DNA from: Candidatus Marinacidobacterales bacterium
Lineage (GTDB): Bacteria > Acidobacteriota > Vicinamibacteria > Marinacidobacterales > DATDRI01
NCBI GenBank assembly: GCA_965219415.1
Contig: OZ244742.1
Span: 704,001-768,000, forward strand
Direction: 5' to 3'
DNA length: 64,000 nucleotides
Part shown: positions 1-64,000 of the stretch, piece after piece
How the letters are laid out: every line of letters begins with the position of its first letter
Position numbering within the stretch: position 1 is the first letter of the stretch
Notes under the pieces: generated by a model
Database searches by the model: none
The model's input: the letters and a program-made list of their open reading frames with translations, nothing else
Told to the model about the DNA's origin: nothing
Position numbers and translations under genes: made by a program

Positions 1-1364
1 CCCGTGCAGCACAGCGGTCCACCGACGGTGGGCACGGGAGTCCTGGGATCGTAAATGAACTCGTCGGCCGGCTCATCTCCTGGCTTCTTGTTGCTTAGCC
101 TCCCCGCACCGAAACGGCTGTTCGCCGATCCGTCACTATGAAGGTAGTAGGGGGTGAACTGCGTTCGGGCGAGAGGCCACTCGTTCTCGCCACGCCACTC
201 GTTCTTACCCATGACATAGATCTGCACCTTGGGCATCTTGGTTAGGCCATTGTCGATACCCTTGAGCCAGTAATCGAACCAACGGACGTAGATGTTCCAG
301 TAGTCGAGGCGGGCATCGCCCAGGTCGCGCGCGCCGATGATGGTTTTCTCCGTCGCCCCTTCGGATCGACAGTGTACCGCCGGGGAGATGATCACATACT
401 GATTGTCTCTTCCGCGCGGGCTCTCCGCATTCGTGCGCATCAGGTTGAAGAGCTTCAACGTATCGGCCACACCGAGGTCGTACCAAGAGTTGACGTGCAG
501 GGCGGGAACATCGAAACGGTCCTGGTCGTTCACGTAGCCCAAAGCGTCCCAGTAGGGATCACCGGGCCCGTGCGACATGAAGTCTTCGAAGTCCGAAACC
601 GGTCCGCCTGCCTTTTGCATCATGTCGACTAGCGGCAGGCTCAGCCATGCCTTCTGGAAGTCGACGTCCTCGGGAGACTGGGGAGCGGGACGATACATAT
701 CGCCATATTTGGCCCAAAAATCAGGCGGCGCACCGGGAGGCGGCCTGAGGTAATACTTACTGCCGTTACCAAGAAACCACCCGAAACCAGCCGACAGCTC
801 CACCGCTCCTCCCATGTAGAGTCCGAAGTAGCGGTAGCTCCCGCCGGCCGCTTGCGGAAGGGCCGCGGTATGGTTGGGGTGTCTCATGGCGGCCTGCTGC
901 ATTTGGTTCTCGCCAAGATAGGAACAACCGTATGTTCCGACTTTCCCGCTCGACCACGGCTGGCTCGACAACCACTCGATCGCGTCGTAACCGTCCTCTC
1001 GATCGGCCGCCGAGACGACGTACTCGCCTTCGGATTCGAACCTTCCGCGCATATCTTGCACTGCGTAGATGTAGCCTTGCGAAGCGAAAAAATGCGGCCA
1101 CCGTTTGGGATCGCGGTAGTTGTTTTTGTTGTATGGAGAACGCGATAGGATGACCGGCAACTTACCCTCGACACCCACCGGAAAATACAGATCGGTGGAC
1201 AGCTTGACGCCATCCCGCATCGGCACCATGACGCTTCGCTCCAGCCTGACTTCGTACTTCGGCTTTGGCTTTTCGAAATCCCGAACCGGTGCGGAAGACC
1301 ACGCCGGCAGGAACATCGTCGCGATAACAGGTATGCCGACTAGGATCCCAATGCGTTTTTTCAT
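1..1364 (-). CDS. CocE/NonD family serine hydrolase with signal peptide (3' end runs off the window)
   Basis: Manual translation from ATG at 1364: MKKRIGILVG...VMVPMRDGVKLSTDLYFP...RTPY...GCSYLG nucleophile motif; absent from the ORF track because it is truncated. Confidence 0.85.
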   Translation of the reverse strand, partial: MKKRIGILVGIPVIATMFLPAWSSAPVRDFEKPKPKYEVRLERSVMVPMRDGVKLSTDLYFPVGVEGKLPVILSRSPYNKNNYRDPKRWPHFFASQGYIYAVQDMRGRFESEGEYVVSAADREDGYDAIEWLSSQPWSSGKVGTYGCSYLGENQMQQAAMRHPNHTAALPQAAGGSYRYFGLYMGGAVELSAGFGWFLGNGSKYYLRPPPGAPPDFWAKYGDMYRPAPQSPEDVDFQKAWLSLPLVDMMQKAGGPVSDFEDFMSHGPGDPYWDALGYVNDQDRFDVPALHVNSWYDLGVADTLKLFNLMRTNAESPRGRDNQYVIISPAVHCRSEGATEKTIIGARDLGDARLDYWNIYVRWFDYWLKGIDNGLTKMPKVQIYVMGKNEWRGENEWPLARTQFTPYYLHSDGSANSRFGAGRLSNKKPGDEPADEFIYDPRTPVPTVGGPLCCT

Positions 1365-1372
1365 AGCCTTGC

Positions 1373-2344
1373 CTAGCTGTATTGAGTGGGGGTCGCAGAA
1401 ACTCCCATCATCTCCCGTGCCTGAGCCGGCGTCGCCACGTCCCGATTCAGCTCGTTCGCGATCCGCACCGCTCGCGCCACCAGCTGTGCGTTGCTCGTCG
1501 CCTTCTCACCTCTCCGGTAATAGACATTGTCCTCCAAGCCGACTCTCACATGTCCGCCCATGACCATCGACAGCGTCGTCATCGGAAGCTGGAACGGCCC
1601 GAGACCCGAACACAGCCAAAGAGATCCTTCCGGAAACTCGCGAAGGAGATGCACCACGTTCTCGACGGTCGGAAAGCTCGAAGTCTGATAACCCATCACC
1701 GTTTGCACCCAATACGGCTTGTCTAGCAATCCCTGATCGATGAGATCTTGAATCACCCAGGCGCCACCGGGATTGTAGGTCTCGAGCTCCGGCTTGACAC
1801 CTTGTCTTTTCATCTCGCTCGCGTACCAACTAATCTGCTTGTACGTAAAGGGGATGCAGTCGTCGTAGTCGATCGCCTCCCGCGGATGGGGTAGCGGTGC
1901 TTCACGCGCCTTTATCTTGAACTTGCTCATGTCCGGCGCCAGATTCAATGACGCCACCTCGGGCTTGGCGGCGAGGCAGGAGAGCCTCTCATCCATCGTC
2001 ATATCGAACCCGCCGCCCGTGGTGTCGTTGATGATGATGTCCGGACAACGCTCCCGGACCTTCTTATTGAGGTCGTACCAGACCTCGGTCGTCTTGGCCG
2101 GGCCAGGCAAGTAGTTCGGGTCACGGGCGTGGAGGTGAACCATCGACGCCCCCGCCTCATAGGCCTCATGGACGGAATCCGCGATCTCGTCCGAGGTCTC
2201 GGGAAGGTTCGGGTTGTACTCCTTGCCCTGAATGCCACCGTTCGAGGCCAAACAGATGATGACCGGAGGCATCCCTTTGCGGACTTTCTCCATGAAAGCG
2301 TAAGAGTCTGTGTAGGGCCAGATGTGGCCGTTGGCTTTACCCAT
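1373..2344 (-). CDS. 3-keto-5-aminohexanoate cleavage enzyme family (BKACE/DUF849)
   Basis: Motifs AGASMVHLHARD, INDTTGG, KPELETY, GGHVRVGLEDN; likely ATG at 2344 with GAGG RBS. Confidence 0.9.
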   Translation of the reverse strand: MGKANGHIWPYTDSYAFMEKVRKGMPPVIICLASNGGIQGKEYNPNLPETSDEIADSVHEAYEAGASMVHLHARDPNYLPGPAKTTEVWYDLNKKVRERCPDIIINDTTGGGFDMTMDERLSCLAAKPEVASLNLAPDMSKFKIKAREAPLPHPREAIDYDDCIPFTYKQISWYASEMKRQGVKPELETYNPGGAWVIQDLIDQGLLDKPYWVQTVMGYQTSSFPTVENVVHLLREFPEGSLWLCSGLGPFQLPMTTLSMVMGGHVRVGLEDNVYYRRGEKATSNAQLVARAVRIANELNRDVATPAQAREMMGVSATPTQYS

Positions 2345-2415
2345 GGTTTCCTCCCCCACTTCTAGTACACTATTTCGAAGGTCCGTACAAGAACGTGCGC
2401 AGTGTAACGTTTCTA

Positions 2416-3851
2416 GAAAGTGTGCCAATCTTAGTTGGGAATTGAAACGGCTCCAAACCCCGTGGTTTGATGGCGTTGGACAAAACAAAATCAAGCCGCG
2501 AAGAAAGGAGCCGAGATGGGAAGTCTGCTACGTTCGGTCAAGAAACGCAAGAAGTCGCGTCGTTTGGGTGAGGTCGAGATGGTGAGGCACGAGGATTACG
2601 GGGAACTCGCGCTGGACGCCAAGGTAGAGATGATCCGTTGGTTGGTCCCCCTTGGTCTAATGCACGTTCACGAGTTGCTCGACGACGAAGTGAAGGCGTT
2701 GGCGGGAGAGCGATACTCTCGCAAGGACGAGCTGGAGCGCGGTCGCCGTCCCGGAAGCAACCCGGGCACGGTAGGGCTTGGCGGCCAGCGGGTACCGATC
2801 CGTGTGCCACGGGTTCGGAGCATCGAGGGAGGAGAGATTCCGCTTCGCTGCTACGAGGCGGTGAGCCACGGCGGTGAGGTGAATGATCTTCTGCTGAAAC
2901 GAGTTCTCTACGGAATCTCTTGTCGCAACTACGAGGCGGCAGCGGAAGCGATTTCGGGCGCCATCGGGCTGTCGAGCTCAACGGTGTCCCGAGGGTTCGT
3001 GCAAGCGAGCGCTGCGAAGCTGCGGGAGATGCAGGAACGGGATCTGACCGGCGAGGATGTGGTGGCGCTGTTTCTGGATGGGAAGACATTCGCCGAGGCA
3101 ACGATGGTCGTGGCTCTGGCCATCACGCTTTGCGGGGAAAAACGCTTCTTGGGCTTCGTGGAGACGGACACGGAGAACGCGCAGGTGTTGACGCCGTTCC
3201 TGCGTTCACTGCTCAAGCGGGGACTCGATATCTCCCAGGGTCTGCTGGTGATCATCGACGGCGGCAAGGGTCTCCAAGCGGCAGTCAAGAAGGCATTCCG
3301 TAAGCGGGCCCTGATACAACGCTGCCAGTGGCAACAAACGTGAAAACGTAGTGAGCTACCTGTCCAAGGGCGAGCAGGCGTCATGGCGCAAGCGGCTCCA
3401 GTGGGCCTACAACAGGCCGGAGTACGAAGAGGCCCTCACTGCGCTCGAGCAACTCCACGGTGAGTTAGAAGAGCGGAACCAATCCGCAGCTGGCAGCCTG
3501 GAGGAAGGCCTCGAGGAGACGCTGACGTTGCATCGACTCGGCGTGCACGCGGTGCTGGGCCGTTCGTTCAAGACGACGAACTGCCTTGAGTCCGTCAATG
3601 CTCTCGTCGAGGAACGCTGCGCGAAGGTCGACCACTGGAAGAACTCGAGCCAACGCCAGCGCTGGTTGGCAACGGCGCTCGTAGACATCGAACCGCGCTT
3701 GAGGAAGGTGGTGGGCTACCGCCATCTTCCCAAGCTTCGCGAAGCTCTCAAGCGGGAACTGAAGATCGAGGCGAAGACATCAACCGTATCGAAGAAGAAG
3801 GTCGCTTAAACGTGAGCCGTGGAGAGTTTCAACTAAGAATGGGCTTGACTC
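2416..3851 (+). mobile_element. IS256-family insertion sequence
   Basis: Imperfect terminal IRs (TCTTAGTTG...ACGGCTC / GAGCCGT...CAACTAAGA); 8-bp target duplication CGTTTCTA at 2408-2415 and 3852-3859. Confidence 0.9.
2516..3809 (+). pseudogene. IS256 transposase, frameshifted near 3332
   Basis: ORFs 2516-3343 and 3351-3809; motifs LFLDG, IIDGGKGL, QRCQW(H)KRENV (broken by one extra A), TTNCLES. Confidence 0.85.
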
Positions 3852-3863
3852 CGTTTCTATACA

Positions 3864-3934
3864 GGGGGCAGATCTAATTTTATGGACAATGTCACAAAAT
3901 TAGATCTGACCCCTGTTACTTTTGACCCCTGTTA
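3864..3934. repeat. REP-like palindrome and short direct repeats
   Basis: CAGATCTAATTTT...AAAATTAGATCTG stem; TGACCCCTGTTA occurs twice; lies just downstream of the dehydrogenase stop. Confidence 0.55.
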
Positions 3935-4822
3935 GCCCTTGAGCCAGCCCGGTTTTTCGAAGGCGGGGTCGGGATACTTGTAGAAGCCCTCTCCGGATTT
4001 CCTGCCCAGCTTCCCCTGCTCGATCATGCCTAGAAGCATCTGGGGAGGCTTGTCGGAAGGGTCACCGGTGGCATTGTAATAGACCATTTCGATGTCCCGT
4101 ACGACGTCCAGACCGATCTCGTCCATCAACCCGCAGGGCCCAATGGGCGTGCCCCAGTCGAGCATCCAGGCCCGGTCCATGTCCTCCGGCGTGAGATAGC
4201 CCTGGTCGAGCAAGAACAAGACTTCTTTCTTGACGGCACGCCACACGCGATTGAACGCGTATCCCTGGATTTCTTTCTTGACTAATATCGGAACCAGGTC
4301 GACGGAACGGAGGAAACCGACCGCACTCTCGATGGTGACAGGCGCGGTCTTGGGGTGCCCCATTACTTCGACCTTCACGTGATCCGGAGTGCCGAAGTTC
4401 ACGTTGAACGTCTTCTTCGGACGGCCGCTTGCGTCGGCCATCGATGAGCCTGGGATGGACGACGTATTCGAACCGATGAGAGTATCTGGCCCAACAAAAC
4501 GACCGATCTCGGCGAACACTTTCCGTTTCAGATCGACGTTCTCGTGAACCGCCTCGATCACGAGATCCGTTCCTGCTACGCACGTCTCGATGGAGTCGGT
4601 CGGCTCGAGCGCGGCCATGGCGGACTCGACGGTACCCTCGGGCAGTTTCCCCGACTGTACCCGAGCCTCGACCAGCGAGCGCACGTATTGAACCGCATCT
4701 TTCAAGGCCGCAGAGTTCGTATCGAACAAACGCGTTTCCTTGCCGTAGATAACAAAGCCGAACGCGATCCGGCGGCCCATCGTACCTGCGCCCACCACGC
4801 CTATCGTGTCTATCCCACTCAT
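3932..4822 (-). CDS. 3-hydroxyacyl-CoA dehydrogenase family protein
   Basis: GVVGAGTMG Rossmann motif, VIEAVHE, SNTSS, GKLGRKSGEGFY; ATG at 4822 overlaps the upstream TGA. Confidence 0.9.
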   Translation of the reverse strand: MSGIDTIGVVGAGTMGRRIAFGFVIYGKETRLFDTNSAALKDAVQYVRSLVEARVQSGKLPEGTVESAMAALEPTDSIETCVAGTDLVIEAVHENVDLKRKVFAEIGRFVGPDTLIGSNTSSIPGSSMADASGRPKKTFNVNFGTPDHVKVEVMGHPKTAPVTIESAVGFLRSVDLVPILVKKEIQGYAFNRVWRAVKKEVLFLLDQGYLTPEDMDRAWMLDWGTPIGPCGLMDEIGLDVVRDIEMVYYNATGDPSDKPPQMLLGMIEQGKLGRKSGEGFYKYPDPAFEKPGWLKG

Positions 4823-5775
4823 TGCAGCGGGTCCTCCTTCTTTAGGGTGCGGATCTTCCGCACCATGCGATCGCGCCAGCGGCGTATTTCGGCGCGATCG
4901 ATGCCGCCCACCATCTCGTCCGTCGCCTTCCCCATTTGCTCGATGGAACCGGCGTCGAGCTCGGGCGTCGAGCCCAGGTCGTTCATGAGCTCGAGGTAGT
5001 CGCCTCGATAGCGAGTGAAGTACTGCCGAACCCCGCCATCGGCGTTCGTATTCGCGACACCGAACGGACCCATCAGCGCCCAACGCAGTCCAAGGCCATC
5101 TCGGATGACGGCGTCTACCGCATCCACATCCGCCACGCCGCTCGTCACGAGGTTCACCGCTTCCCTAATTAACGCGGCCTGCATGCGGTTCAGCAGAAAG
5201 CCAGGAACGTAGAAGTTCATCACCACCGGTGTTTGCCCCACTGCTTTCAAGAAGGCGCACGTCTGCTGCACCACCTCCGGATCGGTTTCCTTCCCTGGCA
5301 GGACCTCGACCACCGGTACAACGTGGGGAGGATTGACGGGATGGGCAACGATGCATCGGCGCGCTCCGGTTAGACCCGCGGCGATCTCCGTCATGTCTAT
5401 CGCCGAGGTGCTGCTGCCGAGGATGGCCGCCGGATCGGCGGCGCGATCGAGCTCCGCGTATAGAGCCTGCTTGAGCTCGATCTTTTCCGGGCCGCTCTCT
5501 TGAACATACTCAGCGCCGGCGAGGGCGTCCTTCAAATCCGCGTGCGCGGTGACTCGAGAGCGCCGAGAAGTCGCCTCTTCGCTCGACAGCAACCCGGCCT
5601 CGCGATCCTCCTCCAAGTCCTGCTCAATCCAAGCGAGCGCGTTTTCGACCTGAGCGACATCACGGTCATGGATCCGAGTCGGACAACCGGCACGTGCGAA
5701 AATTTGTATCCAGCTTCTACCGATGACACCCGTGCCGATGACTGCGACCGTTGTCGAAATCTTGGGTGCGGTCAC
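4819..5775 (-). CDS. 3-hydroxyacyl-CoA dehydrogenase-like protein (carnitine/L-gulonate 3-dehydrogenase type)
   Basis: VIGTGVIGRSW, VQESGPE, SSTS, HPVNPPH, GLGLRWALMGPF. Confidence 0.88.
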   Translation of the reverse strand: MTAPKISTTVAVIGTGVIGRSWIQIFARAGCPTRIHDRDVAQVENALAWIEQDLEEDREAGLLSSEEATSRRSRVTAHADLKDALAGAEYVQESGPEKIELKQALYAELDRAADPAAILGSSTSAIDMTEIAAGLTGARRCIVAHPVNPPHVVPVVEVLPGKETDPEVVQQTCAFLKAVGQTPVVMNFYVPGFLLNRMQAALIREAVNLVTSGVADVDAVDAVIRDGLGLRWALMGPFGVANTNADGGVRQYFTRYRGDYLELMNDLGSTPELDAGSIEQMGKATDEMVGGIDRAEIRRWRDRMVRKIRTLKKEDPLQ

Positions 5776-7205
5776 CGACGCCCCTCACCCAGTATTTGCT
5801 TCCGCCTCTCCGCTTCGCTGACGCTCGCTCGCAGGCTGCGGGCACCTAGCCAGAAGATGCCCCCGAGCACACCCCAGCCCAAGAAGATCATCCACTCCAT
5901 TGGAAGGGAGCCCTCGGCGCTCAAGTAGGGTCCGTAAAGCGTCATGAACAGCATGTAGAGACAGCCCAGCACGGCAACGGACGCCGTGGCGATCCCTCCC
6001 GGCACGCGAAACGGCGGTTCCTGTTCCGGTCGATCGCGTCGCAATTTGATCACGCCCCAGCACGTGATCAAGTACCCAAGCGTCAAACACGTGGCGCCCA
6101 CGTTGACGATGGGAATGATGGCACCGCGCCCTAGAAAGACACCGGCCGAGCCGATAACACCCACGAAGAGAACGGCGGTTGCCGGCGATCGGAATTTGCT
6201 ATGAACCGAAGCGAAGGCCGGTGGGATGATGGTTGCCCGGCCGAGTGCGAACAGTACCCGAGAACCGCCGAGGAACATCGCGTTCCAGGTGGTAACGATG
6301 CCAAAAAAGGCGGCCAGCAGAACCAAGTTCGCCAGCACCGGAGAGTTGAGTGCCGCCTCGAAAGCCCCGGCCGCAGGAAGCTCGAGTTCGAGCATCTCCT
6401 GCCACGGCATGCTCATGGAAGCGGAAAGTATGACCAAGCAGTAAAAGAGCCCCGCCGAGAACAGCGACAGCAGCATCATTCGGCCCACCAGCTTGACCGA
6501 GGTGCCAGGAGCCATTTCCTCGATCGCTTGCGGGATGACGTTGAAACCGCCGTACCAAAACGGTGCAGTTACCAGGACGCCGGCAATTCCCATGCCTACC
6601 GAGCTCGTCTGTTGAAACAAAGGATCCAAGTTGGCGGCCTTGCCCCAAATGAGCCCCGCGGTTATGAAAATCACAGAGCAGCCGAGCACACCATAGGTGA
6701 GAACATCTTGAAATCGAGTTGCCGTTTTGGCACCTCGATAATTGAGATATGTGAGAAGCGCCATGCCCCCGAGACCCAACGCGAGGCTCCCCAGGTAAAC
6801 CGGATCGCCGCGCACGGTGTAGAGAATCCGCCCTTCGAATCCTTCCAGCAACACACCCGCCACCCATCCCACCGAAACAGCCTCGAACGTCGTGGTGGCG
6901 ATGTAGATCAAAGCCATCGCCCAACCGATGGCGAAGCTCACGTTCACGCCGTATAGCTCGTAGGCGTAGGCCACCTCCCCGCCCGCCACCGGTAGCTGGC
7001 TCGACATCTCGGCGTAACACAGTGCGACCAGCATCATGATCAAACCGCCCCCCGCAAAACCCAAGATCGCGCCGAGGGGACCGGCCTTCGATAGCCATTG
7101 CCCCAGCACCACGACCCAGCCGACTCCGATGATCGTTCCGAGCCCAAGGGTAAAGAACTGGATGGCGCTGATGTCCTTCTTCAGTTCTGGGCGGGCTTCC
7201 GTCAT
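5772..7205 (-). CDS. APC-superfamily amino acid/amine permease
   Basis: GTIIGVGW, LCYAEMSS..PVAGGE, many hydrophobic segments, SRVLFALGR. Confidence 0.9.
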   Translation of the reverse strand: MTEARPELKKDISAIQFFTLGLGTIIGVGWVVVLGQWLSKAGPLGAILGFAGGGLIMMLVALCYAEMSSQLPVAGGEVAYAYELYGVNVSFAIGWAMALIYIATTTFEAVSVGWVAGVLLEGFEGRILYTVRGDPVYLGSLALGLGGMALLTYLNYRGAKTATRFQDVLTYGVLGCSVIFITAGLIWGKAANLDPLFQQTSSVGMGIAGVLVTAPFWYGGFNVIPQAIEEMAPGTSVKLVGRMMLLSLFSAGLFYCLVILSASMSMPWQEMLELELPAAGAFEAALNSPVLANLVLLAAFFGIVTTWNAMFLGGSRVLFALGRATIIPPAFASVHSKFRSPATAVLFVGVIGSAGVFLGRGAIIPIVNVGATCLTLGYLITCWGVIKLRRDRPEQEPPFRVPGGIATASVAVLGCLYMLFMTLYGPYLSAEGSLPMEWMIFLGWGVLGGIFWLGARSLRASVSEAERRKQILGEGRR

Positions 7206-7214
7206 GGGCCCTCT

Positions 7215-7463
7215 CTACGCGAACCGGTCGACATACTCGAGCTCGTCGCGGTCGAAATCGGCAAGCCAGATCGTGCTCCCCTCCGCATCCACCTTCTCTA
7301 CAGCGACCGGTCCTCGAGGATCTTCGGGATCGTACTCGTGAGCGATGATGGCGACGTCCCCCACCGCCGGTTCTCGGCGGACGCCGTCCGTTCCGTCGTA
7401 GTGCCGATTCTCCCTCAAGAGACGGACGATACGCACATTGTCGTATTCCTTGAGAGCGCGCAT
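7215..7463 (-). CDS. small hypothetical protein (DUF4926-like)
   Basis: 82-aa ORF MRALKEYDNVRIV...GDVAII...VEKVD..G.TIWLADF. Confidence 0.6.
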   Translation of the reverse strand: MRALKEYDNVRIVRLLRENRHYDGTDGVRREPAVGDVAIIAHEYDPEDPRGPVAVEKVDAEGSTIWLADFDRDELEYVDRFA

Positions 7464-7471
7464 CGCTCGAT

Positions 7472-7903
7472 CTACCGTTGGAGCAGAGCGAGCATCGTGA
7501 CGAAGGCGGCAACGCCCAGTGCACTCCGCACGCCGTGCAGTGTGTTCCAATTGTGTAACAGCGCCGTTGCCTCGTCCGAGCTTGCGTCGAGCGCCGAGCT
7601 GAGAAGCCGTTTGTTCGTGGACATGATCGCCACAAAAGTGAATGGTATGACACTTCCGAGCAACAAACCCGCTACCAGCCATCCTGTCTCGCCGCCACCG
7701 AACCAAACGAAGAGCGCGCCCACGAGCCCAACCAATGCGAGCGAGGCCTGCATGACGGCCGCCCGTTTATAGCTGGGCCCGAACTCTCGTAGCGCGAACG
7801 CCGTGCCCAATTCCAATCTGGCCGGGTGCTCAACGAGATTGATATAGATGGCGGCGCCGGCAAACAGGCCCGCACAAAGAGTAGCTACCAGCTCGGCAGT
7901 CAT
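7472..7903 (-). CDS. DUF1772 (anthrone oxygenase-like) membrane protein
   Basis: GLFAGAAIYINLVEHPAR, PFTFVAIMSTNKRL, WNTLHGVR. Confidence 0.85.
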   Translation of the reverse strand: MTAELVATLCAGLFAGAAIYINLVEHPARLELGTAFALREFGPSYKRAAVMQASLALVGLVGALFVWFGGGETGWLVAGLLLGSVIPFTFVAIMSTNKRLLSSALDASSDEATALLHNWNTLHGVRSALGVAAFVTMLALLQR

Positions 7904-7930
7904 CTCACCTCACCTCGATTCGCATCCGGC

Positions 7931-8133
7931 TGGGGTCAGACCACGCGTGAAAACCAGACGGGGGTCAGATCTCAAAACAGGACTCACGTCGGATCTCCAA
8001 ATAGGACACCTCGAGCCTGACACGCGGGCGCCAAAATAGGTTGTGCCATGAATCAAAGTGGCCAGGCGCCGGGATCAGACCTGTGTCACATTTGGAGCTC
8101 TGGCTCTTGTCACATTCCCTCGTCACATTCCTC
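7931..8133. repeat. Cluster of GGGGTCAGA / GTCACA(TT) REP-like motifs
   Basis: GGGGTCAGA twice, related GTCGGATCT and GGATCAGAC, GTCACATT three times in the intergenic gap; same motif family as 3864-3934. Confidence 0.45.
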
Positions 8134-8134
8134 G

Positions 8135-8416
8135 CTAGGCGCTCCGCACGCCACCGAATCGTTTTTCGGCCCGGGCCCGTGCCTTCGCGGCTTCCTCTTC
8201 CCGGTTGCGAGTCGGTGAGGTCGTGACGAGCGAATCGATCAACTCGCGGGCGACCGTCGTAACGGCCTCGACCGCGCGGTCGAACGCGCCCTCGTTTACC
8301 TTGGAAGGCTTGGTAAATCCGCTTAACTTCCGAACGAACTGAACGGATGCCGCTCGAACCTCTTCGTCGGTAGCGGGGGGAGCGAAGTTAAACAGCGTCT
8401 TGATGTTTCTACACAT
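8135..8416 (-). CDS. DUF2277 family protein
   Basis: MCRNIKTLFNFAPPATDEEVRAASVQFVRKLSG. Confidence 0.9.
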   Translation of the reverse strand: MCRNIKTLFNFAPPATDEEVRAASVQFVRKLSGFTKPSKVNEGAFDRAVEAVTTVARELIDSLVTTSPTRNREEEAAKARARAEKRFGGVRSA

Positions 8417-8419
8417 CGG

Positions 8420-8956
8420 TCACCTACTATCACCCGAGTCGGGGGACTCGGTGTCCTCTGGCCAGGGCATCACACGGCCCATCTCTAGGAACGTTTTGAG
8501 TCTCGATAGGGATTTCAGCCATCCCACGGGGCTGATTATCTCGCATGTCTTGGGAGCTTCGGTACATTCGTGGCGGATCGCAACCAGCACCGCTTCGCCG
8601 CGCTCGAGGATGTCGATCTCTACGAAAGTGGGAGGTTCTTCGAACCCGAAGCCCACGAACTGAAACGTATGGGCCAAACCCACGCCCTTTTCTATTCTCT
8701 CTAGAGTCCCGCGATAGAAGACCCGCTCCTCGTTCCCCCATACCACGGGATCTCCGGGTTGGTCCCCGAACTCCCGACAAGGCGACGAGTACCACGCTTC
8801 GTACGCCTCGGCTTTTGAGAATCTCTCCCAAACCGCGTCATAACTCGCCTCGATGTAGGCCCTTGCGGTCAGGATCGTAACCGACGGCGCCTCAGAAGCC
8901 TGGGTTCCGTAGGCGGGTACGAGACTTGCGAGAACTGCGGCAATCAGAACTCTCAT
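8420..8956 (-). CDS. SRPBCC/AHSA1-domain exported protein
   Basis: Signal peptide; YIEASYDAVWE, GWLKSLSRLKTFLE. Confidence 0.7.
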   Translation of the reverse strand: MRVLIAAVLASLVPAYGTQASEAPSVTILTARAYIEASYDAVWERFSKAEAYEAWYSSPCREFGDQPGDPVVWGNEERVFYRGTLERIEKGVGLAHTFQFVGFGFEEPPTFVEIDILERGEAVLVAIRHECTEAPKTCEIISPVGWLKSLSRLKTFLEMGRVMPWPEDTESPDSGDSR

Positions 8957-8986
8957 CGAGGCTCCTCCGAACGGCGGGTGATCATG

Positions 8987-9232
8987 TCAATCCTTCCAGT
9001 AGCCGAACTCCGGTTCATAGCACGAGCTATCGAGCTCGGAAACCCGCGCCTGCAAGCGAGCTTGCGCGTCTGCGATCGCTTGGTTGTAGATACACGGCCC
9101 GATCTCCCGCAAGCTGTAGTCGAGCAGCAGCCCGGCCTTGAGATCCCCGATTTCCTCTTCCATGTTTTCTGCGAAGTAGCGCTTTATCGAAGCAACAAGC
9201 CGCTTTTCGACTTCCTGTGACAATTTCTTCAT
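8987..9232 (-). CDS. DUF2164 family protein
   Basis: SIKRYF.E...EIGDLKAGLLLDY...EIGP.IYNQAIADA. Confidence 0.9.
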   Translation of the reverse strand: MKKLSQEVEKRLVASIKRYFAENMEEEIGDLKAGLLLDYSLREIGPCIYNQAIADAQARLQARVSELDSSCYEPEFGYWKD

Positions 9233-9244
9233 CTTCGCCGCCCG

Positions 9245-9712
9245 TCACATTTGGTCCCAGCCCCAGATTGCATAAGCGCTCGCGTTGTCGAGCGCCTGAT
9301 CGCACTCCTTCAACGTCAATAGGATGCTACCCCGGTGGTGGCTCTCATGGGCGACGAGGTAGGAGAGGGTTGTGAAGAGCCCTTTCCTGAAGCCGCGCCG
9401 CTTCGGCTTGCCCGCCAGCACGTCCGCGAGAAAAGTCTCGATCGCGCGGCCAGACGCGGTGAGGGCCTTCTTGAGATCGGTTTTCTTTGGGCTCACCTTG
9501 CTCTCGAACTTGGGTAGCCCCTTCGATAGGTCCTTTGCTCGCTTCTCGAGGTGCCACACACGCACGTTGTGGATGTGGGCAAACTGTAGGGCCACGTCCC
9601 ACCCGCCACGTTTCGAGAGAGTGCACTTCATCCCTGCGGCATTGATACGCTGGATGAGAAAGAGGTTGATTCGGTTGTTGGTCCGCCATGCTTCTATCAG
9701 CTCGTTTTGCAT
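9245..9712 (-). CDS. DinB family protein
   Basis: FAHIHNVR, HESHHRGSI metal-binding His motifs; ATG at 9712. Confidence 0.85.
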   Translation of the reverse strand: MQNELIEAWRTNNRINLFLIQRINAAGMKCTLSKRGGWDVALQFAHIHNVRVWHLEKRAKDLSKGLPKFESKVSPKKTDLKKALTASGRAIETFLADVLAGKPKRRGFRKGLFTTLSYLVAHESHHRGSILLTLKECDQALDNASAYAIWGWDQM

Positions 9713-9722
9713 GTGGTTCCTC

Positions 9723-10682
9723 TTAACGATTAATGGCGCCAGCCTCGATGCCCTTCCCGGAGACGAACTTGGTGCCGATGGCACCCACCCGTGCCCTCTC
9801 GCGGTTCATCGAGCCAAGCTCCCGAATTCGATATACGCTTTCGAAACCCGTGCAGTGAGAGCCCAAGAAATAGCCGAGCCCGAGTTTCTGGAGCTCCTTG
9901 CTGGTCCAGCTCAGAACGTCGTCTGATGCAGCGAAGAGATGAAACCCACCAATCGCCGCCTGCGGTGAGTCGGCGGAAATCTCGCTCCGGACGTGTTCGA
10001 GCGTATTGATGAGGCCGGCGTGACCGCACCCGGACACCACGACGGGACCCCCTTTTGCTACAACCACGAGCGACTGGCTCTCCGGAACGACATCGGGCAC
10101 GGTCGAGCTCCCCTCTTTCATGACCCATTGAGGGCCGACCGGATAGACTTTCTCCTCGTGCGGCCTTGGAACTGGGCCCGTGATCCATACCCCGTCCGCA
10201 AGCTGTGTCGCCCGATCGTAGACGACGAAGGTGGCGCCCGATTCCTCGAGCCGCTCCCGCAATCCCACCATAGGATTCCTCTCGCTCCCATCCAAGGACG
10301 GCCGCGGGGTGAAGATCCCGTCCGCGGCATGAATGCGGGAAAGCGCTTTAGGGTTCCGCTTCGACAACTCCGTCCTCAGAGTTTCGAGGCCCCCGGTATG
10401 GTCGCCGTGATGGTGGCTAAGGATCAGGTCCTCGGCAACGGAAAGATCGATCCCGAGCGCCTCGGCGTTCGAGAGAACGTTACCGGGAGACCAACCGGTG
10501 TCGAACAGGAAAGCGCGACCATCCACTGCGACCCAAGCAGCGAAACTCCATTCGCCTTGTCCAACCATATCAGCGGCATTGGTAGTCAGAATGGTGACGG
10601 TAACACTACGTTCCTTCTGCGTCGCTTCAGTCTGTGCGCCCGCAGTTAGGAGGATCATTCCGCATAGGACAACCTTGTGCAT
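9723..10682 (-). CDS. MBL-fold metallo-hydrolase, exported
   Basis: LFDTG, LSHHHGDHTGG, SGCGHAG, GGFHL, HCTG. Confidence 0.88.
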   Translation of the reverse strand: MHKVVLCGMILLTAGAQTEATQKERSVTVTILTTNAADMVGQGEWSFAAWVAVDGRAFLFDTGWSPGNVLSNAEALGIDLSVAEDLILSHHHGDHTGGLETLRTELSKRNPKALSRIHAADGIFTPRPSLDGSERNPMVGLRERLEESGATFVVYDRATQLADGVWITGPVPRPHEEKVYPVGPQWVMKEGSSTVPDVVPESQSLVVVAKGGPVVVSGCGHAGLINTLEHVRSEISADSPQAAIGGFHLFAASDDVLSWTSKELQKLGLGYFLGSHCTGFESVYRIRELGSMNRERARVGAIGTKFVSGKGIEAGAINR

Positions 10683-10692
10683 ATATCACCTG

Positions 10693-11319
10693 CTATTGGG
10701 ATTGATTGGATACCGCGTTCGTCACGGCATCGAAAAAACGACACGCCGTCTCTAGGAGGAGTTGATACTCGCCGTATTCGCTCAACGTGCCGGTCACCGC
10801 AAATATCAACTTATCATCGTAGTTGCGGACGTCCGCGACCCGATTTTCTTTTTCCTGGTCCGCCCACGAACCGAGATCGACCTGCACCCGCTCGGACAGC
10901 ACCGCCGTCATTCTACGCTCGTCGTTCGTATAAATAACTAGCCGCTCGCTGAGACGAACAGGCGTGGAAATCATCGGCTTCTTGATCCTGAACGTTGCAT
11001 CCCCGAGCGTCTGCAGCGACCGAGGTACTATCCGAAACTCGAATTGTTTGAAATCCAGTCCGGAAAAGAGAGCATAGGTGTACTGGCCAGACTGCCCCTC
11101 CGAGCCAGTCCCTGCGCTAGAGACCTCGACCGCGGCCCCGACGTGGGAAAATGTCAACTTCGGCATCAGGGTTCGACCGGGCGATTCCACAACTCCGTCG
11201 CGCTCCACGGCGAGGCGTTTCAACACCGGGGTCACACGACGCACCGAGCTGCGGTGCATCACCCAACCGAGCCCGAGGCCACTTGCGATCACGATGACGA
11301 TGATTAGGCCGGTGCTCAT
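10693..11319 (-). CDS. hypothetical membrane-anchored protein
   Basis: 208-aa ORF with N-terminal TM helix, in operon orientation. Confidence 0.6.
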   Translation of the reverse strand: MSTGLIIVIVIASGLGLGWVMHRSSVRRVTPVLKRLAVERDGVVESPGRTLMPKLTFSHVGAAVEVSSAGTGSEGQSGQYTYALFSGLDFKQFEFRIVPRSLQTLGDATFRIKKPMISTPVRLSERLVIYTNDERRMTAVLSERVQVDLGSWADQEKENRVADVRNYDDKLIFAVTGTLSEYGEYQLLLETACRFFDAVTNAVSNQSQ

Positions 11320-11349
11320 CGTCTGGGCGGCCGGCTCTTGCAGGAGGAG

Positions 11350-11727
11350 TCAATGGACAAACCGTTTGGTCCTCTGGAAGTGATCCTCCGGCGGTTCACC
11401 TATGTCGATAACGTGCTCGGGTCCGAACCAGAGCTCCTGGCCGAGTGCCAACATCGTGGTCGTTGCGGGTTCATTGTCGAGCACGCCTCGGTAGTAATCA
11501 CCCTCTTTGCCCCAGACTTGGACCCACATGCGCTCGCCCACGATAGGCTCGCCGTCCGGACCGGTGCTCTGGACCAAGAAAATCAACTTGACCGCCTGCC
11601 CCCGGGTCAGGTTCGTACGCGCCGTCTCGCCGGGAATCCGAAACGTCTCCGGAGACTCTTCGTGCCGCGCGACGCCACTGTCGAGCTCCCAGCCGTCTTC
11701 GTCCAGGGTTGCCAGGCGCAACGTCAT
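11350..11727 (-). CDS. DUF2314-like hypothetical protein
   Basis: GERMWV.V.....YRGVLDNEP motif. Confidence 0.65.
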   Translation of the reverse strand: MTLRLATLDEDGWELDSGVARHEESPETFRIPGETARTNLTRGQAVKLIFLVQSTGPDGEPIVGERMWVQVWGKEGDYYRGVLDNEPATTTMLALGQELWFGPEHVIDIGEPPEDHFQRTKRFVH

Positions 11728-12554
11728 TGGCGTTCCATTACCGCCTGAACCACCCGTACACGCCCCTCTTCCAAACTCCGCAGTACATTACCGAACTTAG
11801 TCGAGGCGTCGTCCCCCATCAATAAGTGGAGCCCGACTGGAAGTAAACCCTTGGTTCGTATCCGCCTTTGCGAAGTCTTGAAGAAAGCTATCGAAGCCTT
11901 GCTCTTGTCCTCCCAGTGTAACGCCGACAAACCGAGGTCGGATAGGAGGGCCCTGAGCTCTTCGATAGGGATCAAATGGCTAATCGAAGCATCCGATGCC
12001 CATGGAACCGGGAAATGCACGTCGCCGCTGGCTCCCGCGAAGATATCGTGAAACGCGAGTCGCCCGTGTGGCTTCAGGACCCTGCAAAGCTCGCCGTAAA
12101 AGCCGGCTTTGTCCGAGATGTTCATCTGAACGTGCTCGGTCCAGACGACATCGAATTGACCGTCTGGAAACGGTAGATCGAGGGCGCTCCCCTACCGAAA
12201 GGCGGTTCGCTCCGCCAGCCCAACTCGCGCCGACAGCTTTTCGGCGACTCGGCAATACTCCTCGGTCAAATCGACTCCCACGGTCTTGCAACCGAACGTG
12301 CTCACCAGGTAACGGCTCGTTCCGCCCAAGCCACACCCCACGTCGAGCAAGGCCTGCCCCGGCCGGATCTCGGCCAGTTGAGCGAGCTCCTCGGTCGCTG
12401 TCCTTCCGCGAATGTGAAACTCGTCCACCGGTGCCAAGTCGTCGACGGCCAGCGAATCGAGGTCGTTGCCCGATGCCTCGAGCGCCGACAGAATGCGCTG
12501 CTCGAGGTCACCCAGGGTGTAGTGTTCGGATACGTTTTTGGTGGCGTCACTCAT
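11724..12554 (-). pseudogene. class I SAM methyltransferase interrupted by an in-frame TAG at 12192-12194
   Basis: DEFHIRG, LDVGCGLGG; reads AFR*GSALDLPFPDGQFDVVW in one frame. Confidence 0.8.
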
Positions 12555-12559
12555 AGCGA

Positions 12560-13231
12560 CTATCTCTCGGTCCACCGCAGGGCGGGTCCCACCCACTCCT
12601 CATAGGGTTTGTAAACCATTCTATGGCCATTCCCTAGGCTGGTGGCTATTTCTTCGTGCGTGACGAGCTCGGACGAGCAGCGGTTAAACAGACTCTCGCA
12701 AGACCCAGCGATCTCGTCACTGGCCTCGTACACCGAGAGAACATTGCCGTACAAGCAAACACCGTTCCTCGCAAAGTAATCGTTCGTTTGCTCCGCGCAT
12801 ATTGCCAGGATGACATAGTTGATCTGCCGATTCCGCAAGAGATTGGACACCAACACCGCGATCGCCGCCCCCTTTGACGCTCCGACGACCGTGATGTGAG
12901 ACGCCGGTATCCCGTCGGAAAGGCGTTTGCGAATATCCGCTGCAACCTTCTCCGCGTAGGTGGACGCGTCGGTATTCTTGCCTCGAATCTCGCTCACGAC
13001 GGTGTGCCCCATTCTCCCGAGCGCCTCGACGATACCCTCGTAGTCGTAGTGACCGAACACCTCACTCGTCGCACCGAATCCCTGCTCCTCTAAGATCCTC
13101 CCATGGAGGTAAAAGATAAGTCGTCTCGGTTCCTCAGATGCAGTCGTGCCGCCCGCCGAGCTCAGAACAAACAGCAGGGCCGCGCCCATCCCTAGCGAGA
13201 CTTGGACCTTGCGCTTGAGTGTCGACTCCAT
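12560..13231 (-). CDS. alpha/beta hydrolase, exported
   Basis: IFYLHG, GASKG nucleophile elbow, C-terminal GH. Confidence 0.75.
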   Translation of the reverse strand: MESTLKRKVQVSLGMGAALLFVLSSAGGTTASEEPRRLIFYLHGRILEEQGFGATSEVFGHYDYEGIVEALGRMGHTVVSEIRGKNTDASTYAEKVAADIRKRLSDGIPASHITVVGASKGAAIAVLVSNLLRNRQINYVILAICAEQTNDYFARNGVCLYGNVLSVYEASDEIAGSCESLFNRCSSELVTHEEIATSLGNGHRMVYKPYEEWVGPALRWTER

Positions 13232-13293
13232 CGTAGTTCTCCGTCGTTGATCAGTCGCCAAAATCTCGGAACATGGCGATCGAACAGATTCTC

Positions 13294-13611
13294 TCAGACG
13301 GGGTCAACGCCCGACGAGGGTTCTTGCCAGGAGCTTGTCCATCGGTCGCTGCCGGAGAGCAGTCGCAGTTCTTCGAGTGCCATTTCCTCTGCCCTTCCCA
13401 TCGTGTCACAAAGCCTCACCGGTGAATTTTGGACGGGAGACCAGTAAGGCTCGCTGACTTCGCCGTAACCTTCGACGAACTCGCGCCGCCACGAGGCAGG
13501 TTTTACCTCGAGCAGCTGGTCCGACCGCCGGACGATCTCGACCCTATGCCGACCATCCTCCGAATAATAAGTGCCCAGCACTTTTTTGCTCATCGATAGC
13601 TGCCCAGCCAA
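13294..13611 (-). CDS. hypothetical protein
   Basis: 105-aa ORF filling the gap in a same-strand gene run. Confidence 0.45.
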   Translation of the reverse strand: MAGQLSMSKKVLGTYYSEDGRHRVEIVRRSDQLLEVKPASWRREFVEGYGEVSEPYWSPVQNSPVRLCDTMGRAEEMALEELRLLSGSDRWTSSWQEPSSGVDPV

Positions 13612-13635
13612 TCTCGTCGAGGTGGCTTCCGGCCC

Positions 13636-13986
13636 CTAGAGCCGGGCTTCCAGGTACTCTTTCAGGGCGGCGACGTTGTTGAGACGTTCCTCCTTCGACC
13701 CGAATACGAACGTCACCTTCCCGGTGCGGACATAGTCGAGGAGGGCCTCAACGACGTCCGATTTGGACTTTAGCTCCTTGTAGTAGCGCCGTTTGAATTC
13801 AGGCCATTTGTCCGGGTCGTGGCCATACCACTTGCGGAGCTCCGTCGAGGGGGCAATCTCCTTGGGCCAATGGTCGATCTTCGCGTCCGCTTTGGACAGA
13901 CCTCGCGGCCAAAGCCGGTCGACCAAAACCCGTCGGCCGTCGCGTTTCGACGGTGCCTCGTAGACTCTCTTGATTCGAATATCCAT
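13636..13986 (-). CDS. DUF488 (YeaO-like) protein
   Basis: IKRVYE...DGRRVLVDRLWPRG..K, APSTELRKWYGHDP. Confidence 0.92.
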   Translation of the reverse strand: MDIRIKRVYEAPSKRDGRRVLVDRLWPRGLSKADAKIDHWPKEIAPSTELRKWYGHDPDKWPEFKRRYYKELKSKSDVVEALLDYVRTGKVTFVFGSKEERLNNVAALKEYLEARL

Positions 13987-14386
13987 GGGGCCCCTCCGGC
14001 GCCTCGCAGCTCCAATAGGTCCAACTTATTACCATAGAGGTCTTCGAAAACAGCAACCGTGCCATAGGCTTCTTCGCGCGGAGTCTCCAAAAATTTGACG
14101 CCACGCTCCTTCATATCCGCGTAGTCCCTGGCGAAGTCGTCCGTGTGCAGGAAGAGAAACACCCGTCCACCGGTTTGGTTGCCAATGCGGACTCCTGTTC
14201 CGGCGTCGACGCTTGGGCAAGAAGGAGGTTGGTAGCGGCCGAACCCGGTGGGGCGACAAGCACCCACCTCTTTCCCTCTTCCGCGGTATCCTCGATCAGC
14301 CGAAAACGGAGCTTCTGTGTGAAGAACTCGATGGCTTCGTCGTAGTCTCTAACGACGAGGGCAACATGACCTATGCTTTGTTTCAA
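13983..14386 (-). pseudogene. VOC/glyoxalase family protein, frameshifted near 14190
   Basis: ALVVRDYDEAIEFF...RWVLVAPPG in one frame; GNQTGGRVFLFLHTDDF...FEDLYGN in another. Confidence 0.8.
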
Positions 14387-14406
14387 TTCTAAGAGCCGCC
14401 TTCTTT

Positions 14407-14592
14407 CATGTTGCGTAGCTCCGGAAAAACTCAACCATCTTCTCGCTCGCCTATCCTACTTCGATGATGTAACCGTCCGGGTCTCGCATGTAGCATCTCG
14501 TTTCCCAGCCGTGGTTGTCCAGAGGCTCCGTTATGAACTCAGCTCCTTTAGCCTTCCATTCAGCATAGCAGGCTTGGGCATCGGCAACGCGG
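14407..14592 (-). pseudogene. C-terminal fragment of a VOC family gene
   Basis: Manual translation RVADAQACYAEWKAKGAEFITEP...CYMRDPDGYIIEVG*; no N-terminal half. Confidence 0.6.
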
Positions 14593-14643
14593 ACAAGATG
14601 TCACCGCTCTCATTGCACTGCACTCACAACTCCTTCAATTTGC

Positions 14644-15110
14644 TCACCCGCATGTGCAATAGAGGAAACGGCTTCCCGTGCTGTCGAGCTCCGATCTCCC
14701 GTGCACTTCGAATCCCAGGCGCTGGTAGAACGCGAGCGCCTGCTCATTCTGCTCGTTGACATCGACCACCGTGGCGCCCAGGTCGAGCACAGCATACCTC
14801 GTAAGCCGGCGGCCGATGCCCGCACGGTGCCATGCCGGATGGACAAACAACGCCTCAGTTTTCTCATCGGCGACACCGAAAAATCCCACGAGAGCGCCTT
14901 CCGTATCACGGACGCAATACAGATGTCTCAGGCCGAACAAACCCCTTGCGCACAAGCGGCTTCAAGAACTGAATGTCGGTCTCTGACAAGAAGTGGTGCG
15001 TTGCGCGAACAGAGGCCTCCCAGACCTCAACGAGCCGGGCCGCTTCATCGTTCGCCACCCGGTGAACGCCTTCCCGAAGCAGCATTCGGTTCCTCGCTCT
15101 CTATACTCAT
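14644..15110 (-). pseudogene. GNAT acetyltransferase (YjaB-like), frameshifted; last clearly attC-preceded cassette gene
   Basis: VWEASVRATHHFL and EALFVHP....GIGRRL....VDVNEQNEQALAFY lie in different frames. Confidence 0.75.
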
Positions 15111-15128
15111 CCCTTTCGCTTACACGTT

Positions 15129-15204
15129 GCCCAACAGGGCATCAGTCTCGAACCGCCCCACCAAGTAGCAGTTGCCGACCGTCAGCTGCATGCGCGTCTT
15201 AGGT
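15129..15204 (-). other. attC site (R'' degenerate)
   Basis: Minus strand ACCTAAG (holds the gene stop) ... GTTGGGC; arms resemble the attC at 29559. Confidence 0.65.
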
Positions 15205-16828
15205 GGATTGGCGTCTTAGAAATCTCCGCTGCAATTGCTGCCCGACAAATCCCCCTAGCGACCCGGTAATGATACCTGTCACAACGAGTCCAACGAGCTT
15301 CATTTCCGGCGTGGACGCAATCCTTCCTCCCGAACCCTCCAACGCTATCTCGACCAATATCCCCGCTACGATGGCACTAACGATGAGGCCAACCAATCCG
15401 CCAAACAGCCAACTGAGCTTGCTCCGGTTTGGTGGACAAGTTGACTATGCAAACCGGTTTGCTTCCAAGAGTCTAAGTTCGAACTCGATGAGACTGACGT
15501 TCCGGAGCGTTGAGTGCCGTCGCCTCGGGTTGTAGAAATTGGTGATGTAGTCGGCGGTAGCCCATCGCGCCTGCGCTCGAGTCGGCAGAACGAGTCGGTA
15601 GAGAGATTCGGTTTTCAGCGTGCCGAAGAAACTCTCGACGACGGCATTGTCCCAGCAGTCGCCCTTTCGACTCATGCTGCACTCGATTCCGTGGCGTCGC
15701 AAGAACGCGCGGTAGTCTCTGCTCGCGTACTGCACGCCACGGTCCGAATGATGAACCATCCCACGCGGTGGTCGTCGGTGACGCACCGCCATCTGAAGCG
15801 CCGAGACAGCGAGCTCTGCGGCGAAGATGATTCGCCACCGCCCAACCGATCACGCGCCTCGAAAATAGGTCCATGACCACGGCCAAATACAACCAGCCTT
15901 CCCACGTTCGGATGTAGGTGATGTCCGCAGCCCAGACTTCGTTGGGGGTCTTCGGCAAGAACTGGCGCTGCACGAGGTCTCGAGCTACGGGGCGCGAGTG
16001 CGACGAATCCGTCGTCTTCCGAGAACGTCTCGGCAGGCGCGCGCACAGGCCTTTCTCTCTCATGATGCGAGCAACGCGCCGACGCCCAACAGACTCACCA
16101 TCCGCACGGAGCTCGTCCACAACACGAGGACTTCCGTAAACTCCGCGGTTGGCTCGGAAGAACGCAACGATTTTTACGGACAGGCGCAGGTCATCTCGTT
16201 CACGGCGGCTGGGCTTCCGCCTCAGCCACGCATAGTAGCCGCTCCGAGAAACCTGGAGCAGCCGGCACATCCACGAAACGTGGAACTCCTCGCTTTGGAT
16301 CCGAATCGCTGCGAACTTCATTTCTTCACGCTCGCGAAGTACGCCGCCGTTTTTTTTAGAAAGTCACGCTCCATCCGAAGCTCCCGAACTTCCTTTCGGA
16401 AGCCACGCAGTTCTTCGAGTTCCTCGCTCGTCAGGGTTCCGGGACCGCCTTCACCACGGTCGATCTTGTCCTGCCTCACCCAGGCATAAAGCGACGTCTC
16501 CGTCACATCGATATCCCGGGCTACCACGCTCACTGCCTTGCCGCTCTCCCGAACCAGCTGCACTGCCTCTGCTCGAAATTCCTTCGTGAACTGCCGACGT
16601 TTCTTTTTCTCTGCCATCTGAACACCCATATATCTCTCCGTTCGTTAGGTGTCCACTGAAACGAAGCAGGCCCAAACCTTTCTTCCTGCATATGAACCCG
16701 GCTACTCCACCGCCGATCAAAAGAGTTGTATACCTCACAACTCCGCTGCCAAATGTCTGGGGCAAAACCAACGTAAGCGTGATTGCCGTTACGATGCCGA
16801 CAATTACGCCTAATGCCATTCGGAACAT
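15199..16828 (-). pseudogene. cassette membrane protein split by IS3
   Basis: Removing the IS and one AAC copy restores ...ICRKKGWLFGGLVG...; flanked by GTTAGGT and ACCTAAG. Confidence 0.75.
15414..16674 (-). mobile_element. IS3-family element (orfA 16318-16629; orfB 15445-16321 with an extra frameshift near 15820)
   Basis: TG...CA ends with IRs TGGGCCTGCTTCGTTTCAGTGGACA / TGAGCTTGCTCCGGTTTGGTGGACA; 3-bp TSD AAC; A8 slippery run; WAADITY, HHSDRGVQY, DNAVVESFF. Confidence 0.93.
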
Positions 16829-16837
16829 CGGATTACC

Positions 16838-16930
16838 ACCTAACAGGGCAGCCAGCGGCGAGCGGTGCCAACCTGCTCTTCATTGTTAATGATGCCGGCG
16901 CCGATCGTCTGCTGCAACGGCGGGCTAGAC
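16838..16930 (-). other. attC site (R'' degenerate GTCTAGC)
   Basis: Minus strand GTCTAGC ... GTTAGGT; internal arms similar to the 29559 site. Confidence 0.65.
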
Positions 16931-17404
16931 CGGCTCCTTCGCGGTCACGTGCCGCTGATCGTTCGGTAGCACATAGCAGCAGATCAACGGAGCGAGACAA
17001 TTGCCTTCTCATACACCGCAAGCGTGGTTTGCCTCCGGCACCGAAAACGAACCTTCTCGCGACCTCCAGCTCTCGAGGCGACATGGGCCTTCTCGCACTC
17101 TGCATACGATGGACGAAAGCGTTTCATACGCCTGCTAGATTCTATAAACGACGCCATCTCTTTGACGTTGTCCCAATGGAAGTCGAAGTCGAACTGAGTC
17201 TCCTGACGAACCACGAAGTGTCCTTGAGTGACAGTGCTCCGAATGGCCCGGTCGGACGCGTCGTCATCGGCTGCCATCCCGGTCGCATCGACCTCTCCAA
17301 CCTGGACCGCCCCGGCACTTACGAGTTCGATCGGGCACTGACCCGGCAGGGGCCGTACATCCACAAGAGTCCCGCGGCCAGCGAGAACCCGCCAGATTTC
17401 GTGC

Positions 17405-17423
17405 AGGGCATGGACCATGCCCT
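17405..17423 (-). promoter_or_regulatory. putative bacterial SECIS hairpin
   Basis: AGGGCATG-GTC-CATGCCCT perfect 8-bp stem starting 10 nt after the second TGA (17434-17436). Confidence 0.55.
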
Positions 17424-18713
17424 CGTGTGGTAGTCATCACAAGGACCACGCTAGGACGGCGATGTCGAAGGTCTCGGCGGAGCGTGTCAACAACATTGAG
17501 ACACCCGCGAGCTGCATTTAGTGGAGCCTCGATTGGTGTCAGGAGGGTCGTGACGTCGATTTTGTCCACGTCTGCCTGGATCGAGATCTCTTACGTGGAG
17601 CGGAAAAAGGGGCTACCCCAGGTATGGACCACCCAGAGAAAGTGGCTCCTAGGCGATCCTCGCGCGTGTTTTTGTCAGGTGGGGGGTTGATCCAAGCCTG
17701 AGACGGCAAAACAGGGGTTGAGGTTTTCCACGGACGAAGCGTTCGGGATGAGCCCGATGAGCGGCGAGAAGCGTGTGTCGGCGAGCCGCGTTGAGTTGTT
17801 CGGCGCGACCCTGATGAACGACGGCCGGTGTCATGAGACCGATTCCCGAGTGGCGGTGTTCGAGGTTGTAGTAGTCGAAGAAGTTGCGGCAGAACAGGCG
17901 AGCATCCTCGATGGAGCCGAAACGACGCGGGAACTGGGGGCAATACTTCAGCGTCTTGAACTGAGACTCGGAGTAGGGATTGTCGTTCGAGACGTGAGGT
18001 CGCGAGTGAGTCTTGGTAACGCCGAGGTCGGCCAGAAGCAAGGCGACGGACTTGCTTCGCATCGAGCTGCCACGATCCGCGTGGATGGTGAGCTGGCCTG
18101 GTTCGATGCCTTGCTTGCGACAGCTCTCGACGATGAGACGACGAGCGAGCTCGGCACTTTCTCGGTGAGCCAGCATCCAACCCGTGACGTAGCGGGAGAA
18201 GATGTCCAGGATCACGAAGAGGTAGTAGTAGGTCCACTTGACGGGGCCACGAAGCTTGGTGATGTCCCAGGACCAAACCTGGTTGGGGGCTTCGGCCAAC
18301 AGCTCCGGCTTGCGGTAGTTCGGATGGCACAGTTGGTTCCGACGTTCTCTGACTTCCCCCTGCTCCGCCAGAATCCGATACATCGTACGAATCGAGCAGT
18401 AGTAGGTTCCCTCGTCCAGAAGCGTGGCCCACATTGCGGCGGGCACTTTGTCGACAAACCGCTCGGAGTGCAACGCGCCGAGCACCTGCTCTCGCTCGGT
18501 CTCGTCGAGGGCTCGGTGGGGCCGAGGACGACGCTTCGGATTGGACGTCACCGGCCGCCGCCGGCGATACAGCGTGGAGCGAGCCACTCCCAGAGCCTCG
18601 CAGGCTTCCGCTGTCTGTCCAATCCGACCCGCCAGGTCCTCGGCCGCCGCCATCAATCGTTCTCGTCGCTGTCTGGGGGATTCAGGGGGATCCCCAGGAG
18701 CTCGGAGGCTTTC

Positions 18714-20090
18714 CTAAGAAACTCCGGTGTGCGGACTCGATGCAGCCGCCTCTACCAACGTGTAGCCTAATTGACGAGCGCGACGCTGGAGGTTGTGGAG
18801 GACCCTCTCCTGATAATGTCTCTCGTAGTAGTCGGTGCCAGGATCGACATAGGCGAGTCCGAAGCGAACGGCGTTGTAGAACAGCACTGCTAACTTTCTC
18901 GCTGTCGCGGTCACTGCCTTCGCCTTGCCGACTCGTGCGCCCACTCGACGGTAGAATGCACCAAGGGCGGTCTGCGTTCGCCCAACGTTCACCGCAGCGA
19001 TACGAAAGAGCGCGGCGGCGCGATTCGAGGACCGACGCGACTTCGAACTCAGCACGCGGCCGCCCGAGATCTTGTTGCCGGGTGCTAGGGTCAGCCACGA
19101 CGTGAAGTGTTTGGCGGTCGGCCATTTCCGCATGTCGTCACCGCATTCGGCGACGAGTCGCAGAACCGTGTACGGACCCAATCCATGGATCTGGCTCAAA
19201 TCGGCACCCAAGAGGGTATACAGAGCTCCCCGTACATCGAACTTCGGTTCGTTCTTCCCGCTCGCATGTCGGACACGTGGAATCGGCTCGTCGGGCGCAG
19301 TTCGATCGTGGTTCAGCTCGCCTATAGCGGCTTCGACCTCCACGTCGCATTCGGTGACCCTCGCTTGAACGAAGTCATAGAGTTGGAGCTCATGGCGTAG
19401 CGCGAAGAGGTGTTCGAGCCGGTAGTTACCTGTCAGAGCCTCGCGGATCGTTTCGACAGATTGCTTGCATCGGACGTCACGGTACTGGGCAAGCACGTCG
19501 GGCTCGTGAACACCGCCGACTATAGCGCGAATGATCTTCATGCCCGTGACACCTGTAATATCAGTCACTACGTGCTGAAGCTGGACGTTCATCTGCATAA
19601 GGGCTTTCTGCATCCGCTGGATGTGCGTCGCTGCCTGGTTGATGAGGCGTTCACGGTGGCGAAGAAGTGCCCGGAGCCGAACCAACTGACCACGAGGCCG
19701 GAAGCTGCCGCGAAGAAGACCATGCTCGTGCAGCTGCTGTAGCCACTGAGCATCGTTGACGTCGGTCTTCCGCCCTGGGACATTCTTGACGTCACGTGCG
19801 TTGACCAGGAGCACCTCGAACCCGCGCGCTTCCAAGATCTCGAAGGCTGGAATCCAGTACACTCCTGTCGATTCCATAGCGATGGTGGTGATCCCGACCT
19901 CTGCGAGCCAGTCGGCCAACTGGTGTAGGTCGCCCGTGAAGCTTCGAAACGTCCGCACGGACATCTCGACCCGCTCCGGTGGGACCGCAACCACATGGAA
20001 TGTCGCTCCGATGTCGATTCCTGCGGCGTTAACGTGGATGGACGTAATGGATCGTCTGGACGACTTCCGGCGCTTCCTTCTTGTCATCAT
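18714..20090 (-). CDS. IS110 transposase/recombinase
   Basis: DEDD motifs GIDIG, MESTGVYW, KTDVNDA; C-terminal ISGG serine motif. Confidence 0.95.
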   Translation of the reverse strand: MMTRRKRRKSSRRSITSIHVNAAGIDIGATFHVVAVPPERVEMSVRTFRSFTGDLHQLADWLAEVGITTIAMESTGVYWIPAFEILEARGFEVLLVNARDVKNVPGRKTDVNDAQWLQQLHEHGLLRGSFRPRGQLVRLRALLRHRERLINQAATHIQRMQKALMQMNVQLQHVVTDITGVTGMKIIRAIVGGVHEPDVLAQYRDVRCKQSVETIREALTGNYRLEHLFALRHELQLYDFVQARVTECDVEVEAAIGELNHDRTAPDEPIPRVRHASGKNEPKFDVRGALYTLLGADLSQIHGLGPYTVLRLVAECGDDMRKWPTAKHFTSWLTLAPGNKISGGRVLSSKSRRSSNRAAALFRIAAVNVGRTQTALGAFYRRVGARVGKAKAVTATARKLAVLFYNAVRFGLAYVDPGTDYYERHYQERVLHNLQRRARQLGYTLVEAAASSPHTGVS

Positions 20091-20094
20091 TCCT

Positions 20095-20310
20095 CCTTCC
20101 GGATTAAACCCGAAAGGAGGGATGGGCGGAAGTTCATCATTTTCCTAAACGGGATCGCCAAATGGCGCCACCACTGTCAAGTCCGCAGCCACCCCCGGAC
20201 CATGTTTTTTTACGGGATCGAAATCACCAGTAAGCGGACGGCCTCTCCTCTCGAGTAGCCAAGAGGGTAGCCGTCAGGGAGTTTCTGGTTCAACAGGAGG
20301 CGCGCCCGCG
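20095..20310 (-). ncRNA. putative IS110 bridge RNA, copy 1 (ends approximate)
   Basis: Duplicated CGATCCCGT motif, followed once by AAAAAAA (target match) and once by TTAGGAAA (donor match). Confidence 0.6.
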
Positions 20311-20322
20311 CTCGAAGGTTTC

Positions 20323-21699
20323 CTAAGAAACTCCGGTGTGCGGACTCGATGCAGCCGCCTCTACCAACGTGTAGCCTAATTGACGAGCGCGACGCTGGAG
20401 GTTGTGGAGGACCCTCTCCTGATAATGTCTCTCGTAGTAGTCGGTGCCAGGATCGACATAGGCGAGTCCGAAGCGAACGGCGTTGTAGAACAGCACTGCT
20501 AACTTTCTCGCTGTCGCGGTCACTGCCTTCGCCTTGCCGACTCGTGCGCCCACTCGACGGTAGAATGCACCAAGGGCGGTCTGCGTTCGCCCAACGTTCA
20601 CCGCAGCGATACGAAAGAGCGCGGCGGCGCGATTCGAGGACCGACGCGACTTCGAACTCAGCACGCGGCCGCCCGAGATCTTGTTGCCGGGTGCTAGGGT
20701 CAGCCACGACGTGAAGTGTTTGGCGGTCGGCCATTTCCGCATGTCGTCACCGCATTCGGCGACGAGTCGCAGAACCGTGTACGGACCCAATCCATGGATC
20801 TGGCTCAAATCGGCACCCAAGAGGGTATACAGAGCTCCCCGTACATCGAACTTCGGTTCGTTCTTCCCGCTCGCATGTCGGACACGTGGAATCGGCTCGT
20901 CGGGCGCAGTTCGATCGTGGTTCAGCTCGCCTATAGCGGCTTCGACCTCCACGTCGCATTCGGTGACCCTCGCTTGAACGAAGTCATAGAGTTGGAGCTC
21001 ATGGCGTAGCGCGAAGAGGTGTTCGAGCCGGTAGTTACCTGTCAGAGCCTCGCGGATCGTTTCGACAGATTGCTTGCATCGGACGTCACGGTACTGGGCA
21101 AGCACGTCGGGCTCGTGAACACCGCCGACTATAGCGCGAATGATCTTCATGCCCGTGACACCTGTAATATCAGTCACTACGTGCTGAAGCTGGACGTTCA
21201 TCTGCATAAGGGCTTTCTGCATCCGCTGGATGTGCGTCGCTGCCTGGTTGATGAGGCGTTCACGGTGGCGAAGAAGTGCCCGGAGCCGAACCAACTGACC
21301 ACGAGGCCGGAAGCTGCCGCGAAGAAGACCATGCTCGTGCAGCTGCTGTAGCCACTGAGCATCGTTGACGTCGGTCTTCCGCCCTGGGACATTCTTGACG
21401 TCACGTGCGTTGACCAGGAGCACCTCGAACCCGCGCGCTTCCAAGATCTCGAAGGCTGGAATCCAGTACACTCCTGTCGATTCCATAGCGATGGTGGTGA
21501 TCCCGACCTCTGCGAGCCAGTCGGCCAACTGGTGTAGGTCGCCCGTGAAGCTTCGAAACGTCCGCACGGACATCTCGACCCGCTCCGGTGGGACCGCAAC
21601 CACATGGAATGTCGCTCCGATGTCGATTCCTGCGGCGTTAACGTGGATGGACGTAATGGATCGTCTGGACGACTTCCGGCGCTTCCTTCTTGTCATCAT
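20323..21699 (-). CDS. IS110 transposase/recombinase
   Basis: Identical 458-aa protein to 18714-20090. Confidence 0.95.
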   Translation of the reverse strand: MMTRRKRRKSSRRSITSIHVNAAGIDIGATFHVVAVPPERVEMSVRTFRSFTGDLHQLADWLAEVGITTIAMESTGVYWIPAFEILEARGFEVLLVNARDVKNVPGRKTDVNDAQWLQQLHEHGLLRGSFRPRGQLVRLRALLRHRERLINQAATHIQRMQKALMQMNVQLQHVVTDITGVTGMKIIRAIVGGVHEPDVLAQYRDVRCKQSVETIREALTGNYRLEHLFALRHELQLYDFVQARVTECDVEVEAAIGELNHDRTAPDEPIPRVRHASGKNEPKFDVRGALYTLLGADLSQIHGLGPYTVLRLVAECGDDMRKWPTAKHFTSWLTLAPGNKISGGRVLSSKSRRSSNRAAALFRIAAVNVGRTQTALGAFYRRVGARVGKAKAVTATARKLAVLFYNAVRFGLAYVDPGTDYYERHYQERVLHNLQRRARQLGYTLVEAAASSPHTGVS

Positions 21700-21703
21700 T
21701 CCT

Positions 21704-21919
21704 CCTTCCGGATTAAACCCGAAAGGAGGGATGGGCGGAAGTTCATCATTTTCCTAAACGGGATCGCCAAATGGCGCCACCACTGTCAAGTCCGCAGCCA
21801 CCCCCGGACCATGTTTTTTTACGGGATCGAAATCACCAGTAAGCGGACGGCCTCTCCTCTCGAGTAGCCAAGAGGGTAGCCGTCAGGGAGTTTCTGGTTC
21901 AACAGGAGGCGCGCCCGCG
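21704..21919 (-). ncRNA. putative IS110 bridge RNA, copy 2 (ends approximate)
   Basis: Same sequence as copy 1. Confidence 0.6.
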
Positions 21920-22689
21920 CTCGAAGGTTTTTTTGGATCTCGAGCATCGTTTCCACCCGAGCGAGGCGACGCTTCAGTCGCGTGTTCTCGCGCGCGAGTT
22001 CCTTGATTCGAGGATCCTCGACCTTGCCCTTTCGTCCCCGCTTGATCGCGGCGAGCCCGACCCCCGCCATCTCATCCCGCTGGCGACGCCAACTCGACAG
22101 GAGCGACGAGTACAGTCCTTCTCGACGCAGAAGCGCTCCCACATCGCCATCACCCTTGCAGGCATCCGCTTCGCGCAGTATCCGCAGCTTGTACTCCGCG
22201 GTAAAGCGTCGACGCTTCGCTTGTTCACTCACTTCGGGATCCGGGGCCACCACTGCTTCGCGGCTGGCGGGTTCTACAGTCGCCCTACCGGCTCCTTCCG
22301 ACCCCGCCAAGTTCGTCTTCTCAGTCAACAGACTCATTCATGATCCTCCTCCGCCTTCCACACTAATTTCAAGGGGCGAAGTGTCTCAAGCATGTTGGCA
22401 CGGAGGGGTGCGGAATGGCAACGCCAGAGCAGTCGCCCGTAGAAAGCCTACACGCTGCCGAAGCTGCGGCGCACAGGCCTCAACGGCTGCGGCTAGCTCT
22501 TTCTCCTGAGGCTCGATGCCTACTACGAACGCCGACGCATTCGCATACCGGAAAGCCAGTCGACCGTCTCCCGAGCCAACTTCGAGTACTCTCGCGTTGC
22601 TAAAATCCGTGGCCTGCAGGAGAACCTGGGATTCTACTCCGTTGGGGTCGAGTTCAGTCGCCATCTCGTGTACTCCATGAAGAATCGCG

Positions 22690-22821
22690 GTCTAACAGTT
22701 GCGTTGAGCGGCGAGGCCAATCCCATCACGAAAGCACAATTCGTATCGAACCCTCATACGCCCATGATGTCAAGCTTCGCTGGGTTGAGAAGGGCTCGTC
22801 CGCCCAAACGCGTCGTTAGAC
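22690..22821 (-). other. attC site
   Basis: GTCTAAC ... GTTAGAC perfect core pair; the upstream gene's TAA lies in R''. Confidence 0.85.
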
Positions 22822-23459
22822 AGCACTTGGGTACCCAATTCGCTCCGCGTCAGCTTGAATATCCTGAAGGGAAATATCTCGATTGAGTTGGCGGATGAGT
22901 GTCTCAGAAAGCTCCTCTTGTCGGTAGATAGCCTCAACGGGCTCCAATGGCACTGACCGCTCAAAGTACTCCTCGGCCCAGGCTCGGTAGGTCTCAGCGT
23001 TGCCATCTAGAATCGCTAGCAACTCACCTGAGCCGTCCGGATCGTCTCCGACGGGATAGGAAATCTCACCGCAGTGCCACGACGGTTCTTCAAACTCGCG
23101 CCAAATACAGAAGGTGCTGTTCTTAATATCGAAGGCGGGCTCTGAGAGGAAATCAGCAAATACCGCAGGTAGCCCTCAAAGATCCCTGGCCAGGGTTCCT
23201 CCATTCGGAACATCGGCGATTCATGAGCTAAGCCCTTCAGTGCGACGCCGGCCGTTGTGAACAAGGCGAACCACTCGTCTCCGGAACCGTCTCTCATCGA
23301 GGCCATCTGCTCATCTTGTCCCCACTGCGAGTCGAACGAGTAGTAGCGGTCATCCCACGCCGGTTCGTTAATCGCATCGAGCATGGCAAGTGACTGAGTC
23401 AATCGCCTCAGTACAGGAATGTCCGGTAAGGCTCCGAGGTTCCGGGAAGAGATCACCAC
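22816..23459 (-). pseudogene. cassette hypothetical protein, frameshifted
   Basis: ORFs 23016-23459 (LAMLDAI...RYYSFDSQW...MRDGSGDEWF) and 22816-23022; bounded by GTTAGAC / GTCTAAC. Confidence 0.7.
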
Positions 23460-23460
23460 T

Positions 23461-23544
23461 GTCTAACAGTGCGGATCGGCTGTGGGGGTCGCGCCCAAGG
23501 CCATCGTGCGCGCGGACCTCGTCTGATGCATCCGCTTGTTATGC
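23461..23544 (-). other. attC site
   Basis: Minus strand GCATAAC ... GTTAGAC with GCGGAT/ATCCGC inner arms. Confidence 0.8.
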
Positions 23545-23824
23545 CCGCGCCTTACTAGACTCAAACGTCGACGCCACACTCACGCCCATATCCCACCTCA
23601 AGAAATCTCTGATTCCCAAGACATGCGCATAGCAGAGCGCATCTGCCACATGCGCGTGTTAGGCAGACCGCCACTCATTGGTCTCTCACTTCTCCCTCAC
23701 TGGGTGGTGCAGCCAATCGTGCTTCCACACGTTCTGTGGCCAAGGCCAGAACCCTCCTTGCTTTCCGCACGAACTCATAGTTAACGAGCACCCTCGGCCC
23801 GTCACCGGTGTGGTTGGCTAGAAA

Positions 23825-24124
23825 TCATCGATCTGACCAGACCGCTAACTCGTTTCCGCTCGGATCGGTGAAGTGAAAGCGTCTTCCACCCGGAAACTCG
23901 AATATCTCTCGGACGATCTGCCCCCCGCTCTCACAAACTCGGGCTTCGAGCTCTGCCAAATTCGTGGAATAGAGCACCACCAATGGACCGCCTGCCCGCA
24001 CCTCCGTCGCTACACTAAAACCGCCGGCTAATCGACCGTCGGTGAAGCTCGTGTAATCGGGACCATAGTCAGTGAACTCCCAACCGAAAACCTCTGAGTA
24101 AAACCTCTTGGTCTCCTCGATGTT
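23825..24124 (-). pseudogene. VOC family gene, 5'-truncated by IS256
   Basis: TKRFYSEVFGWEFTDYGPDY...FPGGRRFHFTDPSGNELAVWS; R''-like AGCCAAC just after the stop. Confidence 0.8.
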
Positions 24125-25493
24125 GGATCCGTCCCGCTTCCCGTGGAAATAAGAATGGCGTAACCTCCGGTTAAGCAAAACGAAACCGCGCCTGGAAAGG
24201 CGAGGAGGAGGATTACGCCATGAAGAAGCCTACCACCATATCGAAGGAGTCTGTAAGCGAGTACCGGGAGTTCGTCCAACTTCGGCTGCGTATGCGGGTA
24301 CTGGAGGCGATCGAGGTTGTGCTCGAGGAAGAAGTCGACCAAGCGCTGGGGTGTTGTAGCTACGAGCGTGCGGAAGACCGCCGTGGATATCGCAACGGAG
24401 CCGAAACCCGTCGCGTGACGACGTCGGTGGGAACTCGCGAGCTCCGGGTGCCACGAGCCCGCGTGCGAGACGAGGAAACGGGAGAAACGACAGAGTTCAG
24501 GAGCGAGCTGTTTGCCCCGGTACGCGCGCCGGACTCGTGAGGTCGACGAGGCGCTCTTGGGGACGTACTTGTCGGGCGCGAATAGCCGCCGGGTCCGCAA
24601 AGCGCTGAAACCACTGCTCGGTGAGGAGCACCTATCGAAGAGCGCGGTGTCTCGCGTGGTTAGCCGGCTGAAGGAGCGCTTCGAGGAATGGCAGAACCGT
24701 GCTCTCAGCGAGGAGGTCTACGCGATCGTTTACCTGGACGGCTTCCACCTGAAAGTGCGGATGGCGAAACGTGTGATCAGCGTACCCGTACTGGCCGCGC
24801 TCGGGGTCGCGCCAGACGGGCACAAACGTCTGTTGTCATTGCGTCTGGCGGTGAGCGAAGCCTCGACGCATTGGGGCTCCGTGCTGGAGGGACTCCAGGC
24901 TCGAGGACTCCGGGCTCCCAAGCTAGTGATCAGCGACGGCCACAAGGGGCTGACGAAAGCGCTGGAGAAGTGGCCGGGGTGCCGGTTGCAGCGATGTACC
25001 GAGCACAAGCGCGCCAACTTGCTCCAACATTGCCCGGCGCACGCACGCCGTGAGCTCCGGCGTGACTACAACCGGATCGTCTACGCCAAGAACGGGATCG
25101 ATGCTCGCAAAGCCTATGACGAGCTCGTCGCCAAGTGGACGCCTCTCGCGCCGGCCGTCGTCCGAAGCCTAGAGGAGGCCGGTAATCAGCTGCTGACCTT
25201 CTACGAATTCCCTCGTGCCATGTGGAAATCGTTTCGAACGACCAATGCTCTGGAGAATCTCAACCGCGAGTTTCGACGCCGGACGAAAACCCAAGCGTCG
25301 TTCTCCAGCGAGGAGTCCGCGGTCGCTTTGCTGTTTGGGCTTATCGCCTCTGGCCAGATTCAACTACGACGCATCGACGGCTACCAACGTCTGAGCGAGG
25401 TTCTCGAACACGCGGAGGTTGCCGCCTGATATGATACTCTGATGACGGAGTGGAGGGCGCCGTTCTTTTTCCACGGACCTCGGGACACATCCC
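24125..25493 (+). mobile_element. IS256-family element (second type); transposase 24220-25429 frameshifted near 24512
   Basis: IRs GGATCCGTCCCG..CCGTGGAAATAAGAATGGCG / GGATGTGTCCCG..CCGTGGAAAAAGAACGGCG; GYRNG, YLDG, ISDGHKGL, RTTNALE; no TSD seen. Confidence 0.88.
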
Positions 25494-25526
25494 GTTCCCA
25501 CGGTACATTGGCAGAAACTCCGAGCT

Positions 25527-25806
25527 TCACTCCCTAGCATCATCACCGTAAACCACTGGCCGCCCGGGACGCCGCGCCGCAGCCCTGAAGAGAAGGTAGG
25601 CCACGATGCCGCTAGCCAAGCCTGTGCCTGTGACAACGAGGCTGAAAAGTCGCGCAAATCCTCCGAAAATGACACCCTCACCAACGAAGCCGGCGTTTAC
25701 CTCTTTGGAAGAGAAAAAATACTCAAGCACCATCGTAACTCCTACGAATAAGCACCATACGCTCAATGCCGCAAGCAGAAACCCGAGTACTCTTCGCCAA
25801 CCCACC
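25527..25806 (-). pseudogene. membrane protein fragment, 5'-truncated by IS3
   Basis: Hydrophobic ORF VGWRRVLGFLLAAL... whose nominal start lies inside the IS end. Confidence 0.5.
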
Positions 25807-25877
25807 CCCCTCCGTGCCAACATGCTTGAGACACTTCGCCCCTTGAAATTAGTGTGGAAGGCGGAGGAGGATCATGA

Positions 25878-26345
25878 ATGAGTCTGTTGACTGAGAAGAC
25901 GAACTTGGCGGGGTCGGAAGGAGCCGGTAGGGCGACTGTAGAACCCGCCAGCCGCGAAGCAGTGGTGGCCCCGGATCCCGAAGTGAGTGAACAAGCGAAG
26001 CGTCGACGCTTTACCGCGGAGTACAAGCTGCGGATACTGCGCGAAGCGGATGCCTGCAAGGGTGATGGCGATGTGGGAGCGCTTCTGCGTCGAGAAGGAC
26101 TGTACTCGTCGCTCCTGTCGAGTTGGCGTCGCCAGCGGGATGAGATGGCGGGGGTCGGGCTCGCCGCGATCAAGCGGGGACGAAAGGGCAAGGTCGAGGA
26201 TCCTCGAATCAAGGAACTCGCGCGCGAGAACACGCGACTGAAGCGTCGCCTCGCTCGGGTGGAAACGATGCTCGAGATCCAAAAAAAAGCCTCCGAGCTC
26301 CTGGGGATCCCCCTGAATCCCCCAGACAGCGACGAGAACGATTGA
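25878..26345 (+). CDS. IS3 OrfA
   Basis: RRRFTAEYKLRIL HTH region, LLRREGLYSS, leucine-zipper-like tail. Confidence 0.88.
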   Translation: MSLLTEKTNLAGSEGAGRATVEPASREAVVAPDPEVSEQAKRRRFTAEYKLRILREADACKGDGDVGALLRREGLYSSLLSSWRRQRDEMAGVGLAAIKRGRKGKVEDPRIKELARENTRLKRRLARVETMLEIQKKASELLGIPLNPPDSDEND

Positions 26346-27460
26346 TGGCGGCGGCCGAGGACCTGGCGGGTCGGATTGGACAGACAGCGGAAGCCTGCGA
26401 GGCTCTGGGAGTGGCTCGCTCCACGCTGTATCGCCGGCGGCGGCCGGTGACGTCCAATCCGAAGCGTCGTCCTCGGCCCCACCGAGCCCTCGACGAGACC
26501 GAGCGAGAGCAGGTGCTCGGCGCGTTGCACTCCGAGCGGTTTGTCGACAAAGTGCCCGCCGCAATGTGGGCCACGCTTCTGGACGAGGGAACCTACTACT
26601 GCTCGATTCGTACGATGTATCGGATTCTGGCGGAGCAGGGGGAAGTCAGAGAACGTCGGAACCAACTGTGCCATCCGAACTACCGCAAGCCGGAGCTGTT
26701 GGCCGAAGCCCCCAACCAGGTTTGGTCCTGGGACATCACCAAGCTTCGTGGCCCCGTCAAGTGGACCTACTACTACCTCTTCGTGATCCTGGACATCTTC
26801 TCCCGCTACGTCACGGGTTGGATGCTGGCTCACCGAGAAAGTGCCGAGCTCGCTCGTCGTCTCATCGTCGAGAGCTGTCGCAAGCAAGGCATCGAACCAG
26901 GCCAGCTCACCATCCACGCGGATCGTGGCAGCTCGATGCGAAGCAAGTCCGTCGCCTTGCTTCTGGCCGACCTCGGCGTTACCAAGACTCACTCGCGACC
27001 TCACGTCTCGAACGACAATCCCTACTCCGAGTCTCAGTTCAAGACGCTGAAGTATTGCCCCCAGTTCCCGCGTCGTTTCGGCTCCATCGAGGATGCTCGC
27101 CTGTTCTGCCGCAACTTCTTCGACTACTACAACCTCGAACACCGCCACTCGGGAATCGGTCTCATGACACCGGCCGTCGTTCATCAGGGTCGCGCCGAAC
27201 AACTCAACGCGGCTCGCCGACACACGCTTCTCGCCGCTCATCGGGCTCATCCCGAACGCTTCGTCCGTGGAAAACCTCAACCCCCTGTTTTGCCGTCTCA
27301 GGCTTGGATCAACCCCCCACCTGACAAAAACACGCGCGAGGATCGCCTAGGAGCCACTTTCTCTGGGTGGTCCATACCTGGGGTAGCCCCTTTTTCCGCT
27401 CCACGTAAGAGATCTCGATCCAGGCAGACGTGGACAAAATCGACGTCACGACCCTCCTGA
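26342..27460 (+). CDS. IS3 OrfB DDE transposase
   Basis: WSWDITKL, IHADRGS, DNPYSESQF; -1 frame is open from the A8 run. Confidence 0.92.
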   Translation: MMAAAEDLAGRIGQTAEACEALGVARSTLYRRRRPVTSNPKRRPRPHRALDETEREQVLGALHSERFVDKVPAAMWATLLDEGTYYCSIRTMYRILAEQGEVRERRNQLCHPNYRKPELLAEAPNQVWSWDITKLRGPVKWTYYYLFVILDIFSRYVTGWMLAHRESAELARRLIVESCRKQGIEPGQLTIHADRGSSMRSKSVALLLADLGVTKTHSRPHVSNDNPYSESQFKTLKYCPQFPRRFGSIEDARLFCRNFFDYYNLEHRHSGIGLMTPAVVHQGRAEQLNAARRHTLLAAHRAHPERFVRGKPQPPVLPSQAWINPPPDKNTREDRLGATFSGWSIPGVAPFSAPRKRSRSRQTWTKSTSRPS

Positions 27461-27521
27461 CACCAATCGAGGCTCCACTAAATGCAGCTCGCGGGTGTCT
27501 CAATGTTGTTGACACGCTCCG

Positions 27522-27809
27522 TTGGTACCAAATGCCAGCCTCGCTCGTGAACTCTAGCCGCCTAATCTGCCCGATACGCTCCACCCACGCGTCGTATGGC
27601 AGCTCCGCGTGCTGTGACAACAACTGCTTGAGCTCCTGACGAGCGTCCGCTTTGTTCTGCCAGGCCGGCGCTCGGAGCCAACGCAAGCTCAGTACGTGGA
27701 ACGCGATGGCTACTGACCCGACGAAGAAACCGGCAACGCCACCTAGAGATTTGCCCGACTCTCTCCAGCCCGAGCTCAGTGCCGCCAGGTCTGCTTCTCT
27801 CGGCTTCAT
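27522..27809 (-). pseudogene. cassette gene, 3'-truncated by IS3
   Basis: ATG 10 nt after the cassette core GTTCGAC; ORF runs into the IS end. Confidence 0.6.
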
Positions 27810-27819
27810 TGTCTAGTGC

Positions 27820-27953
27820 GTCGAACACCGCGCTAAGCTGCAGGCGCGCATAAATGAAGGCGAGCATAAGCGGCAGCGAAGCTGCCGCGTTGCGAGCATC
27901 CTACTACGCGCGCGCGGACGTGCGCGCGGGTCAGCTTCAGCGCGTTGTTAGGC
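27820..27953 (-). other. attC site
   Basis: Minus strand GCCTAAC..CGCGCTGAAGCTG ... CAGCTTAGCGCG..GTTCGAC, with a single extra base in the arm. Confidence 0.8.
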
Positions 27954-27955
27954 CG

Positions 27956-29033
27956 CGCGAATTCATAAAGTAAGTGCAACACAGCTCCCGGATGAGGTGA
28001 CCTGGAATGTGCCACGATTCCTCAAACAACCAAGAATGGGGACTCGCTAATGACTTATTACCAGATCACCTCGGAAGAACGATACACCATCGCGGCGCTG
28101 CGACGGGAGGGATTTTGCTCGGCCGAGATTGCGCGGCGCCTGGGGCACCACCGGAGCACAATCTCGAGAGAGGTCAGGAGGAACAGCTCACGTAGTGATG
28201 GATGCTACCGGCCGAGCAAGGCCATCGAGAAAACGAACGGACGACGATCGCGGTCTCGCCGGAACCAGTACTTCACAAAGGCCGACTTTGCCCTGGTGGA
28301 GAAGAAGCTTAAGGCTGACTGGAGCCCAGAGCAGATCTCCGGCCACCTGCGCCTTCACGGCGAGCTCTCGATCAGCCACGAGACGATCTACACCCACGTC
28401 TGGCGGGACAAGGAGGCCGGAGGACATCTATACCGCCACCTTCGATGCTCGCCCAAACTTAGACGCAAGCGCCACAACAGCTATGACAGCCGAGGCCACC
28501 TGGCCGGGAAGCGTCATATCTCCGAGCGGCCGCCTTGTGTCGACAAGCGCAGTGCCGTTGGCCACTGGGAGATCGACACCGTGGTAGGAAAAGGCGCGCC
28601 GGACTGCGTAACCACGCTCGTGGAACGAAAGACGGGCTATGCGCTGATCGGCAAGCTGTCCGACCGCACCATGTTCAGCACTAGTCAGCGAACGAAGATG
28701 TTGCTCCGGCGGGTGCCGGAGCAGGTCAAGACGATCACCGCGGACAATGGTACGGAGTTCCACGACTACGAATCCGTCGAGGAAGCGACCGGCGTCAAGT
28801 TCTACTTCGCAACTCCCTATCACTCATGGGAGAGAGGCAGCAACGAGAACTTCAATGGCCTGCTACGACAATACCTGCCGAAGCGCACCAGCCAAGCAGC
28901 GCTCACGCAACGCGACTGCGATCGTATCGCAAACAAGCTCAACTCACGGCCCCGCAAGAGACTCGGCTACCGCACACCGGAGGAACGTTTCCATGGGCTC
29001 TAACGAATGGTGCGCTTCAAACTTGAAGTCACA
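27956..29033 (+). mobile_element. IS30-family element
   Basis: Imperfect IRs (CGCGAATTCA / TGTGACTTCA); 3-bp TSD CCG. Confidence 0.85.
28050..29003 (+). CDS. IS30 transposase
   Basis: STISREVRRN, WSPEQIS, GHWEIDTV, TADNGTEF, WERGSNENFNGLLRQY. Confidence 0.95.
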   Translation: MTYYQITSEERYTIAALRREGFCSAEIARRLGHHRSTISREVRRNSSRSDGCYRPSKAIEKTNGRRSRSRRNQYFTKADFALVEKKLKADWSPEQISGHLRLHGELSISHETIYTHVWRDKEAGGHLYRHLRCSPKLRRKRHNSYDSRGHLAGKRHISERPPCVDKRSAVGHWEIDTVVGKGAPDCVTTLVERKTGYALIGKLSDRTMFSTSQRTKMLLRRVPEQVKTITADNGTEFHDYESVEEATGVKFYFATPYHSWERGSNENFNGLLRQYLPKRTSQAALTQRDCDRIANKLNSRPRKRLGYRTPEERFHGL

Positions 29034-29061
29034 CCGTCCTCCCTGCATGCAGCCGTAGTGA

Positions 29062-29544
29062 TCAGGCGGTGGCCAGCGCTCGCTTCAGTAGCGATATCTG
29101 GCCTGCATGATACAGGTTGTGCTGTGTCACACCGATGAACTGAGTGTACGCCGTGTACGGGGCCTCCGGGACGAGCGGCTCGTCGAGCCGCTCTGCCGGA
29201 AATGCGCGCACCGCTTCCCGGAGCTGCTGATTCAACCGGCGGAGCGCTTCCACAGCTTGCTGCCAGTTTTCGGCCGTCGCCGGCGGACATGAAGGCCAAT
29301 CCTCTTCCGGCGTGACCTGGCGCCCATCTCCCGCCAGTCTGCGCAGAACGAGAGCGTAATCGCTGCCGATGTGCAGGACGAGCTCCCAAATGCTGTGTGC
29401 ATCCGGGATTGGATGGCTGCTGGCTTGCTCAGCCGACACGCCTGCAAGGGCTTCGAGTACAGAGGGGCCGTGCCAGGCCTCACCCTCGAGCGCCAGCCGA
29501 AGCTGCTCCTCCAGCCGCACCATCTCGCCGGCCATCACGCTCAC
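29062..29544 (-). CDS. cassette DinB family protein
   Basis: GEAWHGPS, HSIWELVLH, QHNLYHAGQI; follows core GTTAGGC. Confidence 0.88.
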   Translation of the reverse strand: MSVMAGEMVRLEEQLRLALEGEAWHGPSVLEALAGVSAEQASSHPIPDAHSIWELVLHIGSDYALVLRRLAGDGRQVTPEEDWPSCPPATAENWQQAVEALRRLNQQLREAVRAFPAERLDEPLVPEAPYTAYTQFIGVTQHNLYHAGQISLLKRALATA

Positions 29545-29558
29545 TCACGTTTCTATCG

Positions 29559-29660
29559 GCCTAACAGGGTGCATCAGCTGCGGGCGGCCAACAACCACCC
29601 AACAGTGGTTTACAGCTAAGATGATGGTGGCCGACCGTCTGCTGCATGCACGTGTTAGCC
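29559..29660 (-). other. attC site
   Basis: Minus strand GGCTAAC ... GTTAGGC with GTGCAT(C)/ATGCAC arms. Confidence 0.85.
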
Positions 29661-29667
29661 ACCCGCT

Positions 29668-30063
29668 TCATTTTGCCGGCACCGCCACAGTAAGTCGTAC
29701 CGGGCGCCAATCTGGCGACCTCCGGAGTTCGAGTGTCGCGTCGCCGCCCCCGGCTCCCTCGAGTATTGAATAGAACTGCGTCTCGGGATATCCGTGTCGG
29801 CCAACGAAGACATCACCGGCCCGAACCTCCGCCCGAAAAAACGGCCCGTTAGGTAGGACCCACGTCACGCCAAACATGCGTTCGCCGTCGGCTTCCACAT
29901 AGCCGGTTGCAAACCCCAAGTCGTCGCGCAGCTGGGGTCCAACCATGTCTCGCCAATACCAGGCGCGTACATCGTAGGAAAGACCAAGGGCAACCATCGT
30001 ACCCATTGCCGCGAGCGCTACCACGAGAACAACCAAATACCTCGTGCCTAACCTGAGGACCAA
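29668..30063 (-). CDS. cassette membrane-anchored PDZ-like protein
   Basis: TM helix then VTWVLPNGPFFRAEVRAGDV; TTG start after AAGGAG; bounded by GTTAGCC / GGCTAAC. Confidence 0.6.
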   Translation of the reverse strand: MVLRLGTRYLVVLVVALAAMGTMVALGLSYDVRAWYWRDMVGPQLRDDLGFATGYVEADGERMFGVTWVLPNGPFFRAEVRAGDVFVGRHGYPETQFYSILEGAGGGDATLELRRSPDWRPVRLTVAVPAK

Positions 30064-30078
30064 ATCAGCTCCTTGTGT

Positions 30079-30168
30079 GGCTAACATAAGGATTCTATCC
30101 GGAGCGCACGGGCAAGAAAAGTCGGAGTTGGCAGAGGGTGGCCGTGGTCCGGATAGAATCTGTTGAAC
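30079..30168 (-). other. attC site
   Basis: Minus strand GTTCAAC-A-GATTCTATCCGGA ... TCCGGATAGAATC-CTTAT-GTTAGCC, 13-bp perfect arm. Confidence 0.8.
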
Positions 30169-30397
30169 TATCCGCTGCGCGGCGGGAGTGTATGGGGATT
30201 GTATGGAATGGGCGAAGGTTGTTGGGGGGTGTGTTGGGGAATAAGGCCGGGGGCGAGGAGCCGAGCGGGGCTATAGGAGCGGGGGCGAAAGGGGCGATTG
30301 ATTTCATACAGGGGCGGCGAAGCTTGGAAAGGCTCGAGCGGGCAGAGCACTCGCGCTCGGGCGACAGGTCTCGAAGATTCAAAGGGCATAGTCCGCA

Positions 30398-31600
30398 CTA
30401 GGAGGAATCGAAGCTCCAGGACGCGATGGCCCGAGCAGGGCGAGCCATCACTCGGACGAGGAGGAGGCGTCCGAGTTTGCATTCGGGACAAAGCTCGAGT
30501 TCCTCGACCTGCTGCTGCAGCGTCCCATCCGTTTGTTTGAGCTCGGAAACGTCGTCGTTGACGGAACTGGACTTTGCTCCGTCCAGGAACTTTCGTGCCC
30601 GCGCAAGTTTTTCTGCTCGATGGCGGTTGGCGAGAAAACCGTAGTAGCGAACGCGGACGAAACCTTTGGGAAGCACATGGAGCAGAAACCGTCTCAGAAA
30701 CTCCACGGCGTCCAAGCTCATCGTGCGTTGGCGATTACCGTGGGCGTAGTCTTTCCAACGAAAGGCGACCTTTCCGTCTTCCACAGACACGAGCCTGTGG
30801 TTGGAGATCGCGACGCGGTGGGTATAGCGGGCGAGGTATTTGAGCACTTGCTTGGGACCGCCGAATGGAGGCTTGGCATAGACCACCCAGTCTTTGTCTC
30901 GAAGTGGCTGGAGCCAAGCTTCCCAGCGCTGGGGATACTCTAAATCGCGAAGGCCTCCGTGGAAAGCGAGCTGTTGCTGCTCCCAACCCCGTTGGAGTTG
31001 AGCTGTGAACTTGCCCCGGAAGAGCCGGCTCAAGACCCGGACGGGCAGAAAAAAACCGTCTCGGCAGCTCACCCACCGCTCGGCGTCGAGGCCGATGCCG
31101 CCGCCCGGAACAATGCAGTGCAGATGCAGATGCGCGTGTAGGTTCTGCCCCCAGGTGTGTAGAACCGCCATGCAGCCGATCTCGGCACCCAGATGCTTCG
31201 GGTCTCGAGCGAGCGTCAGTAGTGTCTCGGAAGCGGCACGGAACAACATCCCGTAAACGGCGCGACGATTCTGAAGCGCCATCGGAGCCAGCTCGCTTGG
31301 AAGCGTGAAGACGACGTGAAAGTACTCGACGTCGAGTAGCTCCTGCTCGCGTTGCTCCAGCCAATCCGCTCGAGCCGCCCCCTGACACTTCGGGCAATGC
31401 CGGTTACGGCACGAGTTGTAGACCGGTACCTCGTGAGCGCATCGGTCACACCGATTCAGATGGCCTCCCAGAGCGGCCGTCCGGCACTGAACCACCGCAT
31501 TGAGAACTTGCCATTGTTCTCGCGAAGGCCGGTAGCGCTTCAGATACGCTGCCCCGCACTCGCGGATGACATCGGCCACTTCCGGCCGATGTCCGCTCAC
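30398..31600 (-). CDS. IS91-family HUH/Y2 transposase with N-terminal zinc-binding domain
   Basis: CRTAALGGH, SCRNRHCPKC, HVVFTLP, HLHLHCIV (HUH), YLARY (Y2). Confidence 0.93.
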   Translation of the reverse strand: MSGHRPEVADVIRECGAAYLKRYRPSREQWQVLNAVVQCRTAALGGHLNRCDRCAHEVPVYNSCRNRHCPKCQGAARADWLEQREQELLDVEYFHVVFTLPSELAPMALQNRRAVYGMLFRAASETLLTLARDPKHLGAEIGCMAVLHTWGQNLHAHLHLHCIVPGGGIGLDAERWVSCRDGFFLPVRVLSRLFRGKFTAQLQRGWEQQQLAFHGGLRDLEYPQRWEAWLQPLRDKDWVVYAKPPFGGPKQVLKYLARYTHRVAISNHRLVSVEDGKVAFRWKDYAHGNRQRTMSLDAVEFLRRFLLHVLPKGFVRVRYYGFLANRHRAEKLARARKFLDGAKSSSVNDDVSELKQTDGTLQQQVEELELCPECKLGRLLLVRVMARPARAIASWSFDSS

Positions 31601-32460
31601 TTGAGCTCGTCGGCCTCCGAAACGTTCTCGAGCAGATCCACCACTTCACGCTTCATCTGAGATGCCCCCGCCGCCACGTGAAGGTAGATCGCTGTCGTGT
31701 TCAGACTGCTGTGACCCAACCGTAGTTGGAGCGTCCGTAGATTCGTGCCCGCTTCCAACTGATGCGTCGCGTAGCAATGACGCATCGTCTGCGTCGTCAC
31801 CCGTTTTCTCAGTCCCGCCTTCAAGGCCGCTAAACGACAAGTCTTCTGGACAGGCGACGGCGTCACGGGAGTCTCCTGGCTCTCCGCTTCAAACAACCAC
31901 CTCTTTGGACGATACTCCCGCCAGTAATCACGCTGCTGCTCTACAAGCGTTGGCGTCAGCTCTACATAGCGATCCTTACGACCCTTTCCCTGCTTCACAC
32001 GGATCACCATCCGCTCGCTGTCGATGTCGCCCGCCCTCAGGTGCAATGCCTCTGACAGACGAAGCCCTGACGAGTACATGGTCTTCAGGATGGTCCGGTA
32101 CTTTAGATTCTTTACCTTGCAGAAAAAACGTCCCAGCTCTTTCGCGCTCAATACCTCGGGCAACCTCTGCTCCCTTTTCGCGTAAGGTATCTGCTCCACT
32201 GTGACCGCTCCTCCCAAGGTCACACAGTACAAAAAGCGCAATGCACAGACCGCCTGGTTGAACATCGACCAGGACGCTTTCCTCTCCTCCACCAGGAAAA
32301 GCTGGTATCTTCGAATGTGCTCGGCGCTCAACTTCTCCTGCGAGAGGCGAAAGTAATCCGCGAATCGCGCTACGTGGCTCACGTAGCACTCAATCGTTCG
32401 CTGGGAATAGTTGCGGATCCGGAGATCCTCGATCATCCGGGTTCGTAGTATGCTAGACAT
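31597..32460 (-). CDS. tyrosine recombinase with SAM-like N-terminal domain
   Basis: GLRLSE, GKGRKDR, QTMRH (HxxR His replaced by Gln), LGHSS, TTAIY. Confidence 0.9.
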   Translation of the reverse strand: MSSILRTRMIEDLRIRNYSQRTIECYVSHVARFADYFRLSQEKLSAEHIRRYQLFLVEERKASWSMFNQAVCALRFLYCVTLGGAVTVEQIPYAKREQRLPEVLSAKELGRFFCKVKNLKYRTILKTMYSSGLRLSEALHLRAGDIDSERMVIRVKQGKGRKDRYVELTPTLVEQQRDYWREYRPKRWLFEAESQETPVTPSPVQKTCRLAALKAGLRKRVTTQTMRHCYATHQLEAGTNLRTLQLRLGHSSLNTTAIYLHVAAGASQMKREVVDLLENVSEADELK

Positions 32461-32587
32461 ACTTGGCTCCTTTCGTGAACGGGTTGATTCATTGGCTCGA
32501 ACACCCTAGTTCACGAGGGGAGCCTTTTGCATGTCCTTACGCAAACGACTCGGTTGGTGGCGTAAAAGACTACCGCGAAGCGGTTTA

Positions 32588-32640
32588 GTTCAACAGTTAT
32601 TGGAAGGTTCCATCGATCACTTGCCTTATAGCACGTGTAC
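32588..32640 (-). promoter_or_regulatory. putative attI and cassette promoter
   Basis: Minus strand CCAATAACT-GTTGAAC with no attC hairpin upstream; extended -10-like TGCTATAAG at 32625-32633. Confidence 0.4.
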
Positions 32641-32829
32641 AAAGCGGGTGCGACTTTCTAATCGGGTCGGTGGGAGGTTTTCAAGTGACTCCAGGTGACT
32701 TGTTTGCAATGGATTGTAGCGTGGGGTGAGTGATGGCCGGAGCTGTTATCGGGCGGAGGGCGGCTTTATAAGAGGATAAAGGGTTGCCAACATGAACCGC
32801 TGCGGCCCCGTTGGCTCCATTCCCTGACC

Positions 32830-33805
32830 TCAATCCATCCTGTCGAGGGGGCTGCGGACGCCACGGCCGCCTCGGTTCACGACGTGGCAATAGATCATGG
32901 TCACGCTGACGTCCTTGTGGCCAAGCAGCTCTTGAATGGTACGGATATCGTAGCCGTCCTCGAGCAGATGGGTTGCGAAGGAATGCCGAAGGGTGTGGCA
33001 GGCCGCGGGCTTCGGAATCCTGGCCTCTCGCACAGCCTGGCGAACCGCCCGCTGGACGACGGTTTCATGAAGATGATGGCGTCTTCGTTCGCCGGATTCG
33101 CGGTCCGTGTATATCCTCGTTGCGGGAAAGACCCATTGCCAACCCCAGTCGAAAGTAGCTTGCGGGTATTTGCGGCCAAGCGCGTACGGGAGCTGTACTG
33201 CCCCCGCTTTCGCCTTCAGGTCCCGTTCATGCAGCCGGCGGGCGCGATCCAGGTGCTCCTTTAGAGCCTTGATCAGTCTAGCGGGCAAAACGGTCATGCG
33301 ATCCTTCTGGCCTTTACCGTCTCGCACGGTAATTTCTCGACGTTGGAAGTCGATATCTTTGACGCGCAGGCGACAGCATTCGAGCACCCGCAGACCCGCT
33401 CCGTACATCAAAGAAGCCATGAGCCACGGGGCACCGCGGAGACGCCCAAGGATGGCCTCTACCTCCCGGCTAGAGAGCACGACAGGCCGACGCGCGGGGC
33501 GTTTGGCGCGGGCTATCTCTATCAAAGTTCAGCTCTCGGCGGAGCACGTTGCGGTACAAGAAAAGGATCGCCGCGAGCGCCTGACCCTGGGTCGATGCGC
33601 TGAGCTTGCGCCTGGTGGCCAAGTACGTAACGTAGGCTGAGATTTCCGACTCCCCCATCCGGTCCGGGTGACGCATGTCGTAGAAGCTGATGAAGCGTCT
33701 GATCCAGGAGACGTAGGCCTTTTCGGTCCGGCGGCTATAGTGGCGGACCCGAACGGCAGACCGAACCCGGTCGAGTAGCTTCGGCGATTGAGAACGAGTC
33801 TGGAT
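32830..33805 (-). pseudogene. intI: integron integrase, one frameshift near 33525
   Basis: RHYSRRTEKAY, SASTQGQALAA; GLRVLEC, IntI-specific insert WQWVFPA...[30 protein letters not shown]. Confidence 0.92.
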
Positions 33806-33862
33806 GGTGCCCCTCCCCTATTACTGTGACGAAATAGGAGCGGGCAACCCTCCCTCGAAAGA

Positions 33863-34906
33863 CTATGCCTGCATAACCTGGCCGATGGCTTCGCAGGCGG
33901 TGAGGCAATCCTTCCGTGAAACGTCGTGGTGGGTGAGCATGCGGACATGGGACTCATCGACGATGTTGCCGAGGACCCCACGTTTCTTCAGAGCCGCGAG
34001 AAGCTTGTTGGTGCTCATGTCGGGGCGGGTAATCTCGAAGATGACGACGTTGGTCCGCACGTTGGTGGCGTCGATCTCGATCCCATCGATGCCGCTGAGC
34101 TCATCGGCGATCACGCGGGCGTTCTCGTGATCCTCTCCCAAGCGGGAGGTCATCTCGTCGAGAGCGATGATGCCGGGGGCAGCTAGCACGCCCGCCTGTC
34201 TCATGCCTCCGCCGAGGAGCCTTCGTATGCCACGAGCTTTTTCTATGAAGTCACGGTCACCGCAGAGGAGTGAGCCGACCGGGGCGCAGAGTCCCTTGGA
34301 AAGGCAGAACATCACGGAATCGAATCCCTGGGCCAGGTCCTTGGCCTCACAAGCGAGGGCGGTCGCGGCGTTGAAGATGCGGGCGCCGTCGAGGTGAACG
34401 GGGATGCCTCGCTCGTGGACGAAGTCGATGATCTCTCTGCTTCGCTCGATCGAGCACACGGCTCCGCCCGCGTAGTTGAGGGTGTTCTCGACCGTAACGA
34501 GTCCCGTTCGAGCCCGGTTGTACAACTTCGGGCGGATAGCCTTGCGGATCGATTCCACATCTAGAATGCCTTCTTTCCCGCGAATGGTTCGAGCGAGAGT
34601 TCCCGAGAACACCGCCATGCCCCCCATCTCGAAGTTGAAGATGTGGCTGCGCTCTTCGGTGATGACGTCTTGACCCGGCTCGGTATGGAGGCGGATGGCT
34701 ATCTGATTGCCCATCGTTCCGGTGGGAACGAAAAGTGCCGCCTCCTTGCCGATGAGCGCTGCGGCCTTTTCCTGAAGCCGGTTGACGGTCGGGTCGTCAC
34801 CGAAATTGTCGTCCCCCACCACCGCCTCGGCCATCGCTTTTCGCATCGCCGGTGTCGGCCGGGTGACGGTGTCGCTGCGAAGGTCGATAAAACTCGGTTC
34901 GCTCAT
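33863..34906 (-). CDS. ltaE: low-specificity L-threonine aldolase
   Basis: [41 protein letters not shown]. Confidence 0.95.
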
Positions 34907-36054
34907 AGGAACACTTCGAACACCTCGTTCGAAACGAGAAAACCTCTCTCGGTGAGCTTCAGAACTTCGTCCGTCACATGAACCAGGCCTAGATCTACGT
35001 AGGGCTGGAGCTTCTCACCGTACCTCTCCATGACCGAGACGCCGTACCTTTTTTTCACTTCTCGCAACGAGACGCCCTGCGCCCGTCGGAGTCCGGTGAA
35101 GAGATGCTCCGCGGCTCGCCTGCCGGCGTTGAAAAGCTCCCTAGTTTCGACCGCACTTCCCAATTGGTCCATCTTTTCGACGTAGCGTGCGGGGCTCCTC
35201 ACATTCCAGAATCGCGAGCCCCCCAAGTACGAATGCGCGGAAGCGCCGAAGCCGAGGTAAGGGCGATCGGTCCAGTACTTCAAGTTGTGTCGACTTTCGA
35301 AGCCAGGTTGCGCGAAGTTCGAAATCTCGTAGTGTTCGAGGCCCAAAGAACCGAGCCCGTCGCGGGCGCGGCAGTAGGAGTCCAATGTGTTCTCGTCGCT
35401 CGGCAGCTCGACGTGGCCGCGGCTCTCTTCCTTCGCCATAGGCACGTCGCTGGCGAGCTCTAGGATGTAGACCGACGCGTGCTCGGGTCGAAGGTCGTCG
35501 AGCCCCTCGAAGTCTTTCTCCGGGATCTCTCCCGGCAAACCGACCATGAGATCCAAATTGACGTTAGCAAAACCAGCTGCGCGGGCGTCGCGAAATGTCT
35601 GTCTAATCTCGTCGGCATCGTGCTGACGCCCGATGCGTTTCAGTACTTTGTCATTGAAGCTCTGTCCGCCGACCGACAAGCGGTTCACGCCGACCGCCAC
35701 GTAGCCGGCAAAGGTATTCCGCTCTGCGGTCCCAGGATCGAGCTCCAAGGAAACCTCGGGATCGGCCGAGACCTGGAATCGCCAATGAACCGCTTCGAGA
35801 ATCTCTCGAATCTGTTCGGACCTCAGGACCGACGGTGTCCCGCCCCCGAAGTAGATGGAGTCGACGCGAAGAGTGTCCTTTCTTCCCTTCGCCTCCGGGG
35901 GGCGGTAACCGACGATCTCCCGTTTGAGAGCTCGAAGGTATTCCGTCTCGGATTCTTGTTGGCGCGGTGCGGTGGCAAAGTTACAGAAAGGACAAATGGA
36001 GCGACAAAACGGAATGTGGATATAGATTCCGACCGGTTCAGATACTTTCGACAT
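34903..36054 (-). CDS. hemW: radical SAM heme chaperone HemW (HemN-like)
   Basis: YIHIPFC...[25 protein letters not shown]. Confidence 0.93.
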
Positions 36055-36781
36055 CGGCCTCTTTCACCCATCCGGTGAGGCCGTTGGGAAGTCGAACCTG
36101 GAGCCAGTCCTCTCGCTCACCGAGGACCGTGAGTTTGAGTCCCTCGTGAATCTCCGCCAGCTGAGGGTTGGTGTCCCCGGGGCCACTTCGAACATCCAAG
36201 ACTTGAGCCATCACGATCCCCTCCTCCCGTTCGCCGGACGATTGAACCTTGGCGATAAGCACGGTTACAGAGAGTAGCCCCACTGCCCCCACGGTCGCAA
36301 GCGTATAGATCGCGGGAGTACGGAGTTGGGGCCGAATGTCGAGAAGCAGAATCGAAACCGCGGCGCCGCCGATTAGAAAGGAGAGACTGAGCAGAACCGC
36401 CAGGAAACTCGGGTCGAGTGAGTGGTAAAGGTCCACCACCCAGGCAACGTAGGCAGGCATGGGCGGCCTTTGTACGACGTCGACGATGAGCTCGTTGGCG
36501 AACTCGAGGTTGGCCCGGGTGTCTTGGTCGCCGGGCATCTGATCGAGGGCACGCTCGTAATTGAGGATGGCAAGCCCCAACCGACCGCTCTTGAAATACG
36601 CGTTACCCAGGTTGTAGCAGAGCGCTCCGTCGACCACGCCCTGCGAGCGAAGCGCTTCGTATTGCTCGACCGCTTGGTCATACTCACCTTCGCGGTAGAG
36701 TTCCTCGCCACGCTCGAACACCTCTTGAGGGGAGACGAACTGCGCCTGAAGGAGGAAGGCAACGAGGAACCAGGAAGTCAT
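36038..36781 (-). CDS. batE: BatE-like TPR + SH3 membrane protein
   Basis: YNLGNAYFK, AILNYERAL, VRSGPG...HEG..GWV; operon position. Confidence 0.8.
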   Translation of the reverse strand: MTSWFLVAFLLQAQFVSPQEVFERGEELYREGEYDQAVEQYEALRSQGVVDGALCYNLGNAYFKSGRLGLAILNYERALDQMPGDQDTRANLEFANELIVDVVQRPPMPAYVAWVVDLYHSLDPSFLAVLLSLSFLIGGAAVSILLLDIRPQLRTPAIYTLATVGAVGLLSVTVLIAKVQSSGEREEGIVMAQVLDVRSGPGDTNPQLAEIHEGLKLTVLGEREDWLQVRLPNGLTGWVKEADVESI

Positions 36782-38619
36782 TCGTGATACTTGTCGAGGG
36801 ATACGATGGCTTGCTCGGCTCGCGCGAGGAGCTCTTCCATCTCTTGGCGGGTTCTGTCTCCGGGCGTGAATCGCGCGAACTCGCAGGCTTCGATGATCTT
36901 TAGAAACTCGACACGCGCCGACTCGGGGACTTGCCGCCCCGTCAACAGCGATTCGATCTGCTGCGTGGTTAGGCCCGAATGGCTGACCTCGTTCTTGTCG
37001 GCCACGTAACGGAATAAGGCCGCGGCCACCACCTCATAGAACTCCTTCGCCTCGCCGTGTGTCTTTGTCGCGGCTTGCTTGAGCCGCCCATGGGCTTCCT
37101 TCCGAGCTCGGCGTAGACGCCAGAGCCCAACTTGAGAAGCCTCGCTCTCTCGCTTCAAACGGTAGGCCACCAGGCCGAGATTCCAAAACATGGGAAGCGC
37201 GAGGGTGGCATAGAACAAACCGCTCCGGTAAAACGGTGCCTTCGCAACACCGAGCTCCTTGGGCGCCGGCTTGAGGTAACGAACATCCCGCCTCAGGAGC
37301 TTCACTTCCGAACGGGGAGCCACAATGGGAGCTCCGGCAATCGCCGTCGCTCCTCCGACATTGAGGGTCAGCGGGCCGGCCTTGGCGGTCACATAGCTCT
37401 TCTTCGCCGGGTCGAAGTAAGACAAGCTCAGCGGGCCGAGCTTGTACTTGCCCGGAGCGCTCGGGACGAGTACGAACTCCCAGCGCTTTTCCCCTCCGAA
37501 GCCGGACCCACCGGCCTCGAACTTCTCTTCGGTTTTGGGATCGTAGGTTCGAAAGCTGTCCGGGGTCGGAAGGTCCGGGACCTCCACCGTCTTGAGATTC
37601 CCCTTCCCCTTTACGACCACTTCCACAGTCAGCGGTTCTCCCGCCGCGATGGATTCCTTGTCGAAGTCGACCAGCTCGAGGGCTACATCGAACTTCCCCA
37701 CCGCGCCTGAGAAATCTTGGGGTTTGCCGGCAGACGGAAGGGGTTTGACTTCGAGCGACACGGGCTTCGTAGCCCGGCGAACAGTGTCGCTCGTCCGGAA
37801 GAAGAACGAATCAAACGGATCGGAGGAGCCCCGAATCGTCATGGAAAAGGTCGCGGGCTCGATGGTCGTGGTGCCAACCTTGGTGGGAAAGAGGATGCTC
37901 TTCTTTATCTCGAAAACGTAGAACGTCTTTCCCTTGATTGTGGTTTCTTTCCACTCCGGCTCCTTGGGCATCTGGACTTCTTCGACCCAAAATCCGGTCA
38001 ACTTGGGCTGCTGATCCACTTCGAGGCCCATGATCGGCACTTGCGTGTAAAGCTTGTAGGTAAGGATGACCTGCTGGCCTACGTACGTAGCGGGTCGAGA
38101 GAGCGCGGCCTGGACGTAGACCTCGCCGGCGACTTTGGCGCGCCGCCTTTGCCGTGGAGGAGCGAACGCGTCGAAGGGATCAGACCGTCGGCCGCCCTGC
38201 CGCTGAACTGAGCCGGCGACGACTTCTACCTCGATGGGCTCGGTGAGGTATTTGGTTCCTTGATAGTCCACCGAGACACGATCGATGGTGTGTTTGCCCT
38301 CCGCCGACGGCACCAGGCGATACGTAATCGCTCGGGTGGCGGACATCCTTCCATTGATCCATTGGATGCTGGTCGATTGGGAGGATCCGCTCATGCGAAA
38401 CCCTTCGAGCTTGGGAAGCACTGGGGCGCTCGCCCGCCCGAGGCTGTCACCGAGTATGGAGACGGTGAACTGGAGATCGTCGTCCATCCCGATGCGGTTG
38501 GCGTTTACGGAAGCTTGGACGCGGAAGTCTTGAGCCGAAGCCTCCTGAGGTAGGAAGGTCAGTAGACAGAAAGCCACAAAGATGATGGCTCCTGCGAGTG
38601 GGCTGGCCGTCCTATTCAT
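36778..38619 (-). CDS. batD: BatD family protein
   Basis: SQSTSIQWING, YVGQQV, FSGAVG, CEFARF. Confidence 0.88.
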   Translation of the reverse strand: MNRTASPLAGAIIFVAFCLLTFLPQEASAQDFRVQASVNANRIGMDDDLQFTVSILGDSLGRASAPVLPKLEGFRMSGSSQSTSIQWINGRMSATRAITYRLVPSAEGKHTIDRVSVDYQGTKYLTEPIEVEVVAGSVQRQGGRRSDPFDAFAPPRQRRRAKVAGEVYVQAALSRPATYVGQQVILTYKLYTQVPIMGLEVDQQPKLTGFWVEEVQMPKEPEWKETTIKGKTFYVFEIKKSILFPTKVGTTTIEPATFSMTIRGSSDPFDSFFFRTSDTVRRATKPVSLEVKPLPSAGKPQDFSGAVGKFDVALELVDFDKESIAAGEPLTVEVVVKGKGNLKTVEVPDLPTPDSFRTYDPKTEEKFEAGGSGFGGEKRWEFVLVPSAPGKYKLGPLSLSYFDPAKKSYVTAKAGPLTLNVGGATAIAGAPIVAPRSEVKLLRRDVRYLKPAPKELGVAKAPFYRSGLFYATLALPMFWNLGLVAYRLKRESEASQVGLWRLRRARKEAHGRLKQAATKTHGEAKEFYEVVAAALFRYVADKNEVSHSGLTTQQIESLLTGRQVPESARVEFLKIIEACEFARFTPGDRTRQEMEELLARAEQAIVSLDKYHE

Positions 38620-38663
38620 TGGAAAACCGCACTATTTTAGCGCAACTCCAAACCGTCAACGCC

Positions 38664-39362
38664 TCACCAGTCCTTGCCGCTGGCCGATGCCTTGATTTGC
38701 TTGGTTTGCTGTTGCTTGCGTTGCTCCGCCTTCTCCATCTCGGCGAGGGCTGCCAGAATCCGCTCCGCCTCCTCCTTGCTCATCCCCTGAGGCTGGGCTT
38801 CGCCTCCCTGGTCGTTCGAATCCATCGCTTGATCCTTAGGCTGGGGCTGATTCTCAGGCTGTTCCTGGTTCTGTTGGTTCTGAGGCTGCGACTGACCTTG
38901 CTCGTTCTCGTCGCTTTCTCCGGAGTCCCCTCCCCCGTCTTGTTCCTGTTGTTGCTCCTCCTCCTTCTTCAAGGACAGCTCGAGGTTCTGCCGAGCTTCG
39001 ATGCCTTGGTCGTCGATCTTGAGGGCCTCTTTGTAAGCCGCGACCGCTTCGGGAAACTTCTCGCCCTTGTGATGGACGTTGCCCGCATTGAAGTGAGAAC
39101 GTCGTTGCACCTCTTCGGAACCGCTCTGCGCCGTCCGGTAGCCACCCAACGCCTTGTCCGTTTCCTCTTTTCGGTAGTGGACGTTGGCGATGTTGTACTG
39201 GATCTCGGACGCATCGGGAGACTCTTCCTGGGCCTGGGTGTAAGCGACGAGGGCCTCTTCCAGCTTTCCCTCTTCGTAAAGCTCCGCCCCTTCCCTGTTT
39301 TTCTTGTTGATGCTCGGCCCAAACAGTTGGAGCACGATGGCCGCAATCAACCACGTTCTCAT
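38664..39362 (-). CDS. batC: BatC-like TPR protein
   Basis: TPR repeats, Q/E-rich linker, EAERIL..., terminal KDW. Confidence 0.8.
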   Translation of the reverse strand: MRTWLIAAIVLQLFGPSINKKNREGAELYEEGKLEEALVAYTQAQEESPDASEIQYNIANVHYRKEETDKALGGYRTAQSGSEEVQRRSHFNAGNVHHKGEKFPEAVAAYKEALKIDDQGIEARQNLELSLKKEEEQQQEQDGGGDSGESDENEQGQSQPQNQQNQEQPENQPQPKDQAMDSNDQGGEAQPQGMSKEEAERILAALAEMEKAEQRKQQQTKQIKASASGKDW

Positions 39363-40375
39363 GCCGGCTCCTCCTTCCGGCGACGACCGCGCGGGATCGC
39401 CGTATCGGCGATCAGAAAAACGATCGCAAAACCGAGTGGCCAATAGAAGCGTTCCTCGTAGCGCGTGAACAACTGCGATTTCAGTTCCTTGCTCTCCATG
39501 GATGCGATGAGCTCACCGATTTCATCGATTTCGCTCTCTCGATCGGTGGCCCGAAAATACTTCCCCCCGGTTGCCAATGCCACACGGCCGAGCGACTCCT
39601 CATCCAGCCGGCTCAAGACAGGCTGACCTGCTGCGTCGCGCTTGTAGTCGGTGACCTCGCCCTTGGAATTGCGGATCGGAATCGGGTCGCCTGCCGCCGT
39701 TCCGACTCCCACGGCGTGGATCACGACACCCTCCTCCTGAGCCTTGCGAGCCATGTCGGCGGGATCCCCTTCGTGTTGTTCCCCGTCGGTCAAGAGGATG
39801 ACGACCTTATACTTCGATTCCTTTGAGACGAAACCGCGTCGCGCCGCGTCGATGGCACTCGCGACGTTGGTGCCCGCTTCAGGAACCACACCGGTGCCCA
39901 CCGCATCCAAGAAAATCCTAACCGCGCCATCGTCGAGCGTGAGCGGGCACTGTACGAACGCCGCGCCGGCGAAGACGATGAGGCCGACTCGATTGCCCTG
40001 CAGTCGCTCAGTGAGGGCAGCAGTCAGATGGCGGGCCTTCTCCATCCGAGAAGGTACGACGTCGGTAGCCGCCATGCTGAGGGAAGTGTCGAGGGCAATG
40101 AAGATGTCCACACCGCTACGAACGACTTCCTCTGTCTTCTCCCCCCACTGCGGGCGCGCAATGGCCAGCACCAGAAAGAAAATCCCCGCAAGCGCGAGCC
40201 CGCCCTTGAGCCGATCGAGGACGGGACTGACCGCTTGGGAGAGCTTCGAGACCAGACCCGCGTCACCGAAGACGGCGATGGCGCGTCGTTTCCGTCGCCC
40301 GGACCAAACAAAGAGTGCGCCCAGGGCCGGCACCAGCCACAGCAAATGAAGCGCAGATAGGTTCGCGAATTGCAT
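39359..40375 (-). CDS. batB: BatB VWA-domain protein
   Basis: ARPQWG, DTSLSM MIDAS, LTDGE, SRLDE. Confidence 0.88.
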   Translation of the reverse strand: MQFANLSALHLLWLVPALGALFVWSGRRKRRAIAVFGDAGLVSKLSQAVSPVLDRLKGGLALAGIFFLVLAIARPQWGEKTEEVVRSGVDIFIALDTSLSMAATDVVPSRMEKARHLTAALTERLQGNRVGLIVFAGAAFVQCPLTLDDGAVRIFLDAVGTGVVPEAGTNVASAIDAARRGFVSKESKYKVVILLTDGEQHEGDPADMARKAQEEGVVIHAVGVGTAAGDPIPIRNSKGEVTDYKRDAAGQPVLSRLDEESLGRVALATGGKYFRATDRESEIDEIGELIASMESKELKSQLFTRYEERFYWPLGFAIVFLIADTAIPRGRRRKEEPA

Positions 40376-40380
40376 AAGCG

Positions 40381-41370
40381 TCAGGGAATACTCAGCAAAC
40401 GGGTGCGTGAGAGAACGGATTCCGCCAGGAGCATACCGAGGGCAGCCATCATGAAATAAGGAGCCAGCTCGGTGTAGCGCACGTATTCTTTTTGTTCGAT
40501 CTTGGTCTTCTCGAGCTCGTCGATCTCCTCGTAGACTTTGGCGAGGGACTCCTCGTCGGTGGCTCGAAAGTACTTCCCTTCTGTCAACTGAGCGATGTCC
40601 TGCAGCGTTTTTTCGTCCATCTCGACCAGCACTTCTTGGTATACGGTCCCGTAAACAGGATCCTCGAAAGGATACGGGGCATAACCTTCGCGACCTGCCC
40701 CAACCGTGTAGATCTTGATTCCGAACGTCTTTGCCAACTCGGCGGCGGTAAGCGGATCGATCTCGCCCCGGTTGTTCACCCCGTCAGTAAGGAGAATGAT
40801 GATGCGGCTCTTGGCGGTCGAATCCTTGAGGCGGTTTACGCTAGTGGCGATAGCGGTACCGATAGCGGTGCCGTCTTCGATGCTTCCGATGCGCACGTCT
40901 TCGAGCAGCGTTAACAAGATGTCATGGTCTATCGTCAGCGGACACTTGGTGAGCGCCCGGGCCGCAAACGCCACCATCCCGATGCGATCATGAGGGCGCG
41001 ATCGCACGAACTCCGCAACCACCTGCTTCGCAACGTAGAGGCGGTTTCGTGGCTTGAAATCCTCGGTCTTCATGCTGCTCGAAACGTCGATGGCGAGAAG
41101 GATATCGACGCCCTCGGTGATGACTTCTTCGCTTCGGGCACCGGCTTGGGGTCGCGCCATCGCGATCAGCACTAGCGAGAGCGCCAACAGGCGCAAGACG
41201 AAGAGCATCGGGGAGAGACGAGCCCAGATCGAAGGTCTGAGCATATGGAGTGGACGAAGATCGGAATAAAGGAGAGTCGGCCGGCTCTCTCGGAGCTTCC
41301 AGTGAAGGTAAATGAGCGCCGGGATCAGCAGCAACCCGAGTGCCAACCAGGGATAGGCGAGTCGTGTCAC
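40381..41370 (-). CDS. batA: BatA VWA-domain protein
   Basis: DVSSSM, GTAIG, LLTDGVNNRG, YFRATD. Confidence 0.9.
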   Translation of the reverse strand: MTRLAYPWLALGLLLIPALIYLHWKLRESRPTLLYSDLRPLHMLRPSIWARLSPMLFVLRLLALSLVLIAMARPQAGARSEEVITEGVDILLAIDVSSSMKTEDFKPRNRLYVAKQVVAEFVRSRPHDRIGMVAFAARALTKCPLTIDHDILLTLLEDVRIGSIEDGTAIGTAIATSVNRLKDSTAKSRIIILLTDGVNNRGEIDPLTAAELAKTFGIKIYTVGAGREGYAPYPFEDPVYGTVYQEVLVEMDEKTLQDIAQLTEGKYFRATDEESLAKVYEEIDELEKTKIEQKEYVRYTELAPYFMMAALGMLLAESVLSRTRLLSIP

Positions 41371-42392
41371 GGCTGCGTCTCCGATTGGCTTTCGGTGGTG
41401 ACGACCTCGGGGGCGGCGACTTTGGGTTTCGTTTCGTCGATGAAACGAAAGCCCTCGGGAATCATCCGGTTGGACTCGTCGTCCGGGGGCGCGATGCGGG
41501 CGAACTTCACTAGGTCGGACATCACTAGGATCTTGTCCAGATCTACTTGCGCGCCGCGCTTGATACCGGCGACTCTCAGATCTCTCTGAACCTCCGAGGT
41601 CGTGCGCTCGAGGTAAGGCACCGTGTACCGGCGCCCCGCGTACCGCTTCATGATGTCGGAGAGCTCGATATAGAACTGGCGGACCTTTCCCGCCCCGAGC
41701 AGCCTCATCTCGAGCAGCCTTCGCAAGGCCGCTTCGGCTTCGACTTCCGGAGGAGGAAGTGGTGGCGGCAGGGGCTCGGCCAAGAGCTCGGTTCCCTTCT
41801 TCCGAAAGCGCCTATATAGAAGATAGGCCAGCGCCGCGAGGACGAGCGCCGCCAACAACCACCAGAGTCTCCCCCAACGGCTGGGAACCGGGATGTTGGC
41901 CATCGGGCCCTTGATGTCGTGGATTTCCGTAACGTCGGGAGTCAGCGAAGTGACTAGCGCGATGGGAATCGCCTCGGTCTCGACGGATGCGAGCTCTCCC
42001 GACTCGCTCTGGAACTCCACCTTGATGGGTGGGATGGCGATCTCACCCGGCAGCCGGTAGGCGGCGATACGGAGCTTCACGCGACTCTCGGTCGCTGCGG
42101 TCGAGTCGTTCTCAGTTGAGTCCGTCGGCTCAATCTGTTCGACGAGCTCGAATGGCGCGAGCTTGTCTCCTCCCGTCGCGAGCAAGAACTCGGCGCCGGC
42201 CGGGTGTCTTATCGCAACCTCGAGGGTCAGCGCTTCTCCGACTTGGATTTCGGTTTTGTCCGCGCCTGCGGCGACCGCCCACTCTCCGGGTCCTTCGGGA
42301 ATCGGCACCGACTCTTGTTGCACCGGCTCATCGGCGCACGCAGCGAGAGCGATCAAGAGTCCGAGTACCAGCCGGCGTTTCATCGAGGTCAA
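41367..42392 (-). CDS. bat-operon membrane/lipoprotein (DUF4381-like)
   Basis: Lipobox LAAC, HDIKGP then TM helix, LERTTSE, DLVKFA. Confidence 0.75.
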   Translation of the reverse strand: MTSMKRRLVLGLLIALAACADEPVQQESVPIPEGPGEWAVAAGADKTEIQVGEALTLEVAIRHPAGAEFLLATGGDKLAPFELVEQIEPTDSTENDSTAATESRVKLRIAAYRLPGEIAIPPIKVEFQSESGELASVETEAIPIALVTSLTPDVTEIHDIKGPMANIPVPSRWGRLWWLLAALVLAALAYLLYRRFRKKGTELLAEPLPPPLPPPEVEAEAALRRLLEMRLLGAGKVRQFYIELSDIMKRYAGRRYTVPYLERTTSEVQRDLRVAGIKRGAQVDLDKILVMSDLVKFARIAPPDDESNRMIPEGFRFIDETKPKVAAPEVVTTESQSETQP

Positions 42393-43270
42393 TGCCTTAG
42401 GCGACGCGCTCTTCTCTCGAAGAATCGCTGCAGCGGCCGATCGTAGGGTTCTCCGGTGGTGACATCGATGATGTCGACACCCATGGCGGTCAAAGCATCC
42501 ATCTGTCCCTGCACGCGAGCATTCGTGTGCTCGGTGAAAGCGGCCAGGGCGCGACGATCGGAGGTATCCAACAACATGCGGTGCCCGGTCTCCGCGTCTT
42601 CGAGCTCGATCATGCCTGCCTTCGGGATCTCGCGCTCCCGAGGATCGGAAAGGAAAATCGAAATGACGTCGTGTTTTTTCGCGGCCACTCGGAAGGGTTT
42701 CTCGAACCCGGAGGTCAGGAAATCCGATAGTACGAAGACCACCGCCCGCTTGCGGGTCACGCTATTGAGATAGTCCATGGCGGCGGCGAGATTTGTCTTT
42801 TTTCCCTTCGGCGCGAAGTAAAGCAGATCACGAATAACCCTCAGTACATGGGGCCGACCCTTGCGCGGCGGAATGAACATCTCGACTTCGTCGGTGAAGA
42901 CGATGGCCCCGACCCGGTCGTTGTTCTTGATCGCACTAAAGGCCAAGAGGGCGCCTATTTCCGCAGCGACCTCGCGCTTGAAACGAGAGGTGGTCCCGAA
43001 GTCGGCGGATCCACTGGCATCGAGCATCAGCAGCACCGTCAGCTCGCGTTCCTCGACGAACTTCTTGACGTGGAGGGTCCCGGTGCGTGAGGTGACGTTC
43101 CAATCGATGGTGCGGATGTCATCGCCCATCATGTACTCCCGCACCTCGGAGAATTCCATGCCGCGGCCCTTGAAGATGCTGTGGTATTCGCCGGCCAGGA
43201 CATCGGTCACCATGCGGCGCGTGGTGATCTCGATACGTCGAACTTTCTGGAGGACTTCTCTTGGTAGCAT
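42389..43270 (-). CDS. DUF58 family protein
   Basis: GRGMEFSEVREY..GDDIRTIDWNVT, EERE, SDF. Confidence 0.93.
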   Translation of the reverse strand: MLPREVLQKVRRIEITTRRMVTDVLAGEYHSIFKGRGMEFSEVREYMMGDDIRTIDWNVTSRTGTLHVKKFVEERELTVLLMLDASGSADFGTTSRFKREVAAEIGALLAFSAIKNNDRVGAIVFTDEVEMFIPPRKGRPHVLRVIRDLLYFAPKGKKTNLAAAMDYLNSVTRKRAVVFVLSDFLTSGFEKPFRVAAKKHDVISIFLSDPREREIPKAGMIELEDAETGHRMLLDTSDRRALAAFTEHTNARVQGQMDALTAMGVDIIDVTTGEPYDRPLQRFFERRARRLRH

Positions 43271-43334
43271 CTGGGCGCTTGCCTCGCCGTAGTTCGCCAG
43301 CTTCGCTCGCGTCGCGAACGGAGGCGGGAGAAAC

Positions 43335-44321
43335 CTAGGGGACTTCTACGGTGTCGAAAATACGTTGGATGATTTCCTCTGGTTTGACGTCTTCCGCTTC
43401 CGCCTCGTAGGAAAGGATGACCCGATGACGAAGCACGTCAGGACCGACGGACTTCACGTCTTCGGGGGTTACGTAACCGCGCCCACAAATGAATGCGTGC
43501 GCACGGGCCGCCTGGACCAGGTACAGCGTGGCACGCGGCGAGCCCCCGTACTCGATGAGAGCAGCGATATCGAGCCCGAACTCATTCGGCTCACGCGTGG
43601 CGAAGACGATCGAGATGATGTACTCCTTGATCCGGTCATCTATATACACCTCTTCGACAACCTTGCGAGCCTTCAAGATGTCGTCCGGGCCAACGACGTT
43701 ACTGGCCTGCGGCACGTTCTGAGTGGACATGCGATCGAGAATCTCCCGCTCTTCTTTGCGGTTCGGATAATCGAGCTTGAGCTTCAGCATGAAACGATCG
43801 ACTTGCGCTTCCGGTAGAGGGTAGGTTCCCTCCTGCTCGATGGGGTTCTGCGTTGCCAAAACCAAAAAAGGCTCCGCGAGCGGATACGTCGTGTCGCCGA
43901 TCGTCACTTGCCGCTCCTGCATCGCTTCGAGAAGAGCACTTTGAACTTTGGCCGGGGCCCGGTTGATCTCGTCGGCCAGCAGCAAGCTCGTAAAGATAGG
44001 CCCTTTCTTTGGAACGAAAACACCGTCCTTCTGGTTGTAGATGAGCGTCCCCACGAGGTCGGCCGGTAGGAGATCGGGCGTAAACTGAATGCGTTGGAAC
44101 TTGCAGTCGATGGCATCGGCCAGGCTGCGGACGGCCAGTGTCTTGGCCAGCCCGGGTACCCCTTCGAGGAGGATGTGGCCGCGGCTCAAAAGGCCGATCA
44201 GCATCCGGTCCAGCATGCCCGGCTGGCCGACGATGACCTTGCGCAACTCTGCGAGGAGTGTCTCGACGAATACCGCTTCTTTTTGAACTCGTTCGTTGAT
44301 CTCTTGAATACTAGCTTCCAT
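43335..44321 (-). CDS. moxR: MoxR-family AAA+ ATPase
   Basis: GVPGLAKT, RIQFTPDLLPAD, DEINRA, ATQNPIEQEGTYPLPEAQ. Confidence 0.95.
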   Translation of the reverse strand: MEASIQEINERVQKEAVFVETLLAELRKVIVGQPGMLDRMLIGLLSRGHILLEGVPGLAKTLAVRSLADAIDCKFQRIQFTPDLLPADLVGTLIYNQKDGVFVPKKGPIFTSLLLADEINRAPAKVQSALLEAMQERQVTIGDTTYPLAEPFLVLATQNPIEQEGTYPLPEAQVDRFMLKLKLDYPNRKEEREILDRMSTQNVPQASNVVGPDDILKARKVVEEVYIDDRIKEYIISIVFATREPNEFGLDIAALIEYGGSPRATLYLVQAARAHAFICGRGYVTPEDVKSVGPDVLRHRVILSYEAEAEDVKPEEIIQRIFDTVEVP

Positions 44322-44499
44322 CAGTACTTCGCTCCTCCGGGTATTCCCATGCGAATTATAGCAAAACGAGTGGCGGTCCCCTTTTCGAAGTGTGGCGGCG
44401 TCGCTCGTCGGGAGGCTTTTTGCCGGTCTTTGCCTACAGGGGGGCCATCAGGTAGCTTATAGGCGGTGGTCAACGTACTCAAGCGAGTCTTGAGCATCA

Positions 44500-46143
44500 G
44501 TGACGACCGAAAGAGAGGCCTTGGTGAGCATCCGAAAAGCGATTTTGGCGGTTGTGGTCTTGGCGGCAATCGTCGACCTGGTCGGCCCGGCATCGGCCCA
44601 GGAAAAGATGGACCTGGGAACCGTCCAGTTCCCGACTTCCGGTTCTCCGGAGGCCCAGGCGCACTTCATGCGCGGCGTCGCGGCGTTGCACAGCTTCTGG
44701 TACGAGGAAGCGGCCGAGGCCTTCCAAATGGCCTACCGGACCGATCCCGACTTCGCCATGGCGTATTGGGGCGAGGCCATGTCCTACAACCATCCTCTAT
44801 GGGGAGATGAACAGGACATCGCCGCCGCGCGCAAGACGCTGCGCGAGCTAGCCCCGTCGCGGAGCCAAAGGATGGCAAAGGCCGAAACCGACAAGGAGAA
44901 GGCCTTCCTCGAAGCGCTCGAGATCCTGTACGGCGAGGGAGAAAAGCACGATCGCGACCGGGCCTATTCGCAGGCGATGGCGGATCTATACGAGAAGCAT
45001 CCGGATGATCACGAGATCGCTTGCTTCTATGCGCTATCGATTCTAGGCACGGTAAAACCGGGAGAGCCCGGGGTTCGACGCCAGGTGCAATCGGCCGCCA
45101 TCCTGAACAAGGTTTTCGCAGAGAATCCGAATCACCCGGGCGCGGCTCACTACATCATCCACTCATTCGATGATCCCGAGCACGCCCCCTTGGCACTTCC
45201 CGCAGCCGACCGGTACGCAGAGATCGCACCCGCGGCTCCCCACGCCCTTCACATGCCGTCCCATATCTTCGTGCAGCACGGCATGTGGGACCGCGTCGCG
45301 GCCTCCAACAAGGCGGCGTATGAAGCTTCGGACGCATGGGTGAAACGTAAATCGCTTTCCATCACCAAGCGAGACTACCACGCTTACTCATGGTGGCAGT
45401 ACTCCGACCTGCAACTCGGTCGCTACGAAGATGCTTGGGCAGGCGTGGAGCTGTTAAAGGGCGTCGCGGACGAAACGCAGGCAGACTACATGCGGCGGGT
45501 CTACGGGACGATGAGGTCGCGCTACATCATCGAGACCGAGAAGTGGCAAGACCTGCCGCTTCCGGAGGCAACCTCCTTTACCGGGCGGGGCTCGAGTGCC
45601 ACGGCGAGCCTGCTACTGGCGGCGGGAATGAGTGCCGCGAATCGAGGCAACTTTGCCAAGGCACAAGCGGCTGCCGACAAGCTCAAGAAGCTCCGTGAGC
45701 AAAAAGAATCCGAGGAGGACCGCTACGAAGCCAAGTCTCTCGCGATCATGGAGAAAGAAGTCACCGCCCTTGTTCTTCTCGTCCAGGGTAAGAACGACCG
45801 CGCCCTCAGTCTGATGAAAGAAGCGATCGCCATCGAAGGAGCCATGGACCCCCCGTCGGGACCCGCCTACCCGCTGAAACCGTCGCATGAGCTCTACGGA
45901 GAGATGCTTCTGGAGACCGGTTCGGCCGACGAGGCGATCAAGCAATTCGCCGTCGCGCTGGTGCGGATGCCGCTGCGTACTCGATCGCTACTCGGGTGGG
46001 CGCGAGCCTCTTCGGAAGCGGGTGACGTCGAGACGGCCAGGAAAGCCTACAACTTGTTGCTCAAGAACTGGCAGCACGCCGACGCGGGGCTTCCGGAGCT
46101 GGCCGAGGCGCGAAAGTACGAGGCTGCCACCGACGGTCGTTAA
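44500..46143 (+). CDS. exported TPR-like helical protein
   Basis: GVAALHSFWY, AMAYWG, HPGAAHYIIH, HALHMPSHIF. Confidence 0.85.
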   Translation: MTTEREALVSIRKAILAVVVLAAIVDLVGPASAQEKMDLGTVQFPTSGSPEAQAHFMRGVAALHSFWYEEAAEAFQMAYRTDPDFAMAYWGEAMSYNHPLWGDEQDIAAARKTLRELAPSRSQRMAKAETDKEKAFLEALEILYGEGEKHDRDRAYSQAMADLYEKHPDDHEIACFYALSILGTVKPGEPGVRRQVQSAAILNKVFAENPNHPGAAHYIIHSFDDPEHAPLALPAADRYAEIAPAAPHALHMPSHIFVQHGMWDRVAASNKAAYEASDAWVKRKSLSITKRDYHAYSWWQYSDLQLGRYEDAWAGVELLKGVADETQADYMRRVYGTMRSRYIIETEKWQDLPLPEATSFTGRGSSATASLLLAAGMSAANRGNFAKAQAAADKLKKLREQKESEEDRYEAKSLAIMEKEVTALVLLVQGKNDRALSLMKEAIAIEGAMDPPSGPAYPLKPSHELYGEMLLETGSADEAIKQFAVALVRMPLRTRSLLGWARASSEAGDVETARKAYNLLLKNWQHADAGLPELAEARKYEAATDGR

Positions 46144-46716
46144 CTAAGGTTGGCTTCCTTCCTTACTCAGGCCACAACCAACCGAACACTCCTTCGGTGA
46201 GTAGACCGTAGGCGAGCGTATCGAGTAGGTGTTTCGCGATGGCCCCCACGGTCGTCCAAACCAAATACCATCGGTGATGACTCCCCGCCCGTGAGCCAAC
46301 CATGCCACGGTGCCGGCAATCTGGAACACCTTGAGATAAGGGGTCGCCGACTCCAGAGTCCGACCAGCGACGTAGGCGACGACGACACCGACCGCCAGAT
46401 AGTAGACGAACGACAGCACCATGCTCTTCCCCATATTAGGGACGCCACGAGGTACGACGGTGAGAAAACCGGTCGGTCCTCCCTCGAACTTCTTGATGAC
46501 TTCCGGCTTTTTGATCTCCTCCATGGCTGTCAGATGAGGAATGTTGTAGAGACCGGGCCGGATATCGCCCAATGACTTAATGGTGGCGTCTTCGTCCGGG
46601 ACGCCCTTGTACTCGGATTTGTGGTGCGGCAGAACGACCCAGACGAGAAAGCTGGCAAACCAAATGATGACGGCGAAGACGAGGATGGGCATCCAAAGAG
46701 AGCCTATCGTGACCAT
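46144..46716 (-). CDS. hypothetical membrane protein (C-terminus possibly frameshifted)
   Basis: LWMPIL..., VLPHHKS, IWFGRPW followed by loss of hydrophobic pattern. Confidence 0.7.
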   Translation of the reverse strand: MVTIGSLWMPILVFAVIIWFASFLVWVVLPHHKSEYKGVPDEDATIKSLGDIRPGLYNIPHLTAMEEIKKPEVIKKFEGGPTGFLTVVPRGVPNMGKSMVLSFVYYLAVGVVVAYVAGRTLESATPYLKVFQIAGTVAWLAHGRGVITDGIWFGRPWGPSRNTYSIRSPTVYSPKECSVGCGLSKEGSQP

Positions 46717-46758
46717 GGAACCTCCTTCGGCGCTTGGGCTAGCGCTAGCGTCCGAAGA

Positions 46759-47470
46759 CTACACCAAATACTCCAACGCCAAAACTAGGAGACCGACTCC
46801 CGCGAACACGACGCCCAGGGCCTTCTCCATAATCGCTGCGGGAAGATACTTTCCAAGGCGGCTGCCGATGGTGCTCCCGATAAGGACGCCAGGAATGCTC
46901 CACCCGACGACATGCCACACCGGCTGGGCGTGGAGCGCGTGAATAGCGGCTCCGGCAGCGGCAACGTTGGCGAGCGTGAAGACGCTGGTCGCTATGGCCA
47001 CGCGAGGCGGCACGCGGCAACGAACGACAAGTTGCGTCGTCGAAATTTCGGGGAGCCCGGCGCTGATCATCCCGGTCAGCAATCCGCCAACCGCCGCCAT
47101 CAACACGCCCGGTAACCTCCAACAAGTCGGGTACTCGTAGACCGTACCGTCGTGCGCCCGGATAATCGTCGTTCCTCGGCCCGCGGACTTCCGATCGATG
47201 ATAGCCATTGCGCGATCGCCCGGCTCGCACTCTTCTGGCGAACGAACCAAAATGAGAAACGCCGCCAAGATCAATAGGCCAGCCCCAAAGATCGTCTTGA
47301 GTACCCGGCTCGGCACCATATCCGCAGCAATGGCTCCCAAGATCACTAGGGGTAGCGCGCCCAGGAGAAGCCACTTCGCGGTGGCGTAGTCGACGAGCCT
47401 GGCCCGAACGTAGGAGCGCAGACCGTTTCCCATCCCGAAGACTTCTGTCAGAAGTCCCGCCCCGACCCCC
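46759..47470 (-). pseudogene. TauE/SafE sulfite exporter family, 5'-truncated
   Basis: GAGLLTEVFG, VAIATSVF, IPGVLIG; no start codon or first helices between it and the nnrE stop. Confidence 0.7.
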
Positions 47471-47473
47471 GGT

Positions 47474-48200
47474 TTAGGACAGCCGGATGACGTCGCTCTC
47501 GGCGAATATCGGTCCCACTTCGAGCTCGAGCGCGGGCTCGCGGTATAGCGCCGGCGGGACGCTGATGTCGGCGAGGTAGAGCTCACCGACGCGTTCCTCG
47601 ACTCCCGGCGCGCGGAGGCCCTCCTTGGGTAGAGCAAGCGTCATGGTGGCCGTCGCTCGGATGGCGGGATCGAACACCGTCCCAGTCGTGGTATCGATCC
47701 CGGAAGGAGCATCTAGCGCCAAAACGGGAGCTTCCTGCGCGTTCGCCCAACGCATCAAATCACCCGCCGAGGTTCGCGGGGCGCCCTTTAGGCTGTAGCC
47801 GATGACACCATCGAGGATGACATCGGGCGTCGGCTCTTCGACCGTACCGGCCGCTTGGCTCACCTGCACCTTCATGCGCGTAACGATGTCGAGCTGGTGC
47901 GCAGGGACGGGAGCGAAATCCGATGCCGGCTTGGTCGCAAAAACACGAACAAGCGCTCCCCAGTTGTGAAGTCAGCGCGCCGCCTCCGTTCCCACCGGTA
48001 CCCACCAGTACGACGACTCGCTTGCCACTCGGATCCCCGTCCAGGAATCGCTCCCGCGCGAGGCTCGCTAGATTGCGCCCGGCGTTCTCCATCATCTGTA
48101 TGAGCTCGATTTTGAAATCCTTGATCATCGCCCGATCGACCTCGATCATCTGCTCGGTCGTCAGGTAAGGGATGTCTTCCGGCTTACACTTCTCGATCAT
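47474..48200 (-). pseudogene. nnrE: NAD(P)H-hydrate epimerase (YjeF N-terminal domain), frameshifted with a small deletion near 47960
   Basis: MMENAG, GTGGNGGG; ILDGVIG, LALDAPSG, TMTLALPK, LADISVP. Confidence 0.8.
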
Positions 48201-48212
48201 TGGGGACACTCC

Positions 48213-49286
48213 TCAGTCGGAGGCGGGAATGTAATCGACCCAGGTCGCGGGTGAGGAAGTGCGAAGAACGCTCCCCCGCGGAAGCCGCAGAGGACGCACA
48301 AAAAAGTACTTCGCTTTCCATGCGGGATCGAACTCGCGGATCCTGATGAGCGGCGCACGGCGTCCGTCGGGGTAACGAGCCTCGAGCTCGTACGCGCCGG
48401 CGGCGGGTGGGGAGGCATAGACCGCAAGGACCATCAAGTCAGCAGGTAACTCATAGTCCCCGCCGTCCATTTTCAGAGATCTCACCGTGGCGGCATCCGG
48501 CTCGAAATAGAGCCCTAGTCGACTCTTGTCGGTCATGGCCTTGCCGTCGTCGCGCCAGGTCTTGCGGTAGTGGATATCGACGGCCAACGTGGCGCCGGCA
48601 GGCAACTCTTCCGCTAGACCGTCCGGCAAAAAGGCGAGACCTTGCCCGGGAAGCCATGTTGCCACCGGTCGGGTTTCCGCTTCACAACTACCTCCAATGC
48701 GGATCGTCACGTCGTGTACCATCGCGACGTTGTCGGGTTGGAACTCGAAAGCCGCAACCCGGCGCGCTTCGGGGAGCCGCGTCGGCAGGACAACACAAGC
48801 GTTTTTCTCGATCTCTTCCGCTCCGACGGTAACCGCGGCTTCCGGCTCCAAGACCAAGTCCGGCTCGCGATGCATTGCCACCGCGCCAGCCTCGGACGGA
48901 GCCTCGCGCTCCACCAGTTGGCCTTCCGGTGTTCCTCCGCTCGCCCAATCGACAAGTGCATCGATTTCTTCGGCGGTCAAGCTGCGAGCATCCCGAAACT
49001 CACCATACCCTTCCTCCGGCAGCCAGGGCGGCATGCGCCCCTCGAGGACCTCCGTCTTAATAGATGATGCCCAGGGGAAGGCCTGCTGATAGCTGAGTAA
49101 TGACATGGGGGCTATCCCGCCCCCTCGATGGCAATCACCGCAATGCTTCTCGAGGATTGGGAGCACGTCCCTTTCGTACGTGAACCTCGACGGCTCCACC
49201 TCGTGGGCCAGCAAGAGCGCCGCGGAGCCCAGCGCGAAAGCGAAGGCGCCCAGCGCCCTAACGCGTACGGATCTCTTCAAGATCAC
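48213..49286 (-). CDS. exported c-type cytochrome motif protein with monooxygenase-like beta domain
   Basis: CGDCH, APMSL, MPPW, VDWASGG.PEG, IHY, LGLYF. Confidence 0.75.
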   Translation of the reverse strand: MILKRSVRVRALGAFAFALGSAALLLAHEVEPSRFTYERDVLPILEKHCGDCHRGGGIAPMSLLSYQQAFPWASSIKTEVLEGRMPPWLPEEGYGEFRDARSLTAEEIDALVDWASGGTPEGQLVEREAPSEAGAVAMHREPDLVLEPEAAVTVGAEEIEKNACVVLPTRLPEARRVAAFEFQPDNVAMVHDVTIRIGGSCEAETRPVATWLPGQGLAFLPDGLAEELPAGATLAVDIHYRKTWRDDGKAMTDKSRLGLYFEPDAATVRSLKMDGGDYELPADLMVLAVYASPPAAGAYELEARYPDGRRAPLIRIREFDPAWKAKYFFVRPLRLPRGSVLRTSSPATWVDYIPASD

Positions 49287-50235
49287 GTATCCCCTCTTCG
49301 AAGAGCTCGTAGGCAGACTCGACTTTCAGGCGATTCCCCAAATCACCGTACATATCCAAGAGCCAGGCGGCCCGAACGAGCTTCTTGACGGGAAGCGCGA
49401 CCGTCTCGCCCTCCCGCGTGCCGAGCGCCAAGGCGAGCTCTTTGGCCTCCATCGCAGGTATATAGAGGTCGGTCCATCCTCCGACTCGCATCAAATCTTG
49501 TATCCGCGTGTCACGGAGAAAGATCGCTTGGGCGATCTTCTGCGGTCCCTCCGGGATCACCAACGGGGATACCTCGGCGATGGGAGCGCGCGGGCCGACG
49601 AAGATGAAGTCGAACCGAACTTCATCATCTGAACCTTCGAACCGCACGAAGAGCGTCAGTTCCACCGGATAAGCGATGCCTCCGTCGATGGTCAACTCAC
49701 TATGGTCTCCGTCACCAGCGGGAGTTAGGGACCGATCGCCGATGCGTGCCTCGACCCGCCCGGCGTCGATGGGCCGCGTAAAATCATCATAGAGGTAGAA
49801 GCTGAAGATCCCGTCGGGCGACAACGCTCCTTCTAGATGATTGAATCCGTTCGGGGCCATGAAGAGCATGCCCCCGTGCCTGGGATTGTGATCGCCGTGC
49901 GGCATGGCGACCGACCGTCTCTCGAGGGGACGTCCTCCGACGGGACAATTCCCCGGGTGCGGCTCACTCACATCCGGATGCCTCGTACACGCCCATTGAA
50001 TCTCTTGGGTCGTGCGGGCCAAGGCCATTTTGCAGATGGAACAGACGTCGCCTTCCCCGCCGGTCGCGTGGCTGTGCATTGGGCACGCCCAAACCGGAAC
50101 GAACCGGCGTTTTTCGAGCTCCCGTTCGCAAATGTTGCATTGGCCCGATTCCACGGACTGCACGTCGCGATGCACGGGACAGAGCCAGACCTCCGTCTCC
50201 TGAAATGTGAGCAACAGCCAAAGAAGGAAGAACAT
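49258..50235 (-). CDS. exported heavy-metal-binding-domain protein
   Basis: Three W.CP.H...G.C..C-type repeats; HGDHNPRHGG. Confidence 0.78.
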   Translation of the reverse strand: MFFLLWLLLTFQETEVWLCPVHRDVQSVESGQCNICERELEKRRFVPVWACPMHSHATGGEGDVCSICKMALARTTQEIQWACTRHPDVSEPHPGNCPVGGRPLERRSVAMPHGDHNPRHGGMLFMAPNGFNHLEGALSPDGIFSFYLYDDFTRPIDAGRVEARIGDRSLTPAGDGDHSELTIDGGIAYPVELTLFVRFEGSDDEVRFDFIFVGPRAPIAEVSPLVIPEGPQKIAQAIFLRDTRIQDLMRVGGWTDLYIPAMEAKELALALGTREGETVALPVKKLVRAAWLLDMYGDLGNRLKVESAYELFEEGIRDLEEIRTR

Positions 50236-50241
50236 TTCTGT

Positions 50242-50733
50242 CTACGCGAACGGCTTACTGCGGTCGGTAAGATTGACGACGGAGCCTCGACTCGCGGCAA
50301 CGAGGTCTCGCGGGGCAATCATGATTTCATGCCTCCACTTCCCTGCCCCGACACCCAAGACGGCTTCTTCCATGAGCGAGGCGTCGACGAACGAGCGAAA
50401 CCCTTCTGGTTGCCAGTGGAACGGCGGCACCGAGCCCACCTCGTAACCGGTCACTTCCTTCACCGCTTCTAGGCTGGCAAGCTTGATGTTGCGCGAACCG
50501 ATCGCCTTCTTGAGATATCCAGAGACGGCGTTTCGATCGCCGCCCACCATCACCAGAACGCGTTCACCCTTGTCGCTCTCGAAAACCAACGTCTTCACCA
50601 TCTGGCCTGGCTTATAGCCGAGGGCATCGGCTACCTGCGCCGCGCCCTTCTCGGTCGAGGAGGGGAACTCGAGTCTTTGATAAGGAATTTTGTTTTCGTC
50701 GAGGTACTCGTGGGCCGGAAGTTTGTCTTGCAC
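50242..50733 (-). CDS. ybaK: YbaK/EbsC aminoacyl-tRNA deacylase
   Basis: VKTLV, TGYEVGSVPPF, GAG. Confidence 0.8.
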   Translation of the reverse strand: MQDKLPAHEYLDENKIPYQRLEFPSSTEKGAAQVADALGYKPGQMVKTLVFESDKGERVLVMVGGDRNAVSGYLKKAIGSRNIKLASLEAVKEVTGYEVGSVPPFHWQPEGFRSFVDASLMEEAVLGVGAGKWRHEIMIAPRDLVAASRGSVVNLTDRSKPFA

Positions 50734-50743
50734 CGATACGCTG

Positions 50744-51472
50744 CTAACGGCCCGTCAGGGCCGCCTGCCACACCGCATGGCCCACGAAGAACGGGCCCAT
50801 CGACTGAATGTACTTCGAGGTCTGTCGCGTCTTCCTCATTCTCTGAACGAGGTGGGATATCGGGAACAGAGCCTTACCCACGAGACCGATCAAGAACTCG
50901 TTATCGTTGGTATCGATTCCGTGGCAGGCTAACCGAATATCGTGGGCCAAGTCTTCCTCAGCGTAGCTTCGACCGATCATTCCGTGCTCTCTAAGAATGC
51001 CTTTTTGTTCCTCGGCGGGCAGCGTGGAGAATTCCCCTGTGCGGCGAAGGGGATACCAGACCGCCCAGGGCCAATCGGGATTGAGAGCGGTCCTCCGAGG
51101 CTTGGAGACGAGCCAATTCTCTAGGTCGGGCTCGTAGCCCGAAGAGTAGGAGCGGCCGAACATCGTGAACTCTTGCTTCATGGGAAGCGCTTCGAAAGGC
51201 GTTGAATTGAATAGCTCGGCGGCGGTGGCGGCGAAAAACTCCGGGTCTTCGTTCATGGTCAGTATCCCGACCCCACGTGGGTCGTTGACGTCTTGGTAGA
51301 CCACTCCGTCGATGGATCGACGCTCGAGCTCCTGAACGAGCGGCTTCTTGTCGGCGCATCCGCCGAATACCTGAAGCTGCATGAAGAGCCGGCGATCGGA
51401 AGAAGTCTTGGCACCCTCCCGATCCATGCCGTGCTCTTGGATATCTACTGGTGCCTTAGTCTTTTCCGTCAT
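50744..51472 (-). CDS. chlorite dismutase / coproheme decarboxylase (HemQ-like) family
   Basis: WYPLRR, ILREHGMIG, DIRLACHG.D, MRKT. Confidence 0.8.
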   Translation of the reverse strand: MTEKTKAPVDIQEHGMDREGAKTSSDRRLFMQLQVFGGCADKKPLVQELERRSIDGVVYQDVNDPRGVGILTMNEDPEFFAATAAELFNSTPFEALPMKQEFTMFGRSYSSGYEPDLENWLVSKPRRTALNPDWPWAVWYPLRRTGEFSTLPAEEQKGILREHGMIGRSYAEEDLAHDIRLACHGIDTNDNEFLIGLVGKALFPISHLVQRMRKTRQTSKYIQSMGPFFVGHAVWQAALTGR

Positions 51473-51506
51473 ACGTATTGATCCTCTACTCTAAGTCTCC
51501 CCCGGC

Positions 51507-52016
51507 CTAGACGATATCGAGGCCCGTATACTGCCGGATGAGTTGGATCGAGTCCTCGCCAAGCTCTTCGTTGAGCGCTTCGATAATGCTTTGTGAAAGC
51601 TTGAACGGGTCCTCCTCACCATCCCAGTGATCAAGGATCACCTGGTGGTCTTCCATTTTCTCTTTCAGCTTCAAAACGGCTTGGGAGCACACGTAGATGT
51701 CGTCCACGTATCCTTCCGCCCCCACCGCCTCATCGTCTCCAAAGTCGAAAGGGGAGATGAAATATGCCAATGCCGAGTTGACGACGGATCTCAGTTCGGC
51801 GGGAAATCGTGAATCATCCAGCACGCCGGTCAATAGGGCGAAGTAGGTTGGAACGGTGACGATGATTTCCTGATATTCCCCTTGATAGTCCCCCACCTGT
51901 TCCTTGAGGAACTCCAAGTAGTCTCCCATTGCCTGCGCCATCGCTATTCCTCTCGGTCCGGGCCCCTTACCAGACAGTCTATCTCGAAGATATCCTTTCG
52001 GCCCCCGCTTCGGCAC
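51507..52016 (-). CDS. DUF1232 (YkvA-like) protein
   Basis: ALAYFISPFD...GYVDD. Confidence 0.75.
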   Translation of the reverse strand: MPKRGPKGYLRDRLSGKGPGPRGIAMAQAMGDYLEFLKEQVGDYQGEYQEIIVTVPTYFALLTGVLDDSRFPAELRSVVNSALAYFISPFDFGDDEAVGAEGYVDDIYVCSQAVLKLKEKMEDHQVILDHWDGEEDPFKLSQSIIEALNEELGEDSIQLIRQYTGLDIV

Positions 52017-52065
52017 GTTGACGGGTCGGACACCGAGCTATATATTAGCGCTCCCCTGACACAAA

Positions 52066-52320
52066 GGATACGTCATTGCGGCTCTTGGCGTGGGTGGTTT
52101 GGCGGTCGCCCTCGGGCTTCAGGACACCCTCGCCAACCTCTTCGCCGGCGTTTTCGTTTTATTGTCCAAGCCAGTGCGGGTCGGCGACTCCGTCAAGCTC
52201 GAATCAGGACAGGAGGGGTATGTGGAGGACGTGGGCTGGCGAAGCACCAGAATTCGGCAGATCCCGAACAACTTGGACGTTCCCGAGGAAACCCTGCGGC
52301 GGATCAAGGGCCCTTCCTAG
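52066..52320 (+). pseudogene. mechanosensitive channel MscS fragment
   Basis: GVGGLAVALGLQDTLANLFAG...VGD...GYVEDVGWRSTRIR; both ends missing. Confidence 0.75.
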
Positions 52321-53070
52321 TCGGTTCCCCCCATGGGTTTGCTTTTTGCTGACCCGCGTATCGGGATATGCAACTCTGCTTTGTGTGAGTCCGGCATCTA
52401 TAAATGCCGCGAGCATATTGATAGTAACGGCAAACGGGTCAAGAACTGGCACCGACAGCTTCATGGCCGCCAGCATCCCTTGTAGATCATCGGCAAGAAA
52501 AGCATAACCCGTACAGCAAATGACCAACGAGTCGGCACCTGCTTCGACAACCGCTTTTCTGCCTGCCTCAGCCAGCAATGCCGCCGTTCGCGCCGGATCG
52601 GTACCTATTTCCATGACCGGGATACCAACCACCTGACACGACGCGAGACGGGAACTTAGCCCCTCCTTATGTACTTGTTCCCGGAAATACCGCGCAGAAA
52701 ACTCACTGGTGACCAGGAGACTGAATCGACGTCCCAGCAAGGCCGCAACGTGCATCGATGTATGGCCGGGGCCGAGTACCGGGATGGACACACTCTCGCG
52801 CATCTCTCCTACACCAGGATCCGCCATGCAATTGACCATGATCCCGTCCACACCTTCCTTTTCAGCTTTGACCGCATTCTTGATCAGTTCCGGTACTGCC
52901 AGGCTGAGTGCCGTCAGTGATTCCGTTGTTCCCAGCTCCGGTCCGCTGTCAGGGGAAGCTACGCTGAAGGTCAGGCCTTCGTGGCCATAGCGCTGGCTTG
53001 TCTGCTCTAACAGAATCTCTGACCGATCCTCTACCCCAACAAACGCTCCAATGATTCTGATGTGTTTCAT
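52204..53070 (-). CDS. Asp/Glu/hydantoin racemase family protein
   Basis: NCMADPG, PVLGPG, ICCTG, VPVLDP; the tail overlapping the mscS fragment is doubtful. Confidence 0.82.
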   Translation of the reverse strand: MKHIRIIGAFVGVEDRSEILLEQTSQRYGHEGLTFSVASPDSGPELGTTESLTALSLAVPELIKNAVKAEKEGVDGIMVNCMADPGVGEMRESVSIPVLGPGHTSMHVAALLGRRFSLLVTSEFSARYFREQVHKEGLSSRLASCQVVGIPVMEIGTDPARTAALLAEAGRKAVVEAGADSLVICCTGYAFLADDLQGMLAAMKLSVPVLDPFAVTINMLAAFIDAGLTQSRVAYPDTRVSKKQTHGGNRLGRALDPPQGFLGNVQVVRDLPNSGASPAHVLHIPLLS

Positions 53071-53114
53071 TCAACTCCTCCTAGGTGCCATGTTGCAGCA
53101 GACCAAGGTACTTC

Positions 53115-56100
53115 CTAGTCGGTGGCCCCCATGGCTTGCTCGAGCCGATGGAGTTGCCGTTGAAGCTCGTCGTTGAGTTTCTCCCAGCGATCGCTAGCAT
53201 CGCGTCCTGGTCGCTGATCGGCCTGCCGCAGATTCCCGTACAGGTAGGCGAGTTGGTCGACGAGCATCGGTCGTGAATAGCGGATGGACGCGGTGACCAG
53301 CTCGTCCTTTATAGAGGCGAGGGTCCCTTTCTCGTCCTCGGGCGCTTCCTCGATCGCCTTTTCTAGTTTGGCTGCGGCGAGCCGGGCGTCGCTGAGCGCG
53401 TCGCGCACTTTGAGAGCCATCTCGGCCTGAGCGGTCACATCCCCCTCGCTGACCTGCCCCTCTCGCACCACACGTGGGTCCATCTTCACTTCGAAGGAGG
53501 CGGTCCGGCTCCAATCCCCCGCTGTCAGGCGGGCGCGATAGGTGCCCGGCGCAACTAGCGGGCCGTTCCGGCCGGAACGTTCCGCGTCTTCATTCCACGG
53601 GCCGGCATAACGCAAGTCCCACAGGAAACGATGCATGCCCGCATCCTTGGTGAGCTTGGGCGTTCCGACGATCTCTAGACTCCATTCTCGCATGCTCGCT
53701 TCTTCCGGAAGAACGTTCTTCTCGCCGAGAGTATCACTCGAAAACGCTCGGAGCACTTCTTCGTCTGCATCCAGAATTTCGAGCTTCAATTCTCCGGAGG
53801 GCTCGCGCTCCAAGTAGTAATCGATGTTCGCGCCCGGGCTCGGGTAGTGCGGCTCATGAGAGGCCCTGTCACCGCGAGATCTGCGCGAGCCGTACAACCG
53901 ATAAGGGGGCTTGACTTGGAAGAGATGGTTTGCCCTCGCGGTCTCGACGTTGACTTCGTGACACGGTGTCAGGTCGTACAAGATCCAAAAACCCCTACCC
54001 ATCGTCGACAAAACCAGGTCTTGGTCGACGACCTTGATATCGGTCACCGGGGTCACCGGAAGGTTGAGCTGCAAGGGTTGCCACTCCGCTCCATCGTCGA
54101 AAGAGATGAACATGCCGAACTCCGTTCCCGCATAGAGCAACCCTTGCCGATCCGGATCCTCTCTGACCACTCGAACGGGGTAATCATCCGGAATGCCATT
54201 GTCTCCAGGCGTGATCCGCGTCCAGCTCTTCCCATAATCCTTGGTCTTGAACACATAGGGTTCAAAATCTCCCAGTTGGTAACGCAAGATCGCGGCATAA
54301 GCCTTTGCCGGATCGTGGGGAGATACCTCTACATTCTGTACGCGCCCAAAGGGCCCGAGCCCGCGGGGAGTCACATTCTCCCAATTCTTCCCGTTGTCCC
54401 TCGTGATCTGGATCGGTCCGTCGTTGGCCCCAACCCAGATGACGCCGGGCTCGTGCGGCGATTCCTGAATTTCGTAGATGACGCTGAAGTGCTCTTCGCC
54501 GGTCACGTCACGTGTGATCGGACTGCCCGACACGACCTGCGTCTCGGGATCGAAAGCGGTGAGATCGGGGGAGATGATCTCCCACGTTTGTCCGCCATCC
54601 TCGGTCACGTGGACGAACTGCGAGGTGTGATAGACACGGTTCGCGTCGTGGGGCGAGACATGAATCGGCGCCACCCGCTGGAAACGAAAGGCGAGATCCT
54701 TGGGATTGTGCCCATAGAGGTTCCAAAAGCCGACGTAGTTATGTTGTTCTTGGCCGGTCCGGCGATTGAAAACCCCGAAGCGTCCCTTGCAGTTCGCGTA
54801 GACGATATCGGGATCTCCCGGTTTCGGCACCACCGGGCCGGTCTCACAACCGCCGTGAGCTTCCCACAAAGACGTGTGCCCTCCGGGCATGTAACGGGGC
54901 GGGAGACTCGGCAGTGAAATGGTGCTGTTGTCCTGCTGCCCCGCATAGAGGCGATAAGGAAACTCGTCGCTGATGTCGACTTGGTAGAGCTCCGCAGTCG
55001 GTTGGTTCAACTGGGTCGACCAAGTCTCGCCGCCATCGAGCGTGATGTTTGCACCGCCATCATTCGACTGGATAAAGATGTGTGGGAGGTCGGGATTGAT
55101 CCACATATCGTGATTGTCGCCGTGGGGCACCGGCCTCTTCGTCCACGACTTGCCAGCATCCTCGGATTTCCAATGCCCTTCCGCCATCCCCCAGAGGATG
55201 TCCGGCTTTTTTGGGTGTGCTTCGAGGTTGCAGTAATAGAACGGTCGATTGCGGATGGATTGGAAGTCCGTCACTTGCTCCCAAGTCGCTCCGCGATCGT
55301 CCGACCGGTAGACCCCTCCTTCTTCGCCGGGAGCCTCGATGAGCACGTAGACGCGATCGGGGTCGCCGGCAGACACCGCGAGGTCGGCTTTACCCCGGAG
55401 ACCCTGCGGTAGTCCGTTCGTCAGCTCGGACCACGTGTCGCCACCATCCGAGGACTTGTAGACACCGCCCTCCTCCCCACCGCTAATGATCGTCCACGGT
55501 TTCCGCTCCGCTTGCCAGAGCGTGGCGTAGATCTCGCGAGGGTTGTCCGGAGCGAACTCCAGGTCAACCGCTCCCGTCTTCTCCGATACGAAGAGCACGT
55601 TCTCCCACGTCGACCCGCCGTCCTTGGTGCGATAGACACCGCGCTCGGGATTCGAGGCGAAGGGGTTTCCGATCGCCGCCAGGTAGACGAGATCAGGATT
55701 CTCGGGGTGAATCAAAACGGCTCCGCTATTGCCGGTCTCTTCGAGACCGACGTGCTCCCATGTCTCGCCGCCATCCGACGACTTGTAAACGCCCTTGCCG
55801 ATAATGACGTTGCTTCTAAGGCCGTCCGATCCGGTTGCAACGTAAACGATGTTCGGATCCGAGTCCGCGACGCGAATGGCTCCGATCGATCCGGTAGCGA
55901 AGTAGCCGTCGGAAACAGGCAACCAATTCTGCCCATAGTCGGTGGTCTTGAAGACGCCGCCGCCCGTCGCTCCCAAATAGAACGTCGACGGCCGGTCCTT
56001 GTGGCCAGCGACGGCCGTAACGCGACCTCCGCGCGAGGGGCCGATCATTCGATAGCCGAGTCCAGAGAAGAGCTCGGGGGGATAGGTCTCGGCAGCGACA

Positions 56101-56156
56101 TGCCAGGGCGCCGCCAACGACAGCATTCCGACAAGGATCGCAGTGTTCGGACGCAT
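53115..56156 (-). CDS. VPS10/BNR-repeat glycosyl hydrolase-like exported protein
   Basis: IGPSRGGRV, repeated S.DGG.TW Asp-boxes, HGDNHDMWINP, GQQDN, TMGRGFW. Confidence 0.9.
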   Translation of the reverse strand: MRPNTAILVGMLSLAAPWHVAAETYPPELFSGLGYRMIGPSRGGRVTAVAGHKDRPSTFYLGATGGGVFKTTDYGQNWLPVSDGYFATGSIGAIRVADSDPNIVYVATGSDGLRSNVIIGKGVYKSSDGGETWEHVGLEETGNSGAVLIHPENPDLVYLAAIGNPFASNPERGVYRTKDGGSTWENVLFVSEKTGAVDLEFAPDNPREIYATLWQAERKPWTIISGGEEGGVYKSSDGGDTWSELTNGLPQGLRGKADLAVSAGDPDRVYVLIEAPGEEGGVYRSDDRGATWEQVTDFQSIRNRPFYYCNLEAHPKKPDILWGMAEGHWKSEDAGKSWTKRPVPHGDNHDMWINPDLPHIFIQSNDGGANITLDGGETWSTQLNQPTAELYQVDISDEFPYRLYAGQQDNSTISLPSLPPRYMPGGHTSLWEAHGGCETGPVVPKPGDPDIVYANCKGRFGVFNRRTGQEQHNYVGFWNLYGHNPKDLAFRFQRVAPIHVSPHDANRVYHTSQFVHVTEDGGQTWEIISPDLTAFDPETQVVSGSPITRDVTGEEHFSVIYEIQESPHEPGVIWVGANDGPIQITRDNGKNWENVTPRGLGPFGRVQNVEVSPHDPAKAYAAILRYQLGDFEPYVFKTKDYGKSWTRITPGDNGIPDDYPVRVVREDPDRQGLLYAGTEFGMFISFDDGAEWQPLQLNLPVTPVTDIKVVDQDLVLSTMGRGFWILYDLTPCHEVNVETARANHLFQVKPPYRLYGSRRSRGDRASHEPHYPSPGANIDYYLEREPSGELKLEILDADEEVLRAFSSDTLGEKNVLPEEASMREWSLEIVGTPKLTKDAGMHRFLWDLRYAGPWNEDAERSGRNGPLVAPGTYRARLTAGDWSRTASFEVKMDPRVVREGQVSEGDVTAQAEMALKVRDALSDARLAAAKLEKAIEEAPEDEKGTLASIKDELVTASIRYSRPMLVDQLAYLYGNLRQADQRPGRDASDRWEKLNDELQRQLHRLEQAMGATD

Positions 56157-56157
56157 C

Positions 56158-58835
56158 TTAATCTGTCTCCGGTTTCGACCCGGTCACGACACGCGGCAGC
56201 TCACGATCAATGAGTGTCTTGTTGAACGCTGCCAGCTCATTGTTCACGAGGCTCTCTAACTCCTCTTGGTACTGATGGAGCCGTTCCCTCAAGACCTCGT
56301 GAACTTGGCGGTGTTGATCGGTCGGTGGATAGTCGGCGACGGCGACGGTGCTGGCCAAGTAGGCGATCTTCCCCACCAGCATCGAGGGCCAACGGACGCG
56401 GTCCTGGCCGGTCCCGGTGACTTTCATCTGCGTGAGCTTCTCCTCCAAAGCGATGAAGGTTCCGTCGAGCTCTTTGGCACCGGACTCCAATGCTTCCGCG
56501 TCACCGAGCTCCTTGACAACCGCCTGTAGGTCGTAGAGTTGACGCCGGATCCACTCGATACGATTGATCGCCGCCGCCGCCTGGTTCGCGTCTTCTCGCA
56601 GGCCGACCAGCATTTCGGTTTGTGCCCGGATGTCAGCCTCGGTTCCTTCCGAGTGGGATCCTTCCGGATCTCGAGTTTCTCCGAGTACTCCATGCCCTCG
56701 ACTTCTAGGCTGACCGTGTATTCTCCGGGCGGAACCAAGACGGCGATGCGATCGACACCGGACTTACGCCAACGCTCGGCGCCGAGATCGACCCAATCAG
56801 CGTGAAGAGGCTTCGTTCGCAGTTTAATCTCAGTCGATTCCTCGCCCTTGAGATCCCACCAAATTCGATTAATGCCGGCCTTCTTCGTGCCCTCGAGCTC
56901 GCGGATCGTCTCTCCCGCCGCGTCCTTGATCTTCACCTTGACCTCGGCCTCTTCATCCTCGGCCTCTTCATCCTCGGCCTCTTCATCCTCGACCTCTTTC
57001 GCCATCCAGTAACTGATGGAGGCTCCGTAAGGCGGATCGTCGCCAGCCGATGCGTCGGTCAGCGTGTACATGAGCGGCGTGATAGGCCGGAAGCGGTAGG
57101 CCGGCCGGGGCTCGAAGAGGTGAGCGTCGGAAGCCGTTACCTCGTCCGTGAGCTGCTGGAGCGGCGTGATGTCGTCGAGAATCCAGAAGCCGCGACCGTA
57201 GGTTCCGACAACCAAGTCGTTTGAAATGCTCTTGCACCACGAGCCAGTAGATCGGTGACGCGGGTAGGTTGTTCTTGAGTGGTTGCCAACCGCCGCCATC
57301 GTCGAAAGATACGTAGAGGGCGTTCTCGGTCCCCAAGTACAAGAGGCCTGGACGCACCGGATCCTCACGAACATTGCGAGCGTAACTCAGTGGGTTATCC
57401 GCAATGCCGTCCGTGATCTTGGTCCAGCTCTGCCCGAAATCTTCCGTCTTGTAAACGTAGGGTGCGAAGTTGCCGACCTGGTGGAAATCGACAGTCAAAT
57501 ACACCTTGCCTGCATCCCATTTGGAGGCATCGATATTGCGTACCGTGCCGAGCGGAGGGAGGTCCGGTATGTTCGAGGTCACGTTGGTCCAGTTCGCTCC
57601 CCCGTCTTGGCTCACGTGCACCAAACCGTCGTTCGAGCCCGCCCAGAGCACTCCCTGTCGCACCGGCGACTCGTCGAAGGCGTAGATGACGCAACAGTAC
57701 TCGACACGTGATGGTCCCAACCGGGAGACTCGAAACCGCCTTTACCGATACGCTCGGCCTTTTCGGCTGTCTTGCCGCCATCCTTGGTGCGACTGAACGA
57801 TGCCGAAAGAAAGTAGACTTCGTCCGCATCGTTCGTCGACACCGCGCAGCGTGAGTAGTAAGCACTCCGACCAGCGAGGTCCCGATTGTGTGTCACGAGC
57901 TCCCACTTGTCCCCACCGTCGTCCGAGCGCCAGAGCTCGCCGCTCTCCGTCTCCTCGCCATGCCATGGAACGCCGTCGCCGGTCTCGATGAGGGCGTAGA
58001 TCCGGTCGGAGCTTTCGGGACTCATGCAAACAGCGATCTTGCCCACCGGCTTCTTGGGCAAGCCCTCGCCCTCGAGAGGGGTCCAGTTGTCCCCACCCTC
58101 CCGTGACATGAAGAGTCCGCTCCCCGGGCCGCCACTCTCGCAGCCCCAGGTCTTGATCTCGACTTGCCACATCCCCGCGATCAAGATCCGCGGATTGTTG
58201 GGATCCATCACCAAATCGGAGGCACCCGTCTTTTCGTCTACGAAGAGGACCTTCTCCCAGTTCTTGCCTCCATCGGTCGTCCGGTAAATCCCTCGTTCCG
58301 GCTGAGTACTGTAACCGTGCCCGAGCGCCGCGACGTACACGATGTCCGGATCGGTAGGATGGATGATCACGCGCCCAATGCGCCCCGTACCCTCGAGTCC
58401 CATGTGCTGCCAATTGGAGCCCGCGTCGGTGGACCTCCAGACTCCGTTTCCGATGGACACGTTCGAACGGATGAATGTTTCGCCGGTGCCCGCCCAAACG
58501 ATGTTCGGATCGGAGGGAGCCACCGCAAGGGACCCGATCGAATGGACCGGCTGATCGTCGAACACTGGCTCCCAATTGATCCCGCCGTCAGTCGTCTTCC
58601 AGATCCCTCCAGAGGCCGCACCCACGAAGTAAATCATTCTGTCGCCGGGCACACCGGCAACCGAGCTCACTCGATTACCTACCGGTCCGATATGCCGGTA
58701 GCGCAGCGATTCGTACTGTTCGGGAGCCAACTGCTCGGCCGCGGCTGCTCCCCCGATGAAAAAGATGAATGCCCAAAAGATGAAGAGAGTCGCGAAATAG
58801 GTTGCCAGTAAGGAGGCTCGGCTCGAGCTCGACAT
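56158..58835 (-). pseudogene. second VPS10/BNR protein, with frameshifts and an internal deletion
   Basis: Pieces 57612-58835, 56983-57720, 56424-57374, 56158-56613; jumps from WDHH directly to VEYCCVIY near 57706. Confidence 0.82.
56942..56990. repeat. 15-bp tandem repeat x3 (encodes EDEEA)
   Basis: CCTCGGCCTCTTCAT three times plus a partial copy. Confidence 0.9.
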
Positions 58836-58979
58836 GATTACGCCTCCGTTTGCGGGTTCGACACGAGTATCATGATTGACTTGGGGAGGGCAGTTTATGC
58901 GGCCCCACCTCTCTTGGCCAGCGTCATCCCGGATGCCCCCACAGGTTCCCGTGATAGTCTCCGCTCCGAGGTCGACGCA

Positions 58980-61280
58980 ATGAGAAAACCCTATTTCCAT
59001 ATTCTGTTTTTCGCGAGCCTTACGGCGCTCGTCGCTATGAGGACCAACCCCGAGTCGGCGGAGGAGCTCGAACGCAACCGCGAGCTCTACGGCTACGCCA
59101 CCGTGGATCCGGACGAGGAGATCGTCGCCGGCACTTGGGGAACATGGACCGTCACGTATCACGTGGGTCGACTGGGCGTCGACGACGGGGGACGCCTGTT
59201 CGTCCTCACGCAAGCGGCTACGGATTGGGGACCGTTCCAGGTCGACCAACCGGAACAGGTCAATTACATGACGGTTGGCACGACGGGAAACGCCAGCGTC
59301 AACGCTCGCTTCGAGCCGCGTCACGCGAGTCCCCGACCCTTCTGGCGGGGCGCGGTGATCACCGTCACCGATGGATACCTCAAGGAAGGCGACACCATCA
59401 TCGTCACGTTCGGGGATCGCTCCGGCGGCGGTCCGGGCAGCCGCTTTCAGACATTCGATCACCCGACGGATTTTCAGTTCCGCGTCCTCGCCGACGTCTT
59501 CAACGCGGTGCGGCAAGTGCGCGTCTTCGACTCCCCCACCCTTCGTGTCGTGGGTGGCTCGGCTAGCACCCTCGAAGCCATCTGGCCGACCGGGGTGCGG
59601 AAGGGCGAACCGACTTGGCTCCAAGTGCGGGCCAAGGACTCGTGGGGAAACCCTTCTCCTTCCTACCGTGGGACGATTCGTTTCGAGACCGACCAAAGTG
59701 TCTCGGGGCTTCCGGCAAGCTACACGTTCACCGCGACGGATGGAGGTTTCCATCGCTTCGAAGGCTTGGCGGTCGAAGAGAACGGGACGACCCGGGTTCG
59801 CGTCGCGGATGATTCCCGGCTGGCGCTTTCTGCAGAGAGCAACGCCCTCGTCTCATCGACCGGCGAATCACTGCAACCTTATTGGGGCGACCTTCACGGG
59901 CAAAGCGGTGAGACCGGTGGCATCGGTACCATCGTCGACTATTTCTCCTACGCGCGGAACTTCGCCGGCGTTGACTTCGTCTCTTGGGCCGGAAACGACG
60001 TCCACATCACCCCCGGCGATTGGCGGTCCATCCAGAAGGCCACGAAGGACGTCAACGAGCCCGGCCGGTTCGTTTCCTATCTCGGCTACGAATGGTCGGG
60101 AAACACCCCCAACGGCGGTGATCACAACGTCATCTACCTGGACGATGACCGTCCGGTCCATCGAAGCGCCTATGTCGAGGAGGAGGTCCCGCATGACCCT
60201 TCCACCGATCGCAACACCATCGCGGCGTTACTCGAGACCATCGGCTCCGACCGCGTGATGCTGATGCCGCATGTGGGTGGCCGCCGTGCGAATTTCGATT
60301 TCTTCGACCCGGCTCTCATGCCGTTCATTGAGCTCTACTCGAACCATGGGCAGTTCGAGTGGATCGTGGAGGAAGCGATCGAGCGGGGTCTCAAAGTGGG
60401 CTTCGTGGCCAGCAGCGACGATGTGTACTCGAAGCCGGGCGAATCGATTCCCGGCGTCGGCCTGTTTGCGGTGCATGGCGGGCTCACTTGCGCGTACGCG
60501 CGCGGCTTAGATCGTGAATCCCTTTGGGCGGCTTTTTTCGACCGGCGCGTCTATGGCACGACCGGCGAGCGCATCGCTGTACGGTTCAAGGCCGGGGATC
60601 ACTGGATGGGCGAGGAGATGGAGCCTCGAGGGCCGGTGACCTTCTCGGTTCAGGTCGCCGGAACAGACGGAATAGAACGCATCGATTTGTTCCGCGGACT
60701 AGAACGAGCCCACCGATACATGGGGCGAGCCGAGGGTCCGCTCGATCGGATCAAGATCATCTGGCGAGGGGCCCGCAGTAAACATCGTCGCCGGCAAGTT
60801 GTGTGGCAGGGTTCGATCCAACTGAACGAGGGAAGGTTCGAAGACGTTCGGTCGTACCGATTCGATTATCCCAATGAAGAGCTCGAGCACGACGGAGCGC
60901 GATCGCTGAGCTTTCGGACGCTCACCACGGGAGACGAGGACGGCGTCGTGCTAAGCGTCGCCGGTTCCGAGCAGGCAGTGCTGACGTTGGATGCCGAGAC
61001 GTCGTTTCGCAACCAATTCGGTTCCGGGGGGACGACCTCGGAGCCGTTTCGGATATCGATTCCGGTCGGAGACCTGAGCGCCGAGGATTGGATCCACCAA
61101 GTGGGCCCTCTCGATCGAGAGGTCGTCATTCGAAGGGTCGCCGACTCTTATGAGAGAGACGCCAGTTTTACTTGGACCGAGAAGGAAGTGCCGCTCGGGA
61201 CGACCTCCTACTGGATTCGAGTTCTCCAGGAAGACGGGGCGATCGCGTGGTCGAGCCCCATCTTCGTGACGCGGAAGTGA
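58980..61280 (+). CDS. DUF3604 / PHP-like exported metallo-hydrolase
   Basis: Signal peptide, WGDLHGQS, GYEWSGNT..GGDHNV, PHVGGR, YGTTG, AWSSPI. Confidence 0.85.
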   Translation: MRKPYFHILFFASLTALVAMRTNPESAEELERNRELYGYATVDPDEEIVAGTWGTWTVTYHVGRLGVDDGGRLFVLTQAATDWGPFQVDQPEQVNYMTVGTTGNASVNARFEPRHASPRPFWRGAVITVTDGYLKEGDTIIVTFGDRSGGGPGSRFQTFDHPTDFQFRVLADVFNAVRQVRVFDSPTLRVVGGSASTLEAIWPTGVRKGEPTWLQVRAKDSWGNPSPSYRGTIRFETDQSVSGLPASYTFTATDGGFHRFEGLAVEENGTTRVRVADDSRLALSAESNALVSSTGESLQPYWGDLHGQSGETGGIGTIVDYFSYARNFAGVDFVSWAGNDVHITPGDWRSIQKATKDVNEPGRFVSYLGYEWSGNTPNGGDHNVIYLDDDRPVHRSAYVEEEVPHDPSTDRNTIAALLETIGSDRVMLMPHVGGRRANFDFFDPALMPFIELYSNHGQFEWIVEEAIERGLKVGFVASSDDVYSKPGESIPGVGLFAVHGGLTCAYARGLDRESLWAAFFDRRVYGTTGERIAVRFKAGDHWMGEEMEPRGPVTFSVQVAGTDGIERIDLFRGLERAHRYMGRAEGPLDRIKIIWRGARSKHRRRQVVWQGSIQLNEGRFEDVRSYRFDYPNEELEHDGARSLSFRTLTTGDEDGVVLSVAGSEQAVLTLDAETSFRNQFGSGGTTSEPFRISIPVGDLSAEDWIHQVGPLDREVVIRRVADSYERDASFTWTEKEVPLGTTSYWIRVLQEDGAIAWSSPIFVTRK

Positions 61281-61296
61281 GTCTCAGCAGCAGAGC

Positions 61297-62703
61297 CTAG
61301 ACGTCCGACTCGAGGAGCTGGCGAGCCCTTCCGATCTGGTCGCTGACGGCGCCCGAAGCCACGCCGCCCCGAGAATCTCTCCGCTCGACCGACGCCCGGT
61401 AGTCCCAGACCTGGGCGACGTCTTCCTCGAACACATCCGAGAACTCGCGTAGCGACGACAGGTCCATCTCGTCAGGGTCGGTTCCCCGTTCCGCGGCACC
61501 CGATAGAACTTCACCGACGATCTGATGCGCCCGTCTGAAATCGACCCCTTTCCCCACTAGATAGTCGGCGAGGTCGGTGGCGAGAAGATCGGATGAGAGC
61601 GCCGCCTTCATCGCATCGGCGTGGACGACGATCGACTCGACCGTTCCCCGGACGACGGGAAGCGTCGCCGCCAGCGTATCGATGGCGTCGAAGACCGGCT
61701 CTTTGTCTTCTTGGAGGTCTCGTTGATAGCCGGTAGGAAGCCCTTTGACCGTGGTGAGAACGGCCGTCAGATCCCCGAGCACCCGTCCGCACTTGCCTCG
61801 CGTCAGCTCGAGACCATCGGGGTTTCTCTTTTGCGGCATCAGGCTGCTGCCGGTGGCATAGGCTTCGTCGATCTCGATGAAGCCGAACTCGCGGGTGGAC
61901 CACAAAATGAGATCCTCCGCCATTCGCGAAAGGTTCGTTGCCAAAATGGATGCGGCGGACAAGAACTCCAGGGCGAAATCCCGCGAGGAGATGGCATCGA
62001 TGCTGTTTTCGAGAATCGAAACAAACCCCAACTCTTCGGCAAGCGTCTCGCGATCGATTCCCATGGGGTTTCCGGCAAGCGCGCCCGCCCCCAGCGGAAG
62101 CTGGAGAATCCGGGTGCGCGCCTCGGCGAAACGCTCCCGATCCCTTTGCAGAGCCCAGAAATAGGAGAGCAAGTAATGCGCGAAGACCACGGGTTGTCCC
62201 CGGCGCATGTGCGTATAGCCAGGCATGAGAACATCGTGCGTCTCTTGAGCACGTACGACGAGCGTTTCTTGAAGGCTTCGGATCTCGTCCCGAAGCGATG
62301 GAATGACGGCTCCCAAATGAAGACGGAACCCCGTCACCGCCAAATCGTTCCGACTTCGTCCCGCCGGGAGCTTTCCGGCCAGCTCCGGCCCGACGACCTC
62401 CCCTAACAATCGCTCAGCAGCGGTATGAATGTCCTCGTCGGTTTCGAGGAAAGGGGTGGGCCCTTTCTGCAACTGGCGGCCGACCTCGTCCAGTCCTTGC
62501 TCGATGGTGCGGCACTCGGAATCGGAAAGAATGCCGGTGCGGCGGAGCGCCCGCGCGTAGACTTGGTTGATGTGGACTTCTTCCGCCCAAAGACGACGAT
62601 CGAAATCGATGGAGCGACCGAGATCCTCTAGGGATTGTGCGGTTGGTTTGCGGAAACGGCCTCCCCAAAGTTTCGACGGCGGTCGACCCGCCGGCGACTT
62701 CAT
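61297..62703 (-). CDS. argH: argininosuccinate lyase
   Basis: [37 protein letters not shown]. Confidence 0.96.
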
Positions 62704-64000
62704 CCCGTATTCCCCTCCCGGGATGAGACCATCTCCGGAGCGCGCCGGCCGGAAGGGGCGTTCTTTTTTTCCTTTTCTTCCCATCGTCGGATGGATGGTG
62801 ACGGAGACGGTAAGGCCGACTGCAAAGCTAGGCGGCGGATCTTCTGTGGCAAGCCGAACAGGTGAATGAACCCTTCGGCATCCGCCTGGCTATAGACTTC
62901 GTCGTGACCGAACGTCGCAAATTCTTCGCGATACAGACTGAAGGCGGAGCTCCGGCCGGTGACTCGCACCGACCCTTTGTAAAGCTCTAGCCGCACTCGA
63001 CCGCTCGCGGTCTCCTGAGTCGACTCCACGAATGCGTCGAGCGCTTCCCGGAGCGGCGAGAACCACTGTCCATTGTAAACGAGCTCTGAATAGCGAAGCG
63101 CGACGCCAGCCTTGAAGTGAGAGGCCTCTCGGTCGAGACAAATGCTTTCGATGGCCTCGTGAGCCTCGCGAAGGATGCTTCCTCCAGGAGTCTCGTAGAC
63201 GCCGCGTGATTTCATCCCCACTAACCGGTTCTCGACGATATCGATTCGCCCCACGCCGTGCCGAGCCCCAATCTCGTTGAGCCGTTCGAGAAGCTGGACC
63301 GGCTCGAGCGGTTTGCCGTCCACGGCCACAGGATAGCCGCGGCGGAACTCCACTTCGACAGACTCCGGTTGGGCAGGTGCATCGACCGGGTGCTTGGTCA
63401 ACATGTACATGTCGTCTTCGGGAGCGGCCCAAGGATCCTCTAGGATGCCCCCTTCGTGACTCAGGTGAAGCAGATTCCCATCCCGGCTGTACAGATTCTC
63501 TGCAGTCTGAGCAACGGGAATCCCGCGTGCCTCGGCGTACGCCAACGCGTCCTCGCGGGAGCGGATCTCCCACTCACGCCACGGCGCGATGACTTTCAAA
63601 TGAGGCGCAAGCGCCAAATAGGTCAGCTCGAAACGAACCTGGTCGTTGCCTTTGCCGGTACAACCATGGGCCACCGACGTAGCGCCCTCCCGCTCGGCGA
63701 TCTCGACTTGGCGGCGAGCGATGACGGGGCGGGCCAGCGAGGTACCGAGGAGGTACTTACCCTCGTAGCGGGCTCCGGCGCGGAGCGAGTGAAAAAAGTA
63801 GTCGCGGACGAACTCGGTCCGCAGGTCTTCCACGAAGGCCTGGGAGGCCCCGATGGCGAGGGCCTTTTCCGCCGCCCCCTCGAGGTCTTCGCCTTGACCG
63901 ACATCAGCCAACATGGCGATGACTTCGCAGTCGTAGTTCTCTTTGAGCCAGGGGATCGCCACCGAGGTGTCGAGCCCTCCCGAATAGGCTAGGACGACCT
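62700..64000 (-). CDS. argG: argininosuccinate synthase (start lies beyond the window)
   Basis: [12 protein letters not shown] at the window edge, [27 protein letters not shown]. Confidence 0.96.

What the first reader, a model, noticed from the sequence alone, without database searches (positions are those of the whole stretch)
18700..21940. IS110 whose bridge-RNA guide appears programmed against the IS3 frameshift motif (a transposon that targets transposons)
Seen: the IS110 sits inside the A8-GCC run of an IS3 copy, and the empty site CC-AAAAAAAA-GCC survives in the sister IS3 at 26279-26291. The IS110 non-coding end contains CGATCCCGT twice (minus strand). One copy is followed by AAAAAAA (20205-20211), matching the left target. 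The other is followed by TTAGGAAA (20141-20148), matching the element's own end junction TTAGG-AA-ACC. Possible right guides GGCT (20187-20190) and GGTTT (20106-20110) are complementary to the right target AGCC and right donor AAACC; these two are tentative. Established: IS110 recombinases use a bridge RNA with separate target- and donor-binding loops around a 2-nt core, and A-run slippery motifs drive -1 frameshifting in IS3 elements. Inference: the guide is tuned to a functionally constrained, multicopy site, so insertion gives a safe harbour and also disables the host IS3 transposase. The left junction has 7 A where this model predicts 8.
Basis: partly seen in the sequence, partly recalled or inferred. 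Interest (0 to 1): 0.9.

Follow-up and report, generated by a model that had tools for sequence, protein, structure and literature searches.

The report
RNA-guided IS110 aimed at IS3 frameshift run
A small RNA-guided jumping gene (IS110 family), present here as a head-to-tail pair, sits inside the run of A's that another jumping gene (IS3) needs to make its transposase, and its own guide RNA spells out that run, as it does in many relatives in unrelated bacteria.

Summary
Window 18713-21927 holds two identical 1,606-bp IS110 copies in tandem, not one. They sit in the A8 slippery run of an IS3 copy whose intact sister lies at 25807-27521. The genome has five identical copies at three sites, all in A8 runs of three different IS3 elements.

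Comparative analysis supports the guide reading. AAAAAAA (20211-20205, minus strand) follows a conserved hairpin plus GU. In relatives with other targets this 7-mer changes and equals their own left flank (22 of 22 copies). This guide covaries with the bases right of the A-run (91 of 150 pairs against 66.6 in shuffles). An AA core explains the "7 versus 8 A".

A wide clade shares the A7 guide: 62 elements among 121 pattern hits. It sits almost only in A-runs of IS3 and IS630 transposase genes.

The class (bridge RNA) and the idea (ISEc21 targets IS3) are published. I found this target site in no paper searched. Earlier notes of this scan reached the same reading on other DNA.

The parts
17478..22408 (-). 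IS3-family element ('IS3-A') interrupted by the IS110 dimer. The orfA side is 21928-22408 and the orfB side is 17478-18712.
   Evidence: blastn against the intact sister copy gives 100% over 480 nt and 99.9% over 1236 nt. Pfam finds HTH_Tnp_1 in ORF 21819-22337 and rve plus rve_3 in ORF 17649-18656.
18713..20318 (-). IS110-family element, copy 1 (1,606 bp without the core). The right end is at 18713 and the left end at 20318.
   Evidence: Five 100% identical copies stand in the genome. The boundaries follow from the junctions at three sites.
20322..21927 (-). IS110-family element, copy 2, head-to-tail with copy 1
   Evidence: The period is 1609.
20319..20321 (-). Inner RE-AAA-LE junction of the dimer. 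It has one A more than the AA core alone.
   Evidence: Read. The same 3-A junction stands at the second tandem site on contig C3. A contig of run X1 runs from 20292 to 20480 without difference, with only 28 nt on one side of the junction.
18714..20090 (-). Transposase/recombinase gene of copy 1 (458 aa). Copy 2 is 20323-21699.
   Evidence: Pfam PF01548 at 4e-24 and PF02371 at 1.8e-12. A profile of 13 homologues matches the IS621 transposase 8wt6 at E 1.1e-20, with the D, E, D, D and S positions aligned.
20111..20253 (-). Bridge-RNA core of copy 1. An outer helix P1 (20253-20247 with 20117-20111) encloses two modules of stem, internal loop and hairpin. The same features lie 1609 nt further on in copy 2.
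   Evidence: RNAalifold consensus. Pair counts on 39 sequences give 96.1% of cells paired, 16 of 28 pairs changed on both sides, and a covariation score of 0.375 against 0.176 in shuffles, with 0 of 500 shuffles reaching it.
20205..20211 (-). 7-nt target guide AAAAAAA (5 nt of left flank plus the AA core). It is followed by two 'handshake' nt, CA, at 20204-20203.
   Evidence: It follows the conserved hairpin-CCCGU. The 7-mer equals the left flank in non-A7 relatives in 22 of 22 copies, and the handshake CA or CG equals the first two nt of their left end.
20232..20235 (-). 5'-side target guide GCUU, inside GUCCGCUUAC at 20239-20230. It is complementary to the sense-strand A-A-G-C: second core base plus the right flank.
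   Evidence: It covaries with the right flank across 30 distinct guide/flank pairs and 18 distinct guides: 91 of 150 Watson-Crick pairs against 66.6 +/- 5.0, with 0 of 5000 shuffles as high. In G004 the guide GGUAC faces the flank TACC.
20142..20148 (-). 7-nt donor guide UUAGGAA (end of the right end plus the AA core), followed by handshake AA at 20141-20140
   Evidence: It equals the right end CTTAGG plus AA. Relatives carry UUAGGAG, UCGAAAG and UCAGGAA, matching their own right ends.
21928..21934 (-). Left junction A7: five A's of the target plus the AA core
18710..18712 (-). Right junction A3: the AA core plus the last A of the target run
25807..27521 (+). Intact sister IS3-A. orfA is 25878-26345, the A8 slippery run is 26281-26288, and orfB lies in the -1 frame at 26342-27460.
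   Evidence: Translation shows orfA ending ..LEIQKKASELLGIPLNPPDSDEND*, and the -1 frame is open through the run into the rve ORF.

Best explanation
This is an active IS110-family, bridge-RNA-guided insertion sequence, present as a head-to-tail dimer. Its guide RNA is programmed for the poly-A slippery run of IS3-type transposase genes.

Shown:
- The non-coding left end folds into two stem/internal-loop/hairpin modules.
- In module 1, the 3' side carries AAAAAAA, the same sense as the A-run left of the element and including an AA core. The 5' side carries GCUU, complementary to A-A-G-C right of the crossover.
- In module 2, the 3' side carries UUAGGAA, which is the element's own right end plus the core.
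- Recombination at the AA core explains every junction count: A's left plus A's right equal the target run plus 2.
- The element lies co-directionally inside the IS3 gene, between the DNA-binding OrfA part and the catalytic OrfB part. That IS3 copy can no longer make OrfAB.

Inferred:
- The lineage specialises on A-runs of IS3 and IS630 transposase genes. Such sites are multicopy, conserved by the host element's own needs, and harmless to the cell.
- Read-through from the host IS may supply bridge RNA and recombinase.
- The dimer arose once and then moved as a unit.
For: Copies and sites. Five 100% identical copies lie at three sites, each in an A8 run of a different IS3 element. Intact copies of those IS3 types carry A8.

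Guide and flank.
- In relatives with other targets the 7-mer equals the left flank. This holds in 9 of 9 copies in G048, 6 of 6 in G004 and 7 of 7 in G053. Two further loci, L024 and L009, match at 6 of 7 positions.
- The 5'-side guide pairs with the right flank at 91 of 150 positions, against 66.6 +/- 5.0 in shuffles, with 0 of 5000 shuffles as high.
- The handshake dinucleotides match the first bases of the left end, and in part the right flank.

RNA fold. On 39 sequences 96.1% of cells pair, 16 of 28 pairs change on both sides, and 0 of 500 shuffles reach the score.

Protein. Both Pfam domains are present, and the D/E/D/D/S positions align with IS621.

The clade. Of 121 hits to CCCGU-A7-CRUGG, 62 lie just upstream of an IS110 ORF. 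Of 40 distinct left flanks, 20 match HTH_Tnp_1, 15-17 match IS630-type HTH domains, 1 matches an ISAs1-type domain and 1 a housekeeping AidB gene. Right flanks match rve in 6 of 6 tested and DDE_3 in 3 of 4 tested. The Salmonella-type member stands full-length in 74 E. coli genomes. In the one context I read (hit H2) it lies between an orfA fragment and an IS3 transposase fragment.

Enrichment in this genome. 32 of 331 empty sites scoring at least 10 of 12 are IS3 windows. Three of three insertions in them gives (35/334)^3 = 1.2e-3.
Against: - No RNA data: expression, ends and processing of the RNA are not shown.
- No sigma-70-like promoter was found across the RE-LE junction (0 found).
- Rfam has no matching family.
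- The 5'-side donor guide could not be located. Only one position covaries with the left end.
- In this genome 31 sites match the predicted 12-nt target better (at least 11 of 12) and are empty, while the occupied sites score 10 of 12. Twenty copies of another IS3 with T-A7-GCC are also unoccupied. Base pairing alone therefore does not explain the distribution.
- The sequences are related, so shuffle counts overstate significance.
- For G048, G004 and G053 the 7-mer is the same in all copies. Only the tandem junction in G044 and the A7 clade show that it lies outside the element.
- G048 right flanks do not fit its 5'-side guide.
Confidence: 0.85

Rival explanations
1. Generic A-run homing. The guide simply reads A7 plus a few bases. 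The presence in IS3 and IS630 genes would be a by-product: long A-runs in GC-rich genomes concentrate in frameshift-type transposase genes, and insertions elsewhere are purged. There would be no specialisation on transposons.
For: The genome has 654 A-runs of 7 or more, and 331 sites match the predicted target at 10 of 12 or better. Most are outside IS elements and empty. One relative sits in an AidB-type acyl-CoA dehydrogenase gene. Some copies in one alphaproteobacterial MAG sit at flanks that do not fit their 5'-side guide.
Against: The 5'-side guide comes in 18 versions. These track the bases that follow the A-run in particular transposase families: GCC, GUU or GUG for IS3, CUU for IS630, GGCC for A6G-type IS3. 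This implies long-term adaptation to those hosts. At least 35 of 40 distinct left flanks in unrelated phyla are transposase DNA-binding domains.
Confidence: 0.2
2. The three sites are not independent. A composite IS3::IS110 was copied as a unit, so the position reflects one chance insertion.
For: Both tandem sites have the same 7/3/3 A counts and similar IS3 hosts.
Against: The IS3 flanks of the C1 and C3 tandems differ at many positions, while the IS110 copies are 100% identical. The third site is a different IS3 type, with FLKKTAAYFA context and 6/4 A counts. Relatives in other phyla repeat the pattern.
Confidence: 0.03
3. The tandem dimer is an assembly artefact, for example a circle or a collapsed repeat mis-joined.
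For: Identical 1.6-kb repeats are hard to assemble. No contig in the runs laid bridges the junction with 31 nt on both sides.
Against: The same dimer appears at two loci. An RE-TTT-LE junction stands in a contig of run X1. Tandems with inner junctions of 2-4 A occur in other public assemblies: L087, L100, L109, L111, and G044 locus L010. Tandem IS110 modules are reported in two preprints.
Confidence: 0.05

Closest known systems
IS621 (E. coli) and other IS110-group bridge-RNA recombinase elements (Durrant 2024, PMC11208160; Hiraizumi 2024, PMC11208158; passages read)
   Same: A DEDD plus Ser recombinase. The guide RNA is encoded in the non-coding end upstream of the gene. Two pseudo-symmetric loops read target and donor, and each guide includes a 2-nt core. 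A GU linker precedes a guide, 'handshake' dinucleotides follow it, and insertion is scarless.
   Different: The order of guides within each loop is mirrored relative to the gene. Here the long guide of sense-strand sequence, with its handshake, is on the 3' side after the hairpin, and the short complementary guide is on the 5' side. The core is AA instead of CT. The target is an A-run in transposase genes instead of REP. The protein is 458 aa against 328 aa for the solved chain, and matches it only by profile at E 1e-20. An outer helix closes both modules.
[quoted passage not shown]
   Same: An RNA-guided IS110-type element whose natural target is a conserved coding stretch of IS3-family transposase genes: a transposon that targets transposons.
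   Different: The target is a different part of the gene: the catalytic codon, not the orfA/orfB slippery run. I did not compare the sequences.
Tandem IS110 modules (CazIS110-1 preprint 10.1101/2025.10.25.684509; preprint 10.64898/2026.08.14.744561; passages read)
   Same: Head-to-tail duplication of complete IS110 units. It was seen in 3 of 96 colonies in an assay, and n = 437 natural loci are reported.
   Different: Here the inner junction carries one A more than the core, and the same dimer stands at two loci, which suggests movement as a unit. Neither point was compared with those papers' data. Supplements are closed.

Membership tests
IS110 family (IS110 group) bridge-RNA-guided elements | RuvC-like DEDD domain and Tnp domain with a catalytic Ser | tested here: met
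   Pfam PF01548 at 4e-24 and PF02371 at 1.8e-12. A profile of 13 homologues hits IS621 8wt6 at E 1.1e-20, with D, E, D..D and S aligned. The single sequence gave no PDB hit.
IS110 family (IS110 group) bridge-RNA-guided elements | Structured non-coding RNA with two internal loops, encoded in the end upstream of the gene | tested here: met
   Consensus fold. 96.1% of cells paired, 16 of 28 pairs with changes on both sides, 0 of 500 shuffles as high, and slid controls 40-61% paired. The single-sequence fold has z = -2.3. No Rfam family matched.
IS110 family (IS110 group) bridge-RNA-guided elements | Loop 1 guides covary with the left and right target | tested here: met
   The 7-mer equals the left flank in 22 of 22 copies of three relatives. 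The 5'-side guide pairs with the right flank at 91 of 150 positions against 66.6, with 0 of 5000 shuffles as high.
IS110 family (IS110 group) bridge-RNA-guided elements | Loop 2 guides match the element's own ends (donor) | tested here: inconclusive
   The 3'-side 7-mer equals the right end plus core in all families read. A 5'-side guide for the left end was not found: only one covarying position.
IS110 family (IS110 group) bridge-RNA-guided elements | Scarless insertion at a shared 2-nt core, with no target duplication beyond it | tested here: met
   A's left plus A's right equal the A8 of intact copies plus 2, at the single-copy site and at the outer junctions. The reading frames of flanks in relatives are restored by the same rule.
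IS110 family (IS110 group) bridge-RNA-guided elements | Same guide layout as IS621: long bottom-strand guide on the 5' side, short top-strand guide plus handshake on the 3' side | tested here: not met
   Compared with the layout given in PMC11208158. Here the order is mirrored with respect to the gene's sense strand.
IS110 family (IS110 group) bridge-RNA-guided elements | Circular intermediate with a promoter formed at the RE-LE junction; the RNA is expressed | not testable with these tools
   The promoter scan found 0 sites. Contigs show an RE-LE junction but cannot tell a circle from a tandem. No RNA run held the stretch at a useful share.
IS3 family (host element) | orfA (HTH) and orfB (rve) in the 0 and -1 frames, overlapping at an A-rich slippery heptamer | tested here: met
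   Pfam. Translation of the sister copy shows A-AAA-AAA within CAA-AAA-AAA-GCC, with the -1 frame open into orfB. Frameshifting itself was not tested.
ISEc21-type targeting of IS3 | [quoted passage not shown] | tested here: not met
   The insertion is at the orfA/orfB A-run, upstream of the rve domain. The ISEc21 site is as described.

The most novel reading that the evidence does not exclude
A widespread lineage of RNA-guided IS110 elements is an obligate 'parasite of parasites'. Its bridge RNA keeps a fixed A7 guide and evolves only the short second guide, which lets it switch between the frameshift-type A-runs of IS3 and IS630 transposase genes. It inserts co-directionally, so the host IS supplies transcription. 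It converts that host copy into an OrfA-only (regulator-only) copy. It can travel as a tandem dimer that carries a permanent donor junction. Its guide order is mirrored relative to IS621, so the recombination polarity is inverted with respect to the gene.
Probability: 0.4. Interest if true: 0.75.

Novelty: new variant of a known kind. Interest (0 to 1): 0.62.

Why it matters
- It shows a natural bridge RNA whose address is a functional signal of other mobile elements, the programmed-frameshift run. Such a site is multicopy, conserved by the host element itself, and free of cost to the cell.
- It gives a clean natural series in which one guide is fixed and the other varies, useful for learning the targeting rules of a mirrored bridge-RNA layout with an AA core.
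- It points to interactions between transposon families, such as silencing of IS3 and IS630 copies and possible borrowing of their transcription, which could shape IS load in genomes.
- Members occur in well-studied enterobacteria, so the idea can be tested directly.

Tried and rejected
- Rfam scan of 17000-28000 at E up to 1: no match.
- phmmer of the single protein against PDB sequences: no hit. The profile was needed.
GGCT lies in the covarying helix P4. GGUUU and the neighbouring GAUGCU-like matches downstream of P1 looked complementary to the left end in G000 and G048. They stay the same in G044 and G047, whose left ends differ, so I dropped them.
- My first assumption was that the A7 guide sits on the 5' side of a loop, as in IS621. 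The consensus fold and the position of GGUAC in G004 overturned it.
- Search for a 5'-side donor guide by a position-by-position complementarity matrix: one isolated signal only.
- Models for the 3-A inner junction. A second insertion into the left junction, or into the right junction, predicts outer counts that are not observed. What fits the 7/3/3 counts is an LE x RE exchange in a register shifted by one A, or re-entry of a 3-A circle. Neither was tested.
- Promoter scan across the junction: nothing found.
- Runs. No contig bridged the junction with 31 nt on both sides.
- Literature searches for this target: 'IS110, IS3, frameshift, insertion site, transposase gene', 'IS110, slippery' and 'bridge RNA, IS3 family'. 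None gave a paper on slippery-run targeting. Supplements are closed, so target tables in the supplements of Durrant 2024 or Siddiquee 2024 may list such sites.
- One preprint (10.64898/2026.08.31.748434, half-match recombination) is not held. I saw only its listing and the start of its abstract.


Full report
WHAT IS THERE

The window is G000:C1:704001-768000. On the minus strand, two identical 458-aa ORFs (18714-20090 and 20323-21699) carry the two IS110-family domains: DEDD_Tnp_IS110 at 4e-24 and Transposase_20 at 1.8e-12. They belong to a head-to-tail dimer with a period of 1609 nt. Copy 1 is 18713-20318, copy 2 is 20322-21927, and the inner junction is GAAGG-TTT-CCTAAG on the + strand.

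The dimer interrupts an IS3-family element. The ORF on one side matches HTH_Tnp_1, and the ORF on the other side matches rve and rve_3. An intact sister copy lies at 25807-27521 on the + strand, and the two flanks are 100% (480 nt) and 99.9% (1236 nt) identical to it. In the sister, orfA (25878-26345) reads ..CTC-GAG-ATC-CAA-AAA-AAA-GCC.., that is ..LEIQKKA... The -1 frame is open through the A8 run (26281-26288) into orfB. This is the classical A-AAA-AAA type of IS3 frameshift window. That it frameshifts is established knowledge of the family and was not tested here.

COPIES AND JUNCTIONS

The genome holds five 100% identical copies at three sites, plus a 37-nt right-end remnant. Read in the sense of the IS110 gene, the sites are:
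- The window dimer: ..GAGATCC-A7|CCTTCG...CTTAGG-A3|GCCTCC.
- A second dimer on contig C3, with the same counts but a diverged IS3 host.
- A single copy on C1: ..GACTTTCT-A6|CCTTCG...CTTAGG-A4|CGGCGG.

Intact copies of the third IS3 type carry A8, which gives the reading ..DFLKKTAAYFA. In every case the A's left plus the A's right equal 8 + 2. The element therefore recombines at an AA core present in both target and donor, and adds 1,606 bp plus 2.

The inner junction of both dimers has 3 A, one more than the core.

THE PROTEIN

A profile of 13 homologues matches the solved IS621 transposase (8wt6) at E 1.1e-20 in two stretches. The D, E, D..D and S positions named in PMC11208158 are aligned. 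The single sequence gave no hit.

THE RNA

Relatives were collected in two ways. One was a search of the same taxonomic order, in which 15 of 55 genomes matched at E 1e-30 or better, with regions fetched.

Of 121 pattern instances, 62 lie 80-400 nt upstream of an IS110 ORF that is 48-80% identical to ours. By my own arithmetic a 17-mer in 596 Gb is expected about a hundred times by chance, which fits the other 59.

An alignment of 39 left ends supports the following fold:
- An outer helix P1, with 7 of 7 pairs changed on both sides.
- Module 1: stem P2, an internal loop and hairpin P3.
- Module 2: stem P4, with 4 of 6 pairs changed on both sides, an internal loop and hairpin P5.

Overall 96.1% of cells pair and 16 of 28 pairs change on both sides. 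The covariation score is 0.375 against 0.176 in shuffles, with 0 of 500 shuffles reaching it. Slid controls pair at 40-61%. P2 and the base of P3 hardly vary, so they are not tested by covariation. Rfam has no matching family.

THE GUIDES

In both modules the hairpin ends in CCC, followed by GU and a 7-nt variable word.

The 7-nt word of module 1:
- Here it is AAAAAAA (20211-20205).
- In G048 it is AACUAAG, and it equals the 7 nt left of the element in 9 of 9 copies.
- In G004 and G053 it is UUGACAG, matching in 6 of 6 and 7 of 7 copies.
- In G044 and G047 it is AAGUUAG and UUGUUAG, matching 6 of 7 positions each. The third G044 locus is a tandem inner junction and matches 2 of 7.
- The next two nt (CA or CG) equal the first two nt of the left end in these families. 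This is what 'handshake guides' should do after strand exchange.

The 7-nt word of module 2:
- Here it is UUAGGAA (20148-20142), the right end plus the core.
- Relatives carry UUAGGAG, UCGAAAG or UCAGGAA, matching their own right ends.

The second target guide lies on the 5' side of the module 1 loop.
- Here it is GCUU within GUCCGCUUAC (20239-20230).
- In G004 it is GGUAC, facing the conserved right flank TACC.
- In the Salmonella/Serratia member it is GGCCUU, facing AAGGCC.
- Within the A7 clade there are 18 versions.
- Across 30 distinct guide/flank pairs, 91 of 150 positions are Watson-Crick pairs against 66.6 +/- 5.0 after shuffling flanks, with 0 of 5000 shuffles as high. The sequences are related, so this overstates independence.
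- The same register explains why the third site has 6 and 4 A's: CCGCUU faces A-A-C-G-G with one mismatch.

GGTTT could not be confirmed. A 5'-side donor guide was not found.

Relative to IS621 the order is mirrored with respect to the gene. In IS621 the 5' side carries the long guide of top-strand sequence, and the 3' side carries the short complementary guide followed by the handshake.

WHERE THE CLADE SITS

By their last residues, the left flanks of the 62 elements fall into these classes:
- 22 read ..FKK.
- 20 are IS3-like (..ERDILK or ..IIEIQK).
- 2 read ..DALHCQK.
- 8 are other.
- 10 have no usable left flank (tandem or contig end).

Of 40 distinct left-flank peptides of 60 aa or more:
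- 20 match HTH_Tnp_1, the IS3 OrfA family.
- 15-17 match HTH_28, HTH_23 or HTH_32, and 5 match HTH_Tnp_IS630.
- 1 matches DDE_Tnp_1_assoc.
- 1 is an AidB-type acyl-CoA dehydrogenase.

Right-flank ORFs that continue from the junction match rve in 6 of 6 IS3-class cases and DDE_3 in 3 of 4 ..FKK cases.

The record titles printed name the hosts. They include Alpha-, Gamma- and Deltaproteobacteria and Acidobacteria. Named examples are Salmonella enterica subsp. arizonae, Serratia aquatilis, Roseiarcus fermentans and Syntrophorhabdus.

The Salmonella-type member has matches in 546 of 5426 complete E. coli genomes and is full-length in 74. In the one context I read (hit H2), it lies between an orfA fragment and an 'IS3 family transposase' fragment.

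An 82-85% identical, frameshifted copy in the unpublished genome G003 sits in an IS3 A6G site. Nothing else in this report rests on that genome.

Contigs of public runs show further IS3-like flanks as loose ends at both ends of the element.

HOW SPECIFIC IS IT IN THIS GENOME?

The genome (59.2% G+C) has 537 A7, 104 A8 and 13 A9 runs. Against the 12-nt target predicted from the two guides, 331 empty sites score 10 or more, and 32 of these are IS3 frameshift windows. Three of three insertions in such windows gives (35/334)^3 = 1.2e-3.

However, 31 sites score 11-12 and are empty, and the occupied sites score 10. Twenty copies of another IS3 with T-A7-GCC are also empty. Base pairing therefore defines the kind of site. 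Survival of harmless insertions, few transposition events, or further determinants must explain which sites are filled.

The 37-nt remnant lies next to a different repeated element with an A7-9 run followed by GCGC. That flank fits the guide at 4 of 5 positions.

THE DIMER

Tandems also occur in L087, L100, L109, L111 and G044 L010, with inner junctions of 2-4 A. Two preprints report tandem IS110 units: 3 of 96 colonies for CazIS110-1 and n = 437 natural loci.

A second in-register insertion into either junction does not give the observed 7/3/3 counts. An LE x RE exchange shifted by one A in the homopolymer does, as does re-entry of a 3-A circle. Since both dimers here are alike and sit in different IS3 hosts, the simplest reading is that the dimer formed once and moved as a unit. 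This is inference.

CONSEQUENCES

The element lies in the same direction as orfA. The interrupted orfA now runs on into the IS110 left end (ORF 21819-22337, 172 aa against 155 aa), and orfB is cut off, so no OrfAB can be made from this copy. That read-through from the IS3 promoter feeds the bridge RNA, and that OrfA' still acts as a regulator, are inferences. PMC13626964 (abstract read) reports that integrated IS621 expresses its RNA only weakly, which makes an outside promoter plausible.

COMPARISON AND NOVELTY

The class, IS110 bridge-RNA recombination, is known. The idea of an IS110 element aimed at a conserved stretch of IS3 genes is published for ISEc21, at the DDE codon. Tandems are also reported.

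What I did not find in three searches is the slippery-run target, the fixed-A7 clade spanning IS3 and IS630, or the mirrored guide order. Supplements could not be read.

Earlier notes of this scan reached the same reading on other genomes and on the single copy of this genome. I saw them only after deriving the above, and they agree with it.

Noticed in passing
window 16343-16350 (minus strand; G000:C1:720350): A third IS3-type element lies in the window. It has the ..DFLKKTAAYFA context and an intact A8 run, the same type that hosts the single IS110 copy elsewhere. It is unoccupied, only about 2.4 kb from the dimer.
   Followed up: partly
G000:C3:4546040-4546076 (locus L006): A 37-nt remnant of the IS110 right end is followed by AAA and a repeated element (..CCCTTTGC-A7-9-GCGCTTACGCTCC..). 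That element has 15 or more copies in the genome. It is a non-IS3 A-run target that fits the guide. I did not identify what the repeat is.
   Followed up: partly
G000: C1:169318-170670, C1:665325-666677, C1:1519781-1521133, C3:2134873-2136225 and others: A second IS110-family lineage, 47-49% identical in protein, has seven or more copies in the same genome. One copy lies about 1 kb from the single A7-guide copy. Its guides and targets were not read.
   Followed up: no
loci L008, L023, L037, L042 (G048): The 58%-identical relative always has AACTAAG on its left, but its right flanks do not fit its 5'-side guide. Four copies lie in a short repeated sequence (..GAGCCGTGGAGAGTTT|..|..GGGCNTGACTC). 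This may reflect half-matched insertions.
   Followed up: partly
loci L137 and L139: Two copies in the same kind of host gene (..NTIGRTLKK) differ by one A at the right junction: 6+3 against 6+4. This would be expected if donors with 2 or 3 A at the junction both insert.
   Followed up: no
locus L157: One A7-guide element sits in an AidB-type acyl-CoA dehydrogenase gene (..RIAFQK|). It is a rare non-transposon target.
   Followed up: no
locus L174 (E. coli): The enterobacterial member lies in an island next to tRNA-Leu, with a broken integrase and a group II intron reverse transcriptase nearby.
   Followed up: no

Follow-up and report, generated by a model that had tools for sequence, protein, structure and literature searches.

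The locus analysed here lies in a 64-kb stretch of a Candidatus Marinacidobacterales genome (the whole stretch is referred to as the window) and is an integron, with an integrase gene (intI), though frameshifted, an attI and an array bounded by attC sites. Read on the minus strand, the order is intI, attI, G/TTGAAC, a tyrosine recombinase (YR) gene, an IS91-type Y2 transposase gene, an inverted copy of the left end (GTTCAAC), a hairpin and G/TTAGCC, where the slash marks the point of crossover (Table 1). A previous account of this DNA made from the letters only, the sequence-only reading, had given the positions of the three boundary motifs on the minus strand, and these were confirmed: GTTGAAC lies at 32588-32594, GTTCAAC at 30162-30168 (GTTGAAC on the plus strand) and GTTAGCC at 30079-30085. 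It had also put the two-gene module in the first position next to intI. The placement is right, with the qualifications that intI lies on the same strand as the element, so that its 3′ end faces the array, and that the N-terminal part of intI is out of frame.

Table 1. Features of the integron and of the element inserted at its attI. A slash marks the crossover point.
Feature	Position	Strand	Basis or remark
intI, apparently disrupted	32830..33800	-	TIGR02249, 342.9 bits, profile positions 87-315
attI module, about 200 bp (195 bp), ending ...GGAACCTTCCAATAACT before G/TT	32595..32789	-	alignment to sequence 3′ of intI (or intI stumps) in relatives
Whole element, if cut at both G/TT points, 2,509 bp	30085..32593	-	alignment of attI with empty sites; start of cassette 2
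Left end, G/TTGAAC TAAA CCGCTTCGCGG: R′-like box and small CCGC-N3-GCGG palindrome	32573..32594	-	
Tyrosine recombinase (YR), 287 aa	31597..32460	-	Phage_integrase and SAM_4 domains
IS91-family Y2 (HUH) transposase, 400 aa	30398..31600	-	Y2_Tnp, Zn_Tnp_IS91, NF033538
Right inner inverted repeat, CCGCGCAGCGG ATA GTTCAAC: small palindrome and R′′-like box	30162..30182	-	
attC-like site, GTTCAAC-A-(13-nt arm)-44 nt-(13-nt arm)-CTTAT-G/TTAGCC	30079..30168	-	last six bases belong to cassette 2
Cassette 2, starting TTAGCC, with an ORF in the region 29668-30087	29559..30084	-	boundary rule
Cassette 3, starting TTAGGC, with a DinB-family ORF (29062-29544)	27820..29564	-	domain matches and attC

Domain and profile matches clearly supported the earlier assignment of both genes of the element. 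The Y2 transposase matched PF04986 (Y2_Tnp) with 227.9 bits, PF14319 (Zn_Tnp_IS91) with 110.2 bits and NF033538 with 456.6 bits at a cut-off of 125, and the motifs HLHLH and YLARY were recognised by eye. On the grounds of this HUH transposase with its N-terminal zinc-binding domain, the element is assigned to the IS91 family. The YR gene lies upstream, its stop codon overlapping the Y2 start. The deduced YR shows the catalytic-type motifs GLRLSE, GKGRKDR, RHCYATH, LGHSS and IYLH (by eye) and matched TIGR02249 in two stretches with 181.5 bits, under the cut-off of 265. Judged from these matches YR is IntI-like, but lacks the IntI-specific insertion and is not an IntI by the TIGR02249 cut-off. 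That insertion, which YR is without, is credited with the shift to single-strand recombination in an eLife abstract (PMC7790495), and its lack counts against the integration step proposed below for YR. YRs in IS91 elements are mentioned in a preprint, which in the part concerned places them beside IntI yet without its insertion (bioRxiv 10.1101/542381).

The integrase gene of the integron itself was resolved by profile search and three-frame translation. Its C-terminal 231 codons are in frame at 32830-33525, and three-frame translation placed the N-terminal SAM-like part (about 33554-33754) in a different frame, with the shift near ...NVLRRELN. A tblastn search with the YR protein of the element also matched intI at 33554-33754, in the different frame; no ATG, GTG or TTG start codon of intI was found by eye. 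The frameshift may be an assembly error. On the other side of the element, cassette 2 carries a canonical attC (29559-29660; R′′ GGCTAAC, R′ GTTAGGC), whose R′′ is the exact complement of G plus TTAGCC. Cassette 3, which harbours an IS30-family element at 27956-29035, has its attC at 27820-27953 (R′′ GCCTAAC, R′ GTTCGAC). Three consecutive units, namely the element and cassettes 2 and 3, thus follow the cassette boundary rule. The attC scans are not a census of the array: a strict regular expression caught only the site of the element, and a looser fold-based scan caught 27820-27953 and missed 29559-29660, which was spotted by eye. Rfam yielded no family at gathering score in the whole window, canonical attCs included, and is therefore no gauge of attC-likeness.

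The element is built and placed as a cassette, as had been claimed. It starts with TTGAAC after the G of attI, its own R′′-like box GTTCAAC is the exact complement (7/7 including the G), and its boundary coincides with the crossover position of empty attI sites in relatives. The 13-bp-arm hairpin and the terminal inverted repeats of about 22 bp described in the sequence-only reading were likewise found: the arms are perfect over 13 nt (30091-30103 and 30148-30160, 44 nt apart), and both ends align as a terminal inverted repeat in which 19 of 22 aligned columns match, with one gap. In the attC-like site, a 1 x 5 nt internal loop separates the R and L pairings, and the stem has bulges higher up; the R-L box spacing (1 nt versus 5 nt) departs from a canonical attC. 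The left end reads palindrome-TTTA-GTTC on the plus strand, which is terIS-like, and the same architecture is present at the left ends of homologues. Allowing up to three mismatches, the 22-nt left-end pattern is expected 0.01 times per shuffled window. Bare GTTGAAC/GTTCAAC occurs eight times on both strands of the 64-kb window, about chance level, so that what carries weight is where the motifs lie, together with the extension of the repeat, the hairpin and the evidence from homologues. Since the genome of the element contains two left ends and one right-end hairpin in total, the ends are not definable from this genome alone.

A comparison with relatives was the check proposed in the sequence-only reading, and it demonstrated that ends and hairpin travel with the element. 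In one genome all eight copies compared (8/8) have an identical right end including the hairpin and differing flanks; the comparison covered five multi-copy families in all. The YR-Y2 pair is kept in 72 of 79 related loci, and both ends and the hairpin are also kept among relatives. The two ends of homologues match each other in a family-specific manner (ATTTGTAC with GTACAAAT, GACTTGAA with TTCAAGTC), and a core of 3-5 nt, also family-specific (GTT, GTTT, GATTT, GACTT), is found at both ends. The hairpin of the element and the TATC...GATA hairpin that relatives carry at their right ends are homologous. When 32 right ends were aligned, 91.5% of the cells paired compared to 75.8% in shuffles, and cells with a double change numbered 72 compared to 20.2. 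None of 500 shuffles reached the observed covariation score, and slid registers paired at 31-46%. This pattern of substitutions indicates that the hairpin structure is under selection.

These data also bear on the possibility that the hairpin (30091-30160) is the attC of an earlier cassette, at whose R′′ box an IS91 element has inserted. Such an origin would agree with the finding that, read from the opposite strand, the right inner repeat borders on the hairpin in the way that the left end borders on a target. However, the hairpin has the invariant TATC/GATA core and a position common to the right ends of relatives, and in the eight copies mentioned above, which belong to another genome, it lies within the repeated unit. 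Moreover, no further hairpin separates the element from cassette 2, and the R′′-like box of the hairpin matches the start of the element, not the TTAGCC of cassette 2. We regard an earlier attC as very improbable; for this window, the arrangement of the sequence already contradicts it.

No IntI was found within the examined flanks of any of the 79 related loci, and the element is therefore primarily an insertion sequence rather than a cassette. None of the four genomes with several copies of the element contains a TIGR02249 match above the cut-off, and all TIGR02249 matches in these four genomes are split at profile positions ~181/~237, like that of the element's YR. The idea of a selfish cassette that uses IntI or its own recombinase fits in so far as the element has spread without IntI; most homologues, however, lie off integron sites. 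The element is not a passive cassette.

To place the insertion point, we compared 13 attI-like sites from seven genomes of the order with which the attI module aligns; a doubtful 14th match, from an eighth genome, is not counted. All 13 sites end in ...TGTT, and the module has a conserved TATAAG box some 35 nt before the crossover. Ten of them are followed by ordinary cassette starts (AGCT, AGGT, AGCC, AGAC, AGGC, GGGC twice, CGTC, CGAC and CGGC), and the remaining three, in the window, at the second copy in the same genome (copy 2) and at G038:C484, by the left end of the element. In addition, G012 contains an attI that is more diverged and carries a left-end stump. Three of the ten attI sites with other first cassettes belong to the same genome as an occupied attI. 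The alternative put forward in the sequence-only reading, an IS91-like element that targets attC cores, is not seen in the window, where the site is attI.

It may be that the three attI sites were not occupied independently of each other. A rival reading is that of a passive passenger, captured once by IntI or inserted once in an ancestor and since then inherited at the first position, the element's own machinery being uninvolved. The three occupied attI sites indeed belong to one integron lineage (about 70% DNA identity of intI), with left ends that resemble one another (83-89% over 36-65 nt); in addition, intI looks broken, so that the array may be frozen. Nevertheless, the ten attI sites in the order with other first cassettes make an ancient frozen first position unlikely, and the element, which is intact, shares 99.96% identity with copy 2, a sign that it was recently active or duplicated. 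Passive inheritance thus appears rather improbable to us.

Outside integrons, the targets of relatives follow a pattern of their own. The left-flank consensus of one family is TtTcCGatAAcCcc/GTTT, compared to TTTTCGATAGCTGG/GTTT for the element's own arm, and that of a second family is ATGAGTGtAATgGgG/ATTT, compared to ACTTGCGATAGGGGG/ATTT. Over 12-14 nt, the target flank is constrained and mimics the arm of the element itself. The mimic motifs, picked after seeing the data, occurred in 11 of 17 distinct flanks for the first family and in 17 of 19 for the second; the control sites gave 60 of 1927 and 42 of 1554. Full hairpins were not seen in the left flanks of seven copies of one family. As a candidate, mimicry of the L′ arm by the target flank was rejected because the spacing does not fit; the match is to the other arm. 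By eye, the cores of the three occupied attI sites do not fit the target spacing usual in the clade (ATA-N6-GTT), which hints that IntI rather than YR may have acted at attI.

We propose that the locus contains an intact, autonomous IS91-family element with an attC-like end, for which Y2 would generate single-stranded circles and YR, or IntI at attI, would integrate the folded site; we rate the chances of this proposal as about even. Once the right end is joined to the left end in a circle, an attC-like folded site would arise across the junction. Its R box (GTTCAAC/GTTGAAC) would continue to about 22 bp, its internal loop would be asymmetric, and its L stem would contain the conserved TATC/GATA core. 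The enzymatic steps, all of which we infer, would be the following. Y2 would nick the ends and yield a single-stranded circular copy, as in canonical IS91, for which only bottom-strand single-stranded circles are reported to insert, according to the section on this point in PMC13181058. The circle would fold at the attC-like site, and the tyrosine recombinase would then swap one strand with the double-stranded target at the short common core (GTT here), the insertion being completed by replication. In integron-free genomes, the element's own YR would act on targets imitating one arm of its own site. In the window the target is the attI of an integron, and the host IntI may therefore have handled the element as a cassette.

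A rival explanation is ordinary IS91-type rolling-circle transposition by Y2 alone, with YR as an accessory and attI offering NGTT and a tolerable flank by chance. The large hairpin and the small palindrome would then represent oriIS, the left palindrome beside GTTC (other strand) terIS, and the short core the target tetranucleotide, resembling the ter tetranucleotide. In IS801 and IS1294, target and ter tetranucleotides are identical. A short core at both ends is equally expected if Y2 acts alone, and the unequal cores at the two ends of locus L051 (ATGT and ATAT) are predicted by both models. YR might aid termination or regulation like Orf121 in IS91, or resolve multimers. In favour of this explanation, Y2 is a strong IS91 equivalog by its NF033538 score of 456.6 bits, and the ends agree with IS91-family ends as published, so that Y2 could suffice. 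As described in PMC13181058, the oriIS of such ends has one or two subterminal palindromes, and the terIS a single one beside a GTTC/CTCG cleavage site. By sequence, the ends of the element fit this ori/ter layout (right: small palindrome and large hairpin), yet they also form an inverted repeat. The left-end tetranucleotides of the families, GAAC, GTAC and GGAC (GTTC, GTAC and GTCC on the other strand), are among those listed for IS91 in the parts of the literature drawn on here, and YR occupies the place that orf121 is described to have in IS91, with overlapping stop and start. Furthermore, YR-less derivatives multiply: YR is absent from 7 of the 79 loci, and one genome has 36 Y2 matches compared to 10 YR matches. 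YR-less copies in genomes devoid of YR were not found; all four genomes examined for their YR-less copies (4/4) hold YR-bearing copies too. As the latter could act in trans, YR-less copies do not discriminate between the models.

Several observations are not easily reconciled with Y2 acting alone. Canonical IS91 is described as needing the tetranucleotide only, whereas here 12-14 nt of flank are constrained and arm-like. Three attI crossover points are occupied exactly, and a YR with catalytic-type motifs is conserved in 72 of the 79 loci. Copy 2 can be read both ways: it carries 195 bp of attI beyond its left end, as expected from one-ended transposition, but it is without the ori end and hence not a clean one-ended product. 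Because it contains the 195 bp of attI, it is not the product of a precise site-specific event either. Weighing this, we consider transposition by Y2 alone a possible but tentative explanation. In the contigs of four public runs (24 listed), neither the circle junction nor the junction of attI to cassette 2 was found; contigs miss rare circles. Half or more of the sampled words were contained in 6 of the 24 runs, all of them contigs, and the joints listed in run contigs have short sides (20-46 letters) and many mismatching pieces.

With IS91, IS801 and IS1294 the element shares the Y2 HUH transposase with its zinc-binding N-terminus, and with the IS91 family in general, including its members with an upstream YR gene, ends that by sequence are unlike and have subterminal palindromes, the GTTC-type tetranucleotide at the gene-proximal end and the overlap of upstream-ORF stop and transposase start; there is no obvious variable target duplication here. 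In contrast to that family, it has an inverted repeat of about 22 bp from both ends, an attC-like right end whose R box would form across the circle junction, a constrained target flank of 12-14 nt and an exact insertion at the attI crossover. Compared to an integron cassette, it has the same start after the G of attI, TT plus four bases complementing its own R′′, a hairpin followed by G/TT and the orientation in the array. It differs in carrying two genes, for a recombinase of its own and for a transposase, in the extended R pairing, in the asymmetric R-L spacing (1 versus 5 nt) and in relatives that multiply outside integrons without IntI. A cassette is mobilised only by IntI and has no recombination enzyme of its own; the element encodes one and in this sense is not a cassette.

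Phage CTX integrates as a folded single strand by exchange of one strand. The proposed cycle is comparable, as CTX is likewise a rolling-circle replicon that uses a tyrosine recombinase; CTX depends on the host XerCD and a fixed chromosomal site, whereas the element carries its own recombinase. Cassette integration at attI and CTX integration at dif are both treated, in the passages of PMC9345347 on this subject, as reactions of tyrosine recombinases in which replication is involved. The cassette-like case in print is ISShvi3 from a Shewanella integron, which we liken to the element by its description only; the part of PMC9229058 that deals with it contains a single remark, with no analysis of ends, hairpin, attI or relatives. 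The IS1111-attC group (IS110 family) and the group IIC-attC introns, according to the same part of PMC9229058, are also specialised on integron recombination sites. They differ in using a DEDD transposase or a reverse transcriptase, in inserting inside attC and in not being cassette-shaped, whereas the element sits at attI or at mimic sites. As far as the sources go in the parts drawn on here, the YR-IS91 pairing and one cassette-like case only are known in print. Literature searches, which covered main texts, turned up no account of an end with this hairpin, of the position at attI or of the rule for targets.

Integron recombination is unusual because the substrate of its tyrosine recombinase is a folded single strand, and how it originated is an open question. 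In the element, the nearest IntI relatives are encoded together with an enzyme of the kind that produces single-stranded circles; the element also has an attC-like end and occurs free-living as well as in attI. The question of integron origin can thereby be put to bench tests in which YR, Y2 and IntI are the three players. Beside the IS1111-attC elements and the group IIC introns, the element would be a third kind of integron-associated mobile element. More speculatively, and in our view unlikely, IS91-YR elements could be free-living 'one-cassette integrons' that unite a rolling-circle enzyme as the source of single strands, an IntI-like recombinase without the IntI insertion and a folded attC-like site, and that are served by their own recombinase or by a resident IntI. 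They would then be either surviving kin of the integron ancestor or a parasite derived from integrons, and may carry attI modules along by read-through of the left end and so seed new arrays. This reading derives from copy 2, which consists of attI plus element, and from solitary attI modules with fresh cassettes in relatives, and it suggests a possible route for the movement of attI modules.

Judged by its sequence, the array in the window is a real integron, and the YR-Y2 unit in its first position, which encodes an IntI-like tyrosine recombinase (YR) and an IS91-family HUH transposase (Y2), follows the cassette boundary rule. The unit starts with TTGAAC and carries GTTCAAC as its own R''-like box, and circularization would create G+TTGAAC as the R' box, the perfect partner of GTTCAAC. 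The motifs described in the sequence-only reading were all found in their places. Alignment of the left end with the right inner repeat gave 19 matches in 22 columns with one gap, and for the 22-nt end pattern shuffling gives an expectation of 0.01 per window. The GTTGAAC-type 7-mer alone occurs eight times in the window, which is the chance frequency, so that the case rests on context and not on the 7-mers. The integrase gene intI lies on the same strand as the array, its 3' end therefore facing attI. A frame shift separates its SAM-like N-terminal part from the catalytic part (window 33500-33800), and no ATG, GTG or TTG start codon was seen at a fitting place in the frames inspected. The gene thus looks disrupted, with an assembly error as the alternative cause.

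Features of the integron region in the window
Feature	Position	Strand	Remarks
intI, N-terminal part	~33554-33754	-	other frame than catalytic part
intI, C-terminal 231 codons	32830-33525	-	TIGR02249, 342.9 bits, profile positions 87-315
Non-coding stretch, intI stop to first GTT	32595-32829	-	237 bp: ~40 bp after the stop, then attI module
attI module	32595-32789	-	195 bp
Element left end GTTGAAC	32588-32594	-	
YR gene	31597-32460	-	
Y2 transposase gene, IS91-family	30398-31600	-	start overlaps YR stop
Right inner repeat CCGCGCAGCGGATAGTTCAAC	30162-30182	-	
Hairpin, perfect 13-nt arms	30091-30103 and 30148-30160	-	
Junction to next cassette: CTTAT, then GTTAGCC	GTTAGCC 30079-30085	-	
Cassette 2, starts TTAGCC	attC 29559-29660	-	attC begins GGCTAAC, exact complement of G+TTAGCC
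Cassette 3, starts TTAGGC	attC 27820-27953	-	attC begins GCCTAAC; encodes DinB-family protein

ISfinder members with a YR-Y2 pairing exist. The pairing is also mentioned in a preprint (bioRxiv 10.1101/542381). The article texts searched gave no account of the conserved hairpin end, the attI position, target mimicry or spread in genomes lacking IntI. A scan with the Y2 protein through one genome per species yielded 229 confirmed matches. The 79 loci retained come largely from MAGs of Acidobacteriota and Planctomycetota, with 49-63% identity. A YR gene or its remnant was located directly upstream of Y2 in 72 of them and was absent in seven, and IntI-type matches other than the YR itself were detected at none of the 79 loci in flanks of up to 4 kb (less on short contigs). 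Sharp ends were obtained from five multi-copy families. The left end always reads (core)-G(A/T)AC-(T/G)AA(G/A)-CCGC-N-GCGG; the right end always begins with the left end in inverted form, continues with a hairpin whose TATC...GATA core is invariant and a spacer (CTAAG, for example), and closes with the core of the left end, which is GTTT, GATTT or GACTT in the families and GTT in the window. The sequence-only reading had asked whether ends and hairpin travel with the element. They do so in the five families; in one genome, eight out of eight compared copies have the whole right end including the hairpin in common, the sequences diverging immediately past the core. Deletion derivatives of 1.67-1.99 kb without YR (L022/L023, L034/L037, L038/L045, L040) have normal ends, the usual target motif and at least two copies. 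At three loci, L' arm, spacer and core, which make up the 3' half of the right end, recur in tandem after the element (L022 ~5520-5560, L035 ~5130-5160, L065 ~5540-5680), and at L065 the whole hairpin is repeated, followed by a further half. These repeats could stem from insertion next to leftover ends or from slippage at initiation or termination.

Regions 3' of intI in relatives align with window 32595-32789. Applied to 55 genomes of the order, the attI pattern derived from this alignment detected 14 sites in 8 genomes, with L098 as a doubtful case; an alignment of ~200 bp, with a TATAAG box ~35 nt from the end, unites 13 of the 14. Genome G007 contributes to tallies alone and carries none of the conclusions. 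All attI sites found end in ...TGTT, and the sequence beyond varies. An ordinary cassette start follows in ten (AGCT, AGGT, AGCC, AGAC, AGGC, GGGC twice, CGTC, CGAC and CGGC), the left end of the element in three, namely the window, a second, partial copy in the same genome (copy 2) and G038:C484. In another relative (G012), GAACAAAACCGTTTCGCGG follows an attI that is more diverged and adjoins an intI stump; YR and Y2 are both gone, leaving a left-end stump only. Since occupied and empty sites share the TGTT end, the alignments place the element exactly at the cassette entry point in three genomes, occupancies that may not be independent events. The sequence-only reading had proposed a selfish cassette able to replicate by rolling circle and to integrate at att sites with IntI or its own recombinase. 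Sequence comparison supports this in part, in that a cassette-shaped, autonomous IS91-family element lies at the attI crossover; the chemistry of its integration is hypothetical. Insertion into a resident attC, in line with the alternative of that reading that an IS91-like element targets attC cores, is not what the window shows.

In a genome of the same genus (G001), a homologue of the 195-bp attI module, 78% identical and with no intI within 5 kb, is followed by a bona fide cassette with the start TTAGCT and an attC beginning AGCTAAC. Modules of ~200 bp, mostly without intact intI within 1.5 kb, occur three times in G014 (L102, L107, L109), four times in G038 (L105, L108, L110, L111) and alone in G001 (L101). 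Each copy precedes a different cassette start, and two of the G014 copies share a contig at a distance of 9 kb. Most of the 13 aligned modules have a conserved (A/G)CTATAAGGC box ~35 nt before the crossover (window 32620-32640), perhaps a -10 element from which the first cassette, here YR and Y2, would be transcribed.

Copy 2 (C1:1162609-1164891) is 99.96% identical over 2,283 bp to window 32789 to 30507 and therefore holds all 195 bp of the attI module but not the Y2 end and the whole right end. It is located among other insertion sequences and, by its extent, is not the product of a precise site-specific event. It may stem from one-ended rolling-circle transposition that ran beyond the left end, with later truncation, or from an IS-mediated rearrangement. 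A lone 15-nt exact copy of the first hairpin arm with two following bases, found after ...GTTCGCAG (C3:1208462), may be a right-end remnant or chance.

Relatives of the element multiply in genomes where no TIGR02249 match exceeds the 265-bit cut-off (none of the four multi-copy genomes; best 134 bits). All matches there are split in two, covering profile positions ~4-181 and 237-315, a pattern that by profile comparison marks the YR of the element itself, which lacks the IntI insertion.

The hairpin was found by a strict rule in 44 of 81 elements, several misses falling at contig ends. A looser rule gave 54 distinct sequences, two of them (L029, L064) spurious by eye, and 32 of the 54 were aligned, chosen by eye to cut redundancy and leave out spurious ones. 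RNAalifold returned 14 pairs, 10 with compensatory changes. Pairing cells amounted to 91.5% compared to 75.8% in shuffles, and double-change cells to 72 compared to 20.2. None of 500 shuffles reached the observed score, a count that is not a probability because the sequences are related; the safer control, registers slid by 1-3 columns, gave 31-46% pairing. This covariation argues that the hairpin is under selection as a structure.

Left flanks of the insertions were non-random, and right flanks showed no motif. In the GTTT family, CG[AG]NA lay 4-7 nt before the core in 11 of 17 flanks versus 60 of 1927 GTTT control sites from the same loci, and in the ATTT family GYGNNAN was present in 17 of 19 versus 42 of 1554 such control sites; as the motifs were written after the flanks had been seen, this enrichment is only indicative. 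The flank consensus before GTTT is TtTcCGatAAcCcc, and the element's own arm, which adjoins the right inner repeat and is here taken from the opposite strand, has TTTTCGATAGCTGG before GTTT; the corresponding pair before ATTT is ATGAGTGtAATgGgG and ACTTGCGATAGGGGG. In double-stranded form, the target thus seems to mimic the R box and one arm of the folded site of the element, just as attI relates to folded attC.

We favour, at about an even chance, a mechanism in which Y2 would make single-stranded circles, the site on the circle would fold, and a tyrosine recombinase would exchange one strand with double-stranded target DNA at the core. At mimic sites this role would fall to the element's YR, at attI possibly to IntI. 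This is suggested by the cassette geometry and the placement exactly at attI, by a target motif that is long and resembles an arm, by a YR that is conserved and apparently active, and by two published statements: only bottom-strand single-stranded circles of IS91 are reported to insert (PMC13181058), and IS91-borne YRs group with IntI (bioRxiv 10.1101/542381). A less probable alternative is that Y2 does everything, as in IS91. The ends of the element fit the published IS91-family ends, which according to PMC13181058 consist of an oriIS with two subterminal palindromes and a terIS with one palindrome beside GTTC, target and ter tetranucleotides being alike. Moreover, YR occupies the place of orf121 in IS91. 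The YR-less derivatives have multiplied as well, which is not decisive since YR-bearing copies were present in four out of four such genomes examined. A short core at both ends and unequal cores are predicted equally by both mechanisms.

An eLife abstract (PMC7790495) ties the IntI insertion to single-strand recombination. Unlike IntI, the element's YR is devoid of this insertion. XerCD has no such domain and yet integrates phage CTX from its folded strand, because the fold imitates a duplex site. By analogy, the near-perfect stems of the element's site would suit a XerCD/CTX-like mode. The three occupied attI cores, with AATAACT, AATTAGT and ACTTCAA before GTT, do not show the ATA-N6-GTT spacing that inspection by eye revealed elsewhere in the window's clade. 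This hints weakly that IntI, and not YR, may have acted at attI.

Cassette 3 is broken up by an IS30-family element (HTH_38 and rve domains, 27956-29035), inserted 2 nt before the R'' box of the cassette's attC, GCCTAAC. Behind several of five further copies inspected in the genome, RYYYAAC-like boxes (GCCTAAC, TAGCAAC, GACAAAC) come within 2-5 nt, and an element of this kind in G001 (L092, about 2600-3650) adjoins the AGCTAAC of an attC. From these positions, the IS30-family element may be another attC-seeking insertion sequence. The array region also contains two tandem, near-identical IS110-family (DEDD) transposase genes (18714-20090 and 20323-21699) with a hairpin between them (20288-20407) that has GTTGAAC at its end; in this family, IS1111-type members are known for entering attC sites. 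An IS256/Mutator-family element of 1.37 kb (24125-25492) is represented in the genome by more than 40 copies, full or partial, and a 1.44-kb element (~2416-3853) by dozens, the cassette array being a sink for at least five IS families.
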